The notes: generated by a model from the letters alone, not told the origin. 57,269 nucleotides of DNA from Chlorokybus atmophyticus (GCA_009103225.1 RHPI01000777.1:216969-274237), one strand, 5' to 3'. Positions 1-57,269 are shown, numbered from the stretch's first letter. Made by a program: numbers and translations.

Positions 1-390
1 TGCTGCGGCAGCAACAACACCATCATATCGAGGACGGCGAGGGGCAACAACGTACTACGGATGGCCATATCGTGTATGGGTTCCAACCACGGCCAATCCC
101 CAGAGGTCTGTTTAGACCGCATTCTCCGCGTTTGCTCCCACTTATTGCAAACTTTCGTCACCCACCTCGAGGCATGCCGCATGCGGTGATGCAGCGCGTC
201 TTGGGCGTACTGTAGGGTGATCAACTCCTTTGCACTACGAGTCAGCCCCCCGAAGCGTCTGCGCGTCGGTGCTTTGAGCTTAGGCAGCTCGTGCCGCACC
301 GGCTGTCTCTCTGGACGATGCTGAGCAGCTACTTGACACTGTAAACCCGCCTGTGCCTACTCAGGACACACAGTCAGCCCCAGTGAGGCT

Positions 391-1735
391 TCAAGGCGCT
401 GTGCTTCTTCTAATGTTGTAAAGATGCCTCACCTTTCCTTTTTTGGTCCTGTCAGCGTCCTTTGTTCCAACAACCTTCTTTTTTTTTTTGTCACCCTGCA
501 CATCCTGGCAGGCGCTCTCCGTGGCACTGTCACTCAAAGGAGGTAAGGCGTTATCTTTTTGCTCCACAGCCTTGCGCTTGTTGGTTGCCTCCCGTTCCTC
601 CACGACCTCATGTTGCTTCATGAGGTCGAGCATGAAGCCTTTGTCTTTCAGCGCAGCTTTCAGGACACCTCGATCAATCTCTTTACCAACAAGACAGGCT
701 GGGATCAATGTGGCAAGCTTAGAGGGAGAGGGCGAGCTACAGCTGCTTCTTGATGGAGATGCCTCCGGATGGTCAGAGTGCGGTGGCAAGTGAGTCTCCG
801 CGGCAGGAAGGGAGGGTGCTGAATTGGGATTGCGAGCATGTGGCTGTGGTTGAGGGGAGGCAGGATGTGCAGAACACTCGGCTACTTCTTGCCTAGCACA
901 CGAAGGCGAGGCCTGAGGCGTTGGCGCAGCACTCTGGGTCACAGCCGGTGGTAGCGGGGAATTGGCAACGCCATGCCGCCACTCTCCGATCAGGTGTGTT
1001 ACCTCCGGTGGCACTTCATGCATAGGCCACGACCACTGTTCGGTGCTTGCAGGCTTAAGGAGCCAAAAGTGTGCTTCTGGCTCATCAGGAGTAGTGTTGC
1101 CCACCACCAGGACTGAGTTGGGGGCTTCTTTATTTCCAACCCAAACTGCGCTGCCGGGCCGTGGCACCCACTCCCCATGCTCGCGCTGAACGGTCACGCA
1201 GCCAATCAACAAGCCCAGCTTGTTGGCAAACATGGTCATCTGCAGGTGCTCGACGTACACATCTTTTCTCCGCACGATCTGTCGCACCTTGGCCATGGCT
1301 AGGTCAATGTTGCAGTTGATAGCCAACATGGTCGCAGGCAGTTTGTCGTAATACTGCGCCATCTCTCCCGCGGCACCAGTGGCTCTGCAAAAGTCTAGGA
1401 TTCTGCTCGCCACGCCTGCATCGACAACCTTGGCGGTGATTTTGCGGAGAGTGTGCCCCCTGCCGTCGTCGTCCATGGTGTCCAGCATGGCCCAAAATCT
1501 GCTCGAGCTGGGGCACTTGTGATCATCCAGGACCCTTTGCGCTATGGATGGCCTGGCGCGAAATACACAATGGTAGAAGCAATTACCATCCGTTGGCGCA
1601 TTGAAGTGGTCCCATGAGGCGAGCTGGCCACCTAGCATGACTGATGGCCGTATGCGGGTTGTAGCCAGCTCTGATGACTCGCTGGCAGGTGGTGACCCCT
1701 GCTGCATGCGCATACAGCACTCACATGGTGTGTCT
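391..1735 (-). CDS. OTU-like cysteine protease domain; large internal exon of a spliced, transposon-borne gene
   Basis: Motif APTDGNCFYHCV (D-x-x-C, about 1570-1590) and downstream EAHFWLL (His). Flanked by acceptor CCACAG and donor AAAG|GTGAGG. Further exons at about 1770-2030, 2144-2400 and 2940-3350 (C-x2-C...H...C motif CPTC...HLHTESC). Confidence 0.65.
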
Positions 1736-3760
1736 AACTGTGGACGGCAAGAGTCACAGTGACTGATAAAGTACCTGAGTTTGAGGCAGACTGCCGGCTT
1801 CAACTTGCAGCGGGTGGGGTAAGGTAGGTGCAGAAGCCACATAGGTTGTTGCATTGTGCTGTGGTCTCCCGGGTGGCGGCAAGAAGGATTGTTGCCCCGC
1901 AATCACCGGTGCTGCTCGTGGAGGAGATGGCAGTGCACGAAGGACTGGTGCCGCGGAAGGTGGTTGCGCTCTGGCTGGGAGGGGAGCAGGAGCTGCAGGT
2001 GAGACCACTTGTGCATGCAGCAAGGGGGGCTGTATACAGGACCCAGGATAAGATGGCTCACAATGTTGCAAAGGACGAATATAAGCTTATGCAGTGCCTG
2101 ACGCATTGTTACCAAGGCACGAGCATAAAAGACAGCGACTTACCTCAATGGCCCGTGGGCTGCATGGAGCAGGGGAAGCCATGGGGGCTGACAAGGTGGT
2201 ATTGGCTGCACTCTCCCCGCCACCCTCGATGGCAGACTCGTCACGGAGCTCTTGAGCCATGGGCACATCATGCGCCACTGCCCCAATGGACATGTCGGGA
2301 TTCAACAGGCCAACATGCATGTTAAACTGATGCCGCATTGCCGCCGCGCCCATCAGCAAGTGGGATTGAAGGACCAGTTGATGGGATTGAATCCAGGCTT
2401 GCATAGGAGCTCCAACAGGACTTAGTGCACTGTGGTGCTGTCAACCAATCACATGTGGGTTAGCTGCATGCTTGCGACACTGCAATTGCAATAGTCAACT
2501 GCGTCACACCGTCATCAGTTGGTTGCTTCGAACAGTCACCTGCGGCATTGCTGGTTGATGCACGAATGATTGCATGGACTGCGTCATTGCTGGTTGATGC
2601 ACTATTGGTTGAATGCCGGACGAATGGCCACGCGCTCCTGTGCTCAAACCCAGCCTACTTCGTTCGGCACGCGCGCGCGACTTCGCACGCTCACGCACAT
2701 CCTAGCATGGAAAGGTAGGCATGCATTGGAGCCGACATTGCAGTCAACATGCACAGCGAGATTGGCAACAACATACCGCCGCCCAGCTCTGTCTATCTGC
2801 TCTTGCTTCCGCAATGTCGGCTTGACTGTAGGGTGGGTATGGGTGAATAGTGGAGGCCTGCAGCCACGCTACATATATCACATGGACTGCGCTAAAAAAC
2901 AAATTGCTCTTGCAAGGAAATGCATGTGACTGTTGAGCGTACCTCTGCATTCCTTTGTGCTTGTTCCCACAGCCGCAACTGGTCCCGCATGGTTCTGACA
3001 AGGGGCTCCAAGGACTGCAGCTCCTGATCCACTCCCTGTTGCAGAAAGCGAGCCACCAAGCAGCTCTCTGTGTGAAGATGGTCTTTAATGGCTTGCCTGC
3101 TGGTTTGTCCAATGTTGGTGATGCATGTTGGACAGCCCCATTGCTGACGCCTGCCATGATCCATGACGTGGCGACCGGTAGTAGCTGGCTTCGCTGCTTG
3201 AACTCTTACGACCACAACTTCTCGCAAGATGTGCCACGCCGCCGCCGCCGCCGCCGCCTCCTCCGACTCCTGGTCCTCCGCCTCCTAGTCGAACCCAGGC
3301 CCATCAAGCCTGACATTCGACCCGTCATCGACCTGGTGCCCCTGCGTGCCATCATCCGGCCATCAATGAAGCGTGTTTGGGTGAGTGCATGCTAACTCCC
3401 ATTTGGGCTGATCGAGCAATGCCTCTGTCGTACCATGGATGGTACGACAGAGCCATTGTACGGCAATCGCTGGGGTTGGACGAGAGATGCCTCTGTCGTA
3501 CCATAAATGTTACGACACAACCATTGGTAACAATGGTTGTACGAAGCATGCATGGCACGAATGCATAAGTCGTACCATCAACCATAGGAGCAAGGACGCA
3601 CTACAAGTGCGACTCTAGTGCGGGACTCTAGACGTTCAAAACCGCCTCATTTTCGTTTTCGCGCCTCATACATTCGGGCGGGCCAACCGGCGGCGGCAGC
3701 GTTGGAGGCGGCAGCGCCACTTACAGCTAAACAGGCGGCACCCGACTATCAGTTGGAGAG

Positions 3761-5588
3761 ATGCCTCGTGGTCCATCCGTAAGTGCACCTCGTCGTGGAG
3801 GTCGGCGCCAGTTGTCCACATTGCCCCCAGTGTTCAACCAGGCAACCGTCGCCAACCAATCGCAGCAAGACCCCGCGCTAACGCCCAGCACATCACAACA
3901 ACTCCACCTGACACCGCAGTCGCAAGGGCAAGCTAGACTGCATGCGTTCTTGATGCACTGTGCACGTTGCTTCTTGCTCAACTTCTAACTTGGATGCTTG
4001 CTTCTATCATGACTAGCACAGTGACTCACTGCATGCGTTCTGGATACACTGTGCACGTTGTTCTTCTTTTGCAACTGTGAGGGTTGCATCTTTCATGGCT
4101 GGCAGCATGACTCATGTGGTTGTGCTTGCAGAGGGTCGATTGGAACCCCCAACCCAAACGCATTTGGCCGTGACGTGGCAACCTCGGCCATCAGCAACCC
4201 TTCCCCAAGCAAGTGGAAGATTGGCAACGAGGTAAGCACTGTGTGACACTGTGACACTGTGTGTATGTGTGTAACGGATTGTTCTTCTGTGGACAGCATT
4301 TGCGAGATGCCGTTGTTGAAATCATAAACGGCCACTGGGTAGAGAGCCACGTTTATCTCAAGGAGGACACTATTCGTAACGTCATGTGTCAGGTGCTGTG
4401 AATGCTTCATGACTGCACTGCACCGTGACACTGACCAACCTGCCCGTGACAGGTAGTTGGCTTCGACCATGACGATGAGGCCGATGCGGCCAAGTTCTAT
4501 GAGGTGTACTGGACTCCCAAAGAGTGCCCCTTCCACTGGAGTGTTGCCCTGAAGAAAGCTACGCAGGTTCGGTCTGAGAACGTCACCAAGATCAAGCATG
4601 TCCTTGAGAAGGAGTACAAGTGGACACTGTTTAACAGCAACAAGCGCAAGTGAGTTGGGTCCCTCACCACCATGTCTGCTATGCAACACTGCCTTCTTAC
4701 TCAGCCTCCATACACACGTACTCATCTCGCCTATTGTAACCGATTCAATCAGGCACATCGACGCCCTAATGGACCCCGAGACCCAAAAAGCCCAGATGCG
4801 CAACGCGCTCTAAAGTAAGTCACATGCACTATTCTAGCCTGGTGCAGGCTCAACATGAACTATCTATTTCGTGACTAATGCCTTGTCGGTATGACTGTCG
4901 CAGACAAGTCATGGCGGAGATTTGAGGTGACCGACACTGCAGACCCGGAGCGGAGGAGATACATCCATGAATGGGGCAATCCCATAATCTGGCAAATGAT
5001 CGTGCAATGCTGGTCTTACGCCGTCACTACACCTGGTCGCCGGCAGCTGACAGTCAACCACCTCGCATACCTGTTGCTTACGGTGAGCACTCTGAACTCC
5101 ATCATTAGCAATTCAGGAATGCTGTAGCCCCAAACTACAGGCTTGCAGACGCGTTGCAGTGAATAGTGGCTTTCGATGCCACTAAGACATGCCTGTAAAC
5201 TACGCAGGTGGAGCGCATCCTAAAGGGCAAGGATGGAGACCCTCTCCTAGCTGCCAGCATAGACACACATGAAGAGTACCTCAGCGAAATCAACACCATG
5301 ATCATGTCAATGAAGCGGGAGATGAGGCAACGGTACGCAGCCCTCCAGCCATTCACCCTTGTGAAACGCCGCACTGCATCTTGTGTTGAATACCTGAAAG
5401 ATCCCAATCGGCGCCGGCCGCAAGAGACAGCAGCTCGTGACCCGCTCGCTGAGGCAGAAGCGGCATTTGATTGGCTGGCACAACCGTTTGAGGAGGAAGA
5501 GCAAGCTCCGGCGTCTCCTCCACAGGCCCCAGCGCGTGGTGCTTCGTTCCGTAATGACGAGACCAGCGATGATGGAGAGGAGCTGTAG
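3761..5588 (+). pseudogene. Seven-exon orphan gene inside the repeat; premature TAA at 4811-4813 in this copy
   Basis: Hand splicing keeps one frame through every junction (GG|GCAAGC, GAG|GTAAGC, CAG|GTGCTG, AA|GTGAGT, A|GTAAGT, ACG|GTGAGC). Product reads ...GSIGTPNP...HLRDAVVEII...FYEVYWTPKECPFHW...EWGNPIIWQMIVQCW...VERILKG...DDGEEL*. Confidence 0.65.
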
Positions 5589-5980
5589 CGCAGTTGGTAG
5601 TCCGTTTAGCTGGTAGTGTACATAGCTACAAGGCTCATGTGAGTGTTGTGCATCTTAAACCAGCTCAGTCAATCGTCATTATGCTCATGCACATCAATAC
5701 TTGCATCCCCGTGATATACAACAGAACTGCATTCGAGTCACATAATCGAACTACAAGCCATGGCAGGTGACCGAGAGACACTGTACACACTCCAGGTACA
5801 TGTACACAGCACAGGCACATAACAATGCTGGAAGTCAGTGACAGTCGCGTGTAGTCAAGCTATGCAAATACATATGACGACAGTTAGGCATTGGTCACCT
5901 TCAGATGTTAAAAAACGCCTTATTTTGTCGATTAATACCTAGTTGGTGCTTGTGAATTAGGCTTAGTCGCTTGCGCTGGA

Positions 5981-6260
5981 CTGGTGTGTAACCTGCAGGT
6001 GCCTGTCACATAGGCTGAGTCACCTAAGTAAGACTGATGTGTAACTTACAGGTGCCCGTTGATTACTTGTAGTCACTTAATAAGGCCTGATGTGTAACTA
6101 ACAGTTGCCTGTAAATTACACAAAGTCATTTGTTAAGGCCTGGTGTGTGTCTAACAGGTGCCTGTTAATTATATAAAGTCACCTGTTAAGGCCTAATAGG
6201 TAACTATTAGGCGCCTGTTAGTTAGGCATAGTCAACTGTTAAAGACTAAATTGTAACAAA
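5981..6260. repeat. 53-bp subterminal tandem repeat, about 5 degenerate units
   Basis: Units CT(G/A)(G/A)TGTGTAAC..CAGGTGCC...AGTCA.C...TAAG start at 5981, 6034, 6087, 6140 and about 6193. Confidence 0.85.
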
Positions 6261-7934
6261 AAGGGCCTTACAGTAACGAAAGTTACTAATAGGTCCCTGT
6301 ATCAAGATTACAGGTGGCCTGAGCCACGACAGTCTAAATTAGCGTCCTCAGGTGCACGGCCGTTGCCAATATTTAGTCGGCCGGCAGGGAAAACATATTG
6401 CGACGAAAGTGTACGGGTGTGCACGTGCAATACCTTGTCAGAGTGCCTCTCAATGAGAACTTGGCCCCTGTCGGTGCTTCGTGCTTGGTGAAGCCCGCGC
6501 CGCTCGCACAGGCACTGGATGGCAAGAATGAGAAACTACAACAGCCAGCGCATGATCAACCAGGCACGAACACGAATGTTGGCCATTACTGGCAACAAGC
6601 CCTTAAGCTCGTCCAATCAAGCTGCCCTTGCGTGAAGTGACAGAGGCAACATGAGCCATGAGCGCGGCCGCCCAGACGGAAAGCCCTGCAGCAAGCAGCC
6701 CTTCCCGGAACCCATTGGCAACCAACTGCTTGTTACTTGGCAAACAGTCACAACCAGCTAGTTGCCAAGTAGCAAGGTTGTTACTTGGCAACTAGTTAAC
6801 ACAAAGCGTGCAAAACTTGGGAGTCACCATGGAGCTGAGGAATGCTCGTTTCAAAGCCTCAATTGTGACACACACCACACATGGACCTCACATGGTTATA
6901 ACGCCTTCAACATCCAAGGCGTCACTTGCAGGCATATGTGACGCATGCATACTAGCTACCGTAGCTAAAGTTTGATGATAGATTAGGTTCATCATAGAAC
7001 TTTGTGAGTCTTTGTTGCGGCGTGTGCATACGCAAGATGTCTTGGCATTTATGTTCACACAATTAGCGAGGCAGTGACCTCATTGAATGAGCGTGAGATT
7101 CCAATCAGACGCCCATCCGTGGACGCCAAAAAGATGAACCCGTCAATTAGGATCATATATCAGGTGTAGGAAACACTTCCGAGCGGAAGGGTCTTTCGCT
7201 TAGGATGATGGCAAGCACCAACGCCTACTAATGCAGGAGCAATGCACGGTTGTTGGAGGCTGTTACGAATGTGCTGTTGAGTTCAAGAACCGCGTGGGGC
7301 CACGGCATCTGTACGTGCATTTTCGAGCTGCCATGTCTTGAGGTCAGGTCTGAGATGGCGTTTGAGGGGTATCATTGAGTATCACTGTGGCACACCAAAA
7401 TAGACCATGTCGCTGTCGGTTGAAAACGTGTTGAGGTTTGCAGAAGGTGCGGTAATTTTTAGTACAAACTCTATCAAGCGTTTGCCTTAAACCCTCGGTT
7501 GGCCACAAAAGTTGTAAAACACGTACACGAGATGCAGTACACCGTCCAATTGTTGAAACCTTTTGTTTTCAGCAATGGAATTGGATTGCTTGCATTGCCC
7601 TAAATGCTGTGATGTTCACCCTCAGAACACCATCAGATGTTGACACTGTAAAAAGTCTACTAGTGGATATTATTTATTTTGCATGCTCATGCGCACGTGC
7701 ACTCACAGCAACTTGGCTCAAGTTGCACATTGAATGCTTTCAACTGTTCAAATGTGCAGATTGAAAGCCATGCAACAACCACAGCCTCGGTGGATTCATT
7801 TGCAAATCGTACAATCACCACGACATGCAATCAGTTGGTCAAAGTCACTTCAACACTAACAACCAGCTTGCAACATAAATGACCTGTACATAGAGTTACA
7901 TGCACGACACATTAACCTATCTAGTTTGCCGTAA

Positions 7935-9706
7935 TCATGAAGCCGCTCGGTTGTTGGAGACAGCTGCGCGTAGAGAGGTCAGCCAAGTTGCGTAGCTGCC
8001 ACCAGCTTGCTGCTGCTGCTGCTGCTGCTGCTGCTTCTCTCCTGCTTCTCTCCAGTCATTCTTTGCAAGAGCCGCGAGCACACGCGCAGCCTTCTCGTGC
8101 TCCGAGTCCCTCCTACCACTCGCACCTACAAAGCCAAGTGCCAGGTTTGAATACTCCGTAACACATCCAACACTCACATGCCATTTATGTACATTCTTTC
8201 AAACTCACCCTCCTTGTCGCGGTTGTCCATTGTCTCACTCACAGGAGTGCCTAAGACAGGTGCTGTGCTAGACTTTCCCGCTCTGGTATGGGTGCCAACA
8301 TCGCCGCTTTCAGCTTGATGTGGCCCTAGCTCAAGCGCAGCAGCATTTGGCACAGCCTCCGTGTTCGCATGAGCCAAAGGTTGCAGCGCATACCTGCACA
8401 GAGTTGAATGCACATCACATATGAGCACAAACAGAACCGTCAACTGTGCGTGTGTGCCTGTATGTGTTATACAACACAACAAGCGGTGTGTAGCGGGTTG
8501 TGTTACCATCTGCCTGTGCCTTCACCGGTTGGAGTGGGCAGGCAAACAGCAGCCACGTGGCCGTCATGAGCGACAGCATAAGTCAGCCGGCCCCGCGCAA
8601 CCTGTTTAACAGGGACAGCGAGTGTTGGCAGGTGTCTTCTATAACGAGTTGACCAGTGAGTGATGAACAGCTATTGTTAAACTGACTTGCTGAGGTGGTG
8701 GCGGAGGCTGAGGCACGGGTGGCGCCAACTGTAGCAATCCGGCTGCTCTGTTCCACTGCTCCAATGCTTTGTCTGCGCATGCAAGCACACCACAACATTT
8801 TTGTGACTGTGTGCATGTGCTGCTCGCATGTTGCAAGACCCTCAACTATGCAGCCATGCATGGCATGTGAGCTCTGAAAAGTACTATATGTGTGCATGCG
8901 TATACATGTACAACACACAGACTCACCTCTACGGTGCGCGTTCATATGTCCGCCAAGGGCACGGGAATCTCCGAACCCGCGCCCGCAGAAGCGGCACTCG
9001 TAGATGCAGCTGGCATGTGTGCCCACACCGCTGGCTCCAACCCAAATTTTGGCTGCATCTCCACCCACACCAACCTCGATGCCCACATCGCCGGGATGAG
9101 ACTCCGTCGGCATCGCGTTCAAGTCCAACACCGCCTGACACGTGACGCACACATGTGTGGTCACAAACACAAGCACGTGCGGCGCGCCCGCGCCCACATG
9201 CGCCCACAGAATACAAGTGTTGTTGATACCTCTGCATGTACAACATGGTTGCCTCTAAGGGTTTCAAAGGTGAGTCTCCTGCGGACGCCTGTAACATCTG
9301 AAGGCAAAGCACCTGCAGCGTGCATTGGCAGCGCGCGGTGCGGGTTCAAGTCGTTGTCGAGTTCCGGCAAAGGGGCCTTGCGCTTGCCGTTGCTGTGGCT
9401 GTTGCTGTTGTGGGTGTTGCGATGGTTGTCGTGATTGTTGTTGTGGTGGTTGTTGGCCCGAGTGCGGGGCCGGCTGCGTCGCCGGCTCCGGCAGCTGAGC
9501 GACAAGTTGTTGTTGTCGCTCTGACCTGGCACACAAGCAGCGATACACATGCACACTTCATCAGCAATAACACTAGTTACCACAATCAATGCCAACCTAC
9601 AAACAGCACTGCTCAGATGGTAGGAAATCATCTGCAGTGCATCCTTACCTGATAATGCGTCTGGTGGCGGGTTCATCTGTGGGCTCCCTGTGGCTCCTAC
9701 TGACAT
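7935..9706 (-). CDS. Single C2H2 zinc-finger transcription factor of plant QALGGH type with EAR motif; JAGGED/NUBBIN-like layout; multi-exon
   Basis: VLDLNAMP (DLNxxP EAR) precedes IYECRFCGRGFGDSRALGGHMNAHRR (about 8930-9005). An intron donor G|GTGAGT follows the finger, the next exon is Pro-rich (PPVPQPPPPPQQ) and the last exon has poly-Q. Start and some junctions are approximate. Confidence 0.75.
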
Positions 9707-12002
9707 GCGTCGTATGTGCTGCAAACACACAACTGTTCACATCAGCATACAGTCTATTCCAAGTGCTTTTGTAAGTGCGCAATCAACCAATTGTTGCAGA
9801 AACTGTTGCAAAAACGCTCAGCATTGTTCACAAAGCCCAATGCAGGAAAATACGCACAGGAAGTGCATGCATGCAGGGCAGCCTGGCATGCATACCATAC
9901 CATCATGATGACGCATCGGATTCGTCATGCACAATTGCATGCATAGGGTTGAGGCCCTATTCACGCCCTTACAGCTACAGCTGACTTGTGTTTCTGAGCC
10001 TGAGTAGCACTGCCGCCGTTGAAAGTGAAATTTTGGTGCTACTGTGGTACTAATCAACCCAATATGCATGCTTGGCTTTGCCGTCTGCAGGGCAGTCTGT
10101 GCTCAACGACAGCTAAACCATATGGCCGAGCTGGGCTTGAATGGGTCTACAACTCATTCGCACAGAATAGCACCTGCATGCATCCATGCATGCAGGAAGT
10201 TTGGCCAGCTGTAGACATTCACAGGCATGCAATTAGTCCACAGTCAATGTGCGTTGGCATGTTGAAGCAAGCAGCATTACCTCGCCTCCAAGCTTCAGGC
10301 CGCAGAAGCTCTTAGCGATTGATGACGGCAACAACCTTGCAGCTCACACAGCGGCAAGCGCAGCTCTGATTGAAGGAGAAGTTGGCGCTGAGGGAATTCT
10401 GCACTTGCAAGCAGCTTGCGCCAGACGAGTGCTGCAGACTGTGTGAGACACAGTGAGAGGGAGTGAAGGGCGGAATGAACCTCACCTTGAGCCTGCTTTG
10501 CTTCACGCAGTCCCTGTGTGCAGATTCACTGGGCTTTGTGTGTGCGAGTGAGAGTGTGTTTGCGCCCAACAGCAGCACTTCTGCGTTGCGCTGCACCTCG
10601 AAGCCCTGCGCACTTCAACTCAGGGGCAGGCAGCTTTTTTCAGACTTGTCAAGCATACGGTGCCCAAACTGCGTGAATCACTGACACAGTGATTCACTGA
10701 CTCACTGCTTCACTCATTCATTCAGTGAGTGCATAGGAGTGGCACAGTCCACAGTCAGATGACACAGCCCCTGAGCTGAGAGCACATCAATCTTAGTTTT
10801 GCCAGTCTACGGAGTACTGTACTGCACAGGGCTAACTTTTTGGTGTGCGGCAAAGGCATGAAAAGCTCACCTGATTGCATGATTATCCCCACACATATGG
10901 CACGTTAGCTGGTGGTGTGGCCGGGAATGTTGTCTGGGCTCAGTTGATGTGGCATGAGTATACAGTGTAGTATACGAAGGGGCCAACTGACAGAGCCGTC
11001 GACAGAAACAGCGTCACACTCTTTGCGTACGTGTTTGTGTCCTGTGCCCATGCGTACTGCACTGACAGTTGCTGTCACCTCTTACGGGGCTCAGGACCTG
11101 AGAGCCTTAATGCCACAGACTATGTTGATGGGGATGACGTCGTTCTCAACGTATTGCTGACACTTCATGCTTGGACCTTCATGACCACCTTGGAGGTTGC
11201 AGACTCTCGCAATGCAGAGACGACTGGAAAAAGTATTGAGGGGAACATCTATGTATTGAGTTTTGCTGTTATGGTGCCTAGCGCTTTACACATGCATGGA
11301 GAATGCTTTCTAAAGAGTATATGTCAATGACCAACATTCAATAAGAATTATTTTATTTATTTTCATTGCGCAATGTGCGTTATGCGTACCCTGATGCACG
11401 TCGACGAATCAAGATTTTTCGTTACAACATGCACCAACTTGTATAAGTTTACAAAAAAGTTGATCTCATATTAATCAAATTAGATCATTGATGCAATGTG
11501 TCTTATCTACAGTTGATGTTGCAAGCATGCCATAACTAGCTACTATAAATTAACATGTAGGTCAATTATGCAAGAGATTTTAATACCATAATAGAAGTTT
11601 AGTAATATAATTTATGCGCGTATATCTTTTGATCAAAATTATATGCAATTACTCTTTTAATTAATATTGCGAGTAAAAGCCATGTGTTAAACATTTGTTA
11701 AACAGTTCATTTAGAACCATTTAATAACAATGGCTTGTGCAACGTTTACCAATGCACACGTCAACGTCAGCGAATTGCTACAACCTGGTTATTAATGAAC
11801 TTGATCAGCACAGTGTGTGAGTTCAACTCGCACGCATTTGCCATGCATGTCTTGCACTTTTCGTGCACCTGCGCGTTACGCTAACCTGCAACATGCTGGC
11901 TTTGCGTAACACAAGTACGTAATTGAGCCGTTGTGTATGCCAACCATCTAGAAGCGGCGCAGGCGGCGGCGGCGCAGGAGGTGGCGGGGGACGCAGCTGT
12001 CA

Positions 12003-14791
12003 ATGATGTTCACCCTCAAGGTGCGGGTGGAGGACGACGGCGACGCTGCCTCTTCCACCGCTAGCACCAGCGTTTGCGGTGACACTTCACAAGGAGGCGG
12101 AGCAGGCGGGGAAGGGTTTGGAGCAGCAGCAGCAGCAGGAGCAGGCAGCATAGCGTTTTCTTGGGGCCATGGGGTGGCGGAGGCGTTCCGTGGAGTCGCT
12201 CATCTTTACAGAGAGGTTCGAGGCGCTGGTCAAGGTCAGCATGTGTGTCTTTGCAGTGAAGATCCAGCCGTTAACAGTCATCTGGTTTGAAAGTGCCTTG
12301 AAGTTGAAAACAGTTGTGTTTGGTTCTCACGTTACCATCTTCGGCATTGATTGGTTATTGTGTCAGTCTGTGTTTGTAACCCTTATTTATTCAACAGCAA
12401 AGTAAGTGCTAGCTATTGTTGTACACTGAGCCGTGCACTCAGTTGCAAAGTGTCTCAGTTAGTGGTCTTTGTCCATTTGCAATGTAGGCCAGCTCATGTC
12501 TGGGCAACGTAAGAAATCTATCTAGTGACCTGCTGGCGCGGCCGCGTTATTGAACTGAAGTAGTGGATGTGTTTGAGCAGTGCATAAGTAGTCTTGCATG
12601 CGTTGTCGGCTTTCCTGCTGCTGCTACCGTTGGTGACAATGGCATCTGCATGCACGCACGGGTCTGCACAGGTGATTACATGCGCCATGCATGTGTAGCA
12701 AAGGCCATTCCTAATGTGATTTGCTACTCTGTCAAAGATCCCGTCTCCACATGTCTTTATTGACTGCACGCGCAGCACTGTTGTGTCATGCTTGCAGTGA
12801 TTGCGTTGGTGCGTGCGTGCGTGCATATTGCAAATGCTAGCAGCTGTTTTGTTACAGACAGCGAATTGTCATATATGCATGCGACACAGACGGAGTGGCC
12901 TTGTGCTGACTTGTGTGCGTTGTTCTGTCCTTGCAGCGTGTGTTTCAGAACCAGGGGGTGCACTGCCCGTGCTGCCGGAAGGGCGCAACCCAGGCGTGTG
13001 CGTGCTCGCTGTTCCGGCGCACATGACAGGAGCAGACTTCTGTCAGTTTCTGGGCGGTCTGCTCCAGAGCGTCGCCACCATGCGGATGGTTCGGAACACA
13101 GCACAGCCGTACAGGTATGGAAGCATGCTGTTCTCATATCGCATATTCATATGTGGATGTTGCGCACATAATAGCTGTCAAAATCATGGAACAGTCTCAG
13201 CTGCCTGTGCAAAATGTGTGCAGAGGCATGTGTGTGCACTCATGCATGTGTGTGCGTGGTTTGGCGTGCGCGCATGTGGACACTGTTGCAGTGCTTCTCC
13301 GCTCATCACTGCATGGCTAGGTACATGGTGCTGATTGAGTTTTGTACACAAGACGCTGCAGACACCTTCTATTTGACGTGTAACAACCGGGCATTCTCCA
13401 CACTTGAGCCGCAAGAGGTGAGTGAGCAACACATGACATCATTTTGACAATGTGGTGTCGTTGCTGATGTGTTGTGTTCGTGGAGGCCAGGTGTGCCACA
13501 TCGTGTTCACCAAGAGCGTTGCATTCAATTGCGCAAAAGAAGCCATGACAACGCCGCCAGCCGGGCTCACGGAGCTTCCCACCTGTCCAGTTTGCCTTGA
13601 GAGGCTTGACAGTCATATCAGCGGCGTGTTGACCACAGTTTGCAACCACTCCTTTCACTGCACGTGTTTATCCAACTGGGCGGACTCGTCGTGCCCCGTG
13701 TGTCGATACTGCGCAAACGCGGACAGCTCCGCCGCGTGTGAGGAGTGTGGCTGCAACGAGAGCCTGTGGATGTGTCTCATCTGTGGCTATGTAGCGTGCA
13801 GCCGCTACCACAATGCCCATGCGGTCGACCACTGGCGCAAGACTCAGCATTGCTACTCCATGGAGCTTCACACACAGCGCGTGTGGGACTACGTTGGAGA
13901 CAACTTTGTTCACAGGTTAATTCAGTCCAAGACGGATGGCAAGCTTGTTGAACTGCATGCGCCGGACTCTCAGTCCCGCCTGAGGGATAGCTGCGGGGCC
14001 TCCTGCGCCACGGCGAGCGGGTCTGGTGAGGAGGATGAGTGCTGCATCCATGAGGCCATGTTGAACTCCAAGCTGGAGAACATGCACTACGAGTACAACC
14101 ACTTGCTGACCTCCCAGCTGGAGTCGCAGCGACAGTACTTTGAGGGTGAGGAAGAAGCCCGATTTGATGTGGGCAACAGCACTTGCTTTTTAACACAATT
14201 TGACGTTCTGCGTGGCATACAGGGTTGATGGCAGCAAGAGAAGCTGAAAGGCAGAAAGAGCTACACATTGCGGCGGAAAAGTTAGCTGCTGCAAAGTATG
14301 AGAAGCTAACCGCGCGGTTGGCCAAAACAGAACAGGAGAAGGAGTTTTTGCGCCAAGTCAATGAGTCATTGGTGAAGAATCAGAAGCAGTGGCAGGCAAA
14401 GCTGCTTGAAGCTGAAGAAAGGTCCAAGTCACTGGCTCAAGAAAATGAAGCTCGCATCCAAGATCTGGAAGAACAGGTATTGGTTCATTGGTGCATTGAT
14501 CTTAACCTGCAATATTATCGCAGGGCGCACCTCATGGACATTGCATCTTTGTGCAGTAGCGCGACCTGTGCTCTTTGTGTGGAGTGGATTGTCAGGGATT
14601 TACTGTTTGAAGCTCATTGTTGTCTGGTGTTGGACGTGCAGGTGCGAGACCTCATGGTGTACATAGAAGCAAAGCGCACGCTGGAAACCAGTGACAGCAC
14701 GGAACTCAGGGACGGCAGCGTGATATCAGTTGCAGCACCTAGCACGCCGTCAACAGGAAAAGCAACTCGTAAACTGAGTAGAAAGCGTTGA
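12003..14791 (+). CDS. BRAP2: BRAP2/BRIZ-type E3 ubiquitin ligase (BRAP2 domain, RING-H2, ZnF-UBP, coiled coil); about 6 exons
   Basis: VCVLAVPAHMTGADFCQF; YMVLIEF...F; ELPTCPVCLERLD...CNHSFHCTCLSNW...CPVCRY; LWMCLICGYVAC.RY...HA..HW..TQH.YSMEL.TQRVWDYVGDNFVHRLIQSKTDGKLVE; YNHLLTSQLESQRQYFE. Introns are canonical GT-AG. Confidence 0.95.
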
Positions 14792-15834
14792 AGGTTGCCC
14801 TGCTTTGCGTTCAGAGTCTTATGGTATGCTGCCGGGTCCACCTGCTACCTGTGTACACATCATGCAATGCTAGTGCTGGTTCAGGTTGCGGCTGCCTTCC
14901 ATTGATCAGCTAGGCGCTGATTATGTAAGCAAAGCCTCAAGGGAAAGGTCAGCGCACTACCCAGTCGAATTCTGTGAAATGCCATGTGCATGCCTCGGCC
15001 AGCCCTTGCTGCAATCATCATCATGAGCAGAACATCAAATGGCATCTAGCATAGTACTACTGCGTTAGCGCATAACGCATGTGCACCAGCCTGCAACAGT
15101 CGCGTTGCTTGTTGCCATGTTGTTGTTACTGTTGTGGTTGTTGTTGTGCAATTGCTTGCAAGGCATATATCGGTTGGGTTTCCATGCGCACAGGCTACTC
15201 AGTTGTTGCACTGGAGGCGGGCTGCATGCGCTATTCAAGGCCGTCTAGCAGGGTTGCACCAAACGAGTCACATGATGTGGCGTCTTTTGCCCGAAGCGTT
15301 CTTGTCTTGGTGGTGATTGCGTGTATGTGGTGGATGGATAGGGTAGAGTAGAGGGGCCAAAAAATCCATACAAACAGCAGCAGCAACAGCAACAACAACA
15401 ACAAATCGAGCAGTCCAAACTATCAAGCACAACTAGACCATGAATGTAAGTGATGTACAGAAAATGCAGACTACAATTTTGACCACCGCACGCACTCGCA
15501 TGCATTGCATCCCCTTGCTCGTGATTTTTTGCGATTCACGAGCAATCCATCAGAAAGAACTGCGGACACTCAAGCCAGTTTGGACGCAGTGCAGCATTGT
15601 AGACGACTTTCTATTTGGACATATAGATAAAGATGCCTGTGAATAGTGCGGTCACTCAGGTCCTTGCATGACCGCTTTGAGCCGCTTGCAAGTGGCACTG
15701 TGACTGAGACTCCACTGGCAATGTACACGACCCCTTGCAGGCATGCACGCGCATGCCTGCTCAGGGGGTCTTGTAGCCATGCCGACACTCACAGTTACCA
15801 AGTACTGAACCACCACCACCCAAAGCACAGAACG

Positions 15835-18800
15835 TCAACTTGCTGTGCAATGTGCAACAGCGTCCTTTGAGGCATGCAGCTCTACATGCTGGGCTTGTTT
15901 CAGCTTATTGATGCTAATACTACTGGTGCGCCTGGTGATACTGGCAGCCGGTGTCCACCAAAACTGCAGATGCATCGCTGAACTGCCTCCTATGGAGGCA
16001 TGGGCCTTATTATACCACCTCTCCAGCGCGTCACGATACCTGAAGTCATGTGTGTGTCATGAACACCTAACATCACCGACACAAGCGCAAGCACGCATCC
16101 CACTTGCATCTCCCACACACATGCCGAACACATGACCACACACCTGCACGGGCACGTGCACGCCTGCACATGTGCATGTGCAGGCGGGTGCTGGAATGTG
16201 AGGCGCGTGCACGCAAATGTGCGCGACGCGCTACTGTTGTACCTGACGAGGAGGTGGTATTGAGTAGACGATGATGCAAGGTTATGTAGGATCGCAAGGT
16301 CTGTCCAGGCGGGGTCCACCAAGAGGTCGCTGTTGCGCGCGTTCAGAAGTACCACACGCCCCGCATGCTTGAACCCAAACACGACCAGTGGCACCTTTGT
16401 CACCTGGACAAGAACTCTGCATCAGCTGTGCATTTTGGAGCTGCGTGTACAGGTGTGCACCATCACATCGCTCACCGTGTCTCTCGCATGCACAAGACGA
16501 AAGGTGTTGGGGACCAGACTGTTGTACTGCGCTGCCAGCGCCAGATTCCCAACTCGAGGGGCGCCAAAGGTGTAGACGAACAGCTCGCCTGCGGGATACT
16601 CAGTCACGCTTCATAAACCGTTGCACATCAAGCTAGAGACAAACAACACCGAAGACGACAAAAACCCCTGTTTGCGGGTGGTTACCTGGAAGCACGCTTG
16701 CGTGCATCCGTAAGTCATAGGCGCAGAGCATAGCTAGCGCACCACCTAGGCTGCGTGCGCAATCAGGTTGATGGCAGTGATGGCGGTGATGGTGGTGGTG
16801 TATGTGAGCAGCAATACAAACCTGTGCCCGCACACAAGCACGGGTAGCCGCTTGCTGCGCTGCTCGGTCTCCACCACATTCAATACCTGCAGCGCAGGTA
16901 TAACAACTGAATACACTGCCTTTGCGGGCTTGATGCACCCAAAAGCTCAGCCCATCACCGGACCTGCGCAGCAACGCTTTGCCAAGCACCTGTAAGCAAA
17001 GCAAACATTGTTGGCTAACGGTTATTTCCTGAGACGACATTGTTATGTAGCAATGACCAACCGCAAAAGCCTGTGTGCACTTTCTTGACCTCCTGCTTCG
17101 CCACCCGTCGTCCCCACATCTTCAGCACCTGCAAAAATGGTTGTCATCCCACGCTCACAGTGTTTGCACGCGCGCTAAAGATGTGCTAAACTATGCTGCC
17201 AGAGCTTGTCATACCCTTGCAGTGCCAGTGGCGGTGCTGCGAATGTGCACTGCGGCTTGCTCCACAGCCTCCTGCGCCGCAGTATCTTCGTGCTGCCCTT
17301 GCGAGCCCCGCAAGCTAGCATCCTGGATCGAGATAGCAACGGCGTCACTTCGCTGCGTGTTCAGCGGGCGCGCTGTCGGCAACTCGATGAGGGCGAACTT
17401 TGCATTGCTGTGCGCATTGATCAGGCTTGAAGTCCCGCGGAAGGCGATCACCAGCCTGTCACTACAGATACGCCATGAGCGGTAGCTGAATTTGTGACAA
17501 TCCGCCCACCTGGTACGCCAACAGTCTGCATGCGAGCTTACGCTGACTTGGCCACTAACACATGCGTGTCGGTTGTCTTGTCTTCAATTGCAGCGAGCAG
17601 GGTGTACTGCGCGCGCAAGGTAGAGGCCACCTCAAGCAGCTTGCGAACGACTGTTTGGCGGGAACGGTATGCCAGCCAAGCAAAGTTCAAGGCAAGAACG
17701 CTGATGGAGGACCAGTTTTGTGTTAATCTGCGCTGCGCATGCGAAACAATCCAAACAGTTGCATGTACCAGGTCTCAAGGCAGAACTCGAGGTCCTTTGA
17801 AGGCCATCTTTCGCGCAAAGAATAAGAGACCATCTGTGTACGCTCCATATCCCATGTCCAATCCCAGTTTGGATTGTACCTGTGTAATTGGCATGATCGT
17901 TCTGACCATTGCAAGCTGCAACTACAGGTTGAGCACACTTACGAGAACCATCCACACAGTGGTCTTCGGTGCGCATCGGCAGGTAGGTGAATGAATACCT
18001 GGCAGGGTACTGTGTGAAGAGACAGTACCAAGGTGACAGTTCAACCAACCAACCCTGCTTGCCTGAATGAACAACCAGGCGATGATGAGGAACACAAGCC
18101 CGAGCAAGAGGTACGGCGGTCCTGCGAAGGAGTCGAAGCGCGACGTAACTCCTGGGCGCTGGAACGTGTCCATTGGCACAACCGCCAACACTACCACTGC
18201 AACAATAATGATTGTCGCCCACAGCCCTCCGGTTGCCAACTGTTGGGATGTCAATGCACAACACAAGCTTTCAGGAGCTGAGTCATTAGCTTAGTGCAAG
18301 TATGAGCATATGTGGTTTCTTCGAATCTGGATGCAAGGCTCAACATGAGGTGCCTAACCGCAAACAGGTTATGGGAGAGAACTTTGACGCGGTTGTATGG
18401 GACGCTGCGGAGGCGTTTGCGGGTCTTGGCAAAGCTCCAAAGCAAGGCGGAGATTGCTAGCAAGTCCACTGCGAGCAAGATGAACGCCACTGCGACCTTT
18501 GCAATGTTGCCCTCTATGTCGTTGGTCAGCACCCTTATCGCAGGGATTGCATACACGATAGGGAGCCCCCCAGTGTTCACATCCACGCTCATCCCCAGCG
18601 CCACTCTGATTGCATAATATGCCAGTCCGAACAGCAGCTTGGGCAGAAGGAAGGGCAGTGCACGTGGGGGAGCAGGCAGGAGGTGCCGTTGCAGAGAGGC
18701 CTGGGCCAACCTGGTTTTGTACACGTGGGCAAGAGGCACGCATGTGCAAGTTGTGACGAGTCAAAGAGCTTGGGTTGACCCTTCTGATGTGCAGAACATC

Positions 18801-20176
18801 AACTTGGGTGGGCTAACATGAGAATGTATGCACGAGCATTGGCGGGCAAGTGGCGCATCAAGGGCAGAACAAGCAAGTGAGCGAGTGGGTGTGCAATTAT
18901 CAACAAGAACCCAAGAATTCTCCTCACCAGTAGACATAGTTAAAGGCCAGGGGCAAGGGACCAACCACCTCATTGACGCGAGCAGCGGCATTGGAGCTCG
19001 CCCGCAAGCGGTCCACTACTGTAAGTGCAACCACCAGCGCCATGACATAGCAGGCCATGTCCAGTACCAGTGACAGCACCACCACCTAAGCGCACGGGGA
19101 ACATTGTTGGCTGCATCTTAACGATTACTGTGTTGGGTTCAGTGTATACAGCACGTACACCCTGTTTGAATGTGTTTGCATATTGACGTGTGCGTGAATG
19201 CCCGTGTACATGTACATGTGCATGTGCATACACAAACAGACTGGCATGCATGCAGTTACCTGTTCAATTGTGCGGTCGCTTTTTGGCAACCGCAAAATGC
19301 GCTGGGCTGAGGCAATGAGCACAAGAAACAAAAACACCACGCTCAGCAATAGAATGACCTGCAGAAGCAGTGCATTGTAAGGATTATACCCACATGCGTA
19401 TGCATGCCTGTCCATGTGCATGTTGACTTGCCGCAGTGACCACGGCGGAATCTTGCTTGGCAGTGGAATCATGGGCCCCCACTCGCCACCCGCCATGGCT
19501 CATAATGACAGCGAAGATTTCGTAGCCCACCGCCAGCAGAGTGCACACGAACGCTACGAGGCGGATAGTGTTCACCTCAGCCTGTTGTTTTTAGGGTTGC
19601 TGTTGTGTGCTGCATGCCACGCGATACGACACACAAACGGATACTGTAGCCAGGCCAGAAGTATTGAAGACAAACACAGATGGCACGCCTGGCGTATTGA
19701 AAGACTGCATGCTTGTGTCAACCTACAGGTTCACAATGCGACTATGCACAACTGCTCCTTGGCCGCTTTTGCGTTTTGAAGGAGTGACGGACAGCGGCTA
19801 GCCACTTGTGCAGCAAGCAACTGTGTTTTACGTCAAACCATAACCCTAATTACAATGCTTTGGCTTACGTGTGACAGCACTTCTAGCAGCATCTTGGGCT
19901 TGGTAGGCGCAGACGTGCCGAGCGATTGCGGTGAGGCCACTGCGGCCTGCTCTCCTGCTGAGGTTTAACGGACAAGGTTTACACTACAAGCAGCCGGCAA
20001 ACCCAACCAGCTGACACATCCACGCAGCATGGACAATGCACTTGCTGACCCTGCTGATCGCCTTCCGCCTGGACGGCCTCCGCCTCCTCCTGCGCCTCAT
20101 GCCTGTCCTCCTTGTCAGAGTCGTCCTCCTCTTCCTGCTCCGAGTTAGCAATGGCACAGCCGATGCCACTGCTCAT
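15835..20176 (-). CDS. Multi-pass membrane protein with C-terminal class-3 (triacylglycerol/diacylglycerol) lipase domain; multi-exon
   Basis: Spliced motifs IEDKTTDTHVLVA|DRLVIAFRGTSS, KVHTGFC|GAWQSVAAQ, VLVCGHS|LGGALAMLCAYDL (intron 16751-16821 splits the Ser codon), VYTFGAPRVGN, FRLVHARDTV, FKHAGRVVLL, HLLVR|YRDAL. Hydrophobic exons lie at 18.0-19.6 kb. Start and stop are approximate. Confidence 0.85.
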
Positions 20177-20599
20177 GTGGGAATACGGCTGAGTTGGTTG
20201 ACTGGCTGAGAACTTTGGGGAAACTATGCTTCTCATGCAGGCGCACAACGCGCAAGTCGCCAACCACACCGCCTGATTGCTGACATGGCTAAAACCTGCA
20301 CGACTACTGGAGTGTATGACACGCTTGCTTACGGATGCCAACCGGCTGGTCTGATCGCGGTTGGCAACGTCACTCAAACAACAAACACCGCTGCACAATC
20401 ACACAGCGGCCTCAGACTTACACAAGCCATGCTGCCAATCAACTTCTCAACTTCTCTGCCTACAAACTCAGCGGCTTGCAGTGCTGTAAGGCCAATGCGT
20501 GCTGTACGACTAAGCACAAGTGGGTGACATACATTTCTAAATTGGCATTCCCACACACACTCCAACTTTCCGGAATTGGTTCTGGGCAAGCAAGTAACA

Positions 20600-20651
20600 A
20601 GAGTTTTAACACACACATACATTGAAAGATGTATGTGTGTGTTAAAACTCT
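20600..20651. other. Perfect 23-bp inverted repeat with 6-nt loop, followed by CTAG
   Basis: AGAGTTTTAACACACACATACAT-TGAAAG-ATGTATGTGTGTGTTAAAACTCT. Confidence 0.9.
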
Positions 20652-21604
20652 CTAGTTCCCTTGTTCAGCTACAAGCATGACATAAAACATGCCATGTGAC
20701 ATGCATTGAGATGCATTGATATGTCTATCATGTAGATATTATTACATACATGAAATAAGTTGTAATACTTTCGTATTGAGTTTAAGGATGTTAATGAACA
20801 AGTAGAATCCAAAACACATGATGTGATCGATCTCGCATGATGTTGTGACCAAGTGCAATAAATATATGTATGCTGTGTTTTGTTTTATAAACAAATACAT
20901 TATGTATTGTACAACATGATATGCAGCAACGAACGAACCACAATCTTGTACATATTATAACTTATATTCATTGCAATGCGTCATTTACCTTGACTTTTAT
21001 GAACATCAAGTTGTAGCTATTATGATACGTATGACAAGTGCAAAGTATTTTGCTTATAAGCCGCAATTGTTATCATATTATCATTATGCAATTGCATCCA
21101 TGCTTACGTAATTGCATCATTGAATGTTGATAACGTTACGGTAACATACTGATAGATGTATATCCTTTTTAACTTATAACTCATGTACATACTTATGTAA
21201 TGCACGTATGCTGTTATTACATTTTTGCAAGCTGAAGTTACTATGACATTGGCCTCTTGATTGCACTTATATTGTATTAATCGGAGTGCAGCTTAATAGC
21301 ATGTTGTTGTTACATCCAACATGCTGGACATGCTTATTCTTAAGCATCCATGTTGAAAACACGACTGCATGGGAGTTCAACTTTTTTGGTGTGTGCAATA
21401 CGTTAATTGTGCGCTCGCATAGGTTTACGTGCGCGCATCGTGGAAGTGCGTTGGAGGCACAGTCATTTTGGGCATGCAATATACGCAAGCTTTTGCAATA
21501 ATTATAATAAAAGAGTTTGATCTATATAATTATATATAACACCCACTGCTTTACTTTGCAAATACAGGTCTACAATAGGTTTATTAGTGTGATGAAACAT
21601 GATC

Positions 21605-21656
21605 GTGACCATGACCGTGACCGTGACCGTGACCGTGACCGTGACCGTGACCGTGC
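21605..21656. repeat. (GACCGT)n hexanucleotide microsatellite
   Basis: About 8 tandem GACCGT units in AT-rich intergenic DNA. Confidence 0.9.
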
Positions 21657-22351
21657 CATGCGATAGACATAATGAAATAAACTCATAAACCATATATTAT
21701 TTACTATATCACCATGAATGCATTGTTTACATCTTATCATTACATGCGTAATCGTCATCAACACACAATCTCGGAGGTCATAACAGTTATTAGCCGATAG
21801 TCCTCACTGGCAGCCCGACAAGCTAATGTTTCCATCAATGTTTCAGCGAAAGCACGCAATCGGAAACCCGAAGTGCATTTTATACATGCGAGCTACTTTT
21901 TTATATAGGTTCATGTCTTCTCGAAACTATTTGTAAATGTCCCAAGGTGGGTCACCCAACGCTCTATCTACTCAATATTGGGCCCCAAACATGAAATACA
22001 ATTTGTGTGTTATGCAAACCTGTAAACACATGCAGTCCATGCTGTGCCGACGCCCCACAAACGCCAAATGTTGACGATGTCCCTATGCATGTGCGCATGG
22101 GTTTTGCAAAACCCCAAAACGTAGTCAATCTGAACAAGTTCATTGACATTAGTTCAATGACACAACGCTACACGCTATTGTTCTGCCAATAGGCCCTATG
22201 CCGGTACATTGTCTTGTCAAAGATAACGTGCAAGGCACTCACGTGGCGGGTAGTGTAATGTCCGGCCGCGCATGCACTTGGCCCCGGCTTTGCCACTGCA
22301 TACAGTGCAAGCTTGCGGGTGGTGGCGGTGTTGTTGTTGTGTCCCAGCGGC

Positions 22352-24230
22352 ATGGCGGCTCGCAGAGCGGCGGCGCTGCTGCTGGTAGTCGCCTGCCGCT
22401 CTCTGCGGTGTGCAGGCCAAGGAGGATGGAGGCAAGGTGATGGGCTTCGCTCAGCCTCTTGACAGTGCTTAAACTAGAGTTGCTTCCGGCGCCTTTGCCA
22501 CATTTCTTCCAACGCACAGGCCCCCTAGCAACGACAAAGCTTTCCAACCACCGGTGCCGTCCAAGGCAAGCATTGGCTGCTCTCTTGCTAGTCCTCAACG
22601 CACAGTCCACTTTGGTTGGACGTCCATGGAGGTTTCAGATTTTGTGACCGTGTAGTGCATTGTGTGGTACTCAATGCAACACACACCGCTGACATGTGGA
22701 CTAAACGTCAGCTTGCACATGCTGTCATTGACACATGCTGCACAATTCGGCGCTGATCTCTTGCTGGCTGCAGGGGCTTGGCGTGGAGACTCAGTCCATT
22801 GGCGGAGTGGAGGTCGTCTTGGCTGAGCTTTGATGCCACCGTTAACGCTGGCCAGGCGGAGGCTCTGGTGGAGCAGCTGAAGGCGCTGAACGCTGTGTCG
22901 ATGTCCATTGCTGGCGACCATGTGAGCTTCCGACTGCCGCTCGACTTTGTGCAACAGCTCAGTATAGTGCCTGCACTGCGCTTCGTCACCAGGTCCGATC
23001 GCGCAACCATGGCCGGCAAAGCCCAGTCGCAGGGTGACAAAGCCATGGAAACCAACGCGCTCAAAGCCATGGTCCCCAGCCTGACCGGCGCTGGAGTCAA
23101 AGTTGGTGTGCTGTCTGACTCGTACGATGTGAGCTGCTATTGTTGCTGCTGTTGTTGTTGCTCGGGGCGTGGAGCACCAATAACACCGTTTGCGGCTGTA
23201 GGTACTAGAAGGAGCGGCCCAGGATGTTGGTAAGATGCAAAGTTTGTCTGGCACTAGTCTTTTTAATCCTTGTCAATTATACGTGCATGTGAGTGTCTCA
23301 GTTTCGTCGTCGTTTGAGTGTGCTCTTCAAGCAAAGCTAAGTGCACATTACCTGGCTCGCTAAGTCTTCTGTCATCATACGGCAAGTGGAGACCTCCCCG
23401 CTAATGTGGTTGTACGGGACGGTACCGCGGGAGCCGACGAGGGTAGAGCCATGTTACAGCTGCTAGGTTTCGCTTTTCTTCACCCGTGATGTCAGAGTGC
23501 ACATTGCAAGTGTAAACTTGCCAGGTGCATGACGTCGCCCCTAGCTCTCCGCTTTACTTCTAAACTCCATTCAACGGCCTAGCGGACTTTGCCAACGGTA
23601 TTAAGGCACTTGCTTAGAAAGGATGCAAAGTCGTAATTAACAACATTGTATACTTTACCGAGTCGTTCTGAGGACGGCACTGTTGGTACGTGCACATGCA
23701 TGGTATTACTGCAACATTGTGCGCTGCCGACACTGCTGCGTGTGGAAGGTGTCACTTGCGCCTTGTGCAGCTCAAGCGGTTGATCAAATGAAGGCAGCGG
23801 GTTCTGCATACTTCTCCCCTGCTCAGAACCAGGTGCACATTCCTACCGCAAGGTGTGCATGGGTGAGCCACTCACCCAATGGCTACATTGCTGACATTTG
23901 TTGTGTTCAGGCACGCCAAGCATGGGAGACAGGCAAGAGTTGCCTTCAAGAGTTGTGGTTGTTGCACATGTGCTTGTCGACTAACCTAACCTCACCGTTA
24001 CTTATCAATCCCATGTGCACAGTGACTTGGAGAGAAGATGCAGACGGTTTCTACTTGTTTGAACCAGGAAACGGGCTCCAGAAATTTGTTTTTACGGCAG
24101 GAAGCACAGCAATCATTGTGCTGCAAGTATGTCCCCCCCCNNNNNNNNNNNNNNNNNNNNNNNNNNNNNNNNNNNNNNNNNNNNNNNNNNNNNNNNNNNN
24201 NNNNNNNNNNNNNNNNNNNNNNNNNNNNNN

Positions 24231-24308
<78 letters not shown>

Positions 24309-27213
24309 GTGGGATCAACCCTTTGGAAACTGCGCTAGTGACATTGATCTGCTCTTTTATACATACGACCCTTTTAGAGTCCTGCAGTTTATTGGTGGCG
24401 ATGACTCAATCAACGTTGGTGGCGACCTGATTGCGGTACGCCAGCCGCTGTTGAGTGGGCTTGTTGAACAACTTTGTGATGCGCTGACTAAGTTTTCTGC
24501 AGAGATTCACACTGGACAACATTGGCAGCATTTATGATAATTATGCCTACCTCGCAATTAGGCACTTCAGTGGACCAGCACCACACCATGTTCAGTACGT
24601 TGACTTTGGGTCGTACGGACCATTGGAGTACATCACCAACTCTGCAGAATCCTTCGGTCATGCACAGGCCCGTGGTTGCTTCTCCACCGCCGCTGCATAG
24701 TAAGAAGTAGTGGGCATGGTCACGACCTGCTTGATATTGAACCAGTTGATTAGAGCAAAGATGATTCTCTGTTTGTAAACAGCTATAAGAAAACGCCACC
24801 ATTTGGGTTACTGCCACTGTTGTGGAGGACTTCAGCTCCGTTGGTGGTACGGCCATACTCTTTGATCCCCCGGGCACAAGGTCAGTCCGTGCAGCATAAC
24901 AGTACATTGCTCTTCCCGCGCATTATGATGCCTGAAATCTGACACGTCCCTCAGATGCAGGCTGGCAAAGCCTGTCATCCGTCTCAAGCCTGATGCAACC
25001 GCCCCTGATGAGTGTCTACTGGCGCAAACCGACTCTACACACATGAGCACATGCGTGTGCGTGCGAATGCGCATCGCACAAATACACGCATTTGTGTCAC
25101 ATACATGGCATTGCCTTTGCCTTTCTGCTGCACGTGCGCGCACGCAATTTCAAACCAACTCTACAAACACGAGCGTTCGGGCTTGCGCATGTGCCCACGT
25201 CTAGGGTCAGTTTCATGCATGCGCACATGCCACAGCCATCTTGCAGCATGCATACGTGCACAATCCGACCCTACAAGAGCACATGCACATTCGCACACGC
25301 CACTGTCACAGCAATGCCGCTTGCTGCATGAATGCGCACATGCACGCCAAAAACATCTTCCAATCGACTCCATGTAAGCATACGCACGCGCATGCGCATA
25401 CATCGCGCACACTCCACTGTCATGATGTTGCCTGCACACATGCGCGCGGGGCACACACATGCGCGCAGGCAGGCACACACGCACACATGTGTTCGCGCAC
25501 ATGCGCATGCACGCATACTGTCACAGTATTGCTGCGCTTGCTAATCTGCGGTTTGCTACAGATGGTACAGACACGACTTTCTTCGGTCAGGACAACGATG
25601 CAAACAACTTCCCCAACTTTTTCGGCACCTCAGCAGCAGGTGATATATGCGATGTGGTGTCGTATGGCAGTTGTGCTAGCTATCGACAGCTCTGAACCTG
25701 TACACACTTGCTGTGCAGCTCCACATGCGGCGCTTTGGCAGCGCTTCTGCGCCAGGCCAACCCGAGTTTGACTCCCGACCAAGTGTACAATATCCTGAGA
25801 CTTACTGCTGATGACATGAACAATCCATACACCTCTGGGTTTGACTTTGGCTTCGACTTTTCCACTGGGTGAGTAAGACATTTCATAGTCTTTGTGCCGC
25901 TATCTTGTCGAAAGTCTACACCTGTTGTCACTTACTTTGAGACTTGTGCAGGTACGGTTTTGTCAATGCCTTGACCGCATACACGGCCGCCAAATGCCGC
26001 ATTGCATGCGGGACGACCACCGTGACATGGCCATTCTATCTTGATCCCGGGTGCGGTCCGCAAGGGTTCCAGCTGACCTGCAACTCAGGGGTGCTGAGCT
26101 ACGCCACACCTTCCGGGACCTACCAGATTGCGCCACCCCTTCGCACAGACTACTTGCTGCTGCCGAGCGCAGTCACTACGCAGCTAACCGCGAACGGCTG
26201 CCCACCGGCAGCACCTTAAAGGGCTTCTCCACCATCGGCACGCCATTCAACATCAGCGGAAGCAATATGGTCATGGGCTATGGTAACAATGTGAAGGCAA
26301 GCTTCACCACCTACAGTGCGAACAATGCTCAGATCAGGACTGCCAGCTGCACGACCAGCAACACCAACGTGCCAACCTACTGCAACGGCACACGGTGCTG
26401 CTCGATGCCTCCAAGCCAGGCCGCCTTCCGCATCGCCTTCTCCAGCTCTGGTGGCTGCGGCGGTGCGGATATTTAGTGGCCTGCAGCAGTGAAGACCACA
26501 CCTGTCACCCCGGCCAGCGCCAAAGTCAACTATTTCCTGCGCTTGGACTTCACCGCACCACCTAGGTGCGTGCTGCTTTTATACACTGGCACTCTCGGAA
26601 AGACGTCTTTGCAGCCCAACCAGTGCTGTACCAGTAGCTTACACACAAATTCCATCAGGCCAAAAAGCACGCAAGGTTGTCCCGCAGCCATCTGGTCTGC
26701 ATCATCTTACACGTGCCGCTGGCCCTACAACCTGCCACGCACAACAACGCTCAGAGATGCTTTTGCGAGCACTGCAGCTAACAAGGCCATTGTGGACTCA
26801 CGCTTCCCCTCCTCGACCACGCTGCAGCAAGCATTGACTTCCACTGGACGAGCGTGGTAAGTGTCCTCATCAGTGCCAGTTGCGCTTCACTGCATCTGCA
26901 GAAACTCTCTTTGACTTGTCTGCCTGTGTGTGTACAGTATGCCACACTGGGGAGTCCAGGCAGTAGTGGCATTGCTCAACGCTTAGCAGATACGTTACCC
27001 GCTGTACATTAGCAAAGTCCAGACGCAGTTCCAGGCTGCATTGAAATCCATTGGAGACCGTAAGTGGTCGTTGCGCCTGGGTTACGCCTGCAACACTGCA
27101 TAGTCATCATCAGCTGACATGGTGTGCTTGGCTTGTGTTGTGCAGCTATCGCGCTCATCAGCATATTCATGAGGAACAATGTAAACAAGTGGCGCCCGCT
27201 CACCATATGCTAA
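22352..27213 (+). pseudogene. Secreted S8/S53-like serine peptidase fused to a WAK galacturonan-binding-like domain and a PDF1-like C-terminal domain; disabled
   Basis: Peptidase motifs SQGDKAM...GAGVKVGVLSDSY, DEGRAMLQL|VHDVAP, WDQPF, FGHA, NFFGTSAA|APHAAALAALLRQANP, TGYGFVNA. Then CRIACGTTTVTWPFYLDPGCGPQGFQLTCN, then QGCPAAIW...TTLRDAF...TLQQAL...AVVALLNA...YP...VQTQFQAAL...IFMRNN. Lesions: in-frame stops (about 23559, 23593, 26982), frameshifts and mutated splice sites. Confidence 0.8.
24141..24305. repeat. Assembly gap (90 N) followed by (TC)n microsatellite inside a peptidase intron
   Basis: N at 24141-24230, then about 37 TC units ending in the acceptor CTGCAG before WDQPF. Confidence 0.95.
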
Positions 27214-28588
27214 GGCGGTTATGCAATATGCCGACCAAAACTATGTTTCATCCATACTTCCTCTTGCAAAGCAAGCTATGCGGCAAAAGTAGGACACAGA
27301 TAGTAGATCAATAAGTTGTGGGATGTCGCTGAGCAACCAGTTTTGTTCAGTTGGACCACACGTTGAATACAGTGAAAGTGATCGGTTTGTCCCATGCGGA
27401 GTGTTCACCTGTCCAACATTGCTAAATAACCTCGACATGGTTGTCAATGAAACTTGTCACATAGCAAGACAACGGTTTGCTGTGGTCGTGCTTGCCAAGC
27501 ACTGTTTGTGGCAGTGACGGCATAGCAGGAACCTGTGAACACAGCTGCTCTTATATAGCATATACCTGTTGGATTGAGGAAAGTTGTGCATATTCTGTGC
27601 GTGCGCAGGGGTTTTGCACTGCCAAGGTCGCAGTTACACTACTTGCAGTTTACTTGATTTGTATTTGAGTGGTTGCATGGTGCAAGTAGTCCTGTAGATA
27701 CCCGCTCACCATAGGCAGGCCGTAGATTTGCAGGAGTTTTAAATGTTCACCAGGACCTCTGTCACCTTTTGGTAGGGACGCCTGCTGCCGCGCATCCTCT
27801 CTGCACTGTTCCATCGTCGCATTGGGATCTCTGCAAATGAAATTGAAAATCGCGGGAAGTTGTTGATGTATAGCGCTGCACTAGTACATGCACCAACAGT
27901 ACGCAAAGACCACATTTGTAGCAACGCATATCGCTCTTGCAGCAAACAACTCTCGAAGTACCTCATACGGAAACAAGCAGCAAAGGTTTTGGCAGGCGCG
28001 CAAGCCATATTGCACGTATACTTGTACCCATCAACACGACTACCTCTCAACAAACTGCTCAAGACCATACACAGCCCACAACGGCAACAAGGCAAGTTGC
28101 TATTTTATCAAGTGCCCAGTGTTAGAAGAAAGAACACGATGGTAAGTGCACAGGTTGTACGCAGCTGTGAGCTTTACGTGACTGCTCGTTGGCTTTACAT
28201 TATAAAGCCAACGAGTAGTCAGGTAAGCACACACGAGCAGCTTCACGGGTGTGTTTGTGTGTAAGCAAAGACGCCAGCTGTGCCTGCGTGCGAGTTTGCG
28301 ACCGTTACCCGAGCGCAGGGCCACGGTTGATTTGCTTCTTCTCCTCTTGCATGCCCGCAAATCCCGCCGCCGCCGCCACCTTACAGACAGTTCATGTGAG
28401 GGAAGCTGCTCTCAACATACGTGAGGGAAGCTACTCTCAACATGCAAGTCACTGCAGGCTTGCGCACTGCGGCGCTTTGCTCAATGGCACGGCCGGGCAT
28501 CCGCCTTGCATTTGATGTTCAACGCATTGCCAAGGTTGGCTCGAAGTAGGTAAATCGGGACACAAAAGGGGGAAACTCGGGTCGGAAC

Positions 28589-28822
28589 TGTCGGGTCGGG
28601 GGAAGTCGAGGGTCACATTATCTCGGGCCGCTGCAGGGAAAGTCATGCTTGCTAGCCCTGCTGCTGCAACATGTTATAACATGTGGCAAAAGTAAAAGAT
28701 AACCCAGCTTGTATGGCGAGGAGTGCTTGGTGGAGCTGCTCTACTGTTGCTGAGTCACACGGACATGTGGAGGCGGTGTCCTCCTTAGTGTACATGCTGT
28801 GCTGTAGGATACACAGTCAACA
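28589..28822. repeat. Terminal repeat B, copy 1 (TGTCGG...TCAACA)
   Basis: About 90% identical to 29061-29291; contains the palindrome ACATGTTATAACATGT. Confidence 0.85.
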
Positions 28823-28831
28823 AGCCGACGC

Positions 28832-29058
28832 TATTTCCACAGCAATTGTCACTCGATACAGAACACAACTGATAACTGAACTCCCAAATGAACGGCTACG
28901 CGCGGCGCCTATGTAGGCTATGGTCGTGAGCTACCCTGAAGTCATGACCTAGCTACTGGTCGGGGACACGCGCGCGCTGGTATGTTGGTAGGCCGGGCGA
29001 CGGTTTTGATGTACACATGCCCGATGAAGGCTGGTATGTGTGGGCACTAGGCATGACA
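28832..29058. repeat. Terminal repeat A, partial copy matching the outer 227 bp of the 5' LTR
   Basis: About 92% identical to 43815-44040; both end ...GCACTAGGCATGACA. Confidence 0.85.
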
Positions 29059-29060
29059 GC

Positions 29061-29291
29061 TGTCGGATCGGGGAAAGTTGAGGGTCACACTGTCTCGGGC
29101 CGCTGCAGGGAAAGTCATGCTTACTAGCCTTGCTGCAACATGTTATAACATGTGGCAAAAGTAAAAGACAACCCAGCTTGTATGGCGAGGAGTGCTTGGT
29201 GGAGCAACTCCACCGTTGCTGAGTCACATAAACATGTGGAGGCGGTGTCCTCCTTAGTGTACATGCTGTGCTGTAGGACACACAGTCAACA
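29061..29291. repeat. Terminal repeat B, copy 2, adjacent to the polypurine tract
   Basis: Direct repeat of 28589-28822, followed by AGCCACCCCCC (PPT on the - strand). Confidence 0.85.
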
Positions 29292-29369
29292 AGCCACCCC
29301 CCTGAGCTATTGGGGAGGTTCCAGCTCCAGAGCTCTAGAGCTCAGCTAACGCAGGTGAGGAGGACTGTT

Positions 29370-30750
29370 GGTGCGGCAATCGTCGCACCAGTACTCCTCC
29401 ATGGGTTTTGCGTCCAATGGGGGCTACAGACAGTAGCAATGCAGGCCCTTGTTGCAGCCATCGCAGAGCATCACGAGTGCGTCATCGCTGGTGCTGCCGC
29501 AGCGTTCACAGCGTGTGCTGCGGGAGGGGCGAGGGTGCTGGATGCGCGCGAAACCTGCTATGTAAGGGAGGTGACATGGCGCGCAGTTCACCATGTTGTC
29601 TTTCAACCTCTCGCTATTCTGACCAAGAAGGTCCAGCACTTTTGTGGGGTACACCTTGAGTACCTGGCAGACGGTGCGGCCCACGGAGGTGTCGAGCGTG
29701 TTCTTGGTGGCTGCCACGCGGTAGGCAAAGTCACCTGCTTGAAACCGCCGTTGGCGCTCCTTGTAGAAACCGCTTCGCACGCGCTCGTAGCACAGGGTGT
29801 CACGGTGCTGTGCAATGCGCAGGTTGTGGAAGGCCATCGGGACGGTGTGCTTAAAAAGCGTGGCGCGTGTGGTAATGTCGTGGTGCATCCGGTTGGGATT
29901 GTTGAGGTTATTTACCACACGGTCTACTTCCTGCTGTGCACGAAAGGGAAGCAACGGCGGACGCCCGAACATCAAGTAGTATAGGCTGTACTCGCGCAGA
30001 GCCGCCTGCTTCGACCATCGGTAACCAAGAGCCACCCACGGAAGGTGGTGGTCCCAGGTGGTCTTCTCATAATCGAGCACGTACTTGCGGAGTGCCTTCT
30101 TGATAGTCTGTACCGTCTACTCGGTGAGACCGTCGGCTTGAGGGTGGTCACGCGAAGTACGGCGAAGATCGATGTAGCATCTGTCCAGCAGGGTGTCGAA
30201 CTCCCCTCTGAACTCAGTGCCCTGGTCGATGATGACCTCAGCGCACCTGCCGAACCGGCTGAGGACATGGGAGAGGAAAGCTTGAGCCATCCCCCTGCTG
30301 CTCTTGTCGAATAATGGCACCAGCTCCACCCATTTGGAGAAGTGCTCGATCATGACAAGGATGTAGCGGTTGCCCCGCGCCGAGGGTGCCAAGTCTCCCA
30401 AGATGTTGAGTCTCAAGCAACAGAATAGCCCAGAGATGGGGAGAGGGTGCAAGGTGGCGCTGCGTGTGTTGAGGCTGGCGCGTACCATGTCACACTGCTG
30501 GCAGCGACTAACGAACCCCTGCACCTGTTTGGACAGCCCATACCACCAATATTGCGCCCTTACCAGGCTGACGGAGACTGACACCGAAGTGTCCAAGCTC
30601 CGTGTGGAGGGCAGCGATGATACCCTCGCGTGTGGCTGATGTTGGCACCTCCTTGTCCTCGTCCTGGACGCGGCGGTACACTTTGTCATCCGCCCACCGA
30701 TAGTGGCGGGTGCGCTGACTGACACGATCTTTCTCTCGTGCACTCATGTT
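29370..30750 (-). pseudogene. Gypsy integrase (HHCC + rve) with C-terminal PHD finger
   Basis: HTELGHFGV...YWW...CQQCD; IEHFSKWVELVPL; IIDQGTEF; HPQADGLTE; then CERCGSTSDDALVMLCDGCNKGLHCYCL*PPL...YWCDDC. Contains stops and frameshifts. Confidence 0.9.
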
Positions 30751-30989
30751 GGAGGGAAGCTGGCCACTTTGAGGGAAGGAGAGTGATGGCTTGTTCAGCC
30801 ATATGTTCTGCCTGGTGTCGGTGGGTGCCAGCTCGGGTGTCGTCGACTTCGATGTCGACCGCGTGGACGTCCCCTAGGGGTGTGGTCAATGTGGGGTCAA
30901 TAGACTCAAGAGCAGGAACCTTCTCTGTCGTTGAGGTGGTGTTGGTCTGGCGCCTTGACCGTAACGCGGCAACAGCAAACATGGCCGCC

Positions 30990-32144
30990 ATGGTGGGAGC
31001 TACTGCTGCGAGGCCGAGCTCGTGCCGAGCTCCGGTTGCATCGTTGGTACTGTGGTGAGGGTTGCGACTGAGGCCGTCATTGTCCTGGTTGGTGAGGCCG
31101 GCGCGGTGGTCGATCTCAAAGTCCTACTCCTGCAGCACCAGGGCCCAGCGAGCAAGTTTCCCTGTCAGATGTTGGTTGGTCATCAACCACTTGAGTGGCT
31201 GATGATCGGTGATCAGCTGGAATTGTCAACCAAAAAGGAAGGGTCTGAAGAAGGAAATCGCCCATACTGCAGCGAGGCACTCCCCCTCGTAGCTGCTGTA
31301 GTTGGCCTCAGCGCTGTTGTTGCTTCGGCTGGCGTACGACACCACCCGCTTCTTCTTGTTCTCATCGTGCTGTACCAGCACAGCCCCCATCCCAAGCTTG
31401 CTCCAGTCGGCGTGGAGGATGAAGGGCTTGTTGTAATTGAGACGTTGCAGGATGGGAGCGGTGGTGAGCCTGCGTTAGCTCCTCAAACGCCTGCTGTTGT
31501 GGCCCCTTCCACGCAAACTCCACCTTCTTCTTCAGGAGCTCGTTGAGGGGTCGCGCGATCTTTGCGAAGTTCTTCACGAACCGGCGATAGTAGTTGGCGC
31601 CCACAAAGGCATGCAGACGCGTAAGGTCTGTGGGAGCCGGGATAGCCGCCAAAGCCTCCACCTTTGCCTGCTGTACGTACACACCGTGGGGCACAATCAT
31701 GTGCCCTAGGTAGGGTACCTTGCGAGTGAAGACGGTGCACTTGTCGAGGTGCACTGTCATCCCCACCCCCTTGAGTCTTTTCAGCAATTGCTCGATGTGC
31801 TGCAGGTGCTTATCGTTACTGCGACTGAAAATGAGAATGTCGTCAATGTAGCATCGCGCGGAGTTCAGCCCCTTCAAGGCTTTGTCCATGACGCGCTGGA
31901 ACTTGGCAGGAGCGTTCTTCAGTCCAAAGGGCATGACCGTCCACTGGTACAGCTGCCGGTTGCCCCCGAAAGAGGTCTTGTGCTTGTCCTCCTCCTTGAT
32001 GGCGACCTGAGTGTGCCCTTGTCGCATATTCAGAATGCTGAAAACGGTGCAGTCTCCTACACCATCAAGATTACCCTCTGCAGTAGGCATTGAATACCTG
32101 TCTTGTGTGGTCTTGTTGTTTAGGGGGCGATAGTCGCCGCACAT
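30990..32144 (-). pseudogene. Gypsy reverse transcriptase and RNase H
   Basis: RMCGDYRPLN, MPFGLKNAPAKFQR, YIDDILIFS, YLGH; then DWSKLGMGAVL, YASRSN..AE.NYSSYEGECLA.VWA, TDHQPLKWL, LARWAL. Confidence 0.93.
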
Positions 32145-32565
32145 GCGCCGGTCCGTCTACTTGCCTGCTAAATCCTTCTGCCCCCTTTGGGGCATGACAG
32201 TCGCGGCCGCAAAGTCCGATGTGGACTCCTCAATCAGGCCTGCATCGAGCAGAGCCTTGCATCTCCGCTCCACCAAGTCTTCTTCCAACTTGGAGAGTCG
32301 GTACTATCGTCGAAACACCGATTCGGTGTCCACCAACTCGATGTCCATCTGGTCAACTGAGCAAACTCCTAATTCCATTACGCTGAAACTGAGCTAACTT
32401 CTCCACTGGTTGAGGAGAGCCTCCAGTTGTTCTCGCATCTGGCCTGTAGCTAGTGGTCCAATGGCATGGGACCAAGAGGTGGCGTTGGCGACCACTAGGA
32501 TGACCTCCACAGTGACTGCTGCCTGCTCTTTGATATGGGCGATTTCGAGGGCGGTGTGTGCCACT

Positions 32566-33651
32566 TTAGTCTCTTGCACGCGATCGGTCCACCCCCCTGC
32601 TAGGTTCAAGCTCTTGAAAGGACGCATGGCGGTCTTGAAGAGCAAAGCACATTTTCAATAAGCATACCATGCTGTTCTGATCCATGGCGCGTCCCAACAA
32701 TTGACATTGCTGACGGTCGGTCAGCATGAAACCTGTGATACTGCATGGAGAGAAGCCCATGGCGAGTTCGCGCTCACGTGCGTTGGGTTTCTCCAGCTGG
32801 CCTGTGTTGGAAACCAACACCATGCCTGCGCCGTGGTTGCGGAAGGCGTACGATGCTGGGTAGGACACCAGAGTGGGGAGCGCACGAAGTGGTTGATCAG
32901 CCTGGTTGCACTAGTAGAAGTGCTGGTGATCGTGTCGGGTGACTGGTTGTGCTGTTCGACCAGAGTCCAAGATAGCATCGACTGTCAGATTGCGTGAACG
33001 ATTGCTGTGCAGATATTCAGCAGCAATGAGATCTTCGACTGTTTCCAGGTTGGTCCACTTGGCGCGGACGCGATGAGCACGGGAGCCATGTCGCGCTGCG
33101 TTGATTCTGAGAGGATGTCCCGGTAAGGAACACACCTGTCGGAAGCTGTTGCCCACGTGATGGCGCTTATCATCCTCGGAGTGCACATTCTCGATAATGT
33201 ATCCCAGAGGCCTAAACAACTCGCTGCTCTGCAGAATTTTGATGACACGTATCAGTGCTCAGAATAGTTGTGAGCGAGGATCAGTGAGTCCTTGGCTGCT
33301 GCCTGCCCCGGAGTGTCCTTGACACTCCCATCCTGCTATCAGTAGGTCGATGTTGCCCACCGCTAGGAGGTGATCCGCAGTAATTCAACGGATGTCTTGT
33401 GGCAATGCCTTCAGACTGCCTTACAGTGCCGACAGCGGCAGTCGCTGCGAGTAGCAATTGTGTGAGTGGCGCATATGGTGGCCCAGGGCAATCTGTGCGT
33501 GTGGATCAGGGTCATAGTAGAAGTACTTGGTGACCGTCGCGTCGGTGTTGAGAACAGCGGCGAGGCCACTACTTGTTCCTTCAAATAGTTCCAACACGGT
33601 GATGCCTTGTTGTCGCCGTAACACGTGAAACTCCACTACTCCAGTGGCCAC
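32566..33651 (-). pseudogene. Retrotransposon-encoded DNA (cytosine-5) methyltransferase domain (DNMT3-like)
   Basis: Motif I TVLELFEGTSSG; LPQDIR; motif IV DLLIAGWECQGHSGAG...GLTDPRSQLF; motif VI YIIENV; motif VIII region AHRVRAKWTN; C-terminal EKPNARERELAMGF...LLGRAMD. In frame with the protease ORF but carries three stops and a frameshift. Confidence 0.85.
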
Positions 33652-33663
33652 CTGGTGTTGTTC

Positions 33664-34356
33664 CTAGACAGCAGCTTGGTCCTTGTAGAGAGGGAACCGT
33701 GAAGTGAGCCGCGGTCTTGTCAGTGGTAGATGTGCAACCACCTGTGCGCGCCAGCGGCGTTCCGCTGGTTTTGGGTGGGCCACTTCTTCAGTGGCATCTT
33801 CTTGAGACTCGTCGTATGGGATAGGAGAGTCTTGGTCCGAGTTGTGGGTGACCACCGCAGATGATATGTCAATGGTTGTCGAACCCAACATGTGGGTGGC
33901 TATCGCAGCTGACCTGTGAGTGGTTGCCGACAACGACCTGTAGGTGGCTATTGCAGCTGATCTTTGGTGGGAACGAGTGCAAGCCACCAGCTCGGGAGGC
34001 AGATATCCTTGAACCTCTCCGTCCTCCTCATCCCAATGAAGACGAAACCAGGCCTTCTCTGTCCAGCAATCCAGCCTCATGCCAACAGGGAAGTTGAAGT
34101 CCTGTCCCAACAACAGGTCGAAGGATCCTGCGTCGGTGACCACACACTTCTGTATGACCTCGGTGCTGTGGGACGGGTCCACTTTTGTCAAGCAAATGCA
34201 GAGGGCTTGCTTGGTGGTACCGATCACCTTGTCACGGCTGTCGGTTGCGGTGTCGAGCACGTATGGGCACGGCATTAGCTCAGCACTGGTGATGCCAAGG
34301 TTACGTGCGAGGTAACGTCCAATGATGACAGGCTGGGCTCTAGAGTCCAGCATCAC
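33664..34356 (-). pseudogene. Gypsy aspartic protease region
   Basis: VMLDSRAQPVIIG (degenerate DSG motif) and FDLLLGQDF. Confidence 0.75.
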
Positions 34357-36388
34357 CCGCTTGGGTGCTCGTCCATTGATAGTGACATGCTTGCCTTGGC
34401 GATCATGGCTGCGTTGGCGTGGATGCGCAGCCGTTTAAATTGTCGGTAGCGTGTGCGCGGGGTGTCTGCTGCTGCAGTCTCCTCCGGTGGTATCGAGCGC
34501 AGTGCGGCAAGCGCCCCTCGACTAGCTGAGTCTTGAGCACCTCCTTGACCGCGGCTTGGCCCGAACCGTCCTTGCCTTGGCTATTGATAAACACGCTGTG
34601 GCCTGGGTACTGGCGGTGCTGCCTGTGGCTGTCCTGGTTGTGGCGCAGGGGGAGTGCGTCTCTATGTGGCCGGGTCATTCTTGGCGGCGTAGCCAGTGGC
34701 TGTTGGGGAAACCCTGGAGGAACAGGTGTTTGTGGGCCCGCCTCCCGTGCGGTCTGTTCTTCCACTTAAGTCCAACATACTGCATGAGCTGCCTCCCTGA
34801 CCAGTGTACCTTCCCATGTGGCTGTTGGGTTGTTGACCATGTTACTCCAGCGGTGATTCTGAGAGATGAGCTGGAGATACACTGCGCGCAGGAGCCGAGC
34901 CCTCTTATGTCGTGGATGGTGGGAACCCTTAAAATCCCTGCAATGTAGGCATCCCATCTGCCACCTCCAACACCGTTGTTGCTCGCGCCCGCACAGTGAG
35001 GTAAATCTCTGGCTGTTGAACATGCTGCGCATAAGCAGCTGCGATGCGTCTGCGTTGCCGCGCTGCTTCCACCCCTGGCAACCTCAGTATGGCCTCTTGT
35101 GCTCCTTGCAAGGTGTCAGTGGCTGTCGAGGCAACCTCGTCATAGGCTTGCCATAGCGAACGCAGGAAGGCGTCCACCAAGAACAATCTGATGCTGAAGG
35201 CGAACAGGGGAGCTGCAGTGTGATTGGTGACTAGCCAAGTCACCAATCACAGTCTTGCTCGAGCTGCATTACCACCTTCTCGCATCCCCAGCATCCGCCT
35301 CAGGCCGATGCCTTCTTGTCGGTGCAGCATGGTTGCTTGTCGCAACAGGGCAGTACGAAGTTGCTGTTCCTCAATTGAACCTGCTCCATTTTGTTGTGTC
35401 CACCCTTGCGGTGTGAGGTAGCCTCTCCCTGGATCCCGTTGATCTTCATGCAAGTCTTCCAACAAGGCGGGTAGCAGCGGGGCGATCACCACCCTGGTTT
35501 GTTGGGCCAGCGCTCTCGTCTGGTCAATATGGGCCCACCGACGAGAGGTGTCGTACTGGATGATGGGCCAGCGACTGTTGGTTGAAGAACGCCATCGCGA
35601 GCATTGGCAAGGGCGTGCGCTCTTGCGTCGATTGCTGCCGCTTGATCCTGTCGCTGGGTGAATGCCTGTTCTAGCGCGGTGTAGCGCTCATGACATCGAA
35701 CGGCATTGAGGGGCCTCAGTTCTTCGTTGTCACCTAGAGGCATGTCGGCTATGTCAGCGATGTGATGCTGTACATTGGGTTGGCGGTCCCTATACGTGTT
35801 CAGTGGGCTGGGTTCAAAGGGTTCATGACGGACTGGCGCGGGTTAGTGTGGCCGTCTGCATATCGTTATGCAGAGTCAAGAACAACTATAGTGCCAACTC
35901 TAGTACAACAGGTGTTCTGACAACGAAGATACGATCTCGCATGGGAGGTGCTTTGCCGGCAAGGATTTCATTCTCCAGCTGCCGCTGAGTCTGTTTTTGC
36001 AGCGTGTGATATTCAGGTAGTGGAAAGACCAGGTCATTGCGTTCAACGCGTGTTGTGCGCTCCCCTCCGCGCCCAAAAGCAATGGTAGTGGGATCTGCCC
36101 CACGCATGATGGTCTCCCAAGCACGCTCAGCTTGCTGACCTCGCGGGACAGCTTGAGTGACGTCGAGGGCGGGCAACGTAGCTAAGCGTGTCGCTGCAGT
36201 GGCAGCAAGCTCGACGATGGCACCGTGGGTGGTGGCGAGAGTACCGCTCAATGGCGCAAAAGTGGTCTCAACGCTTGCTGACAGAAGTGGTTCTGCAGTT
36301 GGAGCCGGAGTGGTGCGACCTACTGCTGCAGGGTTGGTGACAGTTGTGGCTATCGCCTGCGTGCTCACCAATGTTGGCGCGACGGTGC

Positions 36389-37470
36389 TTACTGGTAGAC
36401 CAATTTTTGGTGAAATTGGAGCGGTTGCTGCTGACGTTGACGGAGTCGATGTCGTAGCCGGTGTAACTGTTGCTGCTGGTGCAGTACCACTGGTGGCTTC
36501 AGAGGAGGTAGCTGCGGATGATGTTGCGGCTTCCCCTCGGACTCGTCAAGATGGTTGAATACGCCACAGAGTGTTGGTGTCTCTCGTGCTTTGGAGCCAT
36601 CAGTGCCCAACGAGCGGGGTAACAGGCACGGTAGTTTTGCTACTTGTCTTCCTCCAAGCGTGCCATACGCGCCCTGAGGGCAGCCATGTGGTCATTAGCT
36701 GGCGGGTTGGCTGGAGCCTTGGCGGCAACAGCAGCAGCGCGCGGACGTCCTTTCAGTCCCTTACGCTGAGGAGGGCGATTCTTCCCCCTATAGCCTTGCT
36801 CTTCCTTGCGAGCGTTGTCGTAGTTGTTGGTGTTGTTATGGCCTCCGGTGGGATTGCTGTTGTAGCCACCAGAGTTGTTGCCGTTGTGGCCTCCAGAGTG
36901 GTTGCCGTGGTGGCCTCCAGTGTTGTTGCTGTTGTAGCTGTTGACGGGTCTCTCGGGGAACTTGAGCCAGCAGACTGACTCCAAGTGGCCTGTCTTGTGA
37001 CAGTAGTCGCAGGCTAGAGTTGAGTACTCTTCGGTGCACTCCTTTTAGTAGTGCCCAACCCGTCCACATCAACACACAGCACAGGGGCAGACAAAGCAAT
37101 ATGCGCAGACCGTTTTCCTTTGTCGCGTGCTGGTGGAGCGTCTCGGCCACGTTCGCGGCGCGGAGGCTCGACAGTCGTGCGAGCTACAGGCCGTAATGCG
37201 CTGCGGTTGGTGTCCAGCACTGCCTTCTCATTCACCAAGCGCTTATGGATGGCTTGTGCAGTCTCGAAAGCTTTCTTGAGCGTGTAGCCAAGGGGCCTGC
37301 TGTAGTTCAGGGTCAGGCGCGTCGACTCGCTCAGGGTGGCATCCAACTCATCGACATATATCACAGCAGCCGCCTCATCACTGACGATCTTGTAGTCAGT
37401 GTCCTTCAACATCCCTTTCAGTCTGGAGTACAGGCGTAGGGGGTCCTTGTTGGGCTTTCGCCGGAACCAC
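36389..37470 (-). pseudogene. Gypsy gag, 3' part with CCHC zinc knuckle
   Basis: CDYCHKTGHLESVCW at about 36965-37012. Joins in frame to 42373-43226 (...KVEELRW|FRRKPNKDP...) once the copia and one TSD copy are removed. Confidence 0.75.
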
Positions 37471-37893
37471 TGTTGAAGGACTAGCATGCACATATAGTTG
37501 AGGCACGCATAGACACACAGAGACAAAGCTACCGCCACCAGAGCATACACAAGTCACATTCATCTATCACAAGTTGTCCGCTGGTTCTTATATCAGCCAG
37601 TTACACACACGTCTACGTTTGCAAGCACTGCGTAAGCTATACTCAGCCTTTTGACGCGCTCTAAGTTGTGTTGTCTTTCTTGCAACCAGAGCTTTCCAAC
37701 AAGCTCTTACACGCCTAATATGAGTAAGTATACACGGAGATACGAAGCAGTTAGTAAGGCTCCAGTCTGGAGTCCGGAGTCTGGTCCGACGACGCCATCT
37801 TGCTAAGTCCGGACCTAGTGCTCATCCTTACGACCTTCTACTCCTGTGGTGTGGAGGGTCGATGCTGATCGTATGTAGGAATGACTCTCAACA
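37471..37893 (-). repeat. Copia 3' LTR
   Basis: 423-bp direct repeat; PPT-like GTGGGAG immediately inside. Confidence 0.95.
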
Positions 37894-37997
37894 CTCCCAC
37901 GCGAGCAGCTTGACCTCCAACGCTTGCTCCTGTAGTCAAACGCAGATGCCAAGTCCTGCGCAACAAGTCTTGAACTTGAGCGGTGACAATGGCTTTG

Positions 37998-40900
37998 TCA
38001 TGAAGTCCGCCAGCATGCCTTTAGTGTTGCAGTACTGGAACTGCACCTCCTTCCTTGTGACTCTGTCACGCACAAGTGATGCATGACATCAATGTGCTTC
38101 GTCCTTGCCGAGGCGATAGGGTGCTTTAACAACTTGATGGCTCCTTGGTTGTCACAGTTGATGACGATGCACGCCATGGGGTGCTCCAAGTTTGCCATGA
38201 GCTTGCGAAGCCAAAGTGCCTCCTTTACTGCTGCTGCCACTGCCATGTACTCAGCCTTAGATGTAGATGCTGCTATTATTGGCTGCAGCCTGATGTTCCA
38301 GCTCACCACGCCTCCGTTCAGCTTGAAGACGTAGCCTGTAGTGGACCTCCTGCTGTTGAGGTCACCAGCAAAGTCCGAGTCGCAGTAGCCCTCCAACTCA
38401 GTGCTCCCGCTCCCAAACTTGATGCCAACGGTTGCGCTCCCAGCAACATATCGTAGTACTCCCTTTGCTCCAGTGCTCCATGCTCGGTGCAGACATGTAG
38501 CGAGCAAGTACTCCCACAGCATGTGCAACATCGGTGTGCACACTGCCAGATAGAGCATGCTGCCTACCGGCTCACCATATGGATACTGAGCCTTGTCGAG
38601 TACCTCCTCATCCTTTGCCTTAATGAGGGCAATGACAAGTGCCAACGGTGTGGTCTTGGTCTTCGCTTCAGTAAGCTAAAACCTGGTGACGAGTCTTCTC
38701 ACCATTTGCTCCTTACTGATCTTGATTGTCCGTGCAGCCCTGTCGCGCTCAATCACCATGCCAAGGAACCACTTAGCCTCTCCAAGATCACGAACTGAGA
38801 ATGCTTGCTGTAGAGCAAGTTTCGTCTCCTGCAGGTGGTGCACCTGCCTGGCGGTGATGAGAATATCATTCACATACACGAGCAGCCAGACCTTGTTGTC
38901 TGCATGGATGAAGAGCCCAGGGTTTCCACAGGATGCGGTGAAGCCAAGTGCCTCCAGCTCCTTGGTGCTTGATGTGCCACATATGCGGTGCCTGTCGCAT
39001 CCTGTACAATGCCTTTGTCAGCTTACACGCTATGCTTTTCTCCCCTTCTTCATATCCAGGTGGTTGCTTGATGAAGATCTCCTCCTCCAGCTCTCCGTAG
39101 AGGAAGGCAGTCTTCACATCCAGGTGATGCAGCTCTAGGTCTTCAGCAGCAACCATAGCTAGCAGTGCACGGAAGGTGGTATGCTTACTTGCAGGTGCAA
39201 ACACTTCGTTGAAGTCCACACCTTCTTGCTGCAAGAAGCCCTTTGCCACCAGTCTTGCCTTGTAGCGCTCAATGTTGCCCTGACCATCACGCTTCACCTT
39301 GAAGACCCATTTCACTGGAATGGTCTTCCCTCCTTGCGGTAACTGCTCCAGTGACCAAGTGTTGTTGGCATGGAGTGACGCAATCTCCTCGTCCATAGCA
39401 CGCTGCCATTGCTCCGCATCTGGTGCTAACAATGCCTCCTCGTAGGTGCTTGGCTCCTCATTGTGCACACTGGCGACGTGTGTGCCTTGTGTAAGAAGTC
39501 AGGTGCCTTTCTCCCTCATTGGGTATCTCCGAGCTGCTTGCTCATGCTGCAGGTGCGACTGCTTGTCTGCTATAGTAGAGTCCTGCTCACCCTTATCGTC
39601 GATGATGGCCTTGCTTGCAACTCCCCCTTTCGTAGGAAGTTCCTCCGGCTGTGCTTCATCTTCATCTCGAGGAAAGAAGCCTGCTTCTGGTTGTGATAAT
39701 CCCTCGTGGAAAACCACCTCTCCGCTCACGAAGATCTTCTGAGTGTCCTCGAGCAAGATCCTGTAAGCCTTGAAACCCGGTTCATAGCCAACAAAGATGC
39801 CCTTCTTGCTGACGGGCTCCAGCTTGTGCCTGAGCTGTTTAGGCACTAGTGCATATGCCGTGCATCGAAACACACGCATACCACTCACATCTGGTGTGGC
39901 TCCATAGAAGTGCTCCCACGGAGTCTTCTGCTTTGAGCTCACCGGAGACCTGTTGCGGATGTAGTTGGCAGTGAGTACCGCCTCCTTCCACAGACTGTCT
40001 TCCATCTTTGTGTCGTTGAGCATGGCTCGAACACGCTCCAAGAGTGTCCTGTTGAGGCGTTCAGCTGCTCCATTCTGCTGCGGGGTGTAGGGTGCCGTTG
40101 TCTCGTGGCGTATGCCCTTGCTGGCGAAAAACTCCTTCAACTCCTTGTTGATGTACTCCCCTCCTCGGTCACTCCTCATTGCCTTCATCTTGTTGCCAGA
40201 CTTGGTCTCCAACAAGGCCACAACTGTGCGCACAGCTCCAGCAACTTCTGACTTCAGTGTCAACGGAAAGATGACGGATAGCTTGCTGTAGTCGTCGAGG
40301 AATGTAGCTAAGTACCTGACCCCTCCCTTCGCCACAATGCGCATAGGGCCACAGACATCAATGTGCACAATCTCGCAAGGATGCTAACTGCTTGAAGAGG
40401 ATGATGGGAATGGCATAGCATGCTGCTTTGCAACCAGACATGGTTCACAAAGTGCACCTAATGCATTCTTGAGTTCTTCTGTGCTGAGATGGATGCCCTT
40501 GACCATCTTCTCAGCGACAAGGCGAGCGAGGTTGACGTAGCTGAGATGCCCGAACCTTCGATGCCACAATGTTGGTGACTCCTTGTCCTTCATCATCATG
40601 GCTTGAATGTCAATGTTCTGAGGGTGCTGCTCCACGTGGTAGAGCCCTCCCGGATCAGTGATTCCAACCATGTGCACGACCCCATCAAGGATGACTGTGC
40701 AGCCACCCTTTCGAAATAGGATCTCCGCGCCTAAGCGCTCCGCAACCCTCACAGAGAATAGACTCGCAATAGCCTTGGGAACATGCAGGACGTTGCGTAA
40801 CAACACCTCGTGTAGTGTGTTACCAACCTTGCACTGGAGTCGTACATTGCCAACTCCCTCAGCCACCGGTACTTCGCCACCGAAGCCCGCCACCTTGATT

Positions 40901-41856
40901 GTGAACGTCAGCTTCCTGTAGCCCTCCATCACCTCCTTGTTTGGTGTGAGATGACGATCGCAGCCAGAGTCCACCACCCAGAAAGCTGTGCTCGCCCTCG
41001 AACTGGTAGCAGTGAAGGTGACATGTTTCTCCTTGTGTTGGTGCTCGTTGCCGCTGTTGCTGGTGCTTGCTCTAGGTTGCCCCTGTTGTTTCTTCCTATA
41101 GTCCTTCACAATGTGCCCCTTCCAACCACACCAGCGGCATGTGAGGTCTTTATTACAAGGATTGCCTGGCTTGTTGCCCTTGTACTTCTCTTCATGGTTG
41201 TTCTTCTTTGCGTGCTTGCCGGTGTCGAAGGCAACGGCATCCGCTTGCTCGTCCTTCTTCACAACCCTCTGCTCCACGGTGAGCAGCTTTAGTAGCACAT
41301 CGTCCAACGTCAACTCCGATGATGACGTCTCCAGCAGGGTTGCGACGACCTCGTACTCTGCTGGTAGCCCTGCAACAATGGCCAGCACTACCTCCGTCTC
41401 CCCCATGTTGTGGCTGACGTTAATGAGGTTCGCCCACAGCTCTCTCGCGCGCGCAACATACTTTGTAATGGGTTCTGCTGCCTCCTTCCTGAGTGCGCTG
41501 AGCTGCTTGCGTAGATGCAACTTTCTGGCATTGCTCTTGGCTCTGAAATTGGCTGACAGCTTTTCCCAAGCTCGTCTACCATCTTCACATGCGGTGAGCA
41601 TGGGAAAGTGATGCGGTTTGCAATTCAACACAAGCAAAGAGTGTGCTTCCGCTGAATGCTCTGACCACACAGTGTTCGCTCCTGGTGGTGGTGGTGCCTT
41701 CGGATCAACGTACTTCCACACCTTCTTGTGGATGAGCAAGGCCTTCATCTCCACGCACCATGTGTTGTAGTTGTCGGTGTCCAGCTTCGCAATCTGCCCC
41801 TTGTCGTAGGTCGCCTCCATCTTGTCGCTCCTGCCTTCCTTGCAATTGACACCCAA
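37998..41856 (-). pseudogene. Copia gag-pol polyprotein, broken by stops and frameshifts
   Basis: Gag with CRWCGWKGHIVKDY knuckle; FWVVDSGCDRHLT; LWHRRFGH...CEPC; HIDVCGP...RSDRGGEY...PQQNGAAER; MDEEIASL...KARLVAKGF...DVKTAFL; YVND (mutated YVDD); GYCDSDFAGD...STTGYVF. Confidence 0.95.
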
Positions 41857-41928
41857 GGCTCTGCTACCAACAAGCTACCGTAGTGTAGAACTACTAATGC
41901 ACACAAGCTAGTCTCACACTCCTCAAGC

Positions 41929-41947
41929 GTAGTGTGGGCCCATAACC
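41929..41947 (-). promoter_or_regulatory. Copia primer-binding site, half-tRNA(iMet) type
   Basis: GGTTATGGGCCCA directly after the 5' LTR on the - strand. Confidence 0.85.
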
Positions 41948-42372
41948 TGTTGAAGGATTAGCATGCACATGTAGTTGAGGCAAGCATGGATGCACAGAGA
42001 CAGAGCTACCGCCACCCTAGCATACATAAGTCACATCACATTCATCAATTACAACTTGTCCACTGGTTCTTATACCAGCCAGTTACACACACGTCTACGT
42101 TTGCAAGCACTGCGTAAGCTATACTCAGCCTTTTAACGCGCTCTAAGTTGTGTTGTCTTTCTTACAACCAGAGCTTTTCAACAAGCTCTTACACGCCTAA
42201 CATGAGTAAGTATACGCGGAGATACGAAGCAGTTAGTAAGGCTCCAGTCTGGAGTCCGGAGTCTGGTCCGACGACGCCATCTTGCTAAGTCCGGACCTAG
42301 TGCTCATCCTTACGACCATCTACTCCTGTGTGGAGGGTCGATGCTGATCGTATGTAGGAATGACTCTCAATA
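41948..42372 (-). repeat. Copia 5' LTR
   Basis: 425-bp direct repeat of 37471-37893. Confidence 0.95.
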
Positions 42373-43226
42373 ACCACCTCAACTCCTCCACTTTGCTAGT
42401 GGTCTTCGATGCGAAGGTGCGACGAAATGCAGCGTATAGATCCTTGAGTGGAGAGTCATAGATGGCAGCACCTACAGTGATGGCTGGTGCGCGCAGTGCA
42501 ACTGACCCGAGGGTGAAAGCACTGCCTCCCGCACGAGAGCCAGGTGTTGCCATAGGTAGGGGTGTGCCCACCTCAACGGCTGCAGTTCGTTGTTCTTCAA
42601 GGATGGCGGAACGGTCCAAGATCCGGGCCTGTCGCGCGGCCGTCGTGATCTCAATCTCTGCAGGGGTCAGGTTGACGATCACCAACTCAGGTTCCTCCTC
42701 CTCTGCTCTGTCAATGGCTGCTGCTATGGACAATTCGGTGACTGCAGCGGGAGTGGCAGGTGGAAAGACGGATGCTGGACTGTGCAGTGATGCAGATGCT
42801 ATGGTACTAGCGAGCTCGCCATAGCCATCAACTCGATGCAGTTCAGCGACGCATTTCCAAACATCATGTTTTATGGTCCAGATACTGAGCAGCAATGTGA
42901 AGAGAGATCTCATCTGACCTGTCTTTGTTCTTCAGGGCTTGCTGTCGCATCTTGGAGTGGAACTTGATGATGAATTCGTCCAAAGAGATAGTGCCAGCAC
43001 GTGCGGAGAAGCGCAGGGACGTGGTTGAGCTGAAAGACTCCATCTCGTAGACGTCACTGTCGGACGAGAGTTGGGAAGCTCGATGCCGTGGAGTGGACAT
43101 GAACGGAGTGCAGTCAGAGACTGCACGCGAGCCTCTCCTAGTCCGCTTGTAGGTGAGGTTGGAGGTTGGGCTCCAGCTGCTGAGGTCACCCTCGTCTATT
43201 GGAGAGAATGGGGTGGGCCTGCTCAT
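42373..43226 (-). pseudogene. Gypsy gag, 5' part
   Basis: ATG at 43226 downstream of the PBS; ISLDEFIIKF...AAQYL; one frameshift; continues across the copia insertion. Confidence 0.7.
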
Positions 43227-43331
43227 ACGGCTAGTCCAAAGGTGAAAGTGTATGCAGGGTAGAGTATTTGTGCTCTACCGCCTGTCTCAATGCCGCTACC
43301 ATTCACCACACTAGTGCTTATGTGCGCACCA

Positions 43332-44040
43332 TGTAATGACAGTGACAACGAATGCGCAGGGATGTGTCCCCAAATTCAGACTGCACTATCAGATGCATAA
43401 GCAACGCAGTCAGTTGAGCAAAGAGGGTGACGCTGTGAGTCGACAAGCCACTATTACAGGTAGTGCTGTTACACAGTTCTTTGCATGAGCGGAAAATGTG
43501 TTACACTGTCAAGTGGAGTGAATGAGCAAGCAACACGTGGATACCATGCCCTGACTGATGCCAACAAGCACACTGCAACCAGGCACACCAGGCTCACAGC
43601 GATGACAAGCACGATGCACACACGAGCATGCACAGGCTCTCACACAATGAGGGGGTTCTTGATAACCGGGATGGCGTGTTTGTAGTTCAAGTCGTTTCAC
43701 AAGCTCTTAGCTTTCTCACTCACAATGTCACCAGCTAATCCGGTGAACACTATGACTACTTATACAAGTCAAATCATGACTGTTCAGGACATAAGCTAAC
43801 GGTCATATCGAGGTTATTTCCACAGCGATTGTCACTCGATATAAAACACAACTTATAACTGAACTCTCGACTGAACAGCTACGCGCGGCGCCTAGTAGGC
43901 TATGGTCGTGAGCTACCCTGAAGTCATGACATAGCCACTGGTCAGGGACGCGCGCGCGTTGGTATGTTGGTAGGCCGGGCGACGGTTTCGATGTAGACAT
44001 GCCCAATGAAGGCTGGTATGTGTGCGCACTAGGCATGACA
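43332..44040 (-). repeat. Gypsy 5' LTR candidate (709 bp) followed by PBS-like TGGTGCGCA
   Basis: Element strand TGTCATG...CATTACA (7-bp imperfect terminal IR), then TGGTGCGCAC at 43331-43322. Only the outer 227 bp recur at the 3' end. Confidence 0.7.
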
Positions 44041-44280
44041 GAACGTCAAACACGGGAAAACAATGTTGCAACGAAACGCAAAACCTGGCAAGGAAATGCC
44101 GCGTCGGGACATTGAAACGAGCATAGGTTCGAAGTGTGATATTATGTTATTTGTGTGGGTTGAGTTGCATGAGTGTGCGCAGTTGATGCGTGTATAGTTA
44201 GTGTGCAGCTTGGGTTCGGCGAGCATATGCGGTTTGATAATGTTTCGGGTTTCGTACCATGAGCCATATGAATCATCGAA

Positions 44281-44520
44281 TGCACAAGCATGGTCAACGT
44301 TTAAAAATTGCCTGACTGCAGAAAGTGTTGTAAGGTGTGGTACACCCTAAACCAGGTGAACTATATATATGCACAAGCACTGTCAACGTTTCCAAAAATG
44401 CCTGACTGCGCAAACAGTGTTGCAAGGCGTGGTACACCCTTGACCATTGCACTTACAAGATGCACAAGCACAATCAATGTTTTGAAATTTGCCTGACTGT
44501 GCAAACAGCGGTGCAAACAC
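44281..44520. repeat. About 90-bp tandem repeat, 2.5-3 units
   Basis: TGCACAAGCA...TCAA(C/T)GTTT...TGCCTGACTG recurs at 44281, 44370 and 44461. Confidence 0.85.
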
Positions 44521-44636
44521 CAACAACTACTTGGCACCGTGCAGGTTTTGACGCCTACACTGCTCTGAGCCGTAGCTTAGAGTGTGACGTCCAGGTCAGG
44601 GTGTTCAGGCAGGATAGTTGCGCTGCCGTCCAACCC

Positions 44637-46354
44637 TCAGATGCGCTGCCTGATGTACATGTCTCTTTCGTCTTGTCTATCACACGGTGTGCATGTGTTG
44701 TTGCCTAATGCAATGCCTTCATCTGTCTGAGTGCATGCGTGTGCGTCACAATGTCGCAACTCGTTGGATGCTTGTCCTGTAGTAGTTTTATTGTGGCAAC
44801 CATTGCATGCACAAGAGGCTGTGCACATCAGCCAATTCTTTTTGCATCTGCATAGCCTGCTCTTGCACTGTGACTTTTTGCACCCAAAATCGTGCGGTAT
44901 CAGTGAGGCTGCCATGCTATCTGCTATATCCGTCAGCGCTTGGTACACCCCATCTTTATGCGTGTAGCCATAAGAAGTGAGCGGAGGTACCGTGATGTAG
45001 TCTTGCGTCATCTGCCATCACATGTTGGCCATATTAGCTCCAAGGGGTTGCATGATCGAGGGGCTGATTGAGGGCATGTTGTGTTTGGAGTCCCCTGTTT
45101 TCTCCCATACAGCTTGCTGCACGCACTAAAGCCACGGTGTGAGGTTGATCACAGAGTCTGGTTGTGCATTGGCCCCGCATGTGTTGTGGAACTGTGTTGC
45201 TGCAATCAAGTGCGCAGGGAAGCAATTCCTGTTCTTTGAGAAATATGCACAACCGACCAGCCGGAGGAACATAATGGTTGAGTCGTCTGTGCAGTGTGTG
45301 TTTTTGCTTGTCACAACTCTGCCTCCCAAGACATGACTTGAGACCAGAAGTAGTGCTTGAATATCCCTGACCAATAACTTGTGTAGTCACTGCATGTGAC
45401 AGCATAGAGGCGCATTAGAAGCTTGACCCTGCTGTTTGGGAACACAATGCGAAGCTGTGGCATTAGCGCCAGGTGCTTGTACATTGCAATCGAGTTCAGG
45501 TACATTGAGCGCATTGTGATGTGTTCGCTTGCGGATAGTTGCATGTACAATTGTTTGTGGTGATTCCCCCACTGCTTAATTGCGCCCAACCCAATCAGCG
45601 ACATGTCCGTATCCGGTGATAACACACGGCATGGGTGGTGAGGCGCCTGAAAAGCGTGGAACCAAACACGTGAGTCCGCTCTCGCGTGGTTGCATTTGTA
45701 TTCTTATGTGATGCTGAACTCAATGTCCCCGGTGTGTCGTACTACTCTTGCTTTGTCACTGTAAAGCTCGTCGTCGCTGCCACCTGCAATCACCAACTCC
45801 GGTCCTTGTCGCGAGTAGGACGCCACTATCTCTAATAGTGACGCTGTCATCAGTGCACACAAGCTGCGCTTGGCTGCACGATCTTCCAATAATGACCTCC
45901 AATTGCGACCATAACATGCAGTGATACATCGCGGTCCACTCTTGTGGATTACCTCCACAGCATCCACCACCTGTCCACTAACCACATGTCCCGGTGTTGT
46001 CCATGTGAAGAAGCGCATGGGTTCCCCTCGCCACTCGAAGCATGAGCGCGAGCACGATTCGCACACGCACTGCACGCAATGGAAAAACTCGATTTTCTTG
46101 CACAGCACTTGGCCGAGGCGGCAGCCAAACACGTCGACATTGTGTGTGGTGTGATGCCAGCAAGCAGCACTAAAACCGTGGCACACTGTCTGCACTCGCT
46201 GGCATTCGGTCAAGTGTGCTCGCATTTGCTGCCTACGGCCATTGGCACATACGTACGCATTGCATTGTGGGCACACCAAGCATGGTCTCCTAGGTGAGGG
46301 TGATTCTGCTGCCGTCGACATCATGCAAAATAGGAATCGGCACGCTGCCCACAA
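44637..46354 (-). pseudogene. AcademX-type transposon protein, C-terminal part: XPG/FEN1-like nuclease plus Cys-rich finger
   Basis: WRSLLEDRAAKRSL...LVIAGG...*EYKCNHARADSRVWFHA...VLSPDTDMSLIGL...LYAVTCSDYTSYW; FLRLVGCAYF; MPS...*WQ...VPPLTSYGY...GCKKSQCKSRLCRCKKNWLMCTASCACNGCHN. Confidence 0.7.
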
Positions 46355-47079
46355 ACTGAGCGAGACTTTAGGGTATGGGCATCAATTTAGGGTTGCCAGC
46401 TTACGAACCCTAAATGGGTCAAACTTCAAGTGAAGCACGACTGTACCTTATACGCTATTGCAGTACCATGCATGGTAGTGCATCAACATGAATGGTACTC
46501 CATCTGTTAATGGTACTACAGTACAAGGATACTCGCATACTACCACGATCGTAGAGTAATACTGTACTGTCATGCCATGGAACCCAGAGCGCTGTCCGAG
46601 TTTGTTGCTGTCAACCACACTCTAAACCAGCGAGGTATGCAAGCCATGCATTGACTCATGCGCCGGGCAGTCATCATACACATGTACAGCCAATGCTTCT
46701 AAAACAGCAGATATCTGGTGCACCATGCACCATGCTGCAACTATACATGTACCTACATGGTTCACAGGAAGCAAACACAAAACTACAATACATGCACAAT
46801 TGGCATCAAGGCGGGGGCCAAATTAGCGCCGACACGTTGGCGTCTTGCATCAGGCGTGGCGACCAAAACGGGTGAGGTTGCTTGCAAAATGGACACGCTT
46901 GTAGGTTCTTTGATTTATTTGCCACAGTCTTCTGATGTGTGCTATGATGCAGACATGGCACATCGCTTTCTTGCAACAGGGCGTCTCCCCATCCGCTGGG
47001 GGGGGGTGGCTCTTCAATGCGACAAATCAGCACACATGGTGCACGCGGGTGTGCAAGCTGCCTCTGCCACCAAACTCTG

Positions 47080-47817
47080 TTATCGCGTCGCATGCGTAGC
47101 GACTCCCATCTGAATGGCGCAGCATAACTCCACTGCCTGTTCGATCACCTGACGCCCATCTGCCGCCATACACCACCTGCTGGTCTTGGTGGTCTCGTCA
47201 AGCATGCGATCATCCAGGCCCTCGACATGGCTGTTGTCACTCGTGTACTCCCCCGCATCGTCATTTTCTTCGAGCTTCCACAGAATCAGCTCGACGTGCC
47301 GTATGACATACAGCCACTGCCAGCCAAAGCATGCCAAGTACAGCTCGAATGGTTTTACTTGCCACCCAGTATGTTTGCTCAGGTAGTGGCACACATCTCG
47401 ACCCGCATTAGTCGACATCGACAGGTACATCTGCTGCAGCAGGTCGAAGTTCTGCTCCGCAGATAGCTCTTGCACATTGCCGGGGTGCTGCGGCAGCAAC
47501 AACACCATCACATCGAGGACGGCGAGGGGCAACGACGTACTACGGATGGCCATATCGTGTATGGGTTCCAACCACGGCCAATCCCCAGAGGTCTGTTTAG
47601 ATCGCATTCTCCGCGTTTGCTCCCACTTATTGCAAACTTTCGTCACCCACCTCGAGGCATGCCGCATGCGGTGATGTAGCGCGTCTTGGGCGTACTGTAG
47701 GGTGATCAACTCCTTTGCACTACGAGTCAGCCCCCCAAAGCGTCTGCGCGTCGGTGCTTTGAGCTTAGGCAGCTCGTGCCGCACCGGCTGTCTCTCTGGA
47801 CGATGCTGAGCAGCCAC
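47080..47817 (-). CDS. Exon of the large transposon gene downstream of the OTU exon; function unknown
   Basis: 245-aa open frame starting at acceptor GCTCAG; its 5' part is also present at 1-330 in copy 1. Confidence 0.45.
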   Translation of the reverse strand: MAAQHRPERQPVRHELPKLKAPTRRRFGGLTRSAKELITLQYAQDALHHRMRHASRWVTKVCNKWEQTRRMRSKQTSGDWPWLEPIHDMAIRSTSLPLAVLDVMVLLLPQHPGNVQELSAEQNFDLLQQMYLSMSTNAGRDVCHYLSKHTGWQVKPFELYLACFGWQWLYVIRHVELILWKLEENDDAGEYTSDNSHVEGLDDRMLDETTKTSRWCMAADGRQVIEQAVELCCAIQMGVATHATR

Positions 47818-47875
47818 TTGACGCTGTAAACCCGCCTGTGCCTACTCAGGACACACAGTCAGCCCTAGTCAGGCT

Positions 47876-49396
47876 TCAAGGCGCTGTGCTTCTTCTAATG
47901 TTGTAACGATGCCTCACCTTTCCTTTTTTGGTCCTGTCAGCGTCCTTTGTTCCAACAACCTTCTTCTTTTTTTTTTTGTCACCCTGCACATCCTGGCAGG
48001 CGCTCTCCGTGGCACTGTCACTCAGAGGAGGTAAGGCGTTATCTTCTTGCTCCACAGCCTTGCGCTTGTTGGTTGCCTCCCGTTCCTCCACGACCTCATG
48101 TTGCTTCATGAGGTCGAGCATGAAGCCTTTGTCTTTCAGTGCAGCTTTCAGGACACCTCGATCAATCTCTTTACCAACAAGACAGGCTGGGATCAATGTG
48201 GCAAGCTTAGAGGGAAAGGGCGAGCTACAGCTGCTTCTTGATGGAGAGGCCTCCGGATGGTCAGAGTGCGGTGGCAAGTGAGTCTCCGCGGCAGGAAGGG
48301 AGGGTGCTGAATTGGGATTGCGAGCATGTGGCTGTGGTTGAGGGGAGGCAGGATGTGCAAAACACTCGGCTACTTCTTGCCTAGCACACGAAGGCGAGGC
48401 CTGAGGCGTTGGCGCAGCACTCTGGGTCACAGCCGGTGGTAGCGGGGAATTGGCAACGCCATTCCGCCACTCTCCGATCAGGTGTGTTACCTCCGGTGGC
48501 ACTTCATGCATAGGCCACGACCACTGTTCGGTGCTTGCAGGCTTGAGGAGCCAAAAGTGTGCTTTTGGCTCATCAGGAGCAGTGTTGCCCACCACCAGGA
48601 CTGAGTTGGAGGCTTCTTTATTTCCAACCAAAACTGCACTGCCGGGCCGTGGCACCCACTCCCCATGCTCGCGCTGAACGGTCACGCAGCCAATCAACCA
48701 GCTCAGCTTGTTGGCAAACATGGTCATCTGCAGGTGCTCGACGTACACATCTTTTCTCCGCACGATCTGTCGCACCTTCGCCATGGCTAGGTCAATGTTG
48801 CAGTTGATATCAGCCAACATGGTCGCAGGCAGTTTGTCGTAATACTGCGCCATCTCTCCCGCGGCATCAGTGGCTCTGCAGAATTCTAGGATTCTGCTCG
48901 CCACGCCTGCATCGACAGCCTTGGCGGTGATTTTGCGGAGAGTGTGCTCCCTGCCGTTGTCGTCCATGGTGTCCAGCATGGCCCAAAATCTGCTCGAGCT
49001 GGGGCACTTGTGATCATCTAGGACACTTTGCGCTATGGATGGCCTGGCGCGAAATACACAATGGTAGAAGCAATTACCATCCGTTGGCGCATTGAAGTGG
49101 TCCCATGAGGCGAGCTGGCCACCTAGCATGACTGATGGCCGTATGCGGGTTGCGGCCAGCTCCTCTGATGACTCGCTGGCAGGTGGTGACCCCTGCTGCA
49201 TGCGCATACAGCACTCACATGGTGTGTCCAACTGTGGACGGCAAGAGTCACAGTGACTGATAAAGTACCTGAGTTTGGGGCAGACTGCCGGCTTCAACTT
49301 GCAGCGGGTGGGGTAAGGTAGGTGCAGAAGCCACATCGGTTGTTGCATTGTGCTGTGGTCTCGCCGGTGGCGGCAAGAAGGATTGTTGCCCCGCAA
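47876..49396 (-). CDS. OTU-like protease domain ORF, copy 2
   Basis: 506-aa open frame; DGNCFYH and AHFWLL retained. Confidence 0.65.
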   Translation of the reverse strand: MRGNNPSCRHRRDHSTMQQPMWLLHLPYPTRCKLKPAVCPKLRYFISHCDSCRPQLDTPCECCMRMQQGSPPASESSEELAATRIRPSVMLGGQLASWDHFNAPTDGNCFYHCVFRARPSIAQSVLDDHKCPSSSRFWAMLDTMDDNGREHTLRKITAKAVDAGVASRILEFCRATDAAGEMAQYYDKLPATMLADINCNIDLAMAKVRQIVRRKDVYVEHLQMTMFANKLSWLIGCVTVQREHGEWVPRPGSAVLVGNKEASNSVLVVGNTAPDEPKAHFWLLKPASTEQWSWPMHEVPPEVTHLIGEWRNGVANSPLPPAVTQSAAPTPQASPSCARQEVAECFAHPASPQPQPHARNPNSAPSLPAAETHLPPHSDHPEASPSRSSCSSPFPSKLATLIPACLVGKEIDRGVLKAALKDKGFMLDLMKQHEVVEEREATNKRKAVEQEDNALPPLSDSATESACQDVQGDKKKKKKVVGTKDADRTKKGKVRHRYNIRRSTAP

Positions 49397-51254
49397 TCAC
49401 CGGTGCTGCTCGTGGAGGAGATGGCAGTGCACGAAGGACTGGTGCCGCGGAAGGTGGTTGCGCTCTGGCTGGGAGGGGAGCAGGAGCTGCAGGTGAGACC
49501 ACTTGTGCATGCAGCAAGGGGGGCTGTATACAGGACCCAGGATAAGATGGCTCACAATGTTGCAAAGGACGAATATAAGCTTATGCAGTGCCTGACGCAT
49601 TGTTACCAAGGCACGAGCATAAAAGACAGCGACTTACCTCAATGGCCCGTGGGCTGCATGGAGCAGGGGAAGCCATGGGGGCTGACAAGGTGGTATTGGT
49701 TGCACTCTCCCCGCCACCCTCGATGGCAGACTCGTCACGGAGCTGTTGAGCCATGGGCACATCATGCGCCACTGCCCCAATGGACATGCCGGGATTCAAC
49801 AGGCCAACATGCATGTTAAACTGATGCCGCATTGCCGCCGCGCCCATCAGCAAGTGGGATTGAAGGACCAGTTGATGGGATTGAATCCAGGCTTGCATAG
49901 GAGCTCCAACAGGACTTAGTGCACTGTGGTGCTGTCAACCAATCACATGTGGGTTAGCTGCATGCTTGCGACACTGCAATTGCAATAGTCAACTGCGTCA
50001 CACCGTCATCAGTTGGTTGCTTCGAACAGTCACCTGCGGCATTGCTGGTTGATGCACGAATGATTGCATGGACTGCGTCATTGCTGGTTGATGCACTATT
50101 GGTTGAATGCCGGACGAATGGCCACGCGCTCCTGTGCTCAAACCCAGCCTACTTCGTTCGGCACGCGCGCGCGACTTCGCACGCTCACGCACATCCTAGC
50201 ATGCAAAGGTAGGCATGCATTGGAGCCGACATTGCAGTCAACATGCACAGCGAGATTGGCAACAACATACCGCCGCCCAGCTCTGTCTATCTGCTCTTGC
50301 TTCCGCAATGTCGGCTTGACTGTAGGGTGGGTATGGGTGAATAGTGGAGGCCTGCAGCCACGCTACATATATCACATGGACTGCGCTAAAAAACAAATTG
50401 CTCTTGCAAGGAAATGCATGTGACTGTTGAGCGTACCTCTGCATTCCTTTGTGCTTGTTCCCACAGCCGCAATTGGTCCCGCATGGTTCTGACAAGGGGC
50501 TCCAAGGACTGCAGCTCCTGATCCACTCCTTGTTGCAGAAAGCGAGCCACCAAGCAGCTCTCTGTGTGAAGATGGTCTTTAATGGCTTGCCTGCTGGTTT
50601 GTCCAATGTTGGTGATGCATGTTGGACAGCCCCATTGCTGACGCCTGCCATGATCCATGACGTGGCGACCGGTAGTAGCTGGCTTCGCTGCTTGAACTCT
50701 TACGACCACAACTTCTCGCAAGATGTGCCCCGCCGCCGCCGCCGCCGCCGCCTCCTCCGACTCCTGGTCCTCCGCCTCCTAGTCGAACCCAGGCCCATCA
50801 AGCCTGACATTCGACCCGTCATCGACCTGGTGCCCCTGCGTGCCATCATCCGGCCATCAATGAAGCGTGTTTGGGTGAGTGCATGCTAACTCCCATTTGG
50901 GCTGATCGAGCAATGCCTCTGTCGTACCATGGATGGTACGACAGAGCCATTGTACGGCAATCGCTGGGGTTGGACGAGAGATGCCTCTGTCGTACCATAA
51001 ATGTTACGACACAACCATTGGTAACAATGGTTGTACGAAGCATGCATGGCACGAATGCATAAGTCGTACCATCAACCATAGGAGCAAGGACGCACTACAA
51101 GTGCGACTCTAGTGCGGGACTCTAGACGTTCAAAACCGCCTCATTTTCGTTTTCGCGCCTCATACATTCGGGCGGGCCAACCGGCGGCGGCAGCGTTGGA
51201 GGCGGCAGCGCCACTTACAGCTAAACAGGCGGCACCCGACTATCAGTTGGAGAG

Positions 51255-53089
51255 ATGCCTCGTGGTCCATCCGTAAGTGCACCTCGTCGTGGAGGTCGGC
51301 GCCAGTTGTCCACATTGCCCCCAGTGTTCAACCAGGCAACCGTCGCCAACCAATCGCAGCAAGACCCCGCGCTAACGCCCAGCACATCACAACAACTCCA
51401 CCTGACACCGCAGTCGCAAGGGCAAGCTAGACTGCATGCGTTCTTGATGCACTGTGCACGTTGCTTCTTGCTCAACTTCTAACTTGGATGCTTGCTTCTA
51501 TCATGACTAGCACAGTGACTCACTGCATGCGTTCTGGATACACTGTGCACGTTGTTCTTCTTTTGCCACTGTGAGGGTTGCATCTTTCATGGCTGGCAGC
51601 ATGACTCATGTGGTTGTGCTTGCAGAGGGTCGATTGGAACCCCCAACCCAAACGCATTTGGCCGTGACGTGGCAACCTCGGCCGTCAGCAACCCTTCCCC
51701 AAGCAAGTGGAAGATTGGCAACGAGGTAAGCACTGTGCGACACTGTGACACTGTGTGTATATGTGTAACGGATTGTTCTTCTGTGGACAGCATTTGTGAG
51801 ATGCCGTCGTTGAAATCATAAACGGCCACTAGGTAGAGAGCCACGTTTATCCCAAGGAGGACACTATTCGTAACGTCATGTGTCAGGTGCTGTGAATGCT
51901 TCATGACCGCACTGCACCGTGACACTTACCAACCTGCCCGTGACAGGTAGTTCGACCATGACGACGAGGCCGATGCGGCCAAGTTCTATGAGGTGTACTG
52001 AACTCCCAAGGAGTGCCCCTTCCACTAGAGTGTCGCCCTGAAGAAAGCTACGCAGGTCCGGTCTGAGAACGTCACCAAGATCAAGCATGTTCTTGAGAAG
52101 GAGTACAAGTGGACACTGTTTAACAGCAACAAGCGCAAGTGAGTTGGGTCCCTCACCACCATGTCTGCTATGCAACACTGCCTTCTTACTCAGCCTCCAT
52201 ACACGCGTACTCATCTCGCCTATTGTAACTGATTCAATCAGGCACATCGACGCCTTAATGGACCCCGAGACCCAAAAAGCCCAGATGCGCAACGCGCTCC
52301 AAAGTAAGTCACAGGCACTATTCTAGCCTGGTGCAGGCTCAACTTGAACTATCTATTTCGTGACTAATGCCTTGTCGGTATGACTGTCGCAGACAAGTCA
52401 TGGCGGAGATTTGAGGTGACCGACACTGCAGACCCGGAGCGGAGGAGATACATCCATGAATGGGGCAATCCCATAATCTGGCAAATGATTGTGCAATGCT
52501 GGTCTTACGCCGTCACTACACCTGGTCGCCGGCAGCTGACAGTCAACCACCTCGCATACCTGTTGCTTACGGTGAGCACTCAGAACTCCATCATTAGCAA
52601 TTCAGGAATGCTGTAGCCCCAAACTACAGGCTTGCAGACGCGTTGCAGTGAATAGTGGCTTTCGATGCCACTAAGACATGCCTGTAAACTACGCAGGTGG
52701 AGCGCATCCTAAAGGGCAAGGATGGAGACCCTCTCCTAGCTGCCAGCATNAGTGCCAGCATAGACACACATGAAGAGTACCTAAGCGAAATCAACACCAT
52801 GATCATGTCAATGAAGCGGGAGATGAGGCAACGGTACGCAGCCCTCCAGCCATTTACCCTTGTGAAACGCCGCACTGCATCTTGTGTCGAATACCTGAAA
52901 GATCCCAATCGGCGCCGGCCGCAAGAGACAGCAGCTCGTGACCCGCTCGCTGAGGCAGAAGCGGCATTTGATTGGCTGGCACAACCGTTTGAGGAGGAAG
53001 AGCAAGCTCCGGCGTCTCCTCCACAGGCCCCAGCGCGTGGTGCTTTGTTCCGTAATGACGAGACCAGCGATGATGGAGAGGAGCTGTAG
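51255..53089 (+). pseudogene. Seven-exon orphan gene, copy 2
   Basis: Same splice sites as 3761-5588. Trp codons TGG changed to TAG/TGA at about 51829, 51998 and 52025; CAA intact where copy 1 has TAA. Confidence 0.65.
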
Positions 53090-53487
53090 CGCAGTTGGTA
53101 GTCCGTTTAGCTGGTAGTGTACATAGCTACAAGGCTCTTGTGACTGAGTGTTGTGCATCTTAAACCAGCTCAGTCAATCGTCATTATGCTCATGCACATC
53201 AATACTTGCATCCCTATGATATACAACAGAACTGCATTCGAGTCACATAATCGAACTACAAGCCTTAGCAGGTGACTGACAGACACTGTACACATTCCAG
53301 GTACATGTACACAGCACACAGGCACATAGCAATGCTGGAAGTCAGTGACCGTCGCGTGTAGTCAAGCTATGCAAATACATATGACGACAGTTAGGCATTG
53401 GTCACCTTCAGTTGTTAAAGAATGCCTTATTTTGTCGATAATTACCTAGTTGGTGCTTGTGAATTAGGCTTAGTCGCCTGCGCTGGA

Positions 53488-53770
53488 CAGGTGTGTAACC
53501 TGCAGGTGCCTATAACATAGGCTGAGTCACCTAAGTAAGACTGATGTGTAACTTACAGGTGCCCGTTGATTAGTTGTAGTCACCTAATAAGGCCTGATGT
53601 GTAACTAACAGTTGCCTGTAAATTACACAAAGTCATTTGTTGAGGCCTGGTGTGTGACTAACAGGTGCCTGTTAATTATATAAAGTCACCTGTTAAGGCC
53701 TGATAGGTAACTATTGGGCGCCTGTTAGTTAGGCATAGTCAACTGTTAAAGACTAAATTGTAACAAAAAG
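53488..53770. repeat. 53-bp subterminal tandem repeat, copy 2
   Basis: Matches 5981-6260. Confidence 0.85.
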
Positions 53771-54021
53771 AGCCTTACATTAACGAAGTTTACTATTAGG
53801 TCCCTGTATCAAGATTACAGGTGGCCTGAGCCACGACAGTCTAAATTAGCGTCCTCAGGTGCACGGCCGTTGCCAATATTTAGTCGGCCGGCAGGGAAAA
53901 CATATTGCGACGAATGCTCGCCAGTTCTCTTGCACTGCTTGCCTTTGCAGTTCTTGTGCGAAGCTGCAACAATGTTGCATCTGTTAGCATGCTTGCTACG
54001 TTCAAGCATGTAAGTGAAGTT

Positions 54022-54865
54022 GGGCAGACTTGTAGCGCATGCTACCGCAGAGGAACGCATTCCAATCAATGCAATCCATTGTGCCCAACATACCCAGCCA
54101 GCTGTTTACCCCTCACTGGCTGCGTGCAACCAATGAGACAATAGTCTGTAACAAGATTGAACACCGTGGAGACTCTGTGTGTTCTTTCATACAGAGTTGC
54201 TATGCAATTGGCTAGCTCTGGGCATACATTTAATGCCGTAGAGACTCTGTGTGTTCTTTTATACAGAGTTGCTATGCAATTGGCTAGCTCTGGGCATACA
54301 TTTAATGCCGTAGAGGACTTACCTGCCGTATCGCACCCCTTGTGCGCCAGCCATCGCTGAGCACCTTGTGCGCACAAGCTCGTTGTGCGCACACGTTGAC
54401 CACAACCGCCGTATGGCCACACCACCCATGTGCCTGTCGCTTAGGCTATCGGCGGAGGCGGCGGCAAGCACCGGCGTGTGAACAGTGTTGTATCCCACCC
54501 ACTCTGATTCCCTCACACTGTATACACCGGTGTTTTCGCGATCATGATCTGACATGTATCGAGGTCGAACGCAAGCTGTTGCTAGATCCAACAGCTTGTT
54601 GTAGACGGCCTTGACACTTCCGCGTGTTGGTGAATTGGACGGTGCGGACACATTGTCTTGAGCACTGTACGATTTCACGGTACTTCACCAACTGGGTTGC
54701 AGCTGGGGCAGACTTGCAGCGCATGCTACCGCAGAGGAACGCATTCCAATCATTGCAATCCATTGTGCCCAACATACCCAGCCAGCTGTTTACCCCTCAT
54801 TGGCTGCGTGCAACCAATGAGACAATAGTCTGTAACAAGATTGAACACCGTGGAGACTCTGTGTG
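54022..54865. repeat. 160-bp direct repeats (54022-54181 and 54706-54865) enclosing a 72-bp tandem duplication (54166-54315)
   Basis: The direct repeats differ at about 3 positions; the 72-bp units start at 54166, 54238 and 54310. Confidence 0.85.
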
Positions 54866-55371
54866 ATCCTGGGATTACCAGAGGCATGCTGCTAACCTGC
54901 CTCCGGTAAATCTGTATCCGCTAAGAAAGCATCGGAATCCGCCGACCGCACAGTACAGCCCATGCTGCGATGTTGTAGCGCAATCCATTGCTAGACATGG
55001 ACCATCGATGTCGCCTACAGAACTCTCTACCTGTGCTGTACTCGATGCCGGCAGGTTGAGCACCAAACGTGACGATACATGTTTGATGCCGCCCCATGTT
55101 GAGCCAACGTTAAGCCACTGGTGTGTACGGTAGGCAAACCACGTACGGTAAGATTCTGCAGTGTGCTTTCTTGCTTTTCTTGCTTCCTCCCCCTGGGGCG
55201 CAAGGCCGGAGTTGGAGTGCGCAGCACAAACAATGGCTGACTAAGCTGCAACCCAACCTGGTGTGGCATGTTGCTGCTGAAGGAGTTGTAGTCGACTGAC
55301 CGGCTATACCATTGCACAGTGTATATAGCTTGCAAGCGGCGGCGGCATTGACGTTGTTGTAGCTCACCAGC

Positions 55372-57269
55372 ATGGCGTCTCGCGGGACGGCGGCGCCGCT
55401 TCTGGTGCTGGCGGTTGCCTGCCTCTGTCTCTGTGGAGCGCATGCCAGCACGAATGGCGGCAATGTGGCGGGCTTTCCCCAGTCGCTGGGTAGCGCAGCT
55501 GGGCAGCCCAGCACTGCTTCCGGCGCCTTGGCCCCACCTCTTAAGACGTACAAGCCACCTAGCAGCGACAAAGCTGTCCGCCAACTGGTGCCGTCCAAGG
55601 CAAGTGTTCGCTGTCCTTTTCTTGTTGTATGCTTACTGGTCAAGATGTGACCTGCCACCTGCTGACTGCTTTGTACGTCCTTTTTGTAGTGCAGTGGTGT
55701 GGTGTACACAGTGGAACTCAGTGCAACACAGACCGCTGTCGCGTGAACTCAACGGCAGCTTGCATGCACACCCTGCAAAATCTGACAATGACTGCTGCTT
55801 GCTGCAGGGGCTCGGCGTAGCGACTCAGTCCATTGATGGAGTGGAGTATGTCTTGATTGATGCCACCGCCAAGCCTGGCCAGGCGGAGGCTCTGGTGGAG
55901 CAGCTGAAGGCGCTGAACGCCGTGTCGGTGTCCGTTGCGGGCGACTATGTGAGCTTCCGGCTGCCGCTCAGCTTTGTGCAACAGCTCAGATTGCTGCCTG
56001 CACTGCGCTTCGCCACCAGGTCCGAGCGCGCAGCGATGGCCGCCCAAAGTCCAGTCGCAGGGTGACAAAGCCATGCGAGCCGATGCACTCAAAGCCATGG
56101 TCCCCGGCCTGACCGGCGCCGGAGTCAAAGTTGGTGTGCTGTCCGACTCGTACAATGTGAGTTGCCCAGCTCCCAAGTGTATTGTTGTTGCTGCTGTTGT
56201 TGTTGTTCAGTGAGTAGAGCACCAATTCACACTGTTTGCGGCTGCAGGCACTGGGAGGAGCAGCAAAGGATGTGGGTAAGTTGCAAAGTTTGTCTGGCAG
56301 TAGTAGTCTTTCCAGTCCTGGTTCCAGTCATGCATATGTATGCATACATGTGGTCGCCTTGATTTCTTCATCTTCTGGCTGTGCTCTGCTTCAAGCAGAG
56401 AACAGCGAGAAGATGAAGCTAGTAGCACATTACCTGGCTTGCTAAGTCTCTCCTGTCGTTGTACAGCAAGTGGAGACCTGCCCGCTGGTGTAGTTGTCCT
56501 GAAAGACATAACCAAAGGAACCGATGAGGGTAGAGCTATGTTACAGCTGGTAAGTTCGGTGATGCTGCACCTGTGGTGTCAGAGTGCACATAACAGGTGT
56601 AATCTGTTGCCTGGCAGGTGCATGACGTTGCCCCTGGCTCTCCGCTTTACTTCTACACTGCACACAACGGCCTAGCTGACTTTGCCAACGGTATCAAGGC
56701 GCTTGCTCAGAACGGGTGCAAAGTAATTGTTGACGATGTCTCTTACTTTGCTGAGCCATATTTCGAGGACGGCATTCTTGGTACGCAAATGCATGGTATT
56801 ACTATGACGTTGTAGAGTAGGCAATGCGGTGTTGTGTGCTGCCGGCACTGCTGCATGCGTGCAGTGACACATGCGCCTTGTGCAGCTCAAGCGGTTGATC
56901 AAGTAAAGGCAGCGGGTTCTGCATACTTCTCCTCTGCCCAAAACCAGGTAAGCTGCGGTTCCTTGCTGGAAGGTATGCATAAATCAGTCACTCACGAAGT
57001 GGCCACAATGCTGACGTTGGTTGTGTTCAGGCACGCGAAGCATGGGAGACAGGCAAGTGTTATTTTCACATGTTGGGGTTGTCGCACATGTGCTTGGAGA
57101 CTGCCCTCACGGTCATTTCGTTTACCCCTTGTGCGCAGTGAGCTGGAGAGAAGACTCGCACGGATACTACTTGTTTGCACCAGGATACAATCTCCAACCG
57201 TTTGCTGTTGCCGCCGGAACGTCAGCAACCATTGTGCTACAAGTATGTCTGCACACGCGCATGTGCATC
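55372..57269 (+). CDS. Second S8/S53-like serine peptidase gene, 5' part (runs off the window); one apparent +1 frameshift near 56045
   Basis: Signal peptide MASRGTAAPLLVLAVACLCLCGAHA; VKVGVLSDSYN; ASGDLPAGVVVLKD...DEGRAMLQL|VHDVAPGSPLYFYTA.NGLADFANGIKALAQNGCKVIVDDVSYFAEPYFEDG; AVDQVKAAGSAYFSSAQNQ. Same exon structure as 22352-24130. Confidence 0.8.

Follow-up and report, generated by a model that had tools for sequence, protein, structure and literature searches.

The ectodomain of land-plant WAK/WAKL has GUB_WAK_bind (PF13947) at its N-terminus and a further Cys-rich stretch behind it, and the same succession occurs in a family of proteins from Chlorokybus in which, in contrast to WAK/WAKL, no EGF repeats are detected, there is neither a membrane span nor a kinase, and the module lies C-terminal to an enzyme. 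The plant subtilases (SBTs, such as cucumisin) are likewise secreted subtilisin-fold enzymes of the plant lineage, but their alignment with the Chlorokybus peptidase is limited to the region of the Ser motif (E = 0.002); in SBTs the triad is the classical Asp/His/Ser one, and a PA domain and an Fn-III-like tail are present. Much closer is an 894-aa ORF of Methylotuvimicrobium buryatense 5G (L001, 2782-5466), which displays 37% identity with the Chlorokybus peptidase, an alignment (E = 3e-52) that extends across pro-region and catalytic domain. The bacterial ORF and the Chlorokybus family have LSDSY, DEGRAMMQLVYD, SSAGN, LQWD and GTSAAAP in common, DEGRAM being shared by the bacterial ORF with the two copies of the window, and in both Pfam detects just the C-terminal half of the S8 domain. 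Unlike the Chlorokybus family, however, the bacterial protein has a dockerin-type module at its C-terminus and lacks GUB_WAK, PDF1_C and introns. The fourth point of comparison is PDF1_C itself, a domain of ~110-120 residues, mostly the last in its protein, with GC..W..WP at its start, an ..AALLNA.. core and ..CP.. at its end; the Chlorokybus version carries an insertion of ~11 residues, and the partners of the bacterial examples are Ig-like repeats (SdrD_B, CarboxypepD_reg, SpaA, DUF11), not peptidases.

Here we describe a locus that combines these elements, located in a window of 57,269 nucleotides of Chlorokybus atmophyticus DNA (GCA_009103225.1, RHPI01000777.1:216969-274237). The gene at 22352-27213 (+ strand) comprises 18 exons, opens with an ATG at 22352 and closes with a TAA at 27211-27213; its successive exons specify a signal peptide and pro-region, then a divergent S8-like peptidase of bacterial type, GUB_WAK_bind, a Cys-rich stretch and finally a helical PF27764 (PDF1_C) tail. 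Two C. atmophyticus gene models with open frames, P0001 (ChrspC232943S00916, an N-truncated fragment of 437 aa) and P0002 (Chrsp46S06086, full-length, 969 aa), match this locus in domain order, from pro-region through peptidase, GUB_WAK_bind and Cys-rich stretch to PDF1_C tail, and in their C-terminal stop. P0001 is 88% identical to the 22352-27213 copy on the 127-aa tail and ~93% over the GUB_WAK stretch, while P0002 is 55% identical on the tail and 37-54% over the peptidase and Cys-rich pieces. When the 127-aa tail piece was searched against 1.84 billion representatives the Chlorokybus paralogs were recovered at E values of 9e-38 and 1e-18, and the only eukaryotic matches were P0001-P0003, all models from C. 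atmophyticus. The family is thus found here in Chlorokybus alone, an early-branching streptophyte alga. A further paralog occupies 55372-57242 (+ strand) of the window, where exons 1-8 are present before the gene is truncated by the window end. The preliminary description of this DNA suspected that this neighbour, at 55.4 kb, might be closer to functional; it is indeed much better preserved, yet in the assembly it bears one lesion, an extra nucleotide at ~56041-56046 that shifts the frame of exon 2.

The same description regarded the 22352-27213 copy as dead, and the evidence bears this out. We consider it, with a probability of about 0.9, to be an unprocessed, intron-keeping pseudogene, a duplicate from the Chlorokybus gene family that has decayed beyond function. 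The exon map and the lesions were derived from direct reading, three-frame translation, alignments to P0001, P0002 and the neighbouring copy, and spliced RNA contigs of relatives, and all searches with the locus used single stop-free exon pieces as queries. Translation and the paralog and RNA-contig alignments reveal five stops created by substitution, no fewer than seven indels and three mutated splice sites, and each domain is hit by stops, frameshifts or splice-site changes, while all 17 introns are retained. Nucleotide identity to the neighbouring paralog is 83.6% in the exons and 81.3% in the introns, and as the two values are so similar there is no sign of purifying selection. No chimeric protein is made from this copy, and the locus itself is without function.

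The damage begins in exon 1 (22352-22565), which contains the start codon and a signal-peptide-like N-terminus. This exon shows a net loss of 14 nt relative to the neighbouring paralog and a frame change near 22400, and the frame opened by the ATG meets a stop after 36 codons (TGA at 22460), and the downstream frame is interrupted by a TAA at 22470; both window copies use GC (GCAAG) as the donor of intron 1. Exon 2 (22774-23128) encodes the pro-region and the Asp motif (..VGVLSDSY..) and is frameshifted by a 7-nt insertion at ~22822-22828, leading to a TGA at 22831. Exon 3 (23202-23229) is 28 nt long and matches the P0002 residues after SYNV. Exon 4 (23383-23462), with the ..DEGRAM.. motif, has lost both splice sites, the acceptor reading GG rather than AG (A to G at 23381) and the donor CT rather than GT (23463-23464), where the paralog has CAG and GTAAG. 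In exon 5 (23525-23685) TAA at 23561 and TAG at 23615 replace the paralog's TAC and CAG, and a net loss of 2 nt within 23640-23670 yields a TGA at 23669. Exon 6 (23771-23832) covers the oxyanion-Asn region (..AYFSPAQNQ), the donor of exon 7 (23911-23932), a mini-exon, reads GC in this copy and in its neighbour, and exon 8 (24023-24126) ends with ..IIVLQ and a GTATGT donor. Exon 9 (24310-24435) starts with WDQPF, with an RNA-contig joint at 24434/24502, exon 10 (24503-24699) has a joint at 24699/24783, and exon 11 (24783-24880) suffers a frameshifting 1-nt deletion after 24809. The AT (ATGAGT) in place of GT at the donor of exon 12 (24961-25007) is probably a splice-site lesion; an RNA contig has a loose end here, at 25010. 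The intron that follows (25008-25561) is of low complexity and rich in CA/GC.

The Ser motif, GTSAA|APHA, is split between exon 13 (25562-25639), which ends with ..NFFGTSAA, and exon 14 (25719-25868), which supplies its remainder and the C-terminal part of the S8 domain up to ..FSTG; it is broken by a -1 frameshift caused by a 1-nt deletion after 25728. Exon 15 (25952-26565) starts with YGFVNALTAY and encodes the peptidase end, GUB_WAK_bind (~25995-26130) and the Cys-rich WAK-like continuation, with a 1-nt deletion after 26200 and a TAG at 26474-26476. At each of the three deletions after 24809, 25728 and 26200 the RNA contigs of relatives have one extra nucleotide. Exon 16 (26659-26856) opens the PDF1_C-type tail, of which it encodes the first half (GC..IW..WP..TLQQAL), and has lost 1 nt after 26848; exon 17 (26938-27059), with the tail core (..ALLNA..), has gained 1 nt near 26949, the frame being regained after seven wrong codons, and contains a TAG at 26984-26986 where the paralog has Tyr. 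In exon 18 (27146-27213; RNA-contig joint 27059/27146) the conserved last-but-one Cys (KWCP) is replaced by Arg. The peptides on which the preliminary description relied are all present where it had placed them, with TTLRDAF, TLQQAL, AVVALLNA, YP..V..F.AAL and IFMRNN in exons 16-18, but the protein would not stop directly after IFMRNN as had been proposed: ten further codons lead to the native TAA, the position of which is that of the intact paralog P0001.

It could be argued that the gene is functional and that errors of sequencing or assembly, in a draft that contains gaps, account for its breaks. Indeed an N run (24141-24230) lies inside intron 8 (24127-24309) beside a (CT)n tract (24231-24303) that precedes the acceptor AG at 24308-24309, several of the lesions are single-nucleotide indels, and the only lesion of the neighbour falls in a short C run. 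It should be emphasized, however, that while assembly errors might in principle explain the single-nucleotide indels, they cannot account for all of the five stops created by base substitution (22470, 23561, 23615, 26474 and 26984) and the three splice-site substitutions; a 7-nt insertion, a lost conserved Cys and an exon divergence equal to that of the introns make an intact gene highly improbable. With respect to the gap, the residues flanking intron 8 (..ILQ / WDQP..) are contiguous in the intact paralog P0002 and in the bacterial homolog, indicating that it is intronic, removes no codon and bears only on intron length.

A pseudogene can nevertheless record the architecture of its family, and the chimera recognized in the preliminary description, a secreted S8-like peptidase joined to a GUB_WAK-like domain and a PDF1-type tail without a kinase, recurs in the same order in P0001 and P0002. 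The alternative that the peptidase exons and the Cys-rich and tail exons belong to separate adjacent genes, the chimera being a reading artefact, arises solely from the unrelated origins of the domains, and found no support. In the 22352-27213 copy the peptidase C-terminus and the GUB_WAK domain share exon 15 in one frame, P0002 (969 aa) and P0001 hold the domains within single models, and a spliced RNA contig of a relative (run X1, 2563 nt) aligns to 25729-25867, 25951-26566 and 26672-26835, the segments meeting at GT..AG joints. This RNA, which stops at 26835, reaches from the peptidase across the WAK-like part and through the first half of the tail, and thus the fusion is one gene without a kinase; a two-gene arrangement is hardly credible. 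Consistent with this, no kinase motifs occur in the 1.5 kb downstream (27214-28700), and Pfam returned no matches to EGF repeats, a membrane span or a Ser/Thr kinase on P0001 or P0002. The RNA data also bear on whether the dead copy is still transcribed and acts as a non-coding or regulatory RNA. Two contigs of run X1 match somewhere within 24310-27300 at an identity of 99% or more and could come from this very copy. Against such a role, only 5% of sampled words occur in any run, introns 3, 4 and 12 have mutated splice sites, and the placed contigs are all 80-95% identical to the copy and so derive from paralogs or orthologs. A surviving RNA function is therefore unlikely.

The peptidase had been described as S8/S53-like and of bacterial type. 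Its likeness to S8 holds, as Peptidase_S8 (PF00082) is found above cut-off on P0001 (E = 1.2e-10) and P0002 (E = 9.6e-8); the exon piece of the 22352-27213 copy gave an E value of 0.0078, below cut-off. The S53 component does not hold, since the Glu-Asp pair of sedolisins, with its four-residue spacing (E...D), is absent after the DEGRAM Glu, and Pro-kuma_activ was not matched by Pfam in P0001, P0002 or L001. The bacterial affinity is upheld by the M. buryatense alignment, bacterial proteins being the nearest peptidase relatives outside Chlorokybus. The HGT motif that houses the S8 His is not present; at this position, assigned by motif order, Glu (DEGRAM) is found in the bacterial homolog and in each of the two copies of the window, whereas P0002 has Ala (DAGRAM). 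The putative Asp motif, LSDSY, is common to these three sequences and P0002; it lies outside the C-terminal half aligned by Pfam. Motif order and the bacterial alignment suggest that the catalytic residues of the family may be Asp (LSDSY), Glu (DEGRAM) and Ser (GTSAAAP). With Ala at this position in P0002, some family members may be inactive despite an intact frame.

The stop-free piece 25941-26216 matches GUB_WAK_bind (PF13947) with an E value of 4.1e-8 and 33.9 bits, above the curated Pfam cut-off of 29.4 bits, as does P0001 (31.1 bits), while P0002, at 24.8 bits, falls below it. The concern that profile searches would fail to recover this domain was thus not realized. It could be argued that a match to so short a domain reflects a chance or convergent Cys-rich pattern rather than homology with land-plant WAK ectodomains, particularly as P0002 is under the cut-off, a PDB sequence search of the GUB_WAK and Cys-rich region returned no relatives, and the structure model of that region is poor (pLDDT 31.8, four alignment rows). 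Two copies exceed the curated threshold, however, and the motif C..CG..WPF..GCG..F.L.C is retained between paralogs that are just 50% identical; the stretch that follows (PF.IS..N, C.., YCNG..CC) also presumably resembles what follows the GUB domain in WAKs. Coincidence is therefore improbable, and we favour homology. What the module binds is a separate matter. The proposal that the protein is pectin-targeted is unsupported, because Chlorokybus lacks land-plant homogalacturonan: its 'pectin' resists endo-polygalacturonase and is without alpha-1,4-galacturonan (PMC10953000). Moreover, the role of WAKs as receptors for pectin fragments has been refuted genetically, although the same paper still has WAKs binding pectin (PMC11684076).

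The tail was identified as PDF1_C through a precomputed PF27764.1 match on P0001. An HMM built from non-Chlorokybus tail sequences scored 41.3 bits on the P0001 tail and 29.2 on that of P0002, and window exons 16-17 match colinearly. The structure model is all-helical (pLDDT 94.3), with TM scores of 0.77-0.80 to bacterial clusters, and the nearest fold clusters are all bacterial. A word-index search with a mixed tail alignment returned at least 854 matches, of which the few that name their source come from bacteria; in metagenome contigs PDF1_C is mostly the terminal domain of surface proteins. Its abundance in bacterial surface proteins indicates that PDF1_C is not a plant-only module, and the earlier view that the enzyme had been joined to two plant wall modules is not supported as regards the tail. 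The putative link to land-plant PROTODERMAL FACTOR 1 is drawn from the name of PF27764 and from the C-terminal pattern of PDF1 rather than from direct comparison. Word-index searches with the P0002 tail and with a Chlorokybus-only alignment reached no plant PDF1, ESM Atlas feature searches gave no usable match, and PDB searches of the tail, whether by sequence, by Foldseek or by VIA-align wide (best Z 4.7), yielded at most generic helical bundles. A bacterial S8 and PDF1_C fusion as source of the whole gene was rejected, as none of 56 metagenomic PDF1_C ORFs contained the peptidase or the GUB region. A weak atlas row, an S8 cluster at TM 0.57, is the sole hint of such a fusion.

Intact members of the family are single secreted proteins in which a signal peptide and a pro-region precede a subtilisin-fold peptidase of bacterial type, itself followed by GUB_WAK_bind, the further Cys-rich stretch and a helical, disulfide-closed PDF1_C at the C-terminus, with neither a membrane span nor a kinase. 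The enzyme may be held or aimed in the extracellular matrix by its two C-terminal non-catalytic modules, for which homogalacturonan is an unlikely ligand in Chlorokybus. A speculative joint reading, which we consider possible but doubtful, is that these are matrix-anchored proteases in which a WAK-type module, kinase-free near the streptophyte base, binds the sulphated, glucuronate-rich 'pseudo-pectin' of Chlorokybus instead of homogalacturonan, that land-plant PDF1_C derives from a bacterial surface-protein domain acquired by early streptophytes, and that the tandem pair, one member of which has decayed, reflects a birth-and-death family. The preliminary description knew of no protein with this architecture; our literature searches found no paper describing it, and neither WAK, subtilase nor protodermal factor is named in the Chlorokybus genome paper, but the public Chlorokybus proteome contains models with all three Pfam domains, P0001 having precomputed PF13947, PF27764 and PF00082. 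The 22352-27213 locus is therefore one more, decayed, member of a Chlorokybus-only family, and what is added here is a tandem pair that includes a pseudogene, the recognition that PDF1_C belongs chiefly to surface proteins of bacteria, and the weakness of the pectin inference. In this family two modules of land-plant surface proteins occur in the earliest-branching streptophyte lineage, joined to a bacterial-type enzyme and not to a receptor kinase, and it thus bears on the origins of WAK ectodomains and PDF1, and on the ligand of GUB_WAK before land-plant pectin.

The dead copy is a chimeric gene of 18 mapped exons, comprising an S8-like peptidase, a WAK-like Cys-rich region and a PDF1_C-type tail, that runs on the forward strand from an ATG at 22352 to a TAA at 27211-27213 in eukaryotic DNA with GT..AG introns and a G+C content of ~53%. 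The exon map was derived from three-frame translation, alignment to two intact relatives, nucleotide alignment to the neighbour (the second copy, 55372-57269) and, over 24310-27300, spliced RNA contigs of relatives. The GT..AG joints of these contigs fix six introns (24434/24502, 24699/24783, 24878/24959, 25867/25951, 26563/26657 and 27059/27146, all forward strand). In the dead copy (22566, 23933) as in the neighbour (55600, 57053), the donor of introns 1 and 7 is GC (GCAAG) instead of GT, and these thus look like genuine GC-AG introns retained since the duplication. Intron 12 (25008-25561) is a 550-nt low-complexity, CA/GC-rich stretch, and a little upstream of the gene, at 20001-22000, G+C drops to 0.42 (~0.53 elsewhere in the window). 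The peptides quoted in the preliminary description are present in the window. The stop that it placed immediately after RNN is not; the frame continues for ten codons to the TAA at 27211, which aligns with the C-terminus of the intact paralog.

The view that this copy is dead is borne out by stops, indels and splice-site changes. Substitution stops on the forward strand occur at 22470 (TAA), 23561 (TAA; TAC in the neighbour), 23615 (TAG; CAG in the neighbour), 26474 and 26984 (both TAG; respectively Leu and Tyr in P0001, the Chlorokybus atmophyticus gene model ChrspC232943S00916). In exon 1 a net loss of 14 nt brings a TGA at 22460 into the ATG frame after 36 codons. Further indels comprise +7 nt at ~22822-22828, a net -2 nt within 23640-23670, single-nucleotide losses after 24809, 25728 and 26200, at each of which the relatives' RNA contigs have one base more, and a -1 at 26848 paired with a +1 at 26949, which garbles seven codons. 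Compared with the neighbour, an acceptor has changed from AG to GG at 23381 and a donor from GT to CT at 23463, while AT appears to have replaced a donor GT at 25008. Close to the C-terminus, Arg has replaced a conserved Cys. Nucleotide alignment of the two copies gave identities of 83.6% in exons and 81.3% in introns, and thus no sign of purifying selection; the comparison points to an old duplication. The dead copy is without function as a protein.

An assembly gap (N run, 24141-24230) interrupts the locus. Exon 8 (ending ..IIVLQ) extends to 24126 and is followed by the donor GTATGT, the intron 8 acceptor AG is at 24308-24309, and exon 9 begins WDQPF at 24310. As the flanking residues are contiguous both in P0002 (Chrsp46S06086; ..EIILQWDQPW..) and in a bacterial homolog (..IVLQWDDP..), the gap can be placed within the intron, where it would cost no codon and affect only the length of intron 8. 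The (CT)n microsatellite of ~73 nt that follows immediately (24231-24303) is probably its cause.

Searches with the dead copy used single stop-free exon pieces. Pfam and PDB sequence searches detected only the half of the peptidase that holds the Ser motif. Among prokaryotes, sampled at one genome per species, one match was an 894-amino-acid ORF of Methylotuvimicrobium buryatense (37% identity, E 3e-52), which has LSDSY, DEGRAMMQLVYD, SSAGN, LQWD and GTSAAAP motifs in common with the peptidase and differs in its own C-terminal end, a dockerin-type module; a second match was to a Bacteroidetes MAG. This similarity supports the earlier proposal of a bacterial-type enzyme, in which, judged by motif order, Glu would replace the His of classical S8 enzymes. 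At this position DEGRAM is read in the two window copies and in the bacterial homolog. P0002, the only full-length intact member, reads DAGRAM, and with Ala at the presumed catalytic Glu it may be inactive. Its model also carries a 25-residue insertion not found in the bacterial homolog, which may be a retained intron since an exon boundary of the neighbour lies nearby.

When the stop-free piece 26477-26857 was searched exhaustively with HMMER, six proteins were returned at E <= 1e-3 among 1.84 billion representatives, three of them C. atmophyticus gene models: P0001 (437 amino acids, N-truncated, 88% identical to the piece), P0002 (969 amino acids, full length, 55%) and P0003, an 89-amino-acid fragment. 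Pfam detects Peptidase_S8 and GUB_WAK_bind in both P0001 and P0002, and PF13947, PF27764 and PF00082 all appear in the precomputed annotation of P0001. The annotated start Met of P0001, in the N-terminal stretch of residues 1-25, falls in sequence equivalent to intron 12 (80% identical), indicating that the public model is N-terminally mis-annotated. In the window itself GUB_WAK_bind matches 25941-26216 (E 4.1e-8; 33.9 bits, above the curated cut-off of 29.4). Exon 15 holds the last residues of the peptidase and the Cys-rich stretch in a single frame, and thus joining them requires no splicing. Two RNA runs of one 2021 study yielded spliced contigs that share 80-95% identity with the window, of which one of 2563 nt, from a relative, covers 25729-25867, 25951-26566 and 26672-26835, so that a single RNA carries the peptidase, the WAK-like region and the tail's first half. 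Thus, the fusion is one gene, as had been proposed. It also lacks a kinase, as stated: its protein has the same end as P0001, and the 1.5 kb downstream shows nothing resembling a kinase.

The tail was described as PDF1-like, which membership of the Pfam family PF27764 supports; the domain is not plant-specific. The Chlorokybus tails align over their full length with six tandem repeats of the metagenomic protein P0004. At least 854 proteins of ~100-330 amino acids also align with them through their C-terminal domain; few of these have source names, the named ones being bacterial. P0004 itself (JGI metagenome, 808 amino acids) consists of Cys-bounded PDF1_C-type repeats of ~113 residues, an unusual multi-copy arrangement for a domain that is elsewhere mostly terminal. 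An HMM built from non-Chlorokybus tails scored 41.3 bits for P0001 and 29.2 bits for P0002, and hit the exon-16 and exon-17 pieces of the dead copy colinearly. AlphaFold, given 110 sequences, returned a confident, all-helical model (pLDDT 94.3), and the ESM-Atlas clusters closest to it (TM 0.77-0.80) come without exception from bacteria (Acidobacteriota, Actinomycetota, Gemmatimonadota), one being annotated ‘PF27764 PDF1_C’; PDB sequence and structure searches found no solved structure resembling the tail. On metagenome contigs the domain is mostly at the ORF end. Seven of the ten longest among 56 PDF1_C-type metagenomic ORFs have a Pfam match, in every case to Ig-like/beta-sandwich surface-protein domains (SdrD_B, CarboxypepD_reg, SpaA, DUF11, FlgD_ig and the like), and neither the peptidase nor the GUB region accompanies the tail in any of the 56. 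The PDF1 link is made through the family PF27764, and a relation to land-plant PDF1 itself is putative.

Intact members would be secreted proteases, the secretion signal being judged by eye, and the two C-terminal non-catalytic modules may hold or aim the enzyme in the extracellular matrix. The suggestion that the target is pectin is unsupported. Chlorokybus ‘pectin’ lacks alpha-1,4-galacturonan, and endo-polygalacturonase releases nothing from it (PMC10953000). WAKs are stated to bind pectin in the same study that finds them dispensable for oligogalacturonide signalling in Arabidopsis (PMC11684076).

The neighbour lies 33 kb away on the same strand, forming a tandem pair with the dead copy. 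The expectation of a better-preserved paralog near 55.4 kb holds for its eight visible exons, which are far better kept, except for a frameshift in exon 2, where a surplus nucleotide in a short run of C (~56041-56046) leads to a TGA at 56063. The change may be a true mutation or a fault of the assembly. A literature search found no paper on the peptidase, GUB_WAK and PDF1_C architecture. Gene models with these Pfam domains are publicly available. To these the locus adds a decayed member of the family and a tandem pair.
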